Source of the DNA: Pristiophorus japonicus
Lineage: Eukaryota
Direction: 5' to 3'
Length of the DNA stretch: 64,000 bases
NCBI RefSeq assembly: GCF_044704955.1
Contig: NC_091981.1
Span: 264,926,001-264,990,000, forward strand
Shown: positions 1 through 64,000 of the stretch, piece after piece
Numbering within the stretch: the stretch's first letter is position 1
Layout of the letters: every line of letters starts with the position of its first letter
Notes under the pieces: generated by a model
Database searches by the model: none
What the model was told of the DNA's origin: nothing
The model's input: only the letters and a program-made list of their open reading frames with translations
Program-made: the position numbers and the translations under genes

Positions 1-1037
1 CTATGTCTAGATTTCTCAGTAGTATGCATCAGATATTCTTAAACATAGTGATGACTTTCCATTTGTATCAGCACCCAGCTGATAAAAAAAATCAAGCCTG
101 AGCAATAGTCACGTGTGTAATTTATAGAAGAGTGCCTAATATAGGTAAAAACCGGGATGAGATCCTACATGCTGAATTTAGGGAGCGAGGAGTGAAATTA
201 AAAAGTTGGACCTCAAAGGTAGTAATCTCAGGATTGCTACCAGTGCCACGTGCCAGTCAGAGTAGGAATTGCAGGATAGCTAAGATGAATACGTGGCTTG
301 AGGAATGGTGCAAGAGGGAGGGATTCAAATTCCTGGGACATTGGAACTGGTTTTGGAGGAGGTGGGACCAGTACAAACCAGACGGTCTGCACCCGGGCAG
401 GACTGGAACCAATGTCCTAGGGGGAGTGTTTGCTAGTGCTGTTGGGGAGGAGTTAAACTAATATTGCAGGGGATGGGAACCTATGCAGGGAGACAGGGGG
501 AAGTAGAATGGGGGCAGAAGCAAAAAATAGAAAGGAGAAAAGGAAAAGTGGAGGGCAGAGAAACCCAAGGCAAAAATCAAAAAGGGCCACATTACAACAA
601 AATTCTAAAGGGACCAAGTGTGGCAAAAAGACAATCCTGAAGGCTCTGTGCCTCAGTGCAAGGAGTATTCATAATAAGGTCGACGAATTAACTACGCAGG
701 CAGCTATTAACGAATATGATATAATTGGCATTACGGAGACATGGCTCCAGGGTGACCAAAGCCGGGAACTCAACATCAAGTGGTATTCAACATTGAGGAA
801 GGATAGACAGAAAGGAAAAGGAGGTGGGGTAGCGTTACTGATTAAAGAGGAGATTAACGCAATAGTAAGGAAAGACATTAGCTTGGATGATGTGGTATCT
901 ATATGGATAGAGCTGCGAAATACCAAAGGGCAGAAAACGTTAGTGGGAGTTGTGTACAGACCACCAAACTGTAGTAGTGACGTTGGGGATGACATCAAAC
1001 AGGAAATTAGGGATGTGTGCAATAAAGATACAGCAGT

Positions 1038-1338
1038 AGCGAAATGAGGAGAAACTTCTTCACTCAGAGAATTGTGAACCTGTGGAATTCTCTACCACAG
1101 AAAGTTGTTGAGGCCAGTTTGTTCGATATATTCAAAAGGGAGTTAGATGTGGCCCTTACGGCTAAAGGGATCAAGGGGTAGGGGGAGAAAGCAGGAATCC
1201 CCATTCCTGCTTTCTCCCCCTACCCCTTGATCCCTTTAGCCGTGAAGTTGCATAATCAGCTATGATCATATTGAATGGTGGTGCAGGCTCGAAAGGCTGA
1301 ATGGCCTACTCCTGCACCTATTTTCTATGTTTCTATGT
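1038..1338 (+). mobile_element. Short CR1 3'-end insertion nested in the endonuclease region of the host CR1
   Basis: Starts at GAAATGAGGAGAAACTTCTTC, ends in TTTCTATG repeats; host resumes with TCATGGGTGACTTTAAT (MGDFN). Confidence 0.88.
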
Positions 1339-1872
1339 TTTCATGGGTGACTTTAATCTACATATAGATTGGGCTAACCAAACTGGTAGCAATACTGTGG
1401 AGGAGCATTTCCTGGAGTGAATAAGGGACGTTTTTCTCGACCAATATGTCAAGGAATCAACGAGAGAGCAAGCCATCCTCGACTGGATCTCGTGTAATGA
1501 GAGAGGATTAATTAGCAATCTTCTCATGCGAGGCCCCTTGGGGAAGGGTGACTATAATATGATAGAATTCTTCATTAAGATGGAGAGTGACACAGTTAAT
1601 TCAGAGACTAGGGTCCTGAACTTAAAGAAAGTTAACTTTGATTGTATGAGACGTGAATTGGCTAGGATAGACTGGCGAACGATACTTAAAGGGTTGACGG
1701 TGGATAGGCAATGGCAAACATTTAAAGATCACATGGATGAACTTCAACAATTGTACATCCCGATCTGGAGGAAAAATAAAACGGGGAAGGTGGCTTAACC
1801 GTGGCGAACAAAGGAAATTAAGGATAGTGTTAAATCCAAGGAAGAGGCATATAAATTGGTCAGAAATTGGTC

Positions 1873-2883
1873 AGCCCCAGCTGTTTACATTGTACATTAA
1901 TGATTTAGACGAGGGGATTAAATGCAGTATCTCCAAATTTGCGGATGATACTAAGTTGGGTGGCAGTGTGAGCTGCGAGGAGGATGCTATTAGGCTGCAG
2001 AGTGACTTGGATAGGTTAGGTGAGTGGGCAAATGCATGGCAGATGAAGTATAATGTGGATAAATGTGAGGTTATCCACTTTGGTGGTAAAAACAGAGAGA
2101 CAGACTATTATCTGAATGGTGACAGATTAGGAAAAGGGGAGTTGCAACGAGACCTGGGTGTCATGGTACATCAGTCATTGAAGGTTAGCATGCAAGGTAC
2201 AGCAGGCGGTTAAGAAAGCAAATGGCATGTTGGCCTTCATAGCGAGGGGATTTGAATACAGGGGCAGGGAGGTGTTGCTACAGTTGTACAGGCCCTTGGT
2301 GAGGCCACACCTGGAGTATTGTGTACAGTTTTGGTCTCCTAACTTGAGGAAGGACATTCTTGCTATTGAGGGAGTGCAGCGAAGGTTCACCAGACTGATT
2401 CCCGGGATGGCGGGACTGACCTATCAAGAAAGATTGGATCAACTGGGCTTGTATTCACTGGAGTTCAGAAGAATGAGAGGGGACCTCATAGAAACGTTTA
2501 AAATTCTGACGGGTTTAGACAGGTTAGATGCAGAAAGAATGTTCCCAATGTTGGGGAAGTCCAGAACCAGGGGTCACAGTCTGAGGATAAGGGGTAAGCC
2601 ATTTAGGACCGAGATGAGGAGAAACTTCTTCACCCAGAGAGTGGTGAACCTGTGGAATTCTCTACCACAGAAAGTAGTTGAGGCCAATTCACTAAATATA
2701 TTCAAAAGGGAGTTAGATGAAGTCCTTACTACTCGGGGGATCAAGGGTTATGGCGAGAAAGCAGGAAGGGGGTACTGAAGTTTCATGTTCAGCCATGAAC
2801 TCATTGAATGGCGGTGCAGGCTAGAAGGGCTGAATGGCCTGCTCCTGCACCTATTTTCTATGTTTCTATGTTTCTATGTTTCT
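1873..2883 (+). mobile_element. Young 5'-truncated CR1 (RT C-terminal part plus tail) nested in the older CR1
   Basis: The 183-aa ORF 2227-2778 matches the C-terminus of ORF 49882-52680 except RPLVRP vs RALVRP; ends in (TTTCTATG)3; host resumes at AAAAGCAACAAAC. Confidence 0.9.
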
Positions 2884-5436
2884 AAAAAGCAACAAACTTG
2901 ATGACTGGGAGAATTCAGCAGAGGAGGACAAAGGGTTTAATTAGGAGGGGGAAATACAGTATGAGAGGAAGCTTGCTGGGAACATAAAAACTGACAGCAA
3001 AAGCTTCTATAGATATGTGAAGAGAAAAAGATTAGTGAAGACAAACGTAGGTCCCTTGCAGTCAGAATCAGGGGAATTCATAATGGGGAACAAAGAAATG
3101 GCAGACCAATTGAACAAATACATTGGTTCTGTCTTCACGAGGGAAGACACAAATAACCTTCCGGAAATACTAGGGGACCGAGGGTCGAGTGAGAAGGAGG
3201 AACTGAAGGAAATCCTTATTAGTCAGGAAATTGTGTTAGGGAAATTGATGGGATTGAAGGCCAATAAATCCCCAGGGCCTGATAGTCTGCATCCCAGAGT
3301 ACTTAAGGAAGTTGCCTAGAAATAGTGGATGCATTGGTGATCATTTTCCAGCAGTCTTATCAAATCTGGATCAGTTCCTATGGACTGGAGGGTAGCTAAT
3401 GTAACACCACTTTTTAAGAAAGGAGGGAGAGAGAAAACGGGGAATCGGTTAGCCTGACATCGGTAGTGGGGAAAATGTTGGAATCAATTATTAAAGATGA
3501 AATAGCAGCGCATTTGGAAAGCAGTGACAGGATCGGTCCAAGTCAGCATGGATTTACGAAAGGGAAATCATGCTTGACAAAACTTCTAGAATTTTTTAAG
3601 GATGTAACTAGTAGAGTGGACAAGGGAGAACCAGTAGATGTGGTGTATTTGGACTTTTGAAAGGCTTTTGACAAGGTCCCACATAAGAGATTGGTGTGCA
3701 AAATTAAACCACATGGTATTGGGAGTAATGTATTGACGTGGATAGAGAACTGGTTGGCAAACAGGAAGCAGAGAGTTGGGATAAATGGGTCCTTTTCAGA
3801 ATGGCAGGCAGTGACTAGTGGGGTGCCGCAGGGCTCACTGCTGGGACCCCAGCTATATACAATATACATCAATGATTTAGATGAAAAAATTGAGTGTAAT
3901 ATCTCCAAGTTTGCAGATGACACTAAGCTGGGTGGCGGTGTGAGCTGTGAGGAGGATGTTAAGAGGCTGCAGGGCGACTTGGACAGGTTAGGGAGTGGGC
4001 AAATGCATGGCAGATGCAGTATAATGTGGATAAATGTGAGGTTATCCACTTTGGTAGTAAAAACACAAAGGCAGAATATTATCTGAATGGCGGCGGATTA
4101 GGAAAAGGGGAGCTGCAATGAGACCTGGGTGTCATGGTACATCAATCATTGAAAGTTGGCATGCAGGTACAGCAGGCGGTGAAGAAGACAAATGGCATGT
4201 TGGCCTTCATAGTTAGGGGATTTGAGTTTAGGAGCAGGGAGGTCTTACTGTAGTTGTACAGGGCCTTGGTGAGGCTTCACCTGAAATATTGTGTTCAGTT
4301 TTGGTCTCCTAATCTGAGGAAGGACATTCTTGCTATTGAGGGAGTGCAGTGAAGATTCACCACACTGATTCCCGGGATGGCAGGACTGACAGATGAGGAG
4401 AGACTGGATCGACTGGGCCTGTATTCACTGGAGTTTAGAAGGATGAGAGGGGATCTCATAGAAACATATAAAATTCTGACGGGATTGGACAGGTTAGATG
4501 CAAGAAGAATGTTCCTGATGTTGGGGAAGTCCAGAACCAGGGGACACAGTCTAAGGATAAGGGGTAAGCCATTTAGGACTGAGATGAGGAGAAACTTCTT
4601 CACTCAGAGAGTTGTTAACCTGTCGAATTCTCTACTGCAGAGAGTTGTTGATGCCAGTTCGTTGGATATATTCAAGAGGGAGTTAGATATGGCCCTTACG
4701 GCTAAAGAGATCAAGGGGTATGGAGAGAAAGCAAGAAAGGGGTACTGAGGTGAATGATCTGCCATGATATTATCGAATGGTGGTGCAGGCTCGAAGGGCC
4801 GAATGGCCTACTCCTACACCTATTTTCTATGTTTCTATGGGCCCAAGTTTCCACATAATTCGCGCCTGATTTTTAGGAGCAACTGGTGGAGAACGGACTA
4901 TTTTAGAAATCGCAATTTTCCACATTTTTTTTCCCGCAGTTCTAGTCAGGTAGAACAGTTCTAGTTTAGAACTGAATTTTTTCTTCAAAAGGGGGCGTGT
5001 CCGGCCACTGACGCCTGATTTGAAAGTTTCCACAGTGAAAATGTACTCCAAACTAAAGTAGAATGGAGCCAATGAAGATTTTTGTGGAACTGAAAAAACC
5101 TGTTCTACACATTAAAAAATCAGGCGCAGGTTACAAATTAGGCGTCCAGAACGAGGTGGGGGGGAGGGGGGGCGGGGGAAGGGAACATTAAATTCGACAA
5201 TAAATCCTTATTTATACTTCTACAAATATTACACAAATAAATCCAACCTGAATAAACATTTATAAGCCAAGAAAAGATTAAATAAACCATCTTCCTACCT
5301 GTGTGAAAGTGCTTCAGCCAGGGATAATTCTGCATCCGTTCGTGCCGCTGAGCGGGAGGAGGGGGAAGAAAGCTGTTCGTGTCGCTGAGCGGGAGGGGGA
5401 GAGAGAGAGAGAGGGAGGGAGAGAGAGAGAGGGGGG

Positions 5437-5729
5437 NNNNNNNNNNNNNNNNNNNNNNNNNNNNNNNNNNNNNNNNNNNNNNNNNNNNNNNNNNNNNNNN
5501 NNNNNNNNNNNNNNNNNNNNNNNNNNNNNNNNNNNNNNNNNNNNNNNNNNNNNNNNNNNNNNNNNNNNNNNNNNNNNNNNNNNNNNNNNNNNNNNNNNNN
5601 NNNNNNNNNNNNNNNNNNNNNNNNNNNNNNNNNNNNNNNNNNNNNNNNNNNNNNNNNNNNNNNNNNNNNNNNNNNNNNNNNNNNNNNNNNNNNNNNNNNN
5701 NNNNNNNNNNNNNNNNNNNNNNNNNNNNN
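5437..5729. other. Assembly gap (293 N) inside a GA/G-rich repeat
   Basis: Run of N flanked by (GA)n/G-rich sequence. Confidence 0.99.
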
Positions 5730-5779
5730 GGGAGAGAAAGAGGGGGGGAGAGAGAGAGGGGGGAAGAGAGAGGGGAGGG

Positions 5780-6165
5780 CGGGTCGGGTCGGGGAACAGG
5801 AGCGCGGGTCGGGTCAGTCGTGGGGGTGGAGCAGGTCTCGGATCTCGGGTCGGGGGTGGGGGGGAGCGGGTGTCGGGTCGGGGCGGGGGGGGAGCGGGTC
5901 TCGGGTCTCGGGTCAGGGCGGGGTGGCGGGGGGGAGCGGGTGTCGGGTCGGGTCGGGGCGGGGGGGGAGCGGGTGTCGGGTCGGGGCGGCGGGGGGGAGC
6001 GGGTGTCGGGTCGGGGCGCGGTGGGGGGAGCGGGTCTCGGGTCGGGGCGGGGGAGCGGGTGTCTGGTCGGCGGGGGGTGGTGGGGGGAGCGGGTGTCGGG
6101 TCGGGTCTGGTCAGCGGGGGTGGGGGGTGGGGAGCGGGTATCGGGTCTTGTCGGGGGCGGGGAGC
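5780..6165 (+). repeat. G-rich minisatellite, unit about 27-32 bp (GGGGGAGCGGGTGTCGGGTCGGGGCG), internal to the MITE
   Basis: About a dozen imperfect tandem units visible. Confidence 0.9.
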
Positions 6166-6597
6166 AGGAGCTGGCCGTGGGAGGAGCCTTATTCACGCAG
6201 CCCCAGTGAGGCCATTGGGCCAGGGCTAGGGGCTGCGTGCTTCGGGCCCCTCCCACACAGTTCGGCGCCTGGAGCTACTGCACTTGCGTGCCGACTGTAG
6301 CGCGCATGTGCAGAGGTCCCGGCACTGTTTTCAGCGCCGGGACCTGGTTCCGTCCCCCCCACAGCTTGTGCTGGCTGCGCCAAGGGCCAGAGGACCTGTA
6401 AGTAGGTGGAGAATACCGAGGATTTTTTTAGGCGCCGTTTTAGGCGCGAAAAACTGCCGCCCAGCTCGGAGGGGCGCCCGTTTTTTTTCTTGTGGAGACT
6501 TGGGCCCGTAGTTTCTATGTTTCACATCCATGGAACCGTACCTCAGCTAGTGAATCAACGTTTTCAGAAAATGAGAAGGAAAAGAAAGCAAGACTTA

Positions 6598-7688
6598 CAT
6601 AAGATTACATCGGATATACGGCACAGAAACAGGCCATTCCAACCAGTCCATGGCAGTGTTTATGCTCCACTCGAGCCTCCTCCCATCTTTCCTCATCTAA
6701 ATCTATCAGCATAATCTTCGATTCCTTGCTCCCTCATATGCTTGTCTAGCCTCCCCTTAAATGCATCGATAATATTCTCTTCAACCACTCCTTGTAGTAG
6801 CAAGTTCCACATTCTCACCACTCTTTAAAGGGCTAGAAATTGGCCATTTTCTTCGGCGATATTTCGCCTTTTTTGATGGAAAAAGGTGTTCACCTAAATT
6901 GGTCAAAGTTGTGCGCCGGCAGTTTTGAAATGCTGCTGAAAAGCATACCGCCATTGTGCAAGATGAAAAAAAGTGACATCGCTTTAAATTGGCTGTTCGG
7001 CGCACTCATATTCTGGGTGAAAAAAATGCCCGAGAAAAGCTTGCGTTGCAGCCCCAGAAACAGCGGCAAGTATGAAGACCTGCAAAAAAGATAAGTTCAA
7101 TGTTTTATTTTTTAATTATTTTTCGCTAGATAAGTGTCTTGTGAATGTTTTGTGATTTTTTTTATTTTTTGTATTTTGCAATTGTTTTGTGTGTGTTTTT
7201 AGTGGTAATCGGCCTGAGCTTAAAGTAGGCAAGGACCGTGGCGAGGATTGTCATGCAACTCCAATTTTTACTGTCGGGTGCATTTTATGCCTTTAAAAAA
7301 TAGCGGTATTTTTAACAGTATTTTTGGCAAAAAATGTCAAAAAAATACCACTATCGCCAAAAGACCCATTTCTAGCCCATAGGGTAATGAATTTTCTTCT
7401 GAATTTACTATTGGATTTCTTGGTGACTATATTATATTGATGGCCTCTAGTTATTCTCTTCCCCACAAGTGGAAACATTCTCTCTGTATCCACTCCATCA
7501 AAATCTTTCGTAATTTTAAAGACTCTCTTAGGTCACACCTTCTTTTTTCAAGAGAAAAGAGACCCAGCCTGTTCATCCTCTCCTGATAGGTATACACTCA
7601 CATTTCTGGTATCATCCTTGTAAATCTTCTCTGCACCCTCTCTAGTGCCTCGATATAGTTTTTATAATACGGCGACCAGAACTGTAAA
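6598..7688 (-). mobile_element. Older CR1 3' fragment, split by a MITE
   Basis: Minus-strand translation ERMFPLVGKRITRGH; CR1 3' UTR hairpin region near 6620-6670. Confidence 0.8.
6830..7378. mobile_element. Harbinger-like MITE
   Basis: 11-bp TIR GGGCTAGAAAT / ATTTCTAGCCC; flanks AAA / ATA; interrupts contiguous CR1 sequence. Confidence 0.75.
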
Positions 7689-7689
7689 C

Positions 7690-8540
7690 TATACTTGCAT
7701 TTATATAGTGCCTTTCATGATGTCAGGATATTCCAAAGCGCTTGTGCTCTTCTTCAAATAGTGCTGTGGATCAATTGCATCCACCTGAGAGGGTTTATTG
7801 TTTCATCCGAAAGACAGCACCTTCGACAGTGCAGCACTCCCTCAGAGGAGGACGCTCCATAGTCCCTCACGGTTGACAGTGTCAAAGGCCTTTGTAAGGT
7901 CAAAGAAGGCCATGTACAAGGGATGGTGCTGTTCCCGGCATTTCTCTTGCATTTGTCACGCTGTAAAGATCATGTCCGTTGTACCCTGTAGTGGACAGAA
8001 TTCGCACTGTGAATTCGAGAGGAACTCCTCAGCCACATAGAGAAGACAGTTGAGGAGGATTCGAGCGATGACTTTCCCAATGGCTGACAACAGGGAGATT
8101 CCTCTGTAGTTGCCGCAGTCGGACTTGTCCCCTTTTTTAAAGATGGTCACGATTACTGCCAAAGACTGTCCTGAGTGGAGGAAGAGCATCCAGGAGGGCG
8201 CTGAGCACCTCGTGTCGAGAACATGCAGAAAACAAGCTCAGGCAGTGGAAGGAGCGTGCGGCAAGCCAGATTCCCCACCCACCCTTTCCTTCAATGACTG
8301 TCTGTCCCACCTGTGACAGAGACTGTATTTACCGTATTGGACTGTTCAGTCACCTGAGAACTCACTTTTGGAGTGGAAGCAAGTCTTCCTCGATTTCGAG
8401 GGACAGCCTATGATGATGGCTCCCTCAGTATCAGCACTGAAATGCCAGCCTAGATTTTGTACTCAAGTCTTTGGAGTGGAACTTGAACTCATGGCCTTCT
8501 GACTCAGACACGAGAGTGCTACCAACTGAGCCAGGGCTGC
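7690..8540 (-). mobile_element. Deu-domain SINE (SacSINE1/AmnSINE-like), internally deleted and split by an RTE insertion
   Basis: L2-type tail CTTGCATTTATATAGTGCCTTTCA at ~7695; TCATCCGAAAGACAGCAC core; tRNA-like head near 8470-8540. Confidence 0.75.
7846..8419 (+). mobile_element. RTE-clade LINE insertion with inverted 5' segment and 9-bp TSD
   Basis: 7846-~8157 reads as RTE RT on the minus strand (KKGDKSDCGNYRGISLLS...FDLTKAFD); ~8158-8419 is the RTE 3' end on the plus strand with (ATG)n tail; TSD CTCCCTCAG at 7837-7845 and 8420-8428. Confidence 0.88.
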
Positions 8541-8701
8541 GAAGGAAGAAAATTGGAGATGAAAAATAAAAAATGGGAGCAATGCTCAAGGTGCAAGATT
8601 ACAAGACGCAGCAGAGGGCTCTATTTGGAAGGGTCTGGGAAAAAGACAATGGTCTGCAATGTCCTCAGCCATTGAGAGCATCAGCATTCTTTAATTATTT
8701 T

Positions 8702-8932
8702 TGTTATGTATTGATGTGTGTCTCATCCTGGTACCTTAAATGTAATGTAAGCACAATGCTACACCACAGAGGGAGCTGTGGTGGGAAACCTGGAAGTGCC
8801 TGCAACAGGCAATATAAAAGGCACCACACCTGAAAGGCACTCTGGAGCTGAACAATAAAGAACGAAGGTCACAGCAGTTGGATTTACACCAGACCGAGTG
8901 GAGTCAGTGATTTGTGTGCTACATACACCACA
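8702..8932 (+). repeat. 5' LTR
   Basis: TG...CA ends, TATAAAA and AATAAA motifs, direct repeat of 12089-12311. Confidence 0.93.
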
Positions 8933-8967
8933 TTGGCGACTAGGAAGCGGACGAACTTCACGCAACG

Positions 8968-10300
8968 ATGGGTACTTTGGGCTCGCTAAAGGATTTTACC
9001 GTGGGCAATGATTGGGAGGCCTTCACGGAAAGGCTCGAGTACTACTTCACAGCAAACGACCTGATGAAGGACACGGACGCAATGAGAGATAAGCATAAGG
9101 CAATATTGCTCTCCAGTTGTGGAGATGAGGTTTACTGTCTTGTCAGGGATTTGCTGGCACCCGGGAGCACCAGGGACAAGTCATACGAGGAGCTGACTGA
9201 ACTCATTCGTGACCAGTTGAAACCGATGGAGAGCATCCTCACGGCCAGATACAAATTTTACCATCACTGCAGACCCGAGGGCCAGGATATCACCACATAT
9301 GCTGCGGACCTCAGGAGATTCGCGGCGCCGTGTGATTTTGGCGCACACCTTGATGAGGCGGGATGTTTTCGTTATGGGGATTGGCCACGAGGGACTCCTT
9401 CACAAGCTGTTAGCAACGGAACCCACAGTCACTCTGACAAAGGCCATCGCCATCAGCTGGGCATATATGACCTCGACTCGCAGCACCAAGCAAATAATTC
9501 ACACAGTCTCGAACCCGGCAGGCACTGTCCGCAGGATAGCGCCCACCACGGACAAAACTGCAGAACGTGGCTCTGCCCGGGGCAGAGAGCACAGACCTCG
9601 GGGTCCTGGAACTGAGGGGGGCCAATCAAGCAGCACCATGCTGGCGCTGTGGAGAAAGCCATGGGGCTCACCGTTGCAGGTTTGCGGAGTACACGTGCAA
9701 TACCTGCCACATTAAAGGCCGCCTTCAGCGTATGTGTAAAAGAAATCGGACTCACCATGTGGCTGAGGAGATGGGGGATGATCCATCATCCAGCGAGGGG
9801 CAGGCAGAAGATGTGAGGTGTTGGGACTATACACGTGTACCGACGATTTGCCCCCAGTGATAACAGAAGTAAAAATCAATGGAGTCTCTGTGAGTATGGA
9901 AGTGGACACGGGCTCGGGTCCGTCGTTGATGAGTCGGAGAGCTTTTGATAAACTGTGGATTAACCCAGCTGCACGACCCAAGCTGGTCCCGGTCACGGCG
10001 AAGCTGCGTACCTACACCAGGGAACTATGTTTCTATAGCAGGAATGGGGTACTGAAGTTGCATGTTCAGCCATGAACTCATTAAATGGCGGTGCAGGCTA
10101 GAAGGGCCGAATGGCCTACTCCTGCACCAATTTTCTATGTTTTCTATGTTTCTAATACCTGTTCTTGGCAGAGCAATGGTGCAGGTATCCCACGGGGACG
10201 AGACACACGCTTTACCTCTGTGGGTCGTTGCAGGCGATGGGCCGACACTCCTTGGCTGGAGGTGGATGGGGACGGTCCTTGGGAGCTGGGAAGACTTCAC
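8968..10300 (+). pseudogene. Frameshifted Gypsy gag-protease
   Basis: Gag WEAFTERLEYYFTAN...ARYKF; two zinc-knuckle-like motifs CWRCGESHGAHRC and CNTCHIKGRLQRMC; aspartic protease MEVDTGS and its C-terminal GPTLLG motif; split by a CR1 tail at ~10026-10154. Confidence 0.88.
10026..10154 (+). mobile_element. Very short CR1 3'-tail insertion within the Gypsy protease
   Basis: GCAGGAATGGGGTACTGAAGTTG...(TTTCTATG)n, same 3' UTR as the young CR1 copies. Confidence 0.85.
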
Positions 10301-10834
10301 CATTCCACAGGCTGCTGCTCCCCGGGGTGCTGCTGTGCCCCGGGTCCCCAGAGAGCAGCGCCGACCGAGCTGGAGCTGCAACCTCAATCCGCCCACAGGC
10401 AAGCCCCAGCCCCGGATCTCACACAGAGATCCTGCAGCCTCATCCCCCACAGGCAAGCAGCCCTGCAGAGAGGGGCCTAGTGGTGTGGGGGTGAGCCGGC
10501 GGGGTGCGAGGGATCCAGGATGGCTGGCGGATCGGAGGGGCCCACGCAGAGTGAGAGTCGAGCGGCGGCAGCAGCTGGAGGTCAGGGGCCACGGCGGCCG
10601 CAGGGGAGGCCGCGGGGGAGGCGGCAAGTGCGGCTGCCGGAGAAGCGACGGCGATGGCCGCAGGAGAGGCGGCAAGTCAAGTGGCAGCGGAGGGGAGCGG
10701 AGGCTGCGACGGCGGAGGGCATCTGGAGCGGCGGAGAGCAAGATGGCGGCGGCATCGTGTCCAGAGCAACAGAGCATCAAAGATGGCAGCGCCCAAGGAG
10801 AAGCCTCGTGGAATCCTCCTGCATCAAACATGGC

Positions 10835-12068
10835 GATAGAGGTATACAGATGGATGTGGTGTATTTAGATTTTCAAAAGGCATTCGATAAGGTGCCACAC
10901 AAAAGGTTACTGCAGAAGATAAAGGTACGCGGGGTCAGTGGAAATGTATTAGCATGGATAGAGAATTGGCTGGCTAACAGAAAGCAGAGAGTCGGGATAA
11001 ATGGGTCCTTTTCGGGTTGGAAATCGGTGGTTAGTGGTGTGCCACAGGGATCGGTGCTGGGACCACAACTGTTTACAATATACAGAGATGACCTGGAAGA
11101 GGGGACAGAGTGTAGTGCAACAAAATTTGCAGATGACACAAAGATTAGTGGGAAAGCGGGTTGTCTAGAGGACACAGTGAGGCTGCAAAGGGATTTAGAT
11201 AGGTTAAGCGAATGGGCTAAGGTTTGGCAGATGGAATACAATGTCGGAAAGTGTGAGGTCATCCACCTTGGGAAAAAAAACAGAAAAAGGGAATATTATT
11301 TGAATGGGGAGAAATTACAACATGCTGCGGTGCAGAGGGACCTGGGGGTCATTGTGCATGAATCCCAAAAAGTTAGTTTGCAGGTGCAGCAGGTAATCAG
11401 GAAGGCGAATGGAATGTTGGCCTTCATTGCGAGAGGGATGGAGTACAAAAGCAGGGAGGTCCTTCTGCAACTGTATAGGGTATTGGTGAGGCCGCACCTG
11501 GAGTACTGCATGCAGTTTTGGTCACCTTACTTAAGGAAGGATATACTAGTTTTGGAGCAGGTACAGAGACGATTCACTAGGCTGAGTCCGGAGATGAGGG
11601 GGTTGCCTTATGATGATAGATTGAGAAGACTGGGTCTTTACTCGTTGGAGTTCAGAAGGATGAGGGGTGATCTTATAGAAACATTTAAAATAATGAAAGG
11701 GATAAACAAGATAGAGGCAGAGAGCTTGTTTCCACTGGTCGGGGAGACTAGAACTAGGGGGCACAGCCTCAAAATACGGGGGAGCCAATTTAAAACCGAG
11801 TTGAGAAGGAATTTCTTCTCCCAGAGGGTTGTGAATCTGTGGAATTCTCTGCCCAAGGAAGCAGTTGAGGCTAGCTCATTGAATGTATTCAAATCACAGA
11901 TAGATAGATTTTTAACCAATAAGGGAATTAAGGGTTATGGGGAGCGGGCGGGTAAGTGGAGCTGAGTCCACGGCCAGATCAGCCATGATCTTGTTGAATG
12001 GCGGAGCAGGCTCGAGGGGCTAGATGGCCTACTCCTGTTCCTATTTCTTATGTTCTTATGTTCTTATG
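10835..12068 (+). mobile_element. CR1 subfamily B (TTCTTATG tail), 5'-truncated, RT frame open
   Basis: [25 protein letters not shown] in ORF to 11965; (TTCTTATG)3 tail. Confidence 0.93.
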
Positions 12069-12088
12069 GTGGGGGGGGGGAAGTATGA

Positions 12089-12311
12089 TGTTGTGTATTG
12101 ATGTGTGTATCGTCCTGGTACCTTAAATGTAATGTAAGCACAATGCTACACCACAGAGGGCACTGTGGTGGGAAACCTGGAAGTGCCTGCAACAGGCACT
12201 ATAAAAGGCTGACCACCATACCTGAGAGGCACTCTGGAGCTGAACAATAAAGGACGAAGGATTTACACCAGACCGTGTGGAGTCAGTGATTTGTGTGCTA
12301 CATACACCACA
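12089..12311 (+). repeat. 3' LTR
   Basis: Direct repeat of 8702-8932 with several substitutions and small indels. Confidence 0.93.
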
Positions 12312-12677
12312 ATTTTTATCTGGAGAAAATTCATCTCAGGTCCTGAGGTTGTTGTAACCAAAGGGTGAAGCTGAGTAGGGAGATAAACAATGACAACAGA
12401 AGAAAATATACCGTGGGAATAGGACAAGGAGACACAAATTCAAATTAGTAAAAAATAATTTTAGAACTGATATCAGGACGGGGTTCGTCTTGCAAAAAGT
12501 GACCAACACTTGGAGTGGTGGAGCGGAAACTCCTGGAATTATTTAAGAAACAATTAGATGCAGCAGGGGAGTATAAGATTGTTCTGGGTGGATGAATTAA
12601 GATGGACTGAATGACCTTCCTCATCAATAAGTATTTTGTGATCATATTTGAAGACTGAGCAACACTTCCAAATAACT

Positions 12678-13265
12678 ATACAGGGTATTGGTGAGGCCAC
12701 ACCTGGAGTACTGCGTACAGTTTTGGTCTCCGTATTTAAGGAAGGATATACTTGCATTGGAGGCTGTTCAGAGAAGGTTCACCAGGTTGATTCTGCAGAT
12801 GAGGGCGTTGACTTATGAAGATAGGTTGAGTAGGTTGGGCCTATACACATTGGAGTTCAGAAGAATGAGAGGTGATCTTATTGAAACTTATAAGATAATG
12901 AGGGGGCTCAACAAGGTGGATGCAGAGAGGATATTTCCACTCATAGGGTAAACTAAAACTAGGGGACATAGTCTGAGAATAAGGGGCCGCCCATTTAAAA
13001 CTGAGATGAGGAGGAATTTCTTCTCTCAGAGGTTTGTAAATCTATGGAATTCTCTGCCTCAGAGAGCTGTGGAGGCTGGGTCATTGAATATATTTAAGGC
13101 AGAGATAGACAGATTTTTGAGCGATAAGGGGTTATGGGGAGCGGGCAGAGAAGTGGAGCTGAGTCCATGATCAGATTAGCCATGATCTTATTGAATGGCG
13201 GAGCAGGCTCGAGGGGCCAAATGGCCTACTCCTGCTCCTGTTTCTTATGTTCTTATGTTCTTATA
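12678..13265 (+). mobile_element. CR1 3' fragment
   Basis: [15 protein letters not shown]...RRMRGDLIE; TTCTTATG tail. Confidence 0.9.
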
Positions 13266-13699
13266 ACCTGTGAGATAGATATACATCCAGACACTGGGGG
13301 AAACTCCATCCTGATAAGGATACAATCCTCAACCATATTGATAAAGTGAATGCAAACCAACATCGAGAGAGGAAATTGGAAAAGGCAATTCAATTTAGAA
13401 AGACTATTTTTTTTAAAGACATATTACCGAGCTCGAAACACATTTAAATAAATCCAGGTGTGTCTAGTGCCACAGAGTTAATCATTGCATGGATCTATTT
13501 TCCTCTCAGTAATGAGAAACAATCCAAATCAGATATTTCATAAGTTCTACATCAGTTTCAAAATCCTCCCTGACCCAAGCTGTGTTAGAATCACCAGGCT
13601 CCATAAAACCATTTTATTGTTCCCTGCAGATCTATGTGCTCAAGTCAACGTTAATGGTGAAACTTACCAAGATCACGATGGACACCTAAATAAGTATAG

Positions 13700-14440
13700 A
13701 TGCGGGAGGCAATTTGGCCCATCTAGTTCATCCTTCCATGGAAACTTGCAGTTCTCCTGCTCCTGTCTAACAGCATCTTGCCATCGCTTGGGCAATGTTA
13801 TTGCAGATATTGATCATTCTTTGCATAAGGAAATGTTTCCTAACCCCAGTCCTGAAATTGTGTTTAGCCAGTCTGTACCAATGGTTTAACCTGAAGCAAT
13901 GGTTAGGATTAACTTTTTGTGTTCCACTCAATACTCAATAAGGTGCAAAGCACGGTAAAGCTTCAACATCAGATTTATAATCTATCTATTTTGCAATAAA
14001 GACCAACATTCTGTTTGCTTTTTGATGACTGCTCGGCAATGATTACACATGAGTCTTGAGTCCACTATCATCACAGAATCTTTCAGGTGCTCCCCTAACT
14101 CATTCAGTATTGCACAGTAAGTACACTTGTCTTGATTTATTTTCAAATGTATAAAATCTTGTCCTTCTATCAGCATTGAATTTCATTTACTGTAGTTCTG
14201 CCCATTTGAAAATATTATTAAGGTCCTTCTGCAATTCTTTGGTTGCTTCAACAGACTCAACTTTCCCCTCCCTCAGATTGTTACCATCTAGAAATTTGAG
14301 AAACCTGCATGAGGTTTCTGGATCCAGGTCACTTACTTAAATCGAAAACAGCAGGGTCTCCAGCACTGATTCCTGGAGACATTCCATTCAGCATATCTTT
14401 CCAGCCCAACATCAATCCCCTAACTAGTACCTGTTGCTTC
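13700..14440 (-). mobile_element. Ancient, highly degraded CR1 RT fragment
   Basis: Minus strand retains traces of GSVLG/KFADD-like and AVIKK...ML segments. Confidence 0.5.
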
Positions 14441-14479
14441 CCCTCTCTGTCGATTCCTCATATACTTTTAGGTTTTGCT

Positions 14480-14875
14480 TAGGAAACATAGGAACAGGAG
14501 TAGGCCCTTCAGCCCCTCAAGCCTGTTCCACCGTTCAATTAGATCATGGCCGAACTGTACCTCAACTCCCTTTAATCGCCATTGCTTCATATCCCTTGAT
14601 ACCCTTGCCTAACAAAAATCTAGCGATCTCAGCCTTGAAAAATTAATTGACCCAGCATCCATAGCCTTTTGTGGGAGAGAACTCTTGATTTCCACTAACC
14701 TCTGTGTGAAAAAAGTGCTTCCTGATTTCACTCCTAAATGGCCTAGTGCTAATATTAAGATTATGTCCCCTTGTTCTGGATTCCCCCACCAGAGGAAATA
14801 GTTTCTCTGTATCTACCCAATTGAATTCCTTAATCATTTTAAATTCATTCGTCAGATCACCTCTCAGCCATCTTA
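14480..14875 (-). mobile_element. CR1 3' fragment
   Basis: LRGDL...KLFPLVGESRTRGH on the minus strand; tail at ~14480. Confidence 0.85.
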
Positions 14876-15611
14876 AGGTTGTGTAGCACTTTGATTGCGT
14901 TCTTGCTACCATTAGATGAATATTAATTTCAATGTTAGTCCTGTGCTACTCATATGCACCAACATTTTTGTACTGGAGCTGCAGTGATGCAGGGTTACAA
15001 GTTGCCATTAGCGAACAGAACTGTTCCCTTCTACAATCACATACAATGAGAATGAATCAACGGAAGCCAGCCTTAATCAAAGGTCAGTTATTAGAATGTC
15101 CATACACCTTACATTGGCCCCTGGGCAGGAATGTACAGTTCTTGTGCACATGGGCCAGTTGCACAAGACCACAACATGAATGAAGCATTGAGATATTCAG
15201 ACATTTTCCACTGGAGCTGAGAAGGCTAAGGGAAGGTTTACTCAACTTTGAAAATTAAGTAGCATTTTAATAAGAATAACTATTTTTCTGGTTGGGGAGT
15301 CAGTGACAAAAGGTCAACAATTATTGCGAAAAGTGTGAGGAAAGAGGTCAGGAGAAATTTCCGAATGCAAAGAGTTGGAAGCCTTTACCAGGCAGACCAA
15401 TTGAGTTAGAGACCATTGCATATTTGAAAGAAAGAGTAGATAAACATAAGCAGAGGAAGGTGCAGCACTATGGGGAGAAGGCAAGGCAGTTGGTTTTGGA
15501 TTTTTCTCGCGAAGAGCTGGCACAGGCATGATGGTTGGAGAGGGTAAACTTCTAAATACAGATAAAGTATTTCAGTCCCTCTTAGCTGGATCTCAGATTG
15601 TCCACAGTGTT

Positions 15612-16060
15612 AGCTGTGGCTTAGTGCTAGCCTCTCACCTTAAAGTCAAAAGGTTGTGAATTCAAGTCTCACTTCAGAAACTTGAGCTACAAAATCTAGA
15701 GTGACCCACCAGTGCAGTGCTGAGGGAAATGCGTTGTCTTTTGGATGAGACATTTAAACCAAGGCCCTGTCTGCTCTCTCAGGTGGGTGTAAACGATCCC
15801 ATGGCATTATTTTGAAGAAGAGCAGGGGAGTTCTCCCTGGTGTCCTGACAAATATTTATCACTCAATCAACATCACTTTAAAAAAAACACAGATTATCTG
15901 GTCATTATCACATTGCTATTTGTAAGAGCTTGCCGTTCGCAAATTGGCTGTGTTTCCTGCATTACAACTGTGACTATACATCAAAAGTGCATAATTGACT
16001 ATCAAGCGCTTTGGGACACCCTGTAGTTGTAAATAGCACTATATAAATGCAAGTCTTTCA
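15612..16060 (+). mobile_element. Near full-length Deu-domain SINE (SacSINE1/AmnSINE1-like)
   Basis: tRNA-like head with A/B-box remnants (TGGCTTAGTG; GAATTCAAGTC); Deu core GGATGAGAC...CTCTCAGGTGG...GATCCCATGGCA...GAAGAAGAGCAGGGGAGTTCTCCC; L2-type tail AAGCGCTTTGGGAC...CTATATAAATGCAAGTC. Confidence 0.82.
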
Positions 16061-16069
16061 TTACTTTCT

Positions 16070-16395
16070 TTCTTAACCTCCTCTGCTTTAAGGAGAACAA
16101 CCCCAGTTTCTCCAATCTCCAGCCGTAACTGAAATCCCTCATTCCTGGGACCATTCTGGTAAATCTCTTCTGCACCCTCTGGAAGGACTTAACTTCCTTC
16201 CTGAAATGTGGTGCCAGAATTGGCCACAATACTCCAGCTGGGGCCTAACCAGTGTTTTATGAAGGTTTAGCATAAGTTCCTTGCTTTTGTACTCTTTGCC
16301 TCTATTTATAAAGTCAAGGAATCTGTATGCTTTTTTAACTGCCTTCTCAAGTTGTCCTGCTACCTTAAAAGATTTGTGTACATACAACTCCAGGT
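16070..16395 (-). mobile_element. CR1 fragment
   Basis: LHKTLVRPQLEYC and RFTRMVPGMRDFSY on the minus strand. Confidence 0.85.
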
Positions 16396-16494
16396 TTCTT
16401 TAAAAAAAATAACACTGAAGAAATTAGTGGAACCGACAGCCGATAAATCCCCTGGACCTGATGGCCTACAACTATTTTGTTGTAGAACATTAAT

Positions 16495-17060
16495 ACAAGT
16501 GCCCCCTGATTAAAGGGGGGCACTAAAACCAACAAATTTAAACAAATTAACCTTTAGACAGTCAACTTAAATCAAATTAAAATTTGGTTGCCGGGGGTGA
16601 TGATGCACTCCAGTCCCTCTGGTGCCCACCTCTCGCGAAAGGACCGGTAGACACCGCGTGCTCCATCTCCAGGGACACCCTGGCTCGGATGTAACCGCGG
16701 AAGAGAGGCAGGCAGTCGGGCTGAATGATCCCCTCGACCGCCCGCTGCCTGGATCGGTTGAAGGCCACCTTGGCCATGCCCTTACAAGCAGTCTTACGAG
16801 GAGGCCTTCCGACCTGCCCGCTCCCCTTCACACAGGATGCCCTAAGATCAGGAGTGTGGGACTGAAGTGCAACCAGAATTTGAGGAGCAGCCCCTTCAAA
16901 TAATGGAATAGGGGCTGCAACCTTACATATTCGACATATACATGGAACACGGAGTCCTCCAGACTGCAGAAATTGCAAGCGGCCTGGGAGTCCGTGAACC
17001 GACTTAAAAACTTATTGCACGGGACTGCTCCATGCAACACCCTCCTGAAGGCCTACATCC
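16495..17060 (-). mobile_element. Tx1/L1-clade LINE 3' fragment
   Basis: LHGAVPCN...CNFCSLEDSVFHVYVE (C-terminal CCHC knuckle region of Tx1 ORF2); 3' hairpin GCCCCC...GGGGGC shared with ~36058-36078. Confidence 0.75.
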
Positions 17061-18356
17061 TCGGGTTTTGAAAGAGCTATAGAATGGCTAACCAGTGTTT
17101 TGTGAAGGGTTAGCATAATTTCCTTGCTTTTGTACTCTTTTCCTCTATTTATAAAGCCAAGGAATCTGTATTTTTTGGTTGTCACCTTCCAAAATTCCAC
17201 AGATTCTAGAACGGTTCCCACAGATTGGAAAGTCGCAAATATAACCCCACTATTTAAGAAAGGAGGGAGAAAGAAAATAGGGAACTGCAGACCAGTTAGC
17301 CTGACATCAGTTGTAGGAAAAATGCGAGAATCTATTATTAAGGACGTGGTAACAGAGCACTCAGAAAATAATAATAGGATTGGGCAGAGTCAACACAGAT
17401 TTATGAAAGAGAAATCATGGTTAACAAATCTGTTAGAGTTTTTTGAGATTTTAACTCACAGAAAAGATAAAGGGGAAACTGTGGATGTGGAGCATTTAGA
17501 TTTGCAGAAGGCATTCGATTGGATCCACACAAGAGGTTATTAAACAAAATGTGGCCTCATAGGATTGGGGGTAATATTCTAGCATGGATTGAGGATCAGT
17601 TAATGGACAGAAAACAGAGAGTAGGAATAAACGGGTCATTTTCACGTTGGCAGGCTGTAACTAGTGGGGTACCGCAAGTATCAGTGCTTGGGCCCCAGCT
17701 ATTCACAATCTATATCAATGATTTGGATGAGGGGACCAAATGGAATATATCTAAGTTTGCTGATGATACAAAGCTAGGTGGGAATGCAAGTTGTGAGGAG
17801 GATGCAAAGAGGCTTCAAGAGGATATAGACAGGCTAAATAAATGGGCAAGAACATGGCAAATGGAATATAATGTGGAGAAATGTGAAGTTATCCACTTTG
17901 ATAGGAAAATAGAAAAAGAGTATTTTTTTAAATAGTGAGAGATTGCTAAAGGTTGGTATTCAGAGGAACCTGGGTGTCCTTGTACACAAATGATTGAAAG
18001 TTAAGCTGCAGGAACAGCAAGTAATTAAGAAAGCAAGTGGTATGTTGGCCTTTATTACAAGAGAAATTGAGTATGAGTAAAGATGTCTTATTGCAATTAT
18101 ATAAAGCCCTGGTGAGACTCATCGATCTAGATTGTGAATAGCTGGGGCCCAAGCACTGATACTTGCGGCACCCCACTAGTTACAGCCTGCCAACGCGAAA
18201 ATGACCCATTTAGTCCTGGAGTCCTGAAGTATTGTGCACAGTTTTAGTCTCCTTACCTAAGGTAGGTTATACTTGCCTTCGAGGGAATGCTACTAGACTG
18301 ATTCCAGGAATGAGGTGTTATCCTATGAGAAGAGATTGGGTAGACTTAGGCCCATG

Positions 18357-19398
18357 GGGCTCAAGTTTCAGCTGAGTTGCTCCTATTTTTTTTGAGCAAC
18401 TAGTTTAGAATGGAGCATCTTAGAAATTGCAATTCTCGGCATTTAGTTTGCTCCAGTTCTAGTGAGTTAGAATAGTTTCATTTTAGAACAGATTTTTTTT
18501 TCAAAAGGGGGCGTGTCCAGCCACTTATGCCTGTTTTGCAAGTTTAGGCAGCGAAAAGTTACTCCAAACTAACTTAGAATGGAGTAAGTGTAGATTTTTG
18601 TATGCTCAGGAAAACCTTGCCACACTTAGAAATCAGGCGTCGGGAACGAGAGATGGGCAGGGCGGGGGGGGGGTGGGGGCAGGGGGAAGTTTACAAACAT
18701 TAAACACTTCACTTTTACAAATAAAGAGCCATCATCAATAATAAATGATAAATAAATTAATAAATCAACCAATAAATCAATCCCAAAAAAAAATAAAAAT
18801 AAAAAAAAATAAAACAAAAAAATTTAAAAATAAAAAATAAAATAAATAATAAAAAATCAATTCAATAAATAAAAAATTAAGTTTCTACTCACCTACTGCA
18901 ACACCGGGAGCCCTCCAACAGCGTGCTGGAACGGGGCCTCCCCAGGAGATGCCATTCAGGCGGGCCCCGCCGCCGCCGACAACGCCACTTCGGGCGGGGC
19001 CCACACCCAGCGATGATCTCCGCCGCCGAGGACTTCGGGCAGGGCCCACCCCCAGTAAGATGCCGGGCAGGCCCTGCCACCGACAAGGTCAGGGGTGTCA
19101 GGCCACTCGGCCCAGGATAGGGGTGACGTCCCTTCGGCCAGGGATAGGGTCTTCACCCGGAGACAGGACGCACTGGGAGGGCCAGGAGCTACTGCGCATG
19201 CGCGCAGCTGCCGGCACTGTTTTTGGCGCAGGGCTGTAGCTCCGCCCCCAGCAGCTCCTGCTGAGCCGCACCGAGCTGGAAACGTGCCTATAGATATCGG
19301 AGAATCGCGAAGTAAGTATGCGGCGCAATTTCTGTTCTACAAATTAGGCGTGCCTCTCCGATGTGCGTCGTTCTAGCCAGGGTCCGAAACTTGAGCCC
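18357..19398. mobile_element. Harbinger-like MITE related to 4839-6507
   Basis: 13-bp TIR GGGCTCAAGTTTC / GAAACTTGAGCCC; shared internal blocks (TTAGAAATTGCAATT, TCAAAAGGGGGCGTGTCC, GGAGCTACTGC...GGCACTGTTTT); flanks ATG / ATA. Confidence 0.8.
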
Positions 19399-20094
19399 AT
19401 AGTCTCTAGAGTTTAAAAGAATGAGAGGTGATCTCTTTGAAACATACAAAATTCTGACAGGGCTTGACAGGGTAGATGCAGGGAGGGTGTTTCCCCTGGC
19501 TGCGGGGTACAGAACCAGCGGTCACAGTCTTAGATAAAGGGGTCGGCCATTTAGGACTGAGATGAGGAGAAATGACTTCACTCAGAGGGTGGTGAATAAT
19601 GATCTGCTCTGATCGTGCGTGAGAAAAATGTCAGAACAGAGTGTTCTATCTTTTTGTTGCTCCAATTCAAGCGCAAAATGCACTCACTCAATCTCTCTTT
19701 CCATCTTGAATTTAAAAACGTGTGCATATCCAGCACCCGGGATAGCTTTAGCTTCTAGTCCAGAGGCTTGTGTGTTTGAGTCCCAGACATTAATTTTGAT
19801 TTTGCCCGACCTCGCCAGGAAAGGAATAAAATCTGTCTGTACTGAATAAAGTCACAATCAAAACATGGAATTGTTTGTATCATTGTCATTGCCAAGTGTG
19901 ACATTGCTATTGGCTGTGGAAAATAGCAATGTATCCTTCTGCTATCAGGTCTGAATATTGCTTGTTTTGACCGATTACAATAGTTTTGGTGAGCATGTTT
20001 ATGTTGCGTATGTACGTGTGTGTGTGTGTGTGTGCATGTATGGCGTGCATGTATGCGTGTGCTTGTAGTTACGTGTACCAAGGTAGGCAGCGGC

Positions 20095-20584
20095 GGCCTG
20101 GGAGCAGCGTGGAGGTATGCCATTTCAGGGAGCAGCATGAGCTGGTGCAGGAGTGACGTCATCAAGGTCCAGGTCGGTGATTGGAGCGTGGGCAGATACA
20201 GCAGAAGCGGTGAAAGACTGTGGAGAGATGTGATTGGGGCCCAGGAGAGGCGTGATTTCAGCGCCAGAGGCGCAGGGGCAGCGAAGGCCAGCCCACACTG
20301 CGATATGTGCGCGCACTAGGTCCGTGCAGTAGAACAGGTCTCCAGTCATCTTGGATAACCCTTGCCACTGGACCAAGACCTAGCTCTGTCAAGCCCGTGT
20401 GGTGGCTGGTGTGCAACGGCCACCACACGTTAAAAAAATCCAAGCACAGGCATCTTCCACCCTTCAGGATGTAGTTCAGGACCTGGAATCTTAGGTCCTT
20501 CATTGAAACACCTGTGAACTCATCCTTTTTTGGCATGGAAGCAAGTCATCCTCATTTCAAGGGACTACCTATGATGATGATGAT
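20095..20584 (+). mobile_element. Non-autonomous bipartite RTE derivative (5' UTR plus EN start fused to the RTE 3' tail)
   Basis: Ends with GGAAGCAAGTCATCCTC...GGGACTACCT(ATG)n like the RTE copies; contains TTCAGGACCTGGAATCTTAGGTCC (decayed FGTWNVRS); second copy at 34717-35109. Confidence 0.75.
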
Positions 20585-21044
20585 GGTGAATCTTTGGAAT
20601 TCTCTACCCCAAAAGTCTGTGGAGGCTCAGTCGGTGAGTATATTCAAGAGAGAGATCGAAGGATTTTTGGATATTAAGGGAATCAGCCATGATCTTATTA
20701 AATGGCGGAGCAGACTCGTGAGGCTGAATGGCCTACTCCTGCTCCTAGTCTTATCTTCTTATATTCTCTGTTCCTGCATTCCCTTTAAAATTGTACCATT
20801 TTTTTTAATCTGTCATGTGTCTTGCCATTTCACCAATCTATCGAAGTCCTCCTGAAGTTTATTACCATCCTCTTCATTGTTTACTACATGTCACTGGATT
20901 GAGTCAGTCCATCACCACACTTGTTGATGTACCATTTCAGTTCTAGATCACACATTCATCCAATCCAACCTGTCATCAACTGCATTAAAGCTCACTCACG
21001 TAACAAATCCTGGGGTAAGAACAATAGAACACAAAAAATAACAA

Positions 21045-21665
21045 CAACTTGCATTTATATAGTGTCCTTAACATAGTTAAACATCCCAAAGCGCTTCACA
21101 GAAGTGTTATCAAATAAAATTTGACACCAAGCTGCATAAGGAAATATTAGGACAGGTAACCAAAAGCTTGGTCAGAGGTAATTTTAAGTCGCGTCGTTGA
21201 GGAAGAGCGCGAAATAGAGAGGCAGAGAGGGTTAGGGAGGGAATTCCAAAGTTTAGGCTCTAGGCAGCTGAAGGCACGGCCGCCAATAGTGGAACAATTA
21301 AAATGGGGGATATTAAAGGTGCCAGAATTGGACCAGCGCGGAGATTTCGGTGGGTTATAGGACTGAAAGAGGTTAAAGAGATAGGGAGGGTCAAGGCTCT
21401 GGAGAGATTTGAAAACAAGGATGAGAATTTTAAAATTGAAGCATTGCCGGACCAGCAGCCAATGTAGTTCAGCGAGTTCAGGGGTCATGGATGAATGGGA
21501 TTTGATGCAAGTTAGGATGCAGGCTGCAGACCTTTGGATGAGTTCAAGTTTATGGATGGTGCAAGGTGGGAGACTGGGCAGGAAAGCATTTGAATAGTTA
21601 TGTCTCGAGGTAACAAAGCTATGGATGAAGGTTTCAGCAGCAAATGCGCTGAGGCAAGGGCGCAG
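21045..21665 (-). mobile_element. L2-clade LINE 3' fragment
   Basis: AETFIHSFVTSRHNYSNAFL...LELIQRSAACILT...LHWL...FKIL; tail CTATATAAATGCAAGTTGTTG. Confidence 0.85.
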
Positions 21666-21764
21666 TAAACTATTAATGAAATCAGCCCTTAGCTCAATAA
21701 AATAGTTACACAGGCGCCAGCTCATGCTCTCAAGGCCCAGCTGGTGCAGCTACAAAACATAACA

Positions 21765-23152
21765 ACATAAGAATATGGAACAGGAGTAGGGCAGCCAGCC
21801 CCTCGAGACTGCTGCGCCATTCAACAAGATCATGGCTGATCTGGCGGTGGACTCAGCTCCACTTACCCGCCCGCTCCCCATAACCCTTAATTCCCTTATT
21901 GGTTAAAAATCTATCTATCTGTGATTTGAATACATTCAATGAGCTAGCCTCAACTGCTTCCTTGGGCAGAGAATTCCACAGATTCACAACCCTCTGGGAG
22001 AAGAAATTCCTTCTCAACTCAGTTTTAAATTGGCTCCCCCGTATTTTGAGGCTGTGCCCCCTCGTTCGAGTCTCCCCGACCAGTGGAAACAACCTCTCTG
22101 CCTCTATCATGTCTATCCCTTTCATTATTTTAAATGTTTCTATAAGATCACCCCTCATCCTTCTGAACTCCAACGAGTAAAGACCCAGTCTACTCAATCT
22201 ATCATCATAAGGTAACCCCCTCATCTCCGGAATCAACCTAGTGAATCGTCTCTGTACCCCCTCCAAAGCCAGTATATCCTTCCTTAAGTAAGGCGACCAA
22301 AACTGCACGCAGTACTCCAGGTGCGGCCTCACCAATACCCTGCACAGTTGCAGCAACACCTCCCTGCTTTTGTACTCCATCCCTCTCGCAATGAAGGCCA
22401 ACATTCCATTCGCCTTCCTGATTACCTGCTGCACCTGCAAACTAACTTTTTGGGATTCATGCACAAGGACCCCCAGGTCCCTCTGAACCGCAGCATGTCG
22501 TAATTTCTCCCCATTCAAATAGTATTCCCTTTTTTTGTTTTTTTTCCCCAAGGTGGATGACCTCACACTTTCCGACATTGTATTCCATCTGCCAAACCTT
22601 AGCCCATTCGCTTACCCTATCTAAATCTCTTTGCAGCCTCTCTGTGTCCTCTACACAACCCGCTTTCCCACTAATCTTTGTGTCATCTGCAAATTTTGTT
22701 ACACTACACTCTGTCCCCTCTTCCAGGTCATCCATGTACATTGTAAACAGTTGTGGTCCCAGCACCGATCCCTGTGGCACACCACTAACCACCGATTTCC
22801 AACCCGAAAAGGACCCATTTATCCCGACTCTCTGCTTTCTGTTAGCCAGCCAATTCTCTATCCATGCTAATACATTTCCACTGACCCCGCGTACCTTTAT
22901 CTTCTGCAGTAACCTTTTGTGTGGCACCTTATCGAATACCTTTTGAAAATCTAAATACACCACATCCATCGGTATACCTCTATCCAACGTGCTCATTATA
23001 TCCTCAAAGAATTCCAGTAAATTAGTTAAACATGATTTCCCTTTCATGAATCCATGCTGCGTCTGCTTGATTGCACTATTCCTATCTAGATGTCCCGCTA
23101 TTTCTTCCTTAATGATAGTTTGAAGCATTTTCCCCACTACAGATGTTAAACT
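21765..23152 (-). mobile_element. CR1 subfamily B, 5'-truncated
   Basis: ORFs 22457-23206 and 21853-22578 carry the RT motifs, joined by one frameshift in an A-run. Confidence 0.93.
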
Positions 23153-23154
23153 AG

Positions 23155-26100
23155 GGAGAAGGCAAAAGAGAAGTAGAAAGAAAACGAAAGGTGACGTCAC
23201 AGCCAAGGGGGTAAGTGATTGGCTGGTGATTGGTAAGTAGTTTTTCTTTTTCTTTTTATATCAGTAAGTAACCTTTTAACATTGTTGTTGCCAATTTAAG
23301 TGTATCTAAGGGTTAAATCATGGCAGGACAGCTCGGACACGTGTTATGCTCCTCCTGTACTATGTGGGAAGTCATGGATGCCTCCGGTGTCCTTGACAAC
23401 TACGTGTGCAGGAAGTGCATCCGTCTCCAGCTCCGAACGGGCCGCATTGCGGCGCTGGAGCTGCGGGTGGATGAACTCTGGAGTATCCACGATGCTGAAA
23501 ATGACGTGAATAGCACATTTAGTGAGTTGGTCACACCGCAGGTAAAGGGTACACAGCCAGATAGTAAATGGGTGACCAACAGGAAGAGCAGTGCAAGGAA
23601 GGTAGTGCAGGGGTCCCTTGCGGTCATCCCCCTGCAAAACAGATACACTGCTTTGAGTACTGTTGAGGGGGATGACTCATCAGGGGAGGGCAGCAGCAGT
23701 CAAGTTCATGGCACCATGGCTGGCTCTGCTGCACAGGAGGGCAGGAAAAAGAGTGGGAGAGCGATAGTGATAGGGGATTCAATGGTAAGGGGAATAGATC
23801 GGCGTTTCTGCGGCCGCAACCGAGACTCCAGGATGGTATGTTGCCTCCCTGGTGCAAGGGTCAAGGATGTCTTGGAGTGGGTGCAGGACATTCTGAAAAG
23901 GGAGGGTGAACAGCCAGTTGTCGTGATACATATAGGTACCAACGATATTGGTAAAAAAAATGGGATGAGGTCCCACGAGATGAATTTAGGGAGCTAGCAG
24001 TTAAATTAAAAAGTAGGACCTCAAAAGTAGTAATCTCAGGATTGCTACCAGTGCCATGTGCGAGTCAGAGTAGGAATCACAGGATAGCTCAGATGAATAC
24101 GTGTCTTGAGGAGTGCTGCAGAAGGGAGGGATTCAAATTCCTGAGACATTGGAACCGGTTCTGGGGGAGGTGGGACCAGTACAAACCGGACGGTCTGCAC
24201 CTGGGCAGGACCGGAACTAATGTCCTAGGGGAAGTGTTTGCTAGTGCTGTTGGGGAGGAGTTAAACTAATATGGCAGGGGGATGGGAACCTATGCAGGGA
24301 GACAGAGGGAAACAAAATGGAGTCAGAAGCAAACTATAGAAAGGAGAATAGTAAAAGTGGAGGGCAGAGAAACCCAAGGCAAAAAACAAAAAGGGCCACA
24401 TTACAGCAAAATTCTAAAGGGGCAAAGTGTGTTAAAAAAACAAGCATGAAGGCTCTGTGCCTCAAGGCGAGGAGTATTTGGAATAAGGTGGATGAATTAA
24501 CTGCGCAGATAGCAGTTAACGGATACGATGTGATTGGCATCACGGAGACATGGCTCCAGGGTGACCAAGGCTGGGAACTCAACATCCAAGGGTATTCAGC
24601 ATTTAGGAAGGATAGACAGAAAGGAAAAGGAGGTGGGGTGGCATTGCTGGTTAAAGAAGAAATCAATGCAATTGTAAGGAAGGACATTGGCCTGGATGAT
24701 GTGGAATCGGTATGGGTGGAGCTGTGGAGTTCCAAAGGGTAGAAAACGCTAGTAGGAGTTGTGTATAGACCACCAAATAGTAGTAGTGAGGTTGGGGACA
24801 GCATCAAACAAGAAATAAGGGATGTGTGCAATAAAGGTACAGCAGTTATCATGGGCAACTTTAATCGACATATTGATTGGGCTAACCTAACTGGTAGAAA
24901 TGCGGTGGAAGAGGATTTCCTGGAGTGTATTAGGGATGGTTTTCTAGATCAATATGTCGAGGAACCAACCAGGGAGCTGGCCATCCTAGACTGAGTGATG
25001 TGTAATGAGAAGGGACTAATTAGCAATCTTGTTGTGCGAGGCCCCTTGGGGAAAAGTGACCATAATATGGTAGAATTCCTTATTAAGGTGGAGAGTGACA
25101 CAGTTAATTCGGAAACTAGGGTCCTGAACTTAAGGAAAGGTAACTTCAACGGTATGAGGCGTAAATTGGCTAAAATAGACTGGCAAAGGATACTCAAAGG
25201 ATTGACGGTGGATAAGCAGTGGCAAACATTTAAAGATCACATGGATGAATTTCAGCAATTGTTCATCCCTGTCTGGAGCAAAAATAAAACTGGGAAGGTG
25301 GCTCAACTGTGGCTAACAAAGGAAATTAAGGATAGTGTTAAAGCCAAGGATGAGGCATATAAATTGGCTAGAAAAAGCAACAAACCTGAGGACTGGGAGA
25401 AATTTAGAATTCAACAGAGGAGGACTAAGGGTTTAATTAGGAGGGGGGAAATAGAGTATGAGAGGAAGTTTGCAGGGAATATAAAAGCTTCTATAAATAT
25501 GTGAAAAGAAAAAGTTTAGTAAAGACAAACGTAGGTCCCTTGCAGTCGGATTCAGGTGAATTTATAATGGTGAACAAAGAAATGGCAGACCAATTGAATC
25601 AATACTTCAGTTCTGTCTTCACAAAGGAAGATACAAATAATCTTCCGAAGGTACTAGGGGACAGTGGGTCTAGTGAGAAGGAGGAGCTGAAGGATATCCT
25701 TATTAGGCGGGAAATTGTGTTAGGGAAATTGATGGGATTGAAGTCTGATAAATCCCCGGGACCTGATAGTCTGCATCCAAGAGTACTCAAGAAAGTGGCC
25801 CTAGAAATAGTGGATGCAGTGGTGATCATTTTCCAACAGTCTATCGACTCTGGATCAGTTCCTATGGACTGGAGGGTAGCTAATGTAACACCACTTTTTA
25901 AAAAAGGCGGGGGAGAGAAAACGGGTAATTATAGACCGGTTAGCCTGATATCAGTAGTGGGGAAAATGTTGGAATCAATCATTAAGGATGAAATAGCAGC
26001 GCATTTGGAAAGCAGTGACAGGATCGGACCAAGTCAGCATGGATTTATGAAAGGGAAATCATGCTTGACAAATCTTCTGGAATTTTTTGAGGATGTAACA

Positions 26101-27336
26101 AGCAGAGTGGACAAGGGAGAACCAGTAGATGTGGTGTATTTGGACTTTCAAAAGGCTTTTGACAAGGTCCCGCACAAGAGATTGGGTGCAAAATCAAAGC
26201 ACATGGTATTGGGGGTAATATACTGACGTGGATAGGGAACTGATTGGCAGACAGGAAGCAGAGAGTCGGAATAAACGGGTCCTTTTCAGAATGGCAGGCA
26301 GTGACTAGTGGAGTGCCACAGGGCTCAGTGCTGGGACCCCAGCTCTTTACAATGTACATTAACGATTTAGATGAAGAAATATAACGTAATATCTCCAAGT
26401 TTGTGAATGACACTAAACTGGGTGGAGGTGTGAGCTGTGAGGAGGACGCTAAGAGGCTGCAGGGTGACTTGGACAGGTTAGGTGAGTGGGCAAATACATG
26501 GCAGATGCAGTATAATGTGGATAAATGTGAGGTTATCCATTTTGGGGGCAAAAGCATGAAGGCAGAATATTATCTGAATGGCGGCAGATTAGGAAAAGGT
26601 GAGGTGCAACGAGACCTGGGTGTCATGGTTCATCAGTCACTGAAAGTGGGCACAGAGGTTCAGCAGGCGGTAAAGAAGACAAATGGTATGTTGGCCTTCA
26701 TAGCTAGGGAATTTGAATATAGAAGCAGGGAGGTCTTAATGCAGCTGTACAGGGCCTTAGTGAGGCCTCACCTGGAATATTGTATTCAGTTTTGGTCTCC
26801 TTGTCTGAGGAAGGACGTTCTTGCTATTGAGGGAGTGCAGCGAAGGTTCACCAGATTGATTCCAGGGATGGCTGGGCTGTCATATGAGGAGAGATTGGAT
26901 CAACTGAGCCTTTATTCACTGGAGTTTAGAAGGATGAGAGGGGATCTCATAGAAACATATAAAATTCTGACGGTACTGGACAGGATAGATGCGGGAAGAA
27001 TGTTCCCGATGTTGGGGAAGTCCCGAACCAGGGGACATAGTCTTAGGATAAGGGGTAGGCCATTTAGGACCGAGATGAGGAGAAACTTCTTCACTCAGAG
27101 AGTTGTTAACCTGTGGAATTCCCTGCCGCAGAGCGTTGTTGATGCCAGTTCATTGGATATATTCAAGAGGGAGTTAGATATGGCTCTTACGGTTAAGGGG
27201 ATCAAGGGGTACGGAAAGAAAGCAGGAAAGAGGTACTGAAGGAATGATCAGCCATGATCTTGTTGAATGGTGGTGCTGGCTTGAAGGGCCGAATGGCCTA
27301 CTCCTGCACCTATTTTCTATGTTTCTATGTTTCTAT
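23155..27336 (+). mobile_element. Apparently full-length CR1 subfamily A (5' UTR, ORF1 Zn-finger/coiled-coil/SGNH esterase, ORF2 APE-RT, tail), inactivated
   Basis: ORF1 from ATG 23320: CSSC...CRKC, heptad IAALELRVDEL, GDS, CLPGA, HIGTND, DGLH to stop 24269 (one frameshift near 23955); ORF2 ~24260-27239 with several stops; (TTTCTATG)3 tail. Confidence 0.93.
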
Positions 27337-27959
27337 GCTAGAGCTGTGGCACTCATAGCAGCCCACTTCCGTTATCTTTGCTTCTCTGTAAACCAACTGT
27401 TCATGGCTCAATGACTGCTTCCCAGGAATGTTGCAGAGCCAAGATTAAAGATAGAGAGAGATGGATAAACATTGTTCAAAAAACATATAAAAGCTCGAAC
27501 AAATTCAGCAGATGACAGGCCTGTGAGAACCACCCTTGAGAAAGTCACTGCTCAGGACTGTGATCTTTAAAAAATAAAGTTTGTAAGCACCTGCACTCGC
27601 CCAAGCAGGAAAATATAGATGGGAGATGGGTGCAAACCAACCTGACTGGATTTATAAAAAAACCTGAGTCAGCCTTTGCATGTACTGCCAGTATTATTCT
27701 TCCTTACGCAATTTGCACAGTATAAATTATACACAAATTCCTTCAGGCGATCACTGATCATTACCTTGCTCATTTCACCTTCCTCTGGCTAGAGTTCAAA
27801 GCACTCTCATTCAGCAAAAAATCTACATTACACGTGTGTTTAAATAGATATTAAATTTGAATGAATTTGCATACAAATCCAATGCCTGTCTTCCTGCAGC
27901 TTGTAAACTGAATCATTTCGACTCTGTGTATCTGAATCAAATGAATTAAATGGCCTCCT

Positions 27960-28722
27960 TTATTTTTCTTTATTCATTCTCAGGTTGCAGGCATTGCTGG
28001 CAACGGCTGTGTTTATTGCCGATCCCTAGTTGCCATTGAGAATGTCGTGGTGAGCCGTCTTTAGAACAGCTGCGGTCCATGTGTTGAAAGTACTCCCATG
28101 GTGCTGTTAGGTAGGGAGTTCCAGCTCTTTTTAAAAACTATTCATGGGATATGGGCGTCGCTGGCAAGGTCAGCATTTATTGCCGATCCCTAGTTGCCAT
28201 TGAGAATTTGGTGGTGAGCCATCTTCTTGAACCACTACAGTTGGTGTGGTGAAGGTACACCCACAGTGTTGTTAGATAGGGAGCAACGATTCCCACTGTG
28301 CAGCGATCTGGAGGTCCCACACAGGCTGCTCACCAGCTTTTCAATGCAAGAAACCACACATGCACGAAAATTTGAATCGGCCGTACAGCCCCTTAAAAAA
28401 ATGACAGGGAACATTGGTAGGAAGTCCAGGATGTTGACCCAGTGATGATGAAGGAACGGCGATATATTTCCAAGTCAGGATGGTGTGTGACTTGGAGGGG
28501 AACTTGTTGGTGGTGCTGTTCTCGTGCACCTGCTGGTCTTGTCCTTCTAGCTGGTAGAGGTCACGGGTTTGGGGAGGTGCTCTCGAGGAAACCTGCTGTG
28601 TTGCTGCAGTACATCTTGTAGATGGAACACATTGCAGCCACGGTGCACACGGTGGTGGAGGGAGTGAATGTTTAAGGTGATGGATGAGGTGCCAATCAAG
28701 CGGGCTGCATTGTCCTGGATGG
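27960..28722 (-). mobile_element. Two adjacent 3' fragments of a different CR1-clade family
   Basis: Repeated TTTATTGCCGATCCCTAGTTGCCATTGAGAAT...GGTGAGCC at ~28010 and ~28175; same end at ~36090-36170 and ~60600. Confidence 0.6.
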
Positions 28723-28741
28723 AACCTCGAGTACCTCGAGC

Positions 28742-29030
28742 CTCAGTCTAAGGATAAGGGCTAAGCCATTTAGGACCGAGATGAGGAGAAACTTCTTCAC
28801 TCAGAGAGTTGTGAGCCTGTGGAATTCTCTACCACAGAAAGTTGCTGAGGCCAGTTCGTTGGATATATTCAAAAGGGAGTTAGATGTAGCCCTTACGGCT
28901 AAAGGGATCAAGGGGTATGGAGAGAAAGCAGGAATGGGGTACTGAAGTTGTATGATCAGCCATGATCATATTGAATGGTGGTGCAGGCTCGAAGGGCCAA
29001 ATGGCCTACACCTGCACCTATGTTTCTCTG
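28742..29030 (+). mobile_element. CR1 subfamily A 3' tail
   Basis: CAGTCTAAGGATAAGGG...GAGATGAGGAGAAACTTCTTC...3' UTR. Confidence 0.88.
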
Positions 29031-29032
29031 TT

Positions 29033-29198
29033 TCATCGCGGAGAGCATGCAGAAACCAAGCGCAAGCAATGGAAGGAGCGTGTGGCAAACCAGTCCCACC
29101 CACCCTTTCCTTCAATGACTGTCCCACCTGTGACAGAGACTGTAATTCCCGTATTGCAAGCAGTCTTCCTCGATTCCGAGGGGTTGTCTATGATGATG
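29033..29198 (+). mobile_element. RTE 3' tail fragment
   Basis: GAGAGCATGCAGAAACCAAGCGC...CTCGATTCCGAGGG...(ATG)n. Confidence 0.82.
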
Positions 29199-30875
29199 GT
29201 TTCGAGCTTCGTGAATGTTGTTGGAACTGCACTCATCCAGGCAAGTGGAGGGTTATTATCCATAATTATCGTGTGATCTAAGAGCAGACAAATCTCTACC
29301 AAGTTTAGGAGCTGACAGGTGGGGGTAGGGTGCGAGTGGGTGGGTGGGAAAAGGAGGGATGGTTGCCTTCAATTGCTCCTGGTATATTTTTCTTTTTTGT
29401 CAATGCCAGACTTCTTCAGCCAAAATACGACAGGTTGAATATTCCTGCACCGGAATATATAAACTTCTACAATACGGTGAGAACAGTGAGGGCAATACCT
29501 GTGAAAATTGAGAATTCAGAGTATTTCGGAGGAGATGCACACTGACACTTCCTGGATTTTTCGTCAGGGATAAACAGTGATCATCGCAGATTGTTAAATA
29601 CGGTACAGGGGATTAACAAGGTGCGAAGAAGTGCCCGAAATAGTCGCCGCTCTCAATATGTTATAAGCGGCGACTTTGTAATTGACTCCTATGGCATATG
29701 GTTAGCGCTATTTGCTCGATATAGACAGCCAGCCGTCATAAATATGAACGGTACAAGTCGTGAGGACTGCATTTACATCTGTATCATGGGACATTGAGGC
29801 ACAGAGGGTGAGGCATTAATTATTAAGACTTTGAATATATTTGCATGTTACATAACATACAACAGCAATATAGCACCTCGAACAAAGAAACGTGTCCCAT
29901 CGTGTTTTACAGAGGGCAAACTGAAAACAAGGAACAGATATTGACCCATTGTGGGAGAGTCTGAAGACACCAAAAGCGTGGTCAAAAATGGATTTTAAGA
30001 ATGCTTTTAAAAGCAGGAAGAGAGATAGAGAGGTTTAGAGGGATTTAGGGAGGGAATTAGCGAGTGCAGCAGAGACGGCTGACGTTTCTGCCACCAATGG
30101 TAGGGCAAAGGGAGTGGTTGCACTTAAGATCAGAGAGTGTGGGAGCGGGTATAAGACTGGAAAAGATTGCACAGATAATGTGGGGCAAGAGCACGGAAGG
30201 ATTTGAAAATGAGGACAAGGGGTTTAGATTCAAAGCGTTGGAGCACAGCTGAGGTCAACATCAGAACTCAAGCTAAAACTCACACTGTTCCATATTCCCC
30301 ACACTAATTCCTGACATTTGACAAAAGATGACAACCCGAATCCTGAGTGGAATTCCGAGTGTTTTCCAGTAGACTTCTGCAAAGATGAAGACAAATGATC
30401 GAACTGCGGAGGTCTACCGCACAGAAGGTGGTCATTCAGCCCTTTGTACCGACCACTGCTTTTTGCTTCAGCAATCCAAAACTAATCCCACTGCCCTGCT
30501 CTCTCCCCATATCAATGTTATAGAGATTCAGGATAGAATAATGTTTTCAGAATTAGATTGAAAGCATTATTATTGATTGATTCTAGCTTAACTAGAATAC
30601 AGGTTAGAAGGCAAAGTCTTCCTGCCGACAATGAAGTCTCCTGCCTTTATTGCTGGCCGATGTCACCGAGGCAGTTTTAAATTAGACAAGGGTTTGAGCA
30701 TTTATATGTACAATAGGGCGAGAGGAGTTCCTCTAAGAAGCATTACTAAGTTGTAATTTACATATAAAGACAGTTTTAAATTGGTACCTGTCACCAGAGG
30801 GTCAATTCAACCCCTCCATGCCCCTATCCCATATATCTAGAACTTGGAACTACTTCTCACAGTGTCCCTCCAGTG

Positions 30876-31600
30876 TGCCAGTGCAGCCTTCAGCCACCTG
30901 AAGAAAAAGTGTTCGAAGACCAGGCCCTCAAATCTGCCACCAAGCTCATGGTCTACAGGGCTGTAGTAATACCCGCCCTCCTGTATGGCTCAGAGACATG
31001 GACCATGTACAGTAGACACCTCAAGTTGCTGGAGAAATACCACCAATGATGTCTCCACAAGATCCGACAAATCCCCTGGGAGGACAGATGCACCAACATT
31101 AGCGTCCTCGACCAGGCCAACATCCCCAGCATTGAACCACTGACCACACGTGATCAGCTCCGCTGGGCAGGCCACATTGTTCGCATGCCAGACACGAGAT
31201 TCCCAAAGCAAGCACTCTACTTGGAACTCCTTCACAGCAAACGAGCCAAAGGTGGGCAGAGGAAACGTAACAAGGACACCCTCAAAGCCTCCCTGATAAA
31301 GTGCAACATCCCCACTGACACCAGGGAATCCCTGGCCAAAGACCGCCCTAAGTGGAGGAAGTGCATCTGGGAGGGCACTGAGCTCCCTCGAGTCTCATCA
31401 CCAAGAGCATGCAGAAATCAAGCGTAGGCAGCGGAAGGAGCGTGCGGCAAACCTGTCCCACCCTCCCTTACCCTCAATGACTATCTGTCCCACCGGTGAC
31501 AGAGAATGTGGCTCTCGTATTGGACTGTTCAGCCACCTAAGGTCTCATTTTAAGAAAGGAAGCAAGTCTTCCTCGATTCCGAGGGACTGCCTATGATTGA
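30876..31600 (+). mobile_element. RTE-clade LINE 3' fragment
   Basis: VYRAVVIPALLYGSETW, QLRWAGHIVRMPDTRFPK, GGQRKR.KDTLK, C2H2-like terminal motif, GGGACTGCCTATGA tail. Confidence 0.88.
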
Positions 31601-31812
31601 TTGACCCTGAACCATGCCTACTGGCCTCCCATTAGATTGTTTAGTCTTTCAGTTCTAATTTCTAATCAGGATCTCTATAAAATGTCTCTATTTGTACAGG
31701 GAACATTTGTAATATTGTGATCCAATTGCACCTGAAGTTGCATCTTTGTAACCTCTCTCAGTCAGTAATTAAACAAGTAAAGGTCAATGTTTTGCAATAT
31801 TCTAACTGACAG

Positions 31813-32182
31813 TAGGGTTGCCAATCCTGGTTGGACGAATCCCTGGAGGTTTCATCACATCATCTTCTGCCTCCTCACTCTCGCCATTGGTCACCCAACA
31901 TGTCCAACTTTCCGAAGCAACACCTTCCCAGGCCAATTGGAAAGCGAGCAGACACGTCGTGAGCTGATTGGATGATTCTTGACTATCAATCAAACAACCT
32001 TTTTGCTATCTTTAATATTTCTATAACTAATAAACAAAATTGCTGAAAAAAAATGGAAAAAGTACACAGGTTTTTTTTAATATCCGAATGATTTTTCTTC
32101 CAGTTTGCTCACAGAAGTGTGCTAGATATTGATCTTTAATTCCTGGAGACTCCAAGACAATCCTAGAGGGTTGGTAACCCTA
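31813..32182. mobile_element. hAT-type MITE
   Basis: TIR TAGGGTTGCCAA / TTGGTAACCCTA; 8-bp TSD ACTGACAG / ACTGACTG (7 of 8 match). Confidence 0.8.
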
Positions 32183-32721
32183 ACTGACTGGCATCTACAG
32201 TATTCACAATGATGCAAAATCATTCTATGATCGAATAATTAACATTGTAAAACAATAAAAGTGTCAGTTGTCATTAAAACCTGATAAGGAAGTGGTGAAG
32301 TCTCTGGACATTGTCTTAAGTTATAATTGAAATACCTTAATTATTCTCTTTATGTATACATCTCTGAGATCATACACACCAACTTTCTTTAGTGATAGTG
32401 TCTCGTATAAACCACTTCAAGTAAATTTAATTCTTAGTTTTGTGTATAATGTTTGCAATGCCAGAACTTGAAGTTTCTTCACTGTCCTTCTCCAAGATGG
32501 CTCATTGCCTCAATGTTGCATTCAATTGACTTGAATGAAAACAATTCTTCTGTACAAAGGACCTTGTGACTAAATAGAAACAAAAATACCAATATATTAG
32601 TGTGCGGCATTTAAACAGCATTTTTAAAATATATTCTACTTGCTGACTAATAGAGTACAAAATCCAGAGTTTCGGGAGAACCCATCACTTGAAGGATGCC
32701 CCGTAATGTGATAATCTGGAT

Positions 32722-32992
32722 TCATCATCATCATCATAGGCAGTCCCTCGAAATCAAGGAAGACTTGCTTCCACTCTAAAAGTGAGTTCTCCGGTGAATG
32801 TACAGTCCAATACGAGAATTACAGTCTCTGTCACAGGTGGGACAGACAGTCGTTGAAGGAAAGGATGCGTGGGGAGTCTGGTTTGCCGCATGTTCCTTCC
32901 GCTGCCTGCGCTTGTTTTCTGCATGCTCTCGGCAACGAGACTCGAGGTGCTCAGTGCCCTACCGGATGCTCTTCCTCCACTTGTCTTTGGCC
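32722..32992 (-). mobile_element. RTE 3' tail fragment
   Basis: (CAT)n-AGGCAGTCCCTCG on the plus strand. Confidence 0.85.
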
Positions 32993-33852
32993 AACTCAAC
33001 TACAGAAGGACTGGATGATAGCTACTTAACCGATTGCACTCCTCACTGTAGTGCTTTCAGAGGACTCGAGGAAGCTCTGAATGATGTCACAGCTTGATGA
33101 AGAAGCTGCTGGTTGCACATTGAACATATTGACTGGTGAGCCAGGCTGTGCTTAGTGCCATTGTGTAAAATTAAATAAAGTAACCTTGTTAGTTTACAAC
33201 TGGGTAGCTTGAACTCGCCTGTCAGTATGGGCTGGATTGATGACGTTATCAATAGGAACAGCGCACTGGGATAAATGCTAGTATATGTCTTGTTTGGCTG
33301 ACATGTGCTTTTGGGGGAGATGTTCTGGCTTGTAGAATGTACCCCAGAGAAGGCCCTGTGAGGCATCCAGTCAGTGTTGGTAGGATATATTCATTTGCCT
33401 CTGTTGGTTCCCCTTCCCCTGAATATTCAATGTCCTCTTTCTGTCCTTCTCTGAATGAATTATTTACTCAACATTTCATTCAGCAGACTTGAATAAAAAC
33501 AACTCTTCAATAAGAGCCTTGTTACATTGTCCAGGAATTTCCTGCAATGGCGATATTGCCGACTAATGCGTAAATTAGATTGTTGTGCACCCTTATGCTC
33601 CAATGGCGAAGCGGACTGTTCATATGATGTGCTTTATCCTAAACAGAAATCCAATGACCTAGTGCTTCTGTTGATATCCCACTGACTGTTTCACGGAGCA
33701 GTCCCATTTTTAAGTTGATTCACAGACTCCCAGGCTGCCTGTAATTTTTGTGGCCTGGATAAGTCATTGTTTAATGTTTACAGAGAGTGTGAGGGATTGC
33801 AACACATCTTCCATTATTTGAAAGTGCTGCTCCTCTATTTCTGGCTATACTT

Positions 33853-35076
33853 CATAAGAACATAAGAATTAGGAACAGTAGTAAGCCATATGGCCCCTCG
33901 AGCCTTCACTGCCATTCATTAAAATCATGGCTGATTTTCGACTTCAACTCTATTTCCCGCCCTACCTCCATATCCTTTGATTCCTCTAGAATCCAAAAAT
34001 CTATCTATCTCTGCCTTGAATATACTCAATGATTCAGCATCCACAGCCCATTGGGGTTGAGAATTTCAAAGATTCGCAATCCTCTGAGTGTAGAAATTCC
34101 TCCTCATCTCAGTCTTAATAGGCCGATCCCTTATCCAGAGACTATGCCCCTTAATTCTAGACTCTCCAGCCAGGGGAACCAACCTCTCAGCTTCTATCCT
34201 GTCAATCCCCCTCAGAATCTTATATGTTTCAATGAGATCACCTCTCATTCTTCTAAACTCCAGAGAGTATAGGCCCATTCTATACAATCTCTCCTCATAA
34301 GACAATCCTCTCTGCCCAGGAATCAATCTAGTAAACCTTCATTGCACTGCCTCTAAGGCAAGTATGTCCTTCCTAAGATAAGGAGACCAAAACCTTGCAC
34401 AGTACTCTCGGTGTGGTCTCACCAAAGCCCTGTACAATTGTAGCAAGACTTCCTTACTCTTGTACTCCAACCCTCTAGCAATAAAGGCCCACATGCCAGT
34501 TGCCTTCCTAATTGCTTGCTGTACTTGCATGCTGAATTTCTGTGTTTCTTGTACCTGGACGCCTATATCCCTTGGATCACCAACATTTAACAGTTTCTCA
34601 CCATTTAAAAAATATTCTGTTTTTCTATTCTTCCTACCAAAGTGAATAACCCCTCACATTCCCCAACATTATACTCCACCTGCCACCTTATTGCCCATTC
34701 ACTTAACCTGTCTATATCCCGGGCCGGGCCCTGGAATGTCGCGGCGGAGGTGTGGCGAATGAGGGGACGGGGCCCAGAAGAGCTGAGAGCCCAGGGGCAG
34801 CACGGACCTGTCCACACTGCGATATGTGTGCTCACTAGGTCCGTGCAGCAGAGCAAGTCTCCAGTCGTCCTGGTTACTCCTTGCCACTGGATAAAGGCCT
34901 AGCTCTATCAAGTCCGTGTGGTGGCTGATGTGCAATGGTCATCACACGTTAAAAAAATTCACGCACAGGCATCTTCCACCCCTTCAACTGGAGCTCAGGA
35001 TTGGAACATCGGGTCCTTCATTGAAACATCTGTGAACACTCGTGGAAGCAAGTCATCCTTGCTCGAGGGACCGCCT

Positions 35077-35110
<34 letters not shown>

Positions 35111-35240
35111 GCTCCTTGTGTTCTCCTCACAGCTTACTTTCCCACCTAGCTTTGTATTATAGTTTACATTGTATGGTTACATTGCACTTGGTTCCCTTCA
35201 TCTAAGTCATTAATATAGATTGTAAATAGTTGAGGCCCAG
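33853..35240 (-). mobile_element. CR1 3' fragment interrupted by an RTE-derived element
   Basis: QVQQAIRKA...LYRALVRPH, RRMRGDLIE on the minus strand; CATAAGAA tail at 33853. Confidence 0.85.
34717..35109 (+). mobile_element. Second copy of the bipartite RTE derivative
   Basis: Collinear with 20260-20584; long (ATG)n tail at 35077-35109. Confidence 0.75.
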
Positions 35241-35429
35241 GTATTGTTTCATGTTTATACAGACAGTGAGGGATTGCAACCCCTCTTCCATTATTTGATG
35301 GGGGTTGCTCCTCTATTTCTGGCTGTATTTCATAAGAACATAAAGAATTGGGAGCAGGAGTGATGCACTTTATCCGAAAAAGAAATCCAATGACCTTGTT
35401 GCTATCCTCCTAGTTTACTGACTGTTGCA

Positions 35430-36080
35430 TGGAACAGTCCTATCTAATATGTTTTTTAGTTGATTCACGGGCTCCCAGTCTGCCTGTAATTTTTGCAGCC
35501 TGGATGAGTCATTGTTTCATGTTTATAGAGCGTGTCAGAGATTGCAACCCTTCTTCTATTATTTGAGGGCTGTTCCGCTATTTCTGGCTCTACTTCAGTC
35601 CCACGCTCCTGAACTTTGGCCACCCGGCGCGGAGGTGAACAGGCGGGTCGGAGTCTCCTCGTGAGTCTGCTGCGGGGCCTAGTCAAGGTGGCCATTATCT
35701 GCTCCAGGCACAGCACGGTCAATAGGAGGTGTTCACTTCGGCTGCCCTGCCTCTCTTCTGCAGCTATTTCTGCATCCAGGTGTCCCTGGAGAGGGAGCGC
35801 GCAGCGTTTGCCAGTATGCTTGAGGCTTTCCACAACCGGTGGGCATCAGAAGGACTAGAGTGCATAGTGGAGACAGGGAACAAAATTATAATTTTAAAAA
35901 GTTTTGACGTTAGTTTTGTCATAATTTTAAACTTATTATAATTTGGGATAACAGTGACTACACTTCAAAAAGTGCTTCATTGGCTGTAAAGCACTTTGGG
36001 ACGTATGGTAGTCATGAAAGGCGCTATATAAATGCCAGTCTTAAAAAAAATTATTTGTCCCTCTGAAAAGGGGGCACTTA
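35430..36080 (+). mobile_element. Tx1/L1-clade 3' fragment with a SINE tail inserted near 35945-36040
   Basis: Homologous to the reverse complement of 16495-17030. Confidence 0.65.
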
Positions 36081-36324
36081 TGTTTTATTCATTCATGGGA
36101 TGTGGGTGTCTCTATTTATTGCCAGTATTTATTGCCCATCCCTAATTGCCCTTGAGAAGGTGGTGGTGAGCCGTCCGTCTCTAATTGCCTTTGAGAAAGT
36201 GGTAGTAATTTCAGAAGGCAGTTAAGAGTCAACCACATTCCATACTCGATCAGCTCCGCGGGGCAGGCCACATAGTCCGCATGCCAGACACGAGACTTCC
36301 AAAGTCTCTGTGGTGGTGGCTGAT

Positions 36325-39300
36325 GTGCTGGCTCTGCTGCACAGGAGGGCAGGAAAAAGAGTGGGAGAGCGATAGTGATAGGGGATTCAATTGTAAGGGG
36401 AATAGATAGGTGTTTCTGCGGCCGCAACCGAGACTCCAGGATGGTATATTGCCTCCCTGGTGCAAGGGTCAAGGATGTCTCGGAGCAGGTGCAGGACATT
36501 CTGAAAAGGGAGGGTGAACAGCCAGTTGTCGTGGTGCACATCGGTACCAACGATATAGGTAAAAAAAGGGATGAGGTCCTACGAGACGAATTTAAGGAGC
36601 TAGGAGCTAAATTAAAATGTAGGACCTCAAAAGTAGTAATCTCGGGATTGCGACCAGTGCCACGAGCTAGTCAGAGTAGGAATCGCAGGATAGCTCAGAT
36701 GAATACGTGGCTTGAGCAGTGGTGCAGCAGGGAGGGATTCAAATTCCTGGGGCATTGGAAGCGGTTCTGGGGGAGGTGGGATCAGTACAAACTGAACGGT
36801 CTGCACCTAGGCAGGACCGGAACCAATGTCCTCGGGGGAGTGTTTGCTGGCGCTGTTGGGGAGGAGTTAAACAAATATGGCAGGGGGATGGGAACCAATG
36901 CAGGGAGACAGAGGGAAACAAAATGGAGACAGAAGCAAAAGACAGAAAGGAGATGAGTAAAATTGGAGGGCAGAGAAACCCAAGGCAAAAAACAAAAAGG
37001 GCCACTGTACAGCAAAATTCTAAATGGTCAAAGTGTAATAAAAAGGCAAGCCTGAAAGCTCAGTGCCTCAATGCGAGGAGTATTCAGAACCCAGGAGAGG
37101 GCTCTGAGCTAGTTAGAGTGGGTGAGAGCTCAGATGAACAGGACCCCAAGAAAGAATGCAAAAGGCAGGAGGCAACAGAGCAGAGTAGCACTGGGGTAAG
37201 TGTAAACCACAAGATGATAGGAAGGGACAATATGTATGAATATAAAGGGGCTGCAGGAGGGGTCAAAACTAAAATTCATGGTTTAAAAACTAGTATTAAA
37301 ACGCTCTACCTAAACGCACGCAGCATTCGAAATAAAGTAAATGAGTTGACGGCACAAATCATTACAAATGGGTATGATTTGGTGGCCATTACAGAAACGT
37401 AGTTGCAGGGTGGCCAAGACTGGGAATTAAACATACAGGGGTATCTGACAATTCGGAAAGATAGACAAGAAGGGAAAGGAGGTGGGGTAGCTCTGTTAAT
37501 AAAGGATGATATCAGGGCAGTTGTGAGAGATGATATTGGCTCTAATGAACAAAATGTTGAATCATTGTGGGTGGAGATTAGAGATAGTAAGGGGAAAAAG
37601 TCACTGGTGGGCATAGTTTATAGGCCCCCAAATAATAACTTCATGGTGAGGCGGACAATAATCAAGGGAATAATGGAGGCATGTGAAAAAGGAATGGCAG
37701 TAATCATGGGGGATTTTAACCTACATATCGATTGGTCAAATCAAATCGCACGGGGTAGCCTTGAGGAGGAATTCATAGAATACATACGGGATTGTTTCTT
37801 AGAACAGTATGTTGCAGAACCAACAAGAGAGCAAGCTATCTTAGATCTGGTCCTGTGCAATGAGACAGGAATAATAAACGATCTCCTAGTAAAAGATCCT
37901 CTCGGAATGAGTGATCACAGTATGGTTGAATTTGTAATACAGATTGAGGGTGAAGAAGTAATGTCTCAAATGAGCGTACTATGCTTAAACAAAGGGGACT
38001 ACAGTGGGATGAGGGCAGAGTTGGCTAAAGTGGACTAGAAACACAGACTAAATGGTGGCACAATTGAGGAACAGTGGAGGACTTTTAAGGAGCTCTTTCA
38101 TAGTGCTCAACAAAAATATATTCCAGTGAAAAAGAAGGGCGGTAAGAGAAGGGATAACCAGCTGTGGATAACCAAGGAAATAAAGGAGAGTATCAAATTA
38201 AAAACCAATGCGTATAAGGTGGCCAAGGTTAGTGGGAAACTAGAAGATTGGGAAAATTTTAAACGACAGCAAAGAATGACTAAGAAAACAATAAAGAAAG
38301 GAAAGATAGATTACAAAAGTAAACTTGCGCAAAACATAAAAACAGATAGTAAAAGCTTTTACCGATATATAAACGGAAAGGAGTGACTAAAGTAAATGTT
38401 GGTCCCTTAGAAGATGAGAAGGGGGATTTAATAATGAGAAATGTGGAAATGGCTGAGACCTGAAACAATTATTTTGCTTCCGTCTTCACAGTGGAAGACA
38501 CAAAAACCATGCCAAAAATTGCTGGTCACAGGAATGTGGGAAGGGAGGACCTTGAGACAATCACTATCACTAGGGAGGCAGTGCTGGACATGCTAAGAGG
38601 ACTCAAGGTAGACAAGTCCCCTGGTCCTGATGAAATGCATCCCAGGGTATTAAAAGAGATGGCGGAAGTTATAGCAGATGCATTCGTTATAATCTACCAA
38701 AATTCTCTGGACTCTGAGGAGGTACCAGCGGATTGGAAAGCAGCTAATGTAACGCCTCTGTTTAAAAAAGGGGGCAGACAAAATGCAGGCAACTATAGGC
38801 CGGTTAGTTTAACATCTGTAGTGGAGAAAATGCTTGAAGCTATCATTAAGGAAGAAATAGTGGGACATCTAGATAGGAATAGTACAATCAGGCAACATGG
38901 ATTCACGAAGGGGAAATCATGTTTAACTAATTTACTGGAATTCTTTGAGGATATAACGAGCATGGTGGATAGAGGTGTACCGATGGATGTGGTGTATTTA
39001 GATTTCCAAAAGGCATTCGATAAGGTGCCACACAAAAGGTTACTGCAGAAAATAAAGGTACGCGGAGTCAGAGGAAATATATTAGCATGGATAGAGAATT
39101 GGCTGGCTAACAGAAAGCAGAAAGTCGGGATAAATGGGTCCTTTTCGTGTTGGAAATCAGTGGTTAGTGATGTGCCACAGGGATCGGTGCTGGGACCACA
39201 ACTGTTTACAATATACATAGATGACCTGGAAGAGGGGACAGAGTGTAGTGTATCAAAATTTGCAGATGACACAAAGATTAGTGGGAAAGCGGGTTGTGTA

Positions 39301-40180
39301 GAGGACACAGAGAGGCTGCAAAGAGATTTAGATAGGTTAAGCGAATGGGCTAAGGTTTGGCAGATGGAATACAATGTCGGAAAATGTGAGGTCATCCACC
39401 TTGGAAAAAAAACAGTAAAAGGGAATATTATTTGAATGGGGAGAAATTACAACATGCTGCGGTGCAGAGGGACCTGGGGGTCCTTGTGCATGAATCCCAA
39501 AAAGTTAGTTTGCAGGTGCAGCAGGTAATCAGGAAGGCGAATGGAATGTTGGCCTTCATTGCGAGAGGGATGGAGTACAAAAGCAGGGAGGTCCTGCTGC
39601 AACTGTACAGGTTATTGGTGAGGCCGCACCTGGAGTACTGCGTGCAGTTTTGGTCACCTTACTTAAGGAAGGATATACTAGCTTTGGAGCGGGTACAGAG
39701 ACGATTCACTGGGCTGATTCCGGAGATGAGGGGGTTACCTTATGATGATAGATTGAGTAGACTGGGTCTTTACTCGTTGGAGTTCAGAAAGATGAGGGGT
39801 GATCTTATAGAAACATTTAAAATAATGAAAGGGATTGACAAGATAGAGGCAGAGAGGTTGTTTCCACTGGTCGGACTAGAACTAGGGGGCACAGCCTCAA
39901 ACTACGTGGGAGCCAATTTAAAACCGAGTTGAGAAGGAATTTCTTCTCCCAGAGGGTTGTGAATCTGTGGAATTCTCTGCCCAAGGAAGCAGTTGAGGCT
40001 AGCTCATTGAATGTATTCAAATCACAGATCAATAGATTTTTAAACAATAAGGGAATTAAGGGTTCTGGGGAGCGGGCGGGTAAGTGGAGCTGAGTCCACG
40101 GCCAGATCAGCCATGATCTTTTTGAATGGCTCGAGGGGCTGGATGGCCTACTCCTGTTCCTAATTCTTATGTTCTTATGT
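36325..40180 (+). mobile_element. Long CR1 with subfamily-A ORF1/leader joined to a subfamily-B ORF2; inactivated
   Basis: ORF1 esterase 36375-36872; two LNARSI motifs in ORF 36719-37402; EN and RT motifs to ~40093; TTCTTATG tail. Confidence 0.9.
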
Positions 40181-40181
40181 A

Positions 40182-40588
40182 AAGCAAGTGCTCTACTCGG
40201 AGCTCCTTCATGGCAAACGAGTCAAAGTTGGGCAGCGGAAACACTATAAGGACACCCTCAAAGCCTTCCTGATAAAGTGCAACATCCCCACTGACACCTG
40301 GGAGTCCCTGGCCCAAGACCGCTCTAAGTGGAGGAAGTGCATCCGAGAGGCCGCTGAGCACCTCGAGTCTCAATGCCGAGAGCATGCAGAAATCAAGCGC
40401 AGACAGCGGAAAGAGCTTGCGGCAAACCAGTCCCACCCACCCCTTCCCTCAATGACTATCTGTCCCACCTGTGACAAAGTCTGCGGCTCTCGTATTGGAC
40501 TGTTCAGCCACCAAAGAACTCACTTCAGGAGTGGAAGCAAGTCTTCCTCGATTCCGAGGGACTGCCTATGATGATGATGATGATGATG
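40182..40588 (+). mobile_element. RTE 3' fragment
   Basis: LYSELLHGKR...CPTCDKVCGSRIGLFSHQRTH; (ATG)7 tail. Probably the continuation of the RTE piece at ~36240-36305 split by the CR1. Confidence 0.88.
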
Positions 40589-40764
40589 GGTCTGGAATGA
40601 TGTATACGCCAGACCGGGTAAGGACAGCAAAATTAGATTAAATTCCTCCAGCTGCCGTTGTGGTGGAATTTGACCTCACATCGCCGGAATATTAGTCCAG
40701 GCCTCTGGAATGCTAGTTCAGCAACATCACCACTATACTACCGTACTCCTAGTTATGGTCTAAG

Positions 40765-40905
40765 GGTTCTGACAAAAGGTCATCAACCTGAAACATTAAC
40801 TCTGTTTCTCTCTCTGCAGATGCTGCTTGACTTGATGTGTATTTCCAGCATTTTCCAGTTACATTTTTTTTTCCAGATTGCCAGCATCCACAGTATTTGG
40901 CTCTT
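40765..40905 (+). mobile_element. Short Penelope-like repeat with a degenerate hammerhead core
   Basis: CTGACAA-AAGGT-CATCA-ACCT-GAAAC followed by TTAACTCTGTTTCTCTCTC...AGATGCTGC; related piece at ~63240-63350. Confidence 0.5.
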
Positions 40906-41086
40906 TGTATAGTTTAAGGGCGCTCGTTGGGTGATTTAATCATCCTTGCTGATTAAGTCCACCCGGCTCCAATTTGAAAACCAAGGGCATGGACACAATG
41001 GGCCAAATGACCTTATTCTGTGTTGTCATTTTTCTATGATTCAACAGTCAGTCAGTCAATCATAGGCAGCCCCTCGGAATCGAGCA

Positions 41087-42255
41087 AACATAGAAACGTA
41101 GAAAATAGGCATTCGGCCATTCGAGCCTGCACCACCATTCAATAAGATCATGGCTGATCATTCTCCTCAGTACCCCTTTCCTGCTTTCTCTCCATACCCC
41201 TTGATCCTTTTCGCTGTAAGGGCCACATCTAACTCCCTCTTGAATATGTCCAATGAACTGGCATCAACAGCTCTCTGCGGTAAGGAATTCCACAGGTTAA
41301 CAACTCTCTGAGTGAAAAAGTTTGTCCTCATCTCAGTCCTAAATGGCTTACCCCTTATCCTTAGACTGTGTCCCCTGGTTCTAGACTTCCCCAACATTGG
41401 GAACATTCTTCCTGCATCTAACCTGTCCAGCCCCGTCAGAATTTTATCTGTTTCTATGAGATCCCCTCTCATCCTTCTAAACTCCAGTGAATACAGGCCC
41501 AGTCGATCCAGTCTCTCCTCATATGTCAGTCCTGCCATCCCAGGAATCAGTGTGGTGAATCTTTGCTGCACTCCCTCAATAGCAAGAACGTCCTTCCTCA
41601 GATTAGGAGACCAAAACTGAACACAATATTCCAGGTGAGGGCTCACTCAGGCCCTGTACAACTGCAGTAAGACCTCCCTGCTCCTATACTCAAATCCCCT
41701 AGCTATGAAGGCCAACATACCATTTGCCTTCTTCACCGCCTGCTGTACCTGCATGCCAACTTTCAATGACTGATGTATCATGACACCCAGGTCTCATTGT
41801 ACCCCCGCTTTTCCGAATCTGACATCATTCAGATAATATTCTGCCTTCATGTTTTTGACACCAAAGTGGATAACCTCACATTTAGCCACAGTGTACTGCA
41901 TCTGCCATGCGTTTGCCCACTCACCTAACCTGTCCAAGTCACCCTGCAGCCTCTTAGCATCCTCCTCACGGCTCACATTGCCACCCGCTTTAGTGTCATC
42001 CGCAAACTTGGAAATATTACACTCAAATCCTTCATCTAAATCATTAATGTATATTGTAAATAGCTGGAGTTCCAGCACTGAGCCCTGCGCCACCCCACTA
42101 GTCACTGCCTGCCATTCTGAAAAGAACCCGTTTATCCCGACTCTCTGCTTCCTGTCTGCCAACCAATTCTCTATCCACGTCAGTACATTACCCCCAATAC
42201 CATGTGCTTTAATTTTGCACACCAATTTCTTGTGTGGGACCTTGTCAAAAGCATT
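41087..42255 (-). mobile_element. CR1 subfamily A, 5'-truncated, inserted in an RTE 3' end
   Basis: RT motifs in ORFs 41794-42378 and 41167-41646; RTE tail remnant at 41058-41085. Confidence 0.9.
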
Positions 42256-42640
42256 TCTTTCACTCTTAACATGAGTTCTTAGATGGCTGAACAGTACAAT
42301 ACGAGAACCACAGTCTCTGTCACAGGTGGGACAGACAGTGGTTGAAGGAAAGGGTGGGCGGGGAGCCTGATTTGCCACACACTCCTTCTGCTGCCTGCGC
42401 TTGATTTCTGCATGCTCTCAGCGACGATACTCGAGGAGCTCAGCGCTCTCCCGGATGCACTTCCTCCATTTGGGGCAGTCTTTGGCCAGGGACTCCCAGG
42501 TGTCGGTGGGGATGTTGCACTTTTATCAGGGAGGCTTTGAGGGTGTCCTTGTCTCGTTTCCTCTGCCCGCCTTTGGCTCACTTGCTGTGGACGAGTCGCG
42601 AGTAGAGCGCTTGCTTTGGGAGTCTGGTGTCTGGCATGCA
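42256..42640 (-). mobile_element. RTE 3' fragment abutting the ESYT2 CpG island
   Basis: MPDTRLPKQAL...CPTCDRDCGSRIVLFSHLRTH on the minus strand. Confidence 0.88.
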
Positions 42641-42679
42641 GATTATGATTCAACAACAATAATGACAGCAGCAACAACA

Positions 42680-43029
42680 TTCGGTGGTTGGGGGGGGTCG
42701 GGTGAGGGAGCCTGTGCCGTCACGGGGAAGGCATGACGTCAGACAGGGAGGGATCGTGACGTTGTGGAGAGGGATGACGTCAGACGCAGGTGTGCTGCGT
42801 GCTCGGCGCTGCGTCTGTCGGTTGGGAGGGTGGAGCGCGGAGGCGGGGCTGGTGGCGCCGAGTGTGTGAGGGAGTCGGGAGACGGCGAGGGTGAGAGCAG
42901 CATCAGCAGGCAGCGCCACACAAGCCAGCTCGTCCAGGAGACACAGAGGCCGTCTGAACCGATCCACATTTAAATCGGGAGAGGGCCGGGGCGACTGAGG
43001 CCAGGCCCGAGCCCGAGCTGCAGCCGGAG
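42680..43029 (+). promoter_or_regulatory. ESYT2: CpG-island promoter / 5' UTR of ESYT2 with clustered CRE/ATF sites and a GC box
   Basis: High GC and CpG density; TGACGTCA at 42734-42741 and 42775-42782, TGACGT at 42757, CGTCA at 42718; GGAGGCGGGGC at ~42839. Confidence 0.8.
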
Positions 43030-43377
43030 ATGAGCGGACCGGCGGCCGCCGATGAGGACGAGAGGTGCCGGCGGCGGCAATCCAGCCTGGCCGACCAGCT
43101 GGAGCAGGAGCAGCAAGCGCCGCCGCAGATGATCAGCGTGGACGTGGCGGGCGTCCTGCTGCAGTTCTCCAAGACCTTTGTCATCATCTTCCCGGTGTAC
43201 GTGCTGGGCTACCTGGGGCTGAGCTTCAGCTGGGTGCTGATCGGGCTGCTCGTCTTCTTCTGGTGGCGGAGGAACCGCGGCAACAAGCGCTCCCGGCTGT
43301 TCCGGGCGCTGGCCTTCCTGGAGCACGAAGAGAAAACCGCGAAGGAGAACATCCAGAGCTCCGACCTCCCGCCCTGG
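43030..43377 (+). CDS. ESYT2: Extended synaptotagmin-2, coding exon 1 (116 codons; ER-membrane hairpin anchor)
   Basis: SVDVAG...PVYVLGYLGLSFSWVL...WWRRNRG.K..RL.RALAFLE.EE...DLPPW matches the E-Syt2 N-terminus as I recall it; phase-0 donor TGG|GTGCGT at 43378, where the protein would continue VHFPD; high GC3; lies in a CpG island. Confidence 0.93.
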
Positions 43378-44454
43378 GTGCGTATGGCTGCCTCCCTCAC
43401 CTTACCCTTGTGCCCGGCTTCCCTTCACTGGTCTCTTCAAAGGTCACCGCCAAGTGTTGAGCTGTGCCACATTTCACCCGAGCCAATGGGTTCTTGTCTC
43501 TTTTCCTCCCCCTCCCCCCTAGAAAATGTTTTAAAGTTAGGGATGTAGTCAAAATATGTAATCTATTCTAGCTTTAAAAGTTCACTGCACTTGTGGGGTT
43601 CATAAAGCAGGTTTGCATCTGGTAGGTTTAAGTTGTGTTTAAATGTTGTAATAACATGGACCTGCCATGCCTGCAGTGCAAGCGACAAGAGGCTGCTTTT
43701 GCAACGCTGAGAGTACAGGGCTACCATTGTGTAATACCTGTTCCTGTGTTTTTACCGTGTGCGCTTACTGGTAAATCCGGCTATCTCCGCTCAAGGAATA
43801 CCGGATTTTTGTTTTAGCTGAAATACCACATTTGGGATTCTCTCTTATACAATGGGCTGCACTCGGCACTTTACATTGGTGTTTTGTAAACGAACATCAG
43901 CATACTTGATGCTGGATTGTGCGCCTTGCAGTTGTGCCTTTGACAGTTACTTGGCAGAAAACGTCTCAATTAAAGTTGCCTCTTGGGGGTGCTGGGTATC
44001 ACAAAATGAGTATTTTGCTTAGCTGGTAGGGTGCCTCCTGGCTGCTTGGCACAGAGTAATTAGAAAGATGTGTGATTAGTTCTTAACCGCCTTGTTTTTC
44101 TTTTCCTTGACCCTTCACCTTCTACCCCCAAGATAAATATCTGAGAAGTGAGAGCTTGGGGTGGAGCCGGTGCGGTACAGTTAACTGGTTTTCAGCCCCA
44201 TACAAAGAGAGCATTCTTTTAGTTGGGTCGAAAGGGAACATGGCGTGGGGTGTTGCCCTGTGATACCATTATGTAGCTGGTAGTTGTGATGATAGTAATA
44301 TTTGTGGAAAATACATTACGGTGGAAGAAGCATAATTTCAGACTTGTCAAGTTTATTTGGCTCGGAGTAGATGCAGGCTTACTGCAGTATCTATTTTGCA
44401 TGTCTTGATATTCACACCGATCTTATCTGTAGTAATGTTACAGAACACTCCTAC

Positions 44455-45570
44455 TTTATTGTTTGATAAAGGAACACATCATAGACTTGTTAGCAAAACT
44501 TAAAGAGGCAGTGGCCGTGTGGATACAAAATTGCCGAAGAGACAGAAAGCACAGAGTAGTAGTGAATGGTTATTTTTCAGACTGGAGCGAAGAAGACTGT
44601 GTTGTCCCCCAGGGTGGGTATTGGGACCACTGCTCTTTTTGATATATGTTAATGATCTGGTTTTGGATATGTACAGGGCATAATTTCAAAGTTTGCAGAT
44701 GAGATGAAACTCGGAACTATAGTAAACAGTGAGGAGAATCGTAGCATACTTCAGGAGGACATAGACACACTGGTGAAAATGGGCAGACACATTTAATGCC
44801 GAGTCGTGTGACCTGTGTATTTTGGTAGGAAGAATGAGGAGAGCCAATATAAATTAAATGCTACAATTTTAAAGGGGCTGCAGGATCTGAAATCTGGTGG
44901 TGTACATGCACACATCTTTGAAAGTGGCTGGACGTGTTGAGAAGGCTGTTCGGAACAACATATGGGATCCTTGGCTTTATAAATAGAGGCACAGAGTACA
45001 AAAGCAAGGAAGTTATGCAGAACCTATGTAAATCACTGGTTAGGCCGCATCTGGAGTATTGTGTAAAATTCTGGGCACCATACCTTAGGAAGGATGTCAA
45101 GGCCTTTGCGTGGACGCAGAGGAGAATTACTAGAATGGTACAAGGGATGCAAGACTTCAATTACACGGAGACACTCGAGAAGCTGGGATTGTTCTCCATA
45201 GAGCAGAGAAGATTAAGGGGTGATTTGTTAGAGGTGTTTAAAATGATTGATTTTGATAGAGTAAATAAGAATAAACTGTTTCCAATGGCAGAAGGGTTAG
45301 TAAACAGGACACAAATTTAAGGTAACTTGCAAAAGAACCAGGGGTGACATGAGGAGAGTTTTTTGTGTATAGTTCGTTATTGTGATGTGGAATGCACTGC
45401 CTGATTCAGAGTCAATAATAACTTTCAAAAGGGAATTGGATAAATAAAGGGGAAAAATTTGCAGGGCTGTGGAGAAAGGGCAGGAAAGTGGGACTAACTG
45501 AACAGCTCTTTCAAGGAGCTGTCATGAGCACGATGGATCGAAAGGCTGCATGTGCTGTTCATTCTATGAT
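44455..45570 (+). mobile_element. Old CR1 RT/3' fragment in ESYT2 intron 1
   Basis: KFAD, LVRPHLEYCVKFWAP, RRLRGDL. Confidence 0.85.
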
Positions 45571-46774
45571 ATCAACAACAGTACAGGGCAGTAGAACACT
45601 TTAAGCTGAAAATAAATTTAGAAACTGATATGTGAAATTTGGAATAAGAATGAAATATGTTAAAATAACTAGTCTGAAGACCTGATTTGGTTTAATATTT
45701 AATAAAGAAAATCTCCTTTGGTGACAATGTGACTGTTAATGTCTGCAGTATAAAGTGGCAATATTGCCTCTATACCTTTAGGGGCATGCTATTTTATGTC
45801 GTCGATTTTTGATTTATACAAATGTAATTATTACATCTGTTGCAAATGCTGGAGATTTATGGATCTCAAGTAACACTGTGCTAGGTACATAAAGATACTG
45901 CTGCATTAGATTATTCACTTGCAGGACTGGACAATGTATAGTCAGTTGGAGCAGATGTTAGCACTGTATATTTGAGTCAGGAACAGTACAAATAACCAAA
46001 CTTGTACAGTTCAAAATTCAATAGCAAAAATTGTTCTTTTGAAAATTGTCATGTTAAAATGGATTTTTGCCATTTTCAATGTTTGATTTTAAAAGGGAGG
46101 TTTGTAAACACTTTAAATGTATTTCTTTAAGAACAGCAGAAACGCACAGAAGCACACAGAAAATTGGATCCCATAATGAAACATCGCACCATTTTCAAAT
46201 AATATGCAAGTGTCTGGGCATTGCAAGATTGTTTTAAAGTTATTTCTTTGCTCTTACTTTGGGCATAAATGTTAGTTTAGTCAACCAAGGATTAATATTT
46301 GTTTACACGCCAGGTGACTGTGCCTATAAAAAAAATACCCATTGCATTAACAGCACCAACGATTTTTAAAAGTTGGTTCACCTAAATACTCAATATTACA
46401 AATTCAATTTTCACCAATTGTAAATGTCCTTGTTGTGATTGATTTGTAGATAAATTATGTTTTGACCTAACTACTCAGCCAGGATTGAGACTAGGAGTGT
46501 GTGTGAAAATAATCCATGTGCAGTTCCTATAATTCTGTCGGTGCTCCTGAGTGGGAATGCAAATGTGCACGCTAGAACACAACAATAACTTGCATTTAAG
46601 TAGCGACTTTAATGAAGTAAAACATCCCAAGGCGCTTCATTGGAGTATTATCAAACAAATTATGACGCCAAACCATATAAGGAGATATTAGGTCACGTAC
46701 TTGGTCAAAGTGGTAGGTTTAGGTTGTGTTACTTTGATTCATGGGTTATAAATGCAGCTGCAGTCCCAAGACTG

Positions 46775-47560
46775 CCTACTTCCATCCCTGTAACATTGCC
46801 TGTATCTGTCCTTTTCTCAGCTCACCTGCTGCTGAAATCCTCATCTATGCAGTTGTTGCCTCTCGACTTGGCTATTTCAATGCTCTCCTGGCCGGCCTCC
46901 CATCTTCCACCCAACATAAGTTTGAGCTCATTCAAAACGCTGCTGCCTGTATCCTAACTCGCACCAAAACCCCTTCACCTGTCACCCCTGTGCTCGCTGA
47001 CCTACATTGGCTCCCAGTCTGGCAATTCCTCAATTTTAAAATTCTCATCCTTGTTTCATGAACTCGCCCGTCCCCATCTCGAACCTCCTCCAGCCTGGCA
47101 ACTCTCCGAGATCTCTGCGCTCCTCTAATTCTGACCAACTGCCCATCCCTGATTTTAATCACTCCACCATTAACAGTTGTACCTTCAGCTGCGTCGGCCC
47201 TAAGCTCTGGAATTCCCTCCCTAAACATCTCAGCCTCTTTACCTCTCTTTGCTTTAAGATGCTCCTTAAAACCTACCTCTTTGACCAAGCTTTTGGTCAC
47301 CTGTGCTAATATCTCCTTATAGAAACATAGAAAATAGGTGCAGGAGTAGGCCATTTGGCCCTTCGAGCCTGCACCCCCATTCAATATGATCATGGCTGAT
47401 CATTCACCTCAGTACCCCTTTCATGCTTTCTCTCCATACCCCGTGATCCCTTTAGCTGTAAGGGCCATGTGGCTTGGCATCAAATTTTGTTTGATAACAC
47501 TCCTGTGAAGTGTCTTGGGATATTTTACTACGTTAAAAGCGCTATTATAAATGCAAGTTA
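46775..47560 (+). mobile_element. L2 3' fragment with a nested CR1 tail (47320-47468, minus); an oppositely oriented L2 tail lies at 46585-46720
   Basis: AAEILIYAVVASRLGYFNALLAGLP...LIQNAAACILT...LHWLPV; tail GCGCTATTATAAATGCAAGTT. Confidence 0.85.
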
Positions 47561-47599
47561 TTGTTGGTGAATGGTTACATTGGAAGCATTTTCAGTAAT

Positions 47600-48346
47600 G
47601 GCCTGGATTTTAGGTTCAGCGGCGAAGGGACAGTGCTCGCCGTTGACCACAAAGTTGCTGGCAAAGATTTCGTGGGCTCCAGTGCGTCGATTTCCTCTAT
47701 TCAGACGTGACTTTGAATTTGGTGCCATGTGTGGCGTCAAGCAGCAGGCAGGCTGATCAGCCAATCAGATTGAAGAATTCTCACAGACAGCAAAGCAGGA
47801 AGTAAAAAAACAGCGAAATATAATTCACGTTTTAGGACATTGTACAGAAAGCAAAATAAAGATTGGGACATACGCATGGGATTAAGGTAGAAGTTGAAAC
47901 ATAATAAACTTCAAAGTAAAATAGAAATTAATTTTTATAATTTTAAAAATCATGGAATTTCTTAATGTTCGTCTGAGAGAATGAGACTCCCAACACTTGT
48001 AAAATTAGTTTTTTTCAGGGCAAGAGAGGTTGTTCAGCAGTAATTATGACTTGGTACACCATTTAAAAACTCAGCTACGTCTACGTCAACAAGGCGTAAC
48101 ATTTTCTTTGGTTTTTACAGCGAGACTAGTTCGTAAAATGTTGAAGTTCACGTCGATTTACTGATTCTGTGTTGATCGTGTCTGCAAAGACCGCAACAGC
48201 GCACTCTGTCAAGGAGCTGGGTAGCGCTGACAGCAACTTCCAATGAACTGCACATGTGCGGATGCCAGAAGTTGCTGTCAGTTTTACACAGCAATGATGG
48301 CAAATGCTGACCATTTCGCTGTCATTACAACCGCAAATTATGGGCT
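47600..48346. mobile_element. Old Harbinger-like MITE, related to 56309-57012 in opposite orientation
   Basis: Begins GGCCTGGATTTT; shares CCAATCAGATTGAAGAAT and GACAGCAACTT...AAGTTGCTGTC blocks; right TIR decayed. Confidence 0.55.
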
Positions 48347-49881
48347 ATTGCTTTTTTTTGTAATTCTATAAAAGCCACTTTTGTAAAACTCCCAAGAAGA
48401 TACTCTGCAATTTTTGTGATGCTGAGTTTAATCAGTTTTGAGTAACTGATGGCATGATTGTTGAATGTGGTTTGTGGCCTTTATTCCCGATACTGCCATG
48501 GAATGTGACGGTTAGTTTGGTGTCTTGGAATGTCATGATTTGTAACCTGACGGAGATGTAATACAATCCATTGGGGTAGGTAACAGTGAGATTTTTTTTA
48601 AATTGAAGAACTTTGTTGATTGGTGTTGTAGTAGAATCATTGATTATATGTTTTTGGTAGGATTAAGATTTTGTTTTAAATAACCCGTGTAGTATATCTT
48701 CCCTGGTGTAGCTTCTCTTTGGAATTTGGTCAAGCTGAGGAGCACGGTTTCCATCCACCTACAAACTGACACTATTTCTCACAGAAAGCAAGTGTGTCAA
48801 TTCTGCTCATCACTCTCCTCATCATTGCGATTTCTTATGTGTAAAAGCAAGTTACAATTTGCTGTTTTGTGTGAATTGGGACAGATCACTGGGAAACAAT
48901 TAGTTTGGAAACAGAAGTTTCTATTGTGACCTGATCATTATGTCATGGGTTCCTGATGTCCAAACTGGATCTCGGTGTTTTTACAATAAACACGAGCTGC
49001 ACTCCTAACATTCTGTGTCAAATCCAGAAACAAAATGTGGATGGAATGGCAGTAACAAAACTTTGCACACTTTCTCTAGCACCCTCAGTTATTTAGAAAT
49101 AAATTACTGGAGTTCTGTCTAGGTCGTCTCATCACTTGGAACTCTTGTCTGCATATCAGCAACATTCAAAAACAGAAATAAGCAACATATACTGAGGCAG
49201 CATTTGCTGGAGAATGCAGTATACTTAGAAAAGCCTTAACTTGACTATTAGTACATTAAAACTATTTTTTCAAATCTTTCTGTGCTCCCAAGAACCAAGA
49301 TCAATGCCATGTGACTTTTATTCTTTGCCTCCAGCTGCACACTGTTATGCCAGATCCTGTACAAAAGACATGTCAATTGACAAGCCAGTCTGCTCTCAAG
49401 TGACTAAGGAAAATGTCTCAAAGTAGAAGCCAGCAGCACTACAACTGATTGCAGATTTGTTCTGTATTGTGACCCATTCAATTACTCAAAAATAAACTGT
49501 CCTAACAGCCCTGTGCTGAAGTTGCAAAGCACAAGAGCCAATAGAAACTAAGTTTCTGGAAAAAAAACACAAGTTCCCTGATGGGTGAAAATGGAGCCCA
49601 AAGATTTCGAGCAGTTGGGTAAATCGAAGTTCATTGCATTCTTTGAAGATGATCTGTTTTTGTTCCTCTGTTTCTCGAATGGTGCATAAACGCTGAATGG
49701 CCTGTTCCGATGCAAGATTTACAAGAATGGTTCCAGAGAGAGGGACTTCAGTTGTGTAGATAGACTGGAGAAGCTGGGGTTGTTAGAAACATAGAAACAT
49801 AGAAAATAGGTGCAGGAGCAGGCCATTCAGCCCTTCTAGCCTGCACCGCCATTCAATGAGTTCATGGCTGAACATGAAACT

Positions 49882-52680
49882 TCAGTACCCCCTTCCTGCT
49901 TTCTCGCCATAACCCTTGATCCCCCGAGTAGTAAGGACTTCATCTAACTCCCTTTTGAATATATTTAGTGAATTGGCCTCAACTACTTTCTGTGGTAGAG
50001 AATTCCACAGGTTCACCACTCTCTGGGTGAAGAAGTTTCTCCTCATCTCGGTCCTAAATGGCTTACCCCTTATCCTCAGACTGTGACCCCTGGTTCTGGA
50101 CTTCCCCAACATTGGGAACATTCTTTCTGCATCTAACCTGTCTAAACCCGTCAGAATTTTAAACGTTTCTATGAGGTCCCCTCTCATTCTTCTGAACTCC
50201 AGTGAATACAAGCCCAATTGATCCAATCTTTCTTGATAGGTCAGTCCCGCCATCCCGGGAATCAGTCTGGTGAACCTTCGCTGCACTCCCTCAATAGCAA
50301 GAATGTCCTTCCTCAAGTTAGGAGACCAAAACTGTACACAATACTCCAGGTGTGGCCTCACCAAGGCCCTGTACAACTGTAGCAACACCTCCCTGCCCCT
50401 GTATTCAAATCCCCTCGCTATGAAGGCCAACATGCCATTTGCTTTCTTAACCGCCTGCTGTACCTGCATGCCAACCTTCAATGACTGATGTACCATGACA
50501 CCCAGGTCTCGTTGCACCTTCCCTTTTCCTAATCTGTCACCATTCAGATAATAGTCTGTCTCTCTGTTTTTACCACCAAAGTGGATAACCTCACATTTAT
50601 CCACATTATACTTCATCTGCCATGCATTTGCCCACTCACCTAACCTATCCAAGTCACTCTGCAGCCTAATAGCATCCTCCTCGCAGCTCACACTGCCACC
50701 CAACTTAGTATCATCCGCAAATTTGGAGATACTGCATTTAATCCCCTCGTCTAAATCATTAATGTACAATGTAAACAGCTGGGGCCCCAGCACAGAACCT
50801 TGCGGCACTCCACTAGTCACTGCCTGCCATTCTGAAAAGTACCCGTTTACTCCTACTCTTTGCTTCCTGTCTGACAACCAGTTCTCAATCCACGTCAGCA
50901 CACTACCCCCAATCCCATGTGCTTTAACTTTGCACATTAATCTCTTGTGTGGGACCTTGTCGAAAGCCTTCTGAAAGTCCAAATATACCACATCAACTGG
51001 TTCTCCTTTGTCCACTTTACTGGAAACATCCTCAAAAAATTCCAGAAGATTTGTCAAGCATGATTTCCCTTTCACAAATCCATGCTGACTTGGACCTATC
51101 ATGTCACCATTTTCCAGATGCACTGCTATGACATCCTTAATAATTGATTCCATCATTTTACCCACTACTGAGGTCAGGCTGACCGGTCTATAATTCCCTG
51201 TTTTCTCTCTCCCTCCTTTTTTAAAAAGTGGGGTTACATTGGCTACCCTCCACTCCATAGGAACTGATCCAGAGTCAATGGAATGTTGGAAAATGACTGT
51301 CAATGCATCCGCTATTTCCAAGGCCACCTCCTTAAGTACTCTAGGATGCAGTCCATCAGGCCCTGGGGATTTATCGGCCTTCAATCCCATCAATTTCCCC
51401 AACACAATTTCCCGACTAATAAAGATTTCCCTCAGTTCCTCTTCCTTACTAGACCCTCTGACCCCTTTTATATCCGGAAGGTTGTTTGTATCCTCCTTAG
51501 TGAATACCGAACCAAAGTACTTGTTCAATTGATCCGCCATTTCTTTGTTCCCCGTTATGACTTCCCCTGATTCTGACTGCAGAGGACCTACGTTTGTCTT
51601 CACCAACCTTTTTCTCTTTACATACCTATAGAAACTTTTGCAATCCGCCTTAATGTTCCCTGCAAGCTTCTTCTCGTACTCCATTTTCCCTGTCCTAATC
51701 AAACCCTTTGTCCTCCTCTGCTGAGTTCTAAATTTCTCCCAGTCCCCAGGTTCGCTGCTATTTCTGGCCAATTTGTATGCCACTTCCTTGGCTTTAATAC
51801 TATCCCTGATTTCCCTAGATAGCCACGGTTGAGCCACCTTCCCCTTTTTATTTTTACGCCAGACAGGAATGTACAATTGTTGTACTTCATCCATGCGGTC
51901 TCTAAATGTCTGCCATTGCCCATCCACAGTCAACCCCCTAAGTATCATTCGCCAATCTATCCTAGCCAATTCACGCCTCATACCTTCAAAGTTACCCTTC
52001 TTTAAGTTCTGGACCATGGTCTCTGAAATTACTGTTTCATTCTCCATCCTAATGCAGAATTCCACCATATTATGGTCACTCTTCCCCAAGGGGCCTCGCA
52101 CAATGAGATTGCTAATTAATCCTCTCTCATTACACAACACCCAGTCTAAGATGGCCTCCCCCCTAGTTGGTTCCTCAACATATTGGTCTAGAAAACCATC
52201 CCTTATGCACTCCAGGAAATCCTCCTCCACCGTATTGCTTCCAGTTTGGCTAGCCCAATCTATGTGCATATTAAAGTCACCCATTATAACTGCTACACCT
52301 TTATTGCATGCACCCCTAATTTCCTGTTTGATGCCCTCCCCAACATCCCTATTACTGTTTGGAGGTCTGTACACAACTCCTACTAACGTTTTTTGCCCTT
52401 TGGTGTTCTGCAGCTCTACCCATATAGATTCCACATCATCCAAGCTAATGTCTTTCCTAACTATTGCATTAATCTCCTCTTTAACCAGCAATGCTACCCC
52501 ACCTCCTTTTCCTTTTATTCTATCCTTCCTGAATGTTGAATACCCCTGAATGTTGAGTTCCCAGCCCTGATCATCCTGGAGCCACGTCTCCGTAATCCCA
52601 ATCACATCATATTTGTTAACATCTATTTGCACAATTAATTCATCCACCTTATTGCGGATACTCCTTGCATTAAGACACAA
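49882..52680 (-). CDS. CR1 ORF2: APE endonuclease plus reverse transcriptase, 932 codons without a stop (true start lies further 5')
   Basis: LNARS, ITETW, YRPP, MGDFN, LDWV, SDH; [43 protein letters not shown]. Confidence 0.95.
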   Translation of the reverse strand: MCLNARSIRNKVDELIVQIDVNKYDVIGITETWLQDDQGWELNIQGYSTFRKDRIKGKGGGVALLVKEEINAIVRKDISLDDVESIWVELQNTKGQKTLVGVVYRPPNSNRDVGEGIKQEIRGACNKGVAVIMGDFNMHIDWASQTGSNTVEEDFLECIRDGFLDQYVEEPTRGEAILDWVLCNERGLISNLIVRGPLGKSDHNMVEFCIRMENETVISETMVQNLKKGNFEGMRRELARIDWRMILRGLTVDGQWQTFRDRMDEVQQLYIPVWRKNKKGKVAQPWLSREIRDSIKAKEVAYKLARNSSEPGDWEKFRTQQRRTKGLIRTGKMEYEKKLAGNIKADCKSFYRYVKRKRLVKTNVGPLQSESGEVITGNKEMADQLNKYFGSVFTKEDTNNLPDIKGVRGSSKEEELREIFISREIVLGKLMGLKADKSPGPDGLHPRVLKEVALEIADALTVIFQHSIDSGSVPMEWRVANVTPLFKKGGREKTGNYRPVSLTSVVGKMMESIIKDVIAVHLENGDMIGPSQHGFVKGKSCLTNLLEFFEDVSSKVDKGEPVDVVYLDFQKAFDKVPHKRLMCKVKAHGIGGSVLTWIENWLSDRKQRVGVNGYFSEWQAVTSGVPQGSVLGPQLFTLYINDLDEGIKCSISKFADDTKLGGSVSCEEDAIRLQSDLDRLGEWANAWQMKYNVDKCEVIHFGGKNRETDYYLNGDRLGKGKVQRDLGVMVHQSLKVGMQVQQAVKKANGMLAFIARGFEYRGREVLLQLYRALVRPHLEYCVQFWSPNLRKDILAIEGVQRRFTRLIPGMAGLTYQERLDQLGLYSLEFRRMRGDLIETFKILTGLDRLDAERMFPMLGKSRTRGHSLRIRGKPFRTEMRRNFFTQRVVNLWNSLPQKVVEANSLNIFKRELDEVLTTRGIKGYGEKAGRGY

Positions 52681-52864
52681 AGCCTTCAGGCTTGTTTTAT
52701 TAACACCTTTGTCCTTTTAGAATTTTGCTGTACAGTGGCCCTTTTTGTTCTTTGCCTTGGGTTTCTCTGCCCTCCACTTTTCCTCATCTCCTTTCTGTCT
52801 TTTGCTTTTGGCTCCTTTTTGTTTCCCTCTGTCTCCCTGCATTGGTTCCCATCCCCCTGCCATA

Positions 52865-53416
52865 TTAGTTTAAATCCTCCCCAACAGCACTAGCAAACAC
52901 TCCCCCTAGGACATTGGTTCCAGTCCTGCCCAGGTGCAGACCGTCCGGTTTGTACTGGTCCCACCTCCCCCAGAACCGGTCCCAATGCCCCAGGAATTTG
53001 AATCCCTCCCTGCTGCACCACTGCTCAAGCCACGTATTCATCTGCGCTATCCTGCGATTCCTACTCTGACTATCACGTGGCACTGGTAGCAATCCCGAGA
53101 TTACTACTTTTGAGGTCCTACTTTTTAATTTAGCTCCTAGCTCCTTAAATTCGTTTCGTAGGACCTCATCCCTTTTTTTGCCTATGTCGTTGGTACCAAT
53201 GTGCACCACGACAACTGGCTGTTCTCCCTCCCATTTCAGAATGTCCTGCACCCGCTCCGAGACATCCTTGACCCTTGCACCAGGGAGGCAACATACCATC
53301 CTGGAGTCTCGGTTGCGGCCGCAGAAACGCCTATCTATTCCCCTCACAATTGAATCCCCTATCACTATCGCTCTCCCACTCTTTTTCTTGCCCTCCTGTG
53401 CAGCAGAGCCAGCCAC
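52865..53416 (-). CDS. CR1 ORF1 SGNH-esterase domain (N-terminal zinc finger lost by truncation)
   Basis: IGDS, CLPGA, HIGTND, DGLH blocks intact. Confidence 0.9.
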   Translation of the reverse strand: MAGSAAQEGKKKSGRAIVIGDSIVRGIDRRFCGRNRDSRMVCCLPGARVKDVSERVQDILKWEGEQPVVVVHIGTNDIGKKRDEVLRNEFKELGAKLKSRTSKVVISGLLPVPRDSQSRNRRIAQMNTWLEQWCSREGFKFLGHWDRFWGRWDQYKPDGLHLGRTGTNVLGGVFASAVGEDLN

Positions 53417-54244
53417 GGTGCCATGAACTTGGCTGCTGCTGCCCTCCCTGATGAGTCATTCCCCTCCTTAGAGCAGGGAAGGTTGAGAAGAGATTTAATA
53501 AAGGTGTCCAAAATCATGATGGTCTGGACAGAGTAGATAGAGAGAAACTGTTCCCATTGGAAGAAGGGTCACGAACCAGAGGACACAGATTTAAGATGAT
53601 TGGCAGAAGAACCAAAGGCGACATGAGGGAAAACATTTTTACGCAGCCACTGGTTAGGATCTGGAATGCACTGCCTGAGAGTGTGGTGGAGGCAGATTGA
53701 ATCATGGCTTTCAAAAAGGAATTGAATAAGTACCTGACGGGAAAAAAGAATTGCAGGGCTATTTAAGAAAGGGCGGGGGTGTGGGACTGGCTGAAGTGCT
53801 GTTGGCAGAGAGCTGGCACGGGCCCGACGGGCCGAATGGCCTCCTTCTGCACTGTAGCCATTCTATGATTCTAAGTAACAAAAGTAATCTTAGTAAGATG
53901 CAGTTCATTTGGGTTAGGAAAGTAGCAAATTTCCAAATAAAATAGGATATGACTGCACATTTGATCCATTTTTCTTATTTGCCACGATAGTTGCAACATT
54001 TAAAATAATTCATGATTTATTAGATGGTACATAAGAACATGGTGTGCTCTATATTCTATAATTACCCCTCTTGACAGTTTTCTTCCTCTTTTATGGAAGC
54101 ATGGATTTATTTCTTTGCACAAGTGGCATTATTTCAGCCTTGGCAGGAAATTCAACCGTGGAGATGGCATCATAGTTGAGTCCCATCCTACTCTTGCTCA
54201 GTGTCACACATGCACTTCCAACAGGAGGAGATATACAGAGGAAA

Positions 54245-54770
54245 AGTGGGCAGAGGAAACGTTACAAGGACACCCTCAAAGCCTCCCTGAGAAAATGCAA
54301 CATCCCTACCGACACCTGGCTGTCCCTGGCCAAAGACTGCCCTAAGTGGAGGAAGTGCATTTGGAAGGGCGGTGAGCACCTCGAATCTCATCGCCGAGAG
54401 CATGCAGAAACCAAGCGTGCGGCAAACCAGTCCCACCCACCCCTTCCCTCAACCACTGTCTGTCCCACCTGCGACAGAGACTGTGGTTCTCATTGGACTG
54501 TTTAGCCACCTAAGAACTCATTTTAAAAGTGGAAGCAAGTCTTCCTCGATTCCGAGGGACTGCCTGTGATGATGATGACGAGTTACAACCCGAAAATGAC
54601 CCGTTTATTCCGACTCTGTTTTCTGTCCATTAACCAATCCTCAATCCATGCTAGTATATTACCCCCAATCCCATGAGTGGTTCTTGTATTGGACTGTTCA
54701 GTCATTTAAGAACTCATTTTTAGAGTGGAAGCAAGTCTTATCCAAGGGACTGCCGATGATGATGATGATA
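54245..54770 (+). mobile_element. Two RTE 3' fragments separated by a short CR1 piece
   Basis: GQRKRYKDTLKASL...CPTCDRDCGS; tails at ~54565 and ~54755. Confidence 0.82.
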
Positions 54771-54784
54771 GAATGGTGAACTGG

Positions 54785-55236
54785 GCAGACACATAAGATA
54801 ACATTTAATGCATAGATTTACCAGAATGTTACCATGTTGGGAGACTAGAAAAACTAGGGTTGTTCCCTTGAGAGCAGAGGAGGATAAGGGGAGATTTAAT
54901 AATTTTGATAGTGTAAATAAGGAGAAACTGTTTCCAGTGGCAGGAGGGTCAGGAACCAGAGGACACAGAATTAAGGTAATTGGCAAAAGAACCAGAGCGA
55001 CATGAGGGGGAAAAAAAATACGCAGCGAGTTATTGTTATTATCTGGAAAGGTAATGGAAGCAGATTGAATAACTTTTCAAAATGGAAATGGCTAAATTCT
55101 TGAAGGGAAAAAATTTGCAGGGCTTTGGGCAAAGCGCAGGGGAGTGGGACTATTTGTATTGCTCTTTCAAAAAGCAGTCATCGACATGATTGGATGAATG
55201 GCCTCCTTCTGTGCTGAATCATTCCATGATTCTATG
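54785..55236 (+). mobile_element. Old CR1 3' fragment
   Basis: EKLFPVAGGSGTRGHRIKVIGKR; 3' UTR GAATGGCCTCCTTCTGTGCTG. Confidence 0.75.
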
Positions 55237-56308
55237 AAGATGGGTCTTTGCATAATGTTCTGGAACAGCAATCCTGACCGATTTTCTGCTTTCTAACCTG
55301 GGGAGCTGATGCCAGTTGTAGTGGTCCCACCACAATCCTGGATAAGATTACAAACTCAAAAAAGATTGATAATTAAATCTTGGATCTTTGGGTTTATGTG
55401 GCTCAACTGCTCGTTGGTTAAGCTTACCTAGCAATTGGGGAGCTATGGAATAAAACATTTGATACAAAATTAGTTCAACTGCAGCTTTGAATAACTGAAC
55501 CAGAAATTAGTTAGAGATGTTCCAAGCTACTTCACAGAAGGTTGTTCTTTGTAGTTAATCTTTATGCCTTCAGTTTAACTGAAAGTATCCCATATGGGGA
55601 TGATTAGCAGTGCTGTTTCATGACCAACATGGGCAAAATACTCCCATCTCGTCTCACCAATAGATCAATATAAATGTCTGGTTTTTGTACTCTGCAGGTC
55701 TCCTAGTAAATACTATCATTCCATTTGTGTTAGAAATTGAAGCCATATGACGTTCTAACATTTGCTGTTTATACCCAGAATATATATTCTGTGGTTTTCA
55801 TCTGAGTTGGTCTGAAAACTAGAGGGTGATCAGGGACTGGAATCTTTGGTGCTTTGTTACAAAATATTTGATCATTGCTATGAATCACTGACTCTGGCTA
55901 GGATTTGAGAGTCTTGGGCTTTGACATTTGGGTCTTTCATTGCTGGTGGCGATCCCAGAGTAAACTTGCTGGATTTGCTGAGGCAGGCTGGCTGCTGGGA
56001 CAATCCAATTTTTAAAAAAAAGACCCATGTTTCGGGGTTGAGGGCGGTAGCAGGCTCCTGAACCTAATATAAAAGCAGCTTTAGAGCAAAGCTACAGTTA
56101 GCTGTGTGGTAATGTTAGTCAATCAATAACTCTTTAACTGTAACTGCACTGTCTAAATTTCTAGAGAGCATGTTATTTGCTTCTCTGCAGACAGCTGCCT
56201 GAATGACTGCTGCATGTGGTTCTCTTATTACAGGATGTCCAGAACATATTATACAGACAGCTGTCTTGAATATAATACATCAGCTTTGAACAGTGTGTCG
56301 GAAATAAT

Positions 56309-57012
56309 GGCCTGGAACTTTCAGTTGACATAATGGTGAGGCTCAGTGTCATTAAGGAGTAAATCGGACAGCAACTTTGAGCATCTGCACATGCAATCAC
56401 AAAAATCTGGAAGTTGCTGTCCTAGATACCCTGCTCCTCCAGAAGCAGCACAACACCAGCACCTCGCCGAGAGACTCAGCATTCAAATACATGCAGTGAC
56501 GTAAAGTTGGTGTACTTGCGTGATAGAGACCCACTAAGCATGCAAGAAAAAGTTAGGGCTTTTCCATTCTAGTGTAAGAAAATTTGTAACGGCGTGATAA
56601 GTCTTAATTACTGCCAAACAACCTCTAAAAATCTGAAGGAATGAGACTCTAAATTTGAATATTGTTGGAGTTTTAAAAAAAAAAAATGTCTTTGTCTCTT
56701 TTCTCTCTCAATCCCATCTTTCTTTCCCTCTTTTTTACTTTCTGTACATGATTTGGCATTGAACTATTCTAACTTCCTGATTTAGACTCTGTGTCTCAGT
56801 AAGGATTCTTCAATCAGATTGGTTAAGGAGACACACTGTTGCTTGTCCTGTTCACACAAGTCCCAGCTCCCCTGTAGAGGGCGCAGTGCTGTTTTTACTT
56901 TCTAATAACTACAAGTTCCAGTGTAAAAGCCCACAGAGAGTCTGTGGGCAAGTATATAAGTGTCATGAATGGTGAGTGCCGCTTGTTCGCCGGTGACTGG
57001 AAAATCTTGGCC
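56309..57012. mobile_element. Harbinger-like MITE with 3-bp TSD
   Basis: Imperfect TIR GGCCTGGAACTTTCAGT / ACTGGAAAATCTTGGCC; AAT on both sides. Confidence 0.7.
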
Positions 57013-58964
57013 AATAAATGGAAACTTCCAAAGAAAATTAAATGCCCAAATTGTATGCTGAGCTCTTTCACCTGCAGGATTGTTGTGAAATAAAAATTCA
57101 GCAGTTACTTTAATTTTGTGTCCACCCCTGTGTTTTGTGCTCAACGTGAGAGATTTTAGGGCAACCATTTGCTGGAGCAAATGTTTCCACGTTGGGCGAG
57201 GATGGAGAATGCCCCAACCTTGTGCTCATCCCAAACCTCAGAAGAGCACTCCCTCGTGCACCAGTGACATCTTTTTCCATTTCCTACATCAGCCATTCTG
57301 AATGAGACTTTCAATTAATGCTAAATTAGAGTGTTTTTGTGCTTCAAGTAGCTGGGTTGGGGCTATCCAAATTCTTTTTACAGCGGTCTCTTCTAGCCAA
57401 CGGAGAACACTGAGCGATCTGTAATCTCATTTTAAAGATCAGTTTTTATATTTAAAGGATTTTGGATTTATATTCTGATTTACATAAATGTAATCAAATA
57501 ATTTTTGTAAATAATCAAATGTTGTGCTTTTCATACTATTAACATACACTTCAAGCACTGAAGAATGAGCAACTCAGCCCTGTGTTTACTCCCCGTTATC
57601 TCTCTTTGTTCCAGCTATATGGATGCAGCTCATAACAGATTTAATTATAATTTCGTGGAAAAAGAGATTATATAAATTCTTGGAAGATAAAATAAACTGT
57701 CTGGATTATTTTCAGAATGAGAAGGCACTTTCTTGTGATCTTTAGCCTTCGTCACTAGGGTTGGATTAGAGAATTTGTGGCAGCTGTCTGCTAGAGTAGT
57801 ATTAGGCCCGAGCCAAAAACAGCACCTCACGAAACACAACGCTGTTCAGCAGGATTATTTTAGACTCTGGTTCTATGAGCTCACCCAAATAGAAGCTTTT
57901 TTTGGGGGGACATTGTCCAGAAGTACCTGTTTTGGCCCATGGTCAAACTGATACCATTAGCAGCCGCCCTATTGTGTAACAAAGCAACTGATTTTTCCTG
58001 GTGAAGTAAAAGTCCCAAGAAATCACATAACAGAATAATCAAGTTTGTTCGCCTTGCATTGTTGTGAAGCCTCCTGCAATGTGTTTGCACCCTACATTGG
58101 GCTTGCGCAGTCTTGCCAGTACAATTGATGTAAACTGCTCTGCGGTCGGCCCTGGCATTTGCGCTGTTTTAAAGACACAGTGTTGGAAGCGCCATGCAGA
58201 GTAACTGTATAGTATTATTTATCATAGCTGTGTGGTCGAGTCAGAACGGTTTAGATAGATTGTGTTACCTTGGTGATAGAGGGTGTGGGGGATACATAAT
58301 CTTCTGCTCTGGGTGCATTTCCCTTGCTCGTCAGGTGATCTCTGATGTTTACATTAAATGAGAATTTGCACAATCCACTGGCCTGTTCTTTGCTGTAAAT
58401 TCTATGTAATACTAGCACTTTTTTCATTTTAGAATGCAATCCCAAGCCACCATCCACAGGTGATCTGTTCCAAAGCCTCTGGTTATGACCAGATACACAA
58501 GAAATCTCAATGCACTGATCCATTATATCGCTTGATTCTCAACTGTTAATATTCAAACTGTATTGTGCGCCACTAGTAAAAAGTATTAAGTGCACCTACT
58601 GGGAACATTCATGAATCAGTGTTATATGTACTGTACTGCTATATATAATATGAATAGAGGTTAATATTACAACTCGCACTGCTCAAGGATTTCAAACATT
58701 ACATATGGATTAAGTGTACGAGAGTTTTCATTCCATTTTTGTCCCATGCTCTTCCCCAATACATTGACTCTTGCTGGAACACAGTTCCAAGGACACGAGC
58801 AGACCTCATCCACATGACTGTTCTTCACGTGGGAACCTATGAATGAATATATGATTTTTTCGAGCGCGAGGGTAAAGCCTGATCATTGCTCTCATCCAAC
58901 CTCCAGCCACGGACACACTTCCAGCAGGAAGTACTGGATAGAAGCCAGGAACCAAAGCTGACTT

Positions 58965-59290
58965 TCTTTTCTCTCCTTTCTCCTCTCTCTTTCCCACTCT
59001 TGCTCCCTCTCTCTCTCTGGCCGCCTTCTTTCTCGCCCCCCTCGCTCTCGCCCTTCCCCCCCCCGCACCACCGCTCTTGCCGCCCCCTGCTCTCTACCGC
59101 TGCTCCCGCCCTCCCTCTCCTCGCTCGCCTCGCCCCCCCTGTCCTCGCTCGCCTCGCCTCGCCTCGCCTCTCCCCTCTCTTCTCTCTCCTCGCTCGCCTC
59201 GCCCCCCCTCTCTACTCGCTCGCCCCCCCCCCGTGCCTCTCTCCTCGCTCGCTCGCTCTCTCTCCTCGCTCTCTTTCACCTCCCTTCCAC
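58965..59290 (+). repeat. Pyrimidine-rich low-complexity repeat (CTCG/CCTCG/CT)
   Basis: Repeated CTCGCTCGCCTCGCCCCCCC units. Confidence 0.9.
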
Positions 59291-60079
59291 CAACCCTTGA
59301 GGCTGAGTGTAGTATCCCAAACTCCTGAAATTACTGACTTTGGACACATATTTTCAAAGTATTTTTATTTAAAGGTACAAAAAATGAAGCTGAAACATGG
59401 CTTGAATCTGTGTTTGGATAGAGCAACAGGATTTAGAAACGAATTCTATGCACTTGCTGAAGTTCCTGATCCCATGGCCCTGATATTTGCTGGGGTGCAT
59501 GGGTGCGGCAGATGGGGAGGAGGTTGTAGCTGCTTTGAATTTAACTGCAGGATCTCATGGTCTCCAGCAACCGGGAAAGATCGGAGGTTGGAGGTGGGCT
59601 TCAGATCGGGAGGGAGGGGGGACCGGGAGAGATCGTGGGGCAGTCGGCTCAGGATCGCAGGTTTGGAGGGATGGGGGCCGGGGGGGAGATGGCCGATCAC
59701 GGCAGAAGATTTGCTTGAGAGGCCAGGGGGTGCTCTCCTGGGTCACAAGCAGTGCTATTAAAAACACTTAGCTGCTTGACCTGGCTGTTCCCATGTCAAT
59801 TTAGCTGCCAGGTTTCCCGTGCCCTGGGAAATACGTTAAATCAGGTTCCCAACTGCACTGCAGAAGACATATTTAAATATTATAATAAGGTGTCATGCCT
59901 CTCAAGCGGTACACAGACACACCATGGAATCTACCGCTGTAACTATGGCGGCAGACATATACGCGGTGGGTTGGAGTCGCATTATGCAATTTCAATTATT
60001 ACCACCCCTTGCTCGATCTTCTTCGTGGGGCAGGGGGGTGGGGTTTAAAATTCTCTTACTTTTTCCATAGTGCTTAAAA

Positions 60080-60475
60080 AAAAAAGACTTTATATAGCGC
60101 CTTGCATGACATCAGGATGTCCCAAAGCGCTATACAGCCAATGAAGTACTTTTGAAGCAGTGTTGTAATTTCAGAAATGTGGCAGCTAATTTGTGCACAG
60201 AAGCTCCTACAAACAGAAATGTTACAATGACCAGAAAATCTGCAATTTGATTTTTTATTGATGTTGGTTGAGGGATAAATATTGACCAGGATGCTTGGGC
60301 AAAACCCCACTGTCCCCGCTATTTTTCGAATAGTGCCACGGGATCTTTCTTGTCCACCTGAGAGAGCAGACGGGCCTCGGTTTAATGTTATCCGAAAGGT
60401 GGCACCTCTGACAGTGCAGCACTCCCTCAGCACTGCACCGACTTTCTGCCTAGATTTTTGTGCTCAAGTCTCAAG
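60080..60475 (-). mobile_element. Deu-domain SINE
   Basis: Reverse complement of 15690-16055. Confidence 0.8.
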
Positions 60476-61544
60476 TGCTGAATAAACATTCATTTCAGAA
60501 ACTCACCTTTATTTCCACAGTTCTATAAAATGCATATTTTGATTGAATGTGAATGAAGCTGCTCCAATGTGGTGTCAGGTTTAACTTCCTTTTTTGGCAA
60601 GACCAGCATTTGTTGCCCATCCCTAATTATCCGTGAACCGTTGCAGTATTATTGTTTTTCGTAGCGGTTATGTACAACTGGGTGGCTAGCTAGGCCATTT
60701 CAGAGGGCAGTTAAGAGTCAACCACATTGCTGTGGGTCTGGAATCACATATAGGCAGACCGGGTAAGTGCAGCAAATTTCCTTCCCAAAGGGACATGAGT
60801 GAATCCAATGGGTTTTTAACACAATCCGGTAGTTCTATTCATGTCACATACTAAAAAATAGAATTTTAAACCTTTTAAAGGCTTCATGCATGTGGAGATT
60901 GTAGAAATCGTTCCGCAATCAACAGACCACACATGGTCAATTAAATGCAGAACAACTGCAAAACAAGCATGGTTATAGAGATGGGCAACAATACTGCTGC
61001 GTCTTTTTCAGAGGAGGCCATGGAAAGAAATAAGTATTGCCTAGAATAGGGGTCAAAAGATGTTGTGGGAGGGAAATCCCTGATGGAGTAATCATATAGG
61101 GTCTTTTAATGGAGCAGGCTTGATGGGCTGAATGGCCTTTTCTCTGTTAACTTCTGTTATGAATGATCTCACTGAGCATTAATATCCTTTGGGACGATTC
61201 ATGCAGATCAGTGACGTGTTGTGGGTTGTCAAACATACTGTTTAAGAGTGAATGTAACAATTCTTGTAGCAGTATCTTGTACATTGTAGGTAAGATAATA
61301 AATTGCACACGGTGCAATGAGGTTTGTCATCTCACCTTGGAGTCTAGGTGGGCTTTCTAAAATATTTAAAATTGGCTTCAATTAGTTCAGCTGAAATCAT
61401 AAACCTTTCAATTCGGTTACAGGATTGTAACTCTTTCCCATGTGTCTGGTTTTTCTCCAAGCATCTGCAATGCATTGGAAGATAAGAGCCTGCAAAAAGT
61501 GGATGCAGTTTAATGAAGATTTTACCTGAATATGGATTGTCTTG

Positions 61545-61872
61545 AATTCATATGGCACAGAAAGAGGCCATTGGGCCTATTGTGCCTGTGCTAGTTTTTT
61601 AAAAGAGCTATCCAATTAGTCCCATTCTTGCCCTTTCCCTATAGCCCTGCAAATGTTTCCCTTTCAAGTATTCATCCAATTCGCATTTGAAAATTATTAT
61701 TCAATCTTCTGCCACCACACTCAAAGGAGGACAACACCAGCTTCTTTAGTCTCTCCATGTAACTGAACTCCTGCATCCCTGGTACCATTCTGGTAAATCT
61801 CTGCACCCTCTCCAAGGCCTTGACATCCTTGCTAAAGTGTGGTGCCCAGAATTGAACACCATACTCCAGCTG
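61545..61872 (-). mobile_element. Old CR1 3' fragment
   Basis: QLEYGVQFWAPHFSKDVKALERVQ. Confidence 0.8.
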
Positions 61873-62172
61873 TTGCAATTCAGTCACATTATTAACCAGC
61901 AACTATTCAGTGTTACTTTAACCATCAGTGTTTTGAAAATTAGGGCAGGAGGACTCCAGTTGTGGCATTGATCAGAATAACCGCTGATAAAAAAGAAAAA
62001 TGTAATTTTGCACTGAGGTAGATTTATATGTCCAACACAAAGTCACATACTCCTGTACTTGTTCTTTATAGGGAATTTTTATTTGTCTCAATTAATTGTC
62101 TTCAAAAGATCTCCCATTCTTCATGGGATGTTCTCTTGATAATGTGATCACTTGTCCTTTGTCTCCATTCTG

Positions 62173-63229
62173 ATAAACGGGTCCTTTTCAGAATGGCAGG
62201 CAGTGACTAGTGGGGTGCTGCAGGGCTCAGTGCTGTGACCCCAGCTATTTAGAATATACATGAATGATTTAGATGAAGGAATTGAGTGTAATATCTCCAA
62301 GTTTGTAGATGACACTTAGCTGGGTGGCGGTATGAGCTGTGAGGAGGATGCTAAGAGGCTGCAGGGTGACTTGGACAGGTTAGGTGGGTGGGCAAATGCA
62401 TGGCAGATGCAGCATAATGTGGATAAATGTGAGGTTATCCACTTTGGTGGCAAAAACATGAAGGCAGAATATTATCGGCAGCAGATTAGGAAAAGGGGAG
62501 GTGCAAAGAGACCTGGGTGTCATGGTACATCAGTCATTGAAAGTTAGCATGCAGGTACAGCAGGCGGTGAAGAAGGCAAATGGTATGTTGGCCTTCATAG
62601 CGAGAGGATTTGAGTATAGGAGCAGGGAAGTCTAACTGCAGTTGTACAGGGCCTTGGTGAGGCCCCACCTGGAATATTGTGTTCAGTTTTGGTCCCCTAA
62701 TCTGAGGAAGGACGTTCTTGCTATTGAGGGAGTGCAGCGGAGGTTCACCAGACTGATTCCTGGGATGGCAGGACTGACATATGAGGAGAGACTGGATCGA
62801 CTGGGCCTGAATTCACTGGAGTTTAGAAGGATGAGAGGGGATCTCATCGAAACATATAAAATTCTGACTGGACTGGACAGGTTGGATGCAGGAAGAATGT
62901 TCCCGATGTTGGGGAAGTTGAGAACCAGGGGACATAGTCGTAGGATAAGGGGTAAGCCATTTAGGACTGGGATGAGGAGGAACATCTTCACTCAGAGAGT
63001 TGTTAACCTATGGAATTACCTACCGCAGAGAGTTGTTGATGCCAGTTCATTGGATATATTCAAGAAGGAGTTAGATATGCCCCTTGCGGCTAAAGGGATC
63101 AAGGGGTATGGAAAGAAAGCAGGAACGGCCATGATCTTATTGTATGATCAGCCATGATCTTATTGAATGGTGTTGCAGGCTCGAAGGGCCGGACGCCCTA
63201 CTCCTGAACCTATTTTCTATGTTTCGATG
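62173..63229 (+). mobile_element. CR1 subfamily A, 5'-truncated, decayed
   Basis: RT C-terminal ORFs 62332-62547 and 62642-63157; tail TTTTCTATGTTTCGATG. Confidence 0.9.
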
Positions 63230-63404
63230 TGGTCTGGTACCAGAAATGTGAACCTGTGTGTTCTTTCCACAGGTGCTCCCAGACCTGCTGAATCTTTCCA
63301 GTATTTCTGCTTTTGTTTCAGATTTCTAGTATCTGCAACATTTTGCTTTTTGTTCTCCTTATAAGACTGTGTGCAGCTGAATATTCATTGTTGTTATTTT
63401 CAAA

Positions 63405-63690
63405 ATTACAAGGAGAAACGGTAACCAGAGGACACAGATTTAAGATAATTGGCGAAAGATCCAGAGGGGAGATGAGGACAATTTTTTTTTCCGCGGCATT
63501 TTATGATCTGGATTGTACTGCCTGAAAGAGTGGTGCAAGCAGCTTCAATAGTAACTTTCAAAAAGGAACTGGATATATACTTGAAAAAGAAAAATTGTCT
63601 GTTGGGCAGGGAGACTAAGTGGATATCTCATTCGAAGAGCCGACACAGGCACGATGGGCTAAATGGCCTCCTTCGGTTCTGAAAGATTAT
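63405..63690 (+). mobile_element. Old CR1 3' fragment
   Basis: TRGHRFKIIGERSRGEMR; 3' UTR motif. Confidence 0.7.
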
Positions 63691-64000
63691 TTGATTTTTG
63701 GCTGCTTGTTTCACAGTGAGGTCCCCTACTTTCAGCCATTCTTCATAAAAGATGTTGAGTGCTTTGGCGAACAGTAGGACTTGAGCTTGAACCTACCACT
63801 ACACTGCACAGTTCTCTATGTTGCCTGTGCCATCAGATGGATGGCTGTTCTGTATAGGGAGATGCGTCTAGACTACGATCCTGTATCTAGTGACTGACTC
63901 AGAGCAGCAATCATAAAGACTTAGCAACAGATTGCTTGCCCATCTTTTTTTGGGAGAAGTGGATTGAGGGCTACTATGTGGTGCAGGAAAAAAGGACCAA

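Follow-up and report, generated by a model that had tools for sequence, protein, structure and literature searches.

CR1 elements in the window

The window, a 64,000-nt stretch of Pristiophorus japonicus DNA, is repeat-rich shark DNA and holds four copies of a CR1 element that include the junction between ORF1 and ORF2 (Table 1). The ORF1 fragment of the minus-strand copy, referred to here as the young copy, has 98% identity over 52865-53455 (-) to a P. japonicus protein, and the ORF1 esterase is homologous to the solved esterase of zebrafish ZfL2-1, 4C1B (E=9e-45). ORF2 carries an endonuclease (PF03372) and a reverse transcriptase (PF00078) by Pfam, and three copies end 3′ in short tandem (TTTCTATG)n repeats, without poly(A). 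The window ORF1 esterase stands apart from the ZfL2-1-like clade in an esterase tree, and the junction is, by eye, a close match to the published consensus row ScyCan_CR1-1a; the placement in CR1 rather than L2, read from this tree and the junction likeness, is putative.

Table 1. Positions of CR1 junction features in the four window copies
Feature	Position	Strand	Evidence
Slippery heptamer T_TTA_AAC, final two ORF1 codons (Leu-Asn), young copy	52868..52874	-	sequence
ORF1 stop TAA, adjoining the heptamer, young copy	52865..52867	-	sequence
Conserved two-tract G motif GGGGG-AT-GGG, 10 nt past the heptamer, candidate stimulator element	52848..52857	-	
G-tracts 3 and 4, found in the window family, not kept in other species	52825..52837	-	
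3′ part of ORF1 (SGNH/GDSL esterase), young 5′-truncated copy	52865..53466	-	PF13472 E=1.4e-14
Linker, ~60 codons in the -1 frame, from heptamer to endonuclease, young copy	52687..52864	-	
1-nt deletion in the linker of the young copy	near 52707	-	
ORF2 stop-free frame, 944 codons: APE endonuclease and reverse transcriptase	49882..52716	-	
3′ UTR of the young copy, ending in short (TTTCTATG)n repeats	49784..49881	-	
Second copy: G_TTA_AAC, TAA, G motif; -1 frame open into endonuclease	24260..24286	+	
Element of the second copy, near full-length: ORF1 start to element end	~23320 to ~27335	+	
Third copy: G_TTA_AAC, ORF1 stop lost, G motif; chimeric element	36866..36892	+	
Fourth copy: G_TTA_AAC, TAA, G motif with 1-nt deletion in first tract	452..477	+	
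11-nt perfect complement to nt 8-18 past the heptamer, in ORF1 of the 24260 copy	23625..23635	+	

Several other features of these repeats were noted. A 1-kb 3′ fragment (1874-2876), nested in the 452 copy, is 99.4% identical to 50785-49784 of the young copy, which points to recent activity of the young copy's subfamily. The third copy belongs to a chimeric insertion (~36303-40180, +), a single unit with a 4-bp duplication (AAAG) that lies inside another repeat, probably RTE-like. Its 5′ part is of the family studied here and its 3′ part of a second CR1 family, ~67% identical, the two being joined in the ORF2 frame at ~37085; the second part opens with sequence resembling the stretch past the G motif in a catshark row, and in this one case it is as if the reverse transcriptase had stalled at the G motif and switched template. 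Elsewhere, a 293-nt N gap (5437-5729) is flanked by a low-complexity tandem region (~5140-6300) that is very rich in G and contains many G4-like patterns.

The ORF1/ORF2 junction in the four copies

ORF1 of the young copy ends in TTTAAAC, which recomputed coordinates place at 52874-52868 (-), in phase and followed by TAA, and GTTAAAC was located at 452, 24260 and 36866 (+), as a preliminary description of this DNA had reported. The heptamer is in slippery phase as T_TTA_AAC in one copy and as the arterivirus-type G_TTA_AAC in three. Among the 196 codons of ORF1 in the young copy there is no other in-phase slippery heptamer; the 944 codons of ORF2 contain one.

The same description held that the -1 frame is open into the endonuclease in the 24260 and 36866 copies. 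Both are indeed stop-free, but the 36866 copy is the chimera: past the first endonuclease strand its -1 frame runs into the other CR1 family, and its ORF1 stop has changed from TAA to AAA. In the 452 and 52874 copies a 1-nt deletion each breaks the -1 frame, again as first described. From the heptamer on, the -1 frame gives an open downstream ORF in two of the four window copies, and this arrangement recurs in the stork and frog records described below. Because the four copies are 86-93% identical across the junction region, their agreement alone is weak evidence; the case rests on distant relatives.

Conservation of the heptamer in other species

We used the consensus table in the supplement of PMC13343379, covering the first 400 characters of each row, so that the junction is visible in 5′-truncated rows only. 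By eye, 18 of 27 heptamer-motif matches in the published CR1-group library lie at ORF1 ends; with one further row, from the control search described next, T_TTA_AAC closes ORF1 in 19 rows representing 12 species, likewise judged by eye (PMC13343379 supplement, excerpt): halosaur, bowfin, coelacanth, bullfrog, bearded dragon, alligator, crocodile, elephant shark, catshark, dogfish, sawfish, and stingray.

Since the library search had looked for the heptamer itself, we ran a synonymous control on Ala-Leu-Asn ends. GCT TTA AAC lies at the junction in 10 of its 12 matches, compared with none of three for GCT TTG AAC and none of one for GCT CTG AAC in the same library, and GCT CTA AAC and GCC TTA AAC have no matches there. 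One low-quality eagle row has AAT, without a clean stop. The four synonymous variants occur at no junction, and the heptamer is kept at its synonymous positions in consensus rows, in -1-frame reads, and at ORF1 ends.

The -1-frame reads come from predicted proteins, seven records from wood stork (SFKL) and four from poison frog (GVKL), all of them mis-spliced gene predictions with probably false introns. For eight of these 11 records a 0-frame ORF1 end can be fitted along 19-21 codons, which forces T/G_TTA_AAY_stop; as neither product contains the Phe/Val-Lys, the constraint acts on RNA. On the way to the endonuclease the -1 frame stays open, for ~45 codons in frog and ~90 codons in stork. We also searched proteins of 598-2000 aa for natural in-frame fusions, scoring the best 8000 candidates, and obtained mis-spliced gene models usable only as -1-frame reads. 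A tblastn search against plasmids and phages gave no match. CR1 contamination in GTDB genomes was considered and set aside, with two loci among 453 candidates, 28-29% identical and neither with the junction.

Among the published consensus rows, ScyCan_CR1-1b and ScyCan_CR1-14 start at or within the heptamer, and the junction may be a 5′-truncation hotspot. AldAff_Crack-2, labelled Crack, has by eye an esterase-type ORF1 end and the CR1 heptamer and is possibly misclassified.

ORF1 ends at the protein level

Among 120 matches listed, 81 ORF1 homologues that end 22-34 aa past the last esterase motif were counted, and 74 of these end in Leu-Asn-stop; those named come from sharks, rays, a chimaera, coelacanth, a teleost, frogs, turtles, and a snake. 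Ahead of Leu-Asn, ten residues are free to vary (positions -3 to -12, 1.9-3.0 bits). The remaining ends among the 81 are IN, VN, GN, LN plus one or three residues, or broken, and the exceptions among ORF1 ends examined are IN, VN, SN (two), and EN (three). Shark-type CR1 ORF1 proteins are also deposited under Pseudomonas aeruginosa (P0008) and Proteus mirabilis (P0099), and a frog-like one under a flatworm parasite (P0091); these are probably host contamination of those assemblies.

We built an esterase tree of 98 rows with the terminal region left out. From 97 anchored representatives, eight were dropped as frameshifted, truncated or mis-anchored, and nine named rows were added; 53 of 150 distant representatives had no anchor motif and were left out of the count. 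A vertebrate clade of 39 rows (98/95) has 38 LN ends and one VN end. A ZfL2-1-like clade of six rows (100/99) is without a terminal slippery dipeptide and is a natural negative control. In a distant clade of 53 rows (97/88) the ends are GN (13), LN (11), KN (8), FF/FL (8), or none of these (13). All end labels together require 22 changes on the tree, and the dipeptide classes interchange repeatedly.

LN, GN, KN, and FF/FL are the products of T_TTA_AAC, G_GGA_AAC, A_AAA_AAC, and T_TTT_TTN. One of these dipeptides lies 19-30 aa past the motif in 73 of 96 distant representatives, compared with 3-37 in nine control windows, a statistic that, like the others drawn from the esterase rows, overstates certainty because the rows are related. 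Within the 53-row clade, L, G or K precedes Asn in 22 of 27 Asn-terminated ends (background 0.29). The residue before the dipeptide has pyrimidine-ending rather than purine-ending codons in 12 cases versus 1 for LN, and in 0 versus 8 for GN; 2 of 75 LN ends follow a residue without a T-ending codon (background 21%), and Gln precedes 8 of 11 GN ends. As far as these sequences tell, the residue ahead of the dipeptide covaries as the first base of the heptamer would predict.

A G-rich motif downstream of the heptamer

Each window copy has four G-tracts past the heptamer, and the starts, at 11, 18, 31, and 41 nt, agree with those first reported. GGGGG-A(T/G)-GGG, corresponding to tracts 1 and 2, lies exactly 10 nt past the heptamer in seven rows (alligator, crocodile, elephant shark, sawfish, and catshark), one of which begins inside the heptamer, and the -1-frame reads of stork and frog have G-x-G at this register. 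In other, mostly noisier rows the G motif is at 7-9 nt or absent. Both glycine codons are GGG in the seven rows, which makes the two-tract motif look constrained at the RNA level; it may serve as a protein-binding site, fold into a two-tier G4, or provide one strand of a long-range duplex. Variable sites among the four window copies, counted at first, second, and third codon positions, are 0/5/1 in the first 47 nt of the linker, 10/7/11 in its remainder, and 24/15/45 in the endonuclease, small numbers that hint at RNA-level rather than protein-level constraint near the junction.

The stimulator originally proposed was a three-tier G-quadruplex formed by all four tracts, and we consider it unlikely that this drives a real frameshift. 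Synthetic and transplanted G4s stimulate -1 shifting on UUUAAAC (PMC3919603, excerpt), and the four tracts, present in 4/4 window copies, have a G4Hunter-type score of 1.4 (top 0.6% of 25-nt windows), with just one other such pattern on the young copy's sense strand (3.7 kb). They are not conserved together with the slip site, however: the third and fourth GGG are absent in 7/7 other-species rows with tracts 1 and 2 at 10 nt. The window G4 would have a spacer of 10 nt and loops of 2+10+7 = 19 nt, set against a spacer optimum of 6-8 nt and activity that falls by a 10-nt loop (Yu et al., PMC3919603, excerpt). By ViennaRNA the G4 is favoured, as the minimum-energy fold, in only one of the four copies, by 0.4 kcal/mol. 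Because of these spacer and loop limits, the folding results, and the missing tracts 3 and 4, the four-tract G4 is an unlikely stimulator and lacks support in the form described.

Other structures were sought around the junction. No pseudoknot or strong hairpin was found 5-9 nt downstream, where the best local folds are -7 to -9 kcal/mol, and Rfam over 52500-53100 gave two chance-level matches, none near the gathering score. A weak local hairpin (nt 8-29) has a pair probability of ~0.8 in the 24260 copy and is not seen in crocodilian rows. The complement at 23625, in the ORF1 codons Ile-Pro-Leu, would form a 12-bp duplex of -25.5 kcal/mol starting 7 nt past the slip site; 2/1000 shuffles equal it, but so do 2.8% of windows along the element, and it plays no part in the global fold. 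We treat it as a lead, a candidate long-range duplex partner. Of the candidate stimulators, the two-tract G motif combined with the stop codon next to the heptamer is likeliest.

Start codons in the linker and possible reinitiation

No linker AUG is common to all four window copies, and the AUG in TAATATGG sits in the +1 frame, both as the preliminary description had claimed. Two database gene models start at this +1-frame AUG; we rejected it as a start, the frame closing after 25-51 codons and the 452 copy having TTG. A splice-site reading (a branch-like CTAAT, then AG) was rejected on inspection, having no pyrimidine tract and no conservation.

Termination-reinitiation, the mechanism described for SART1 and L1 (PMC3894237 and PMC2881922, excerpts), would have ribosomes restart at UAAUG, at a near-cognate codon or at a linker AUG and make free ORF2p, with the heptamer and G motif serving the restart. 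Three published shark rows (ScyCan_CR1-1a, SquAca_CR1-17a, and -6c) have TAATG across the stop with its AUG in the ORF2 frame, a layout that protein P0250, starting MWQGDG, fits. Every window copy has at least one in-frame linker AUG, 51, 81 or 180 nt past the heptamer, the AUG at 51 nt being present in three of the four and also in skate protein P0251, and all seven stork records have a Met shortly before the endonuclease. A 60-codon linker would usually hold a Met by chance, however, and the window copies read TAATA at the stop, not UAAUG. No start-like codon lies across the stop in alligator, crocodile, stork or frog, and two of three frog records and the swallow record have no Met before the first endonuclease strand. 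Nor does reinitiation predict the X_XXY_YYZ pattern or the LN/GN/KN/FF switching. We consider it quite improbable as the explanation of the junction; it may be a side route.

In the young copy, AAG replaces the first linker AUG at 52817 (-), and the same replacement is seen, via the +1 frame, in P0252 and P0253. Being common to these two other Pristiophorus records, it looks like a subfamily trait, not decay.

A frameshifting model for CR1 ORF2 expression

We think it very likely, on comparative grounds, that programmed -1 frameshifting at the last two ORF1 codons would give an ORF1-ORF2 fusion and be the main route to ORF2 in the esterase-type CR1 elements of jawed vertebrates. The earlier frameshift and fusion reading stands in its conservation across jawed vertebrates and its slippery-dipeptide switching, but loses its G4 stimulator. 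The ribosome shift itself, its rate, and the fusion protein are what we infer. The shiftiest heptamers include U_UUA_AAC, G_GGA_AAC, and A_AAA_AAC (PMC5009743, excerpt). Most ribosomes would read UUA AAC, terminate, and release ORF1p (~315 aa). In a minority, Leu-tRNA and Asn-tRNA would slip back one base on U/G_UUA_AAC (tandem -1 slippage), and these ribosomes would continue through an unstructured linker into the endonuclease and reverse transcriptase. The predicted product is a fusion of ~1,300 aa with the junction ...EDLN-LIWQGDG..., and the enzyme would be scarce and carried into the ORF1p particle, as with Gag-Pol.

The same fusion could arise by a single-tRNA -1 slip of peptidyl-tRNA-Asn (AAC to AAA) at the stop, or by polymerase slippage on TTTAAA, an explanation to which we give little probability. 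The stop adjoins the heptamer in the vertebrate clade, and SN and EN ends would fit an A_AAC-stop rule; against this, constraint extends to the first base of the heptamer and to the Leu codon, the 53-row clade has its KN and FF/FL sites 1-14 residues ahead of the stop, and the homopolymer runs available for polymerase slippage are only 3 nt. A stop-dependent single-tRNA slip would give the same product and overlaps with tandem slippage, the explanation that we prefer. It is very unlikely that Leu-Asn is kept for the protein (as an esterase helix end, degron or binding motif), with the DNA pattern inherited or non-translational: L and N are nothing unusual at a helix end, the sequences have a common ancestry, and SN and EN ends exist, but the synonymous variants are absent, L, G, K, and F are alike in codon pattern and not in chemistry, the ZfL2-1 esterase (4C1B) and its six-row clade lack a terminal LN, and ORF2 translation is left unexplained.

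A broader reading is tentative, and we put it below an even chance: that a single ancient -1 signal runs through the esterase LINEs, with U/G_UUA_AAC-stop fixed in jawed vertebrates and G_GGA_AAC, A_AAA_AAC, and U_UUU_UUN switching in the sister clade, and with the vertebrate driver being the G-rich motif at 10 nt (through a bound protein, a natural G4 or a long-range ORF1 duplex) and not a pseudoknot. If so, the dominant transposon of birds, reptiles, and sharks would be a producer of Gag-Pol-like fusions, with a new natural class of stimulator.

CR1-group elements are the dominant retrotransposons in most vertebrates (PMC13343379, excerpt), and ORF2 translation from bicistronic LINE RNA is called an interesting and important open question in the excerpt of PMC3894237, where the options listed do not include frameshifting. 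We found no report of frameshifting in CR1 in the literature searched, to which the original CR1 papers do not belong; it is possible, at well under an even chance, that these papers (Haas 1997/2001, Kajikawa 1997/2012, Kapitonov and Jurka 2003, and Repbase Reports) had earlier remarked on the overlap or suggested frameshifting. The excerpt of PMC5009743 has no match to CR1; 'frameshift' has none in the excerpts of PMC2881922, PMC4120745, PMC3905857, PMC4316615, PMC13343379, PMC4176376, and bioRxiv 788562; and that of PMC11835228 mentions frameshifting for retroviruses only. If the frameshifting model is right, CR1 ORF2p is an esterase-endonuclease-reverse transcriptase fusion without a start codon of its own, which would change CR1 annotation, the design of an active CR1 assay or a CR1-based insertion tool, and the view of how the enzyme joins its particle. 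The natural -1 signals would also gain a very widespread member, one whose stimulator is unusual.

Comparison with known systems

Judged by its sequence, the junction site is real and deeply conserved; it resembles the -1 sites of retroviruses and nidoviruses and belongs to a LINE family for which we found no such report. Retroviral Gag-Pol and nidovirus ORF1a/1b have the same heptamers, at the end of a structural ORF1 and with the polymerase in the -1 frame, and G_UUA_AAC is the equine arteritis virus form (PMC5009743, excerpt). Unlike retroviruses and nidoviruses, CR1 is a non-LTR element with a G-rich motif at 10 nt, and no pseudoknot or strong hairpin was found at 5-9 nt. The frameshift idea has a non-LTR precedent, since the Dictyostelium elements TRE5-A and TRE3-A are stated to need a -1 frameshift for ORF2 (PMC5911963, excerpt); they are amoebozoan and of another lineage.

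SART1 (UAAUG coupling) and L1 (unconventional reinitiation) share with CR1 a bicistronic LINE RNA in which ORF2 translation depends on that of ORF1 (PMC3894237 and PMC2881922, excerpts). They differ in making a separate ORF2p, and UAAUG is absent in the window copies and in most CR1 lineages examined. Zebrafish ZfL2-1 (L2 clade, PDB 4C1B) has a homologous ORF1 esterase. Kajikawa et al. in 2012 reportedly proposed that ribosomes read through the ORF1 stop to reach its ORF2, a route whose product would likewise be a fusion. The recoding route of ZfL2-1 would differ from that of CR1, because the ZfL2-1 clade is without the terminal slippery dipeptide.

Arteriviruses carry a C-rich binding motif ~10 nt past the slip site. 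The CR1 motif, in contrast, is G-rich, and is a candidate binding site by analogy only with arteriviruses and cardioviruses, in which a trans-acting protein replaces the RNA roadblock in frameshifting (PMC5009743, excerpt).
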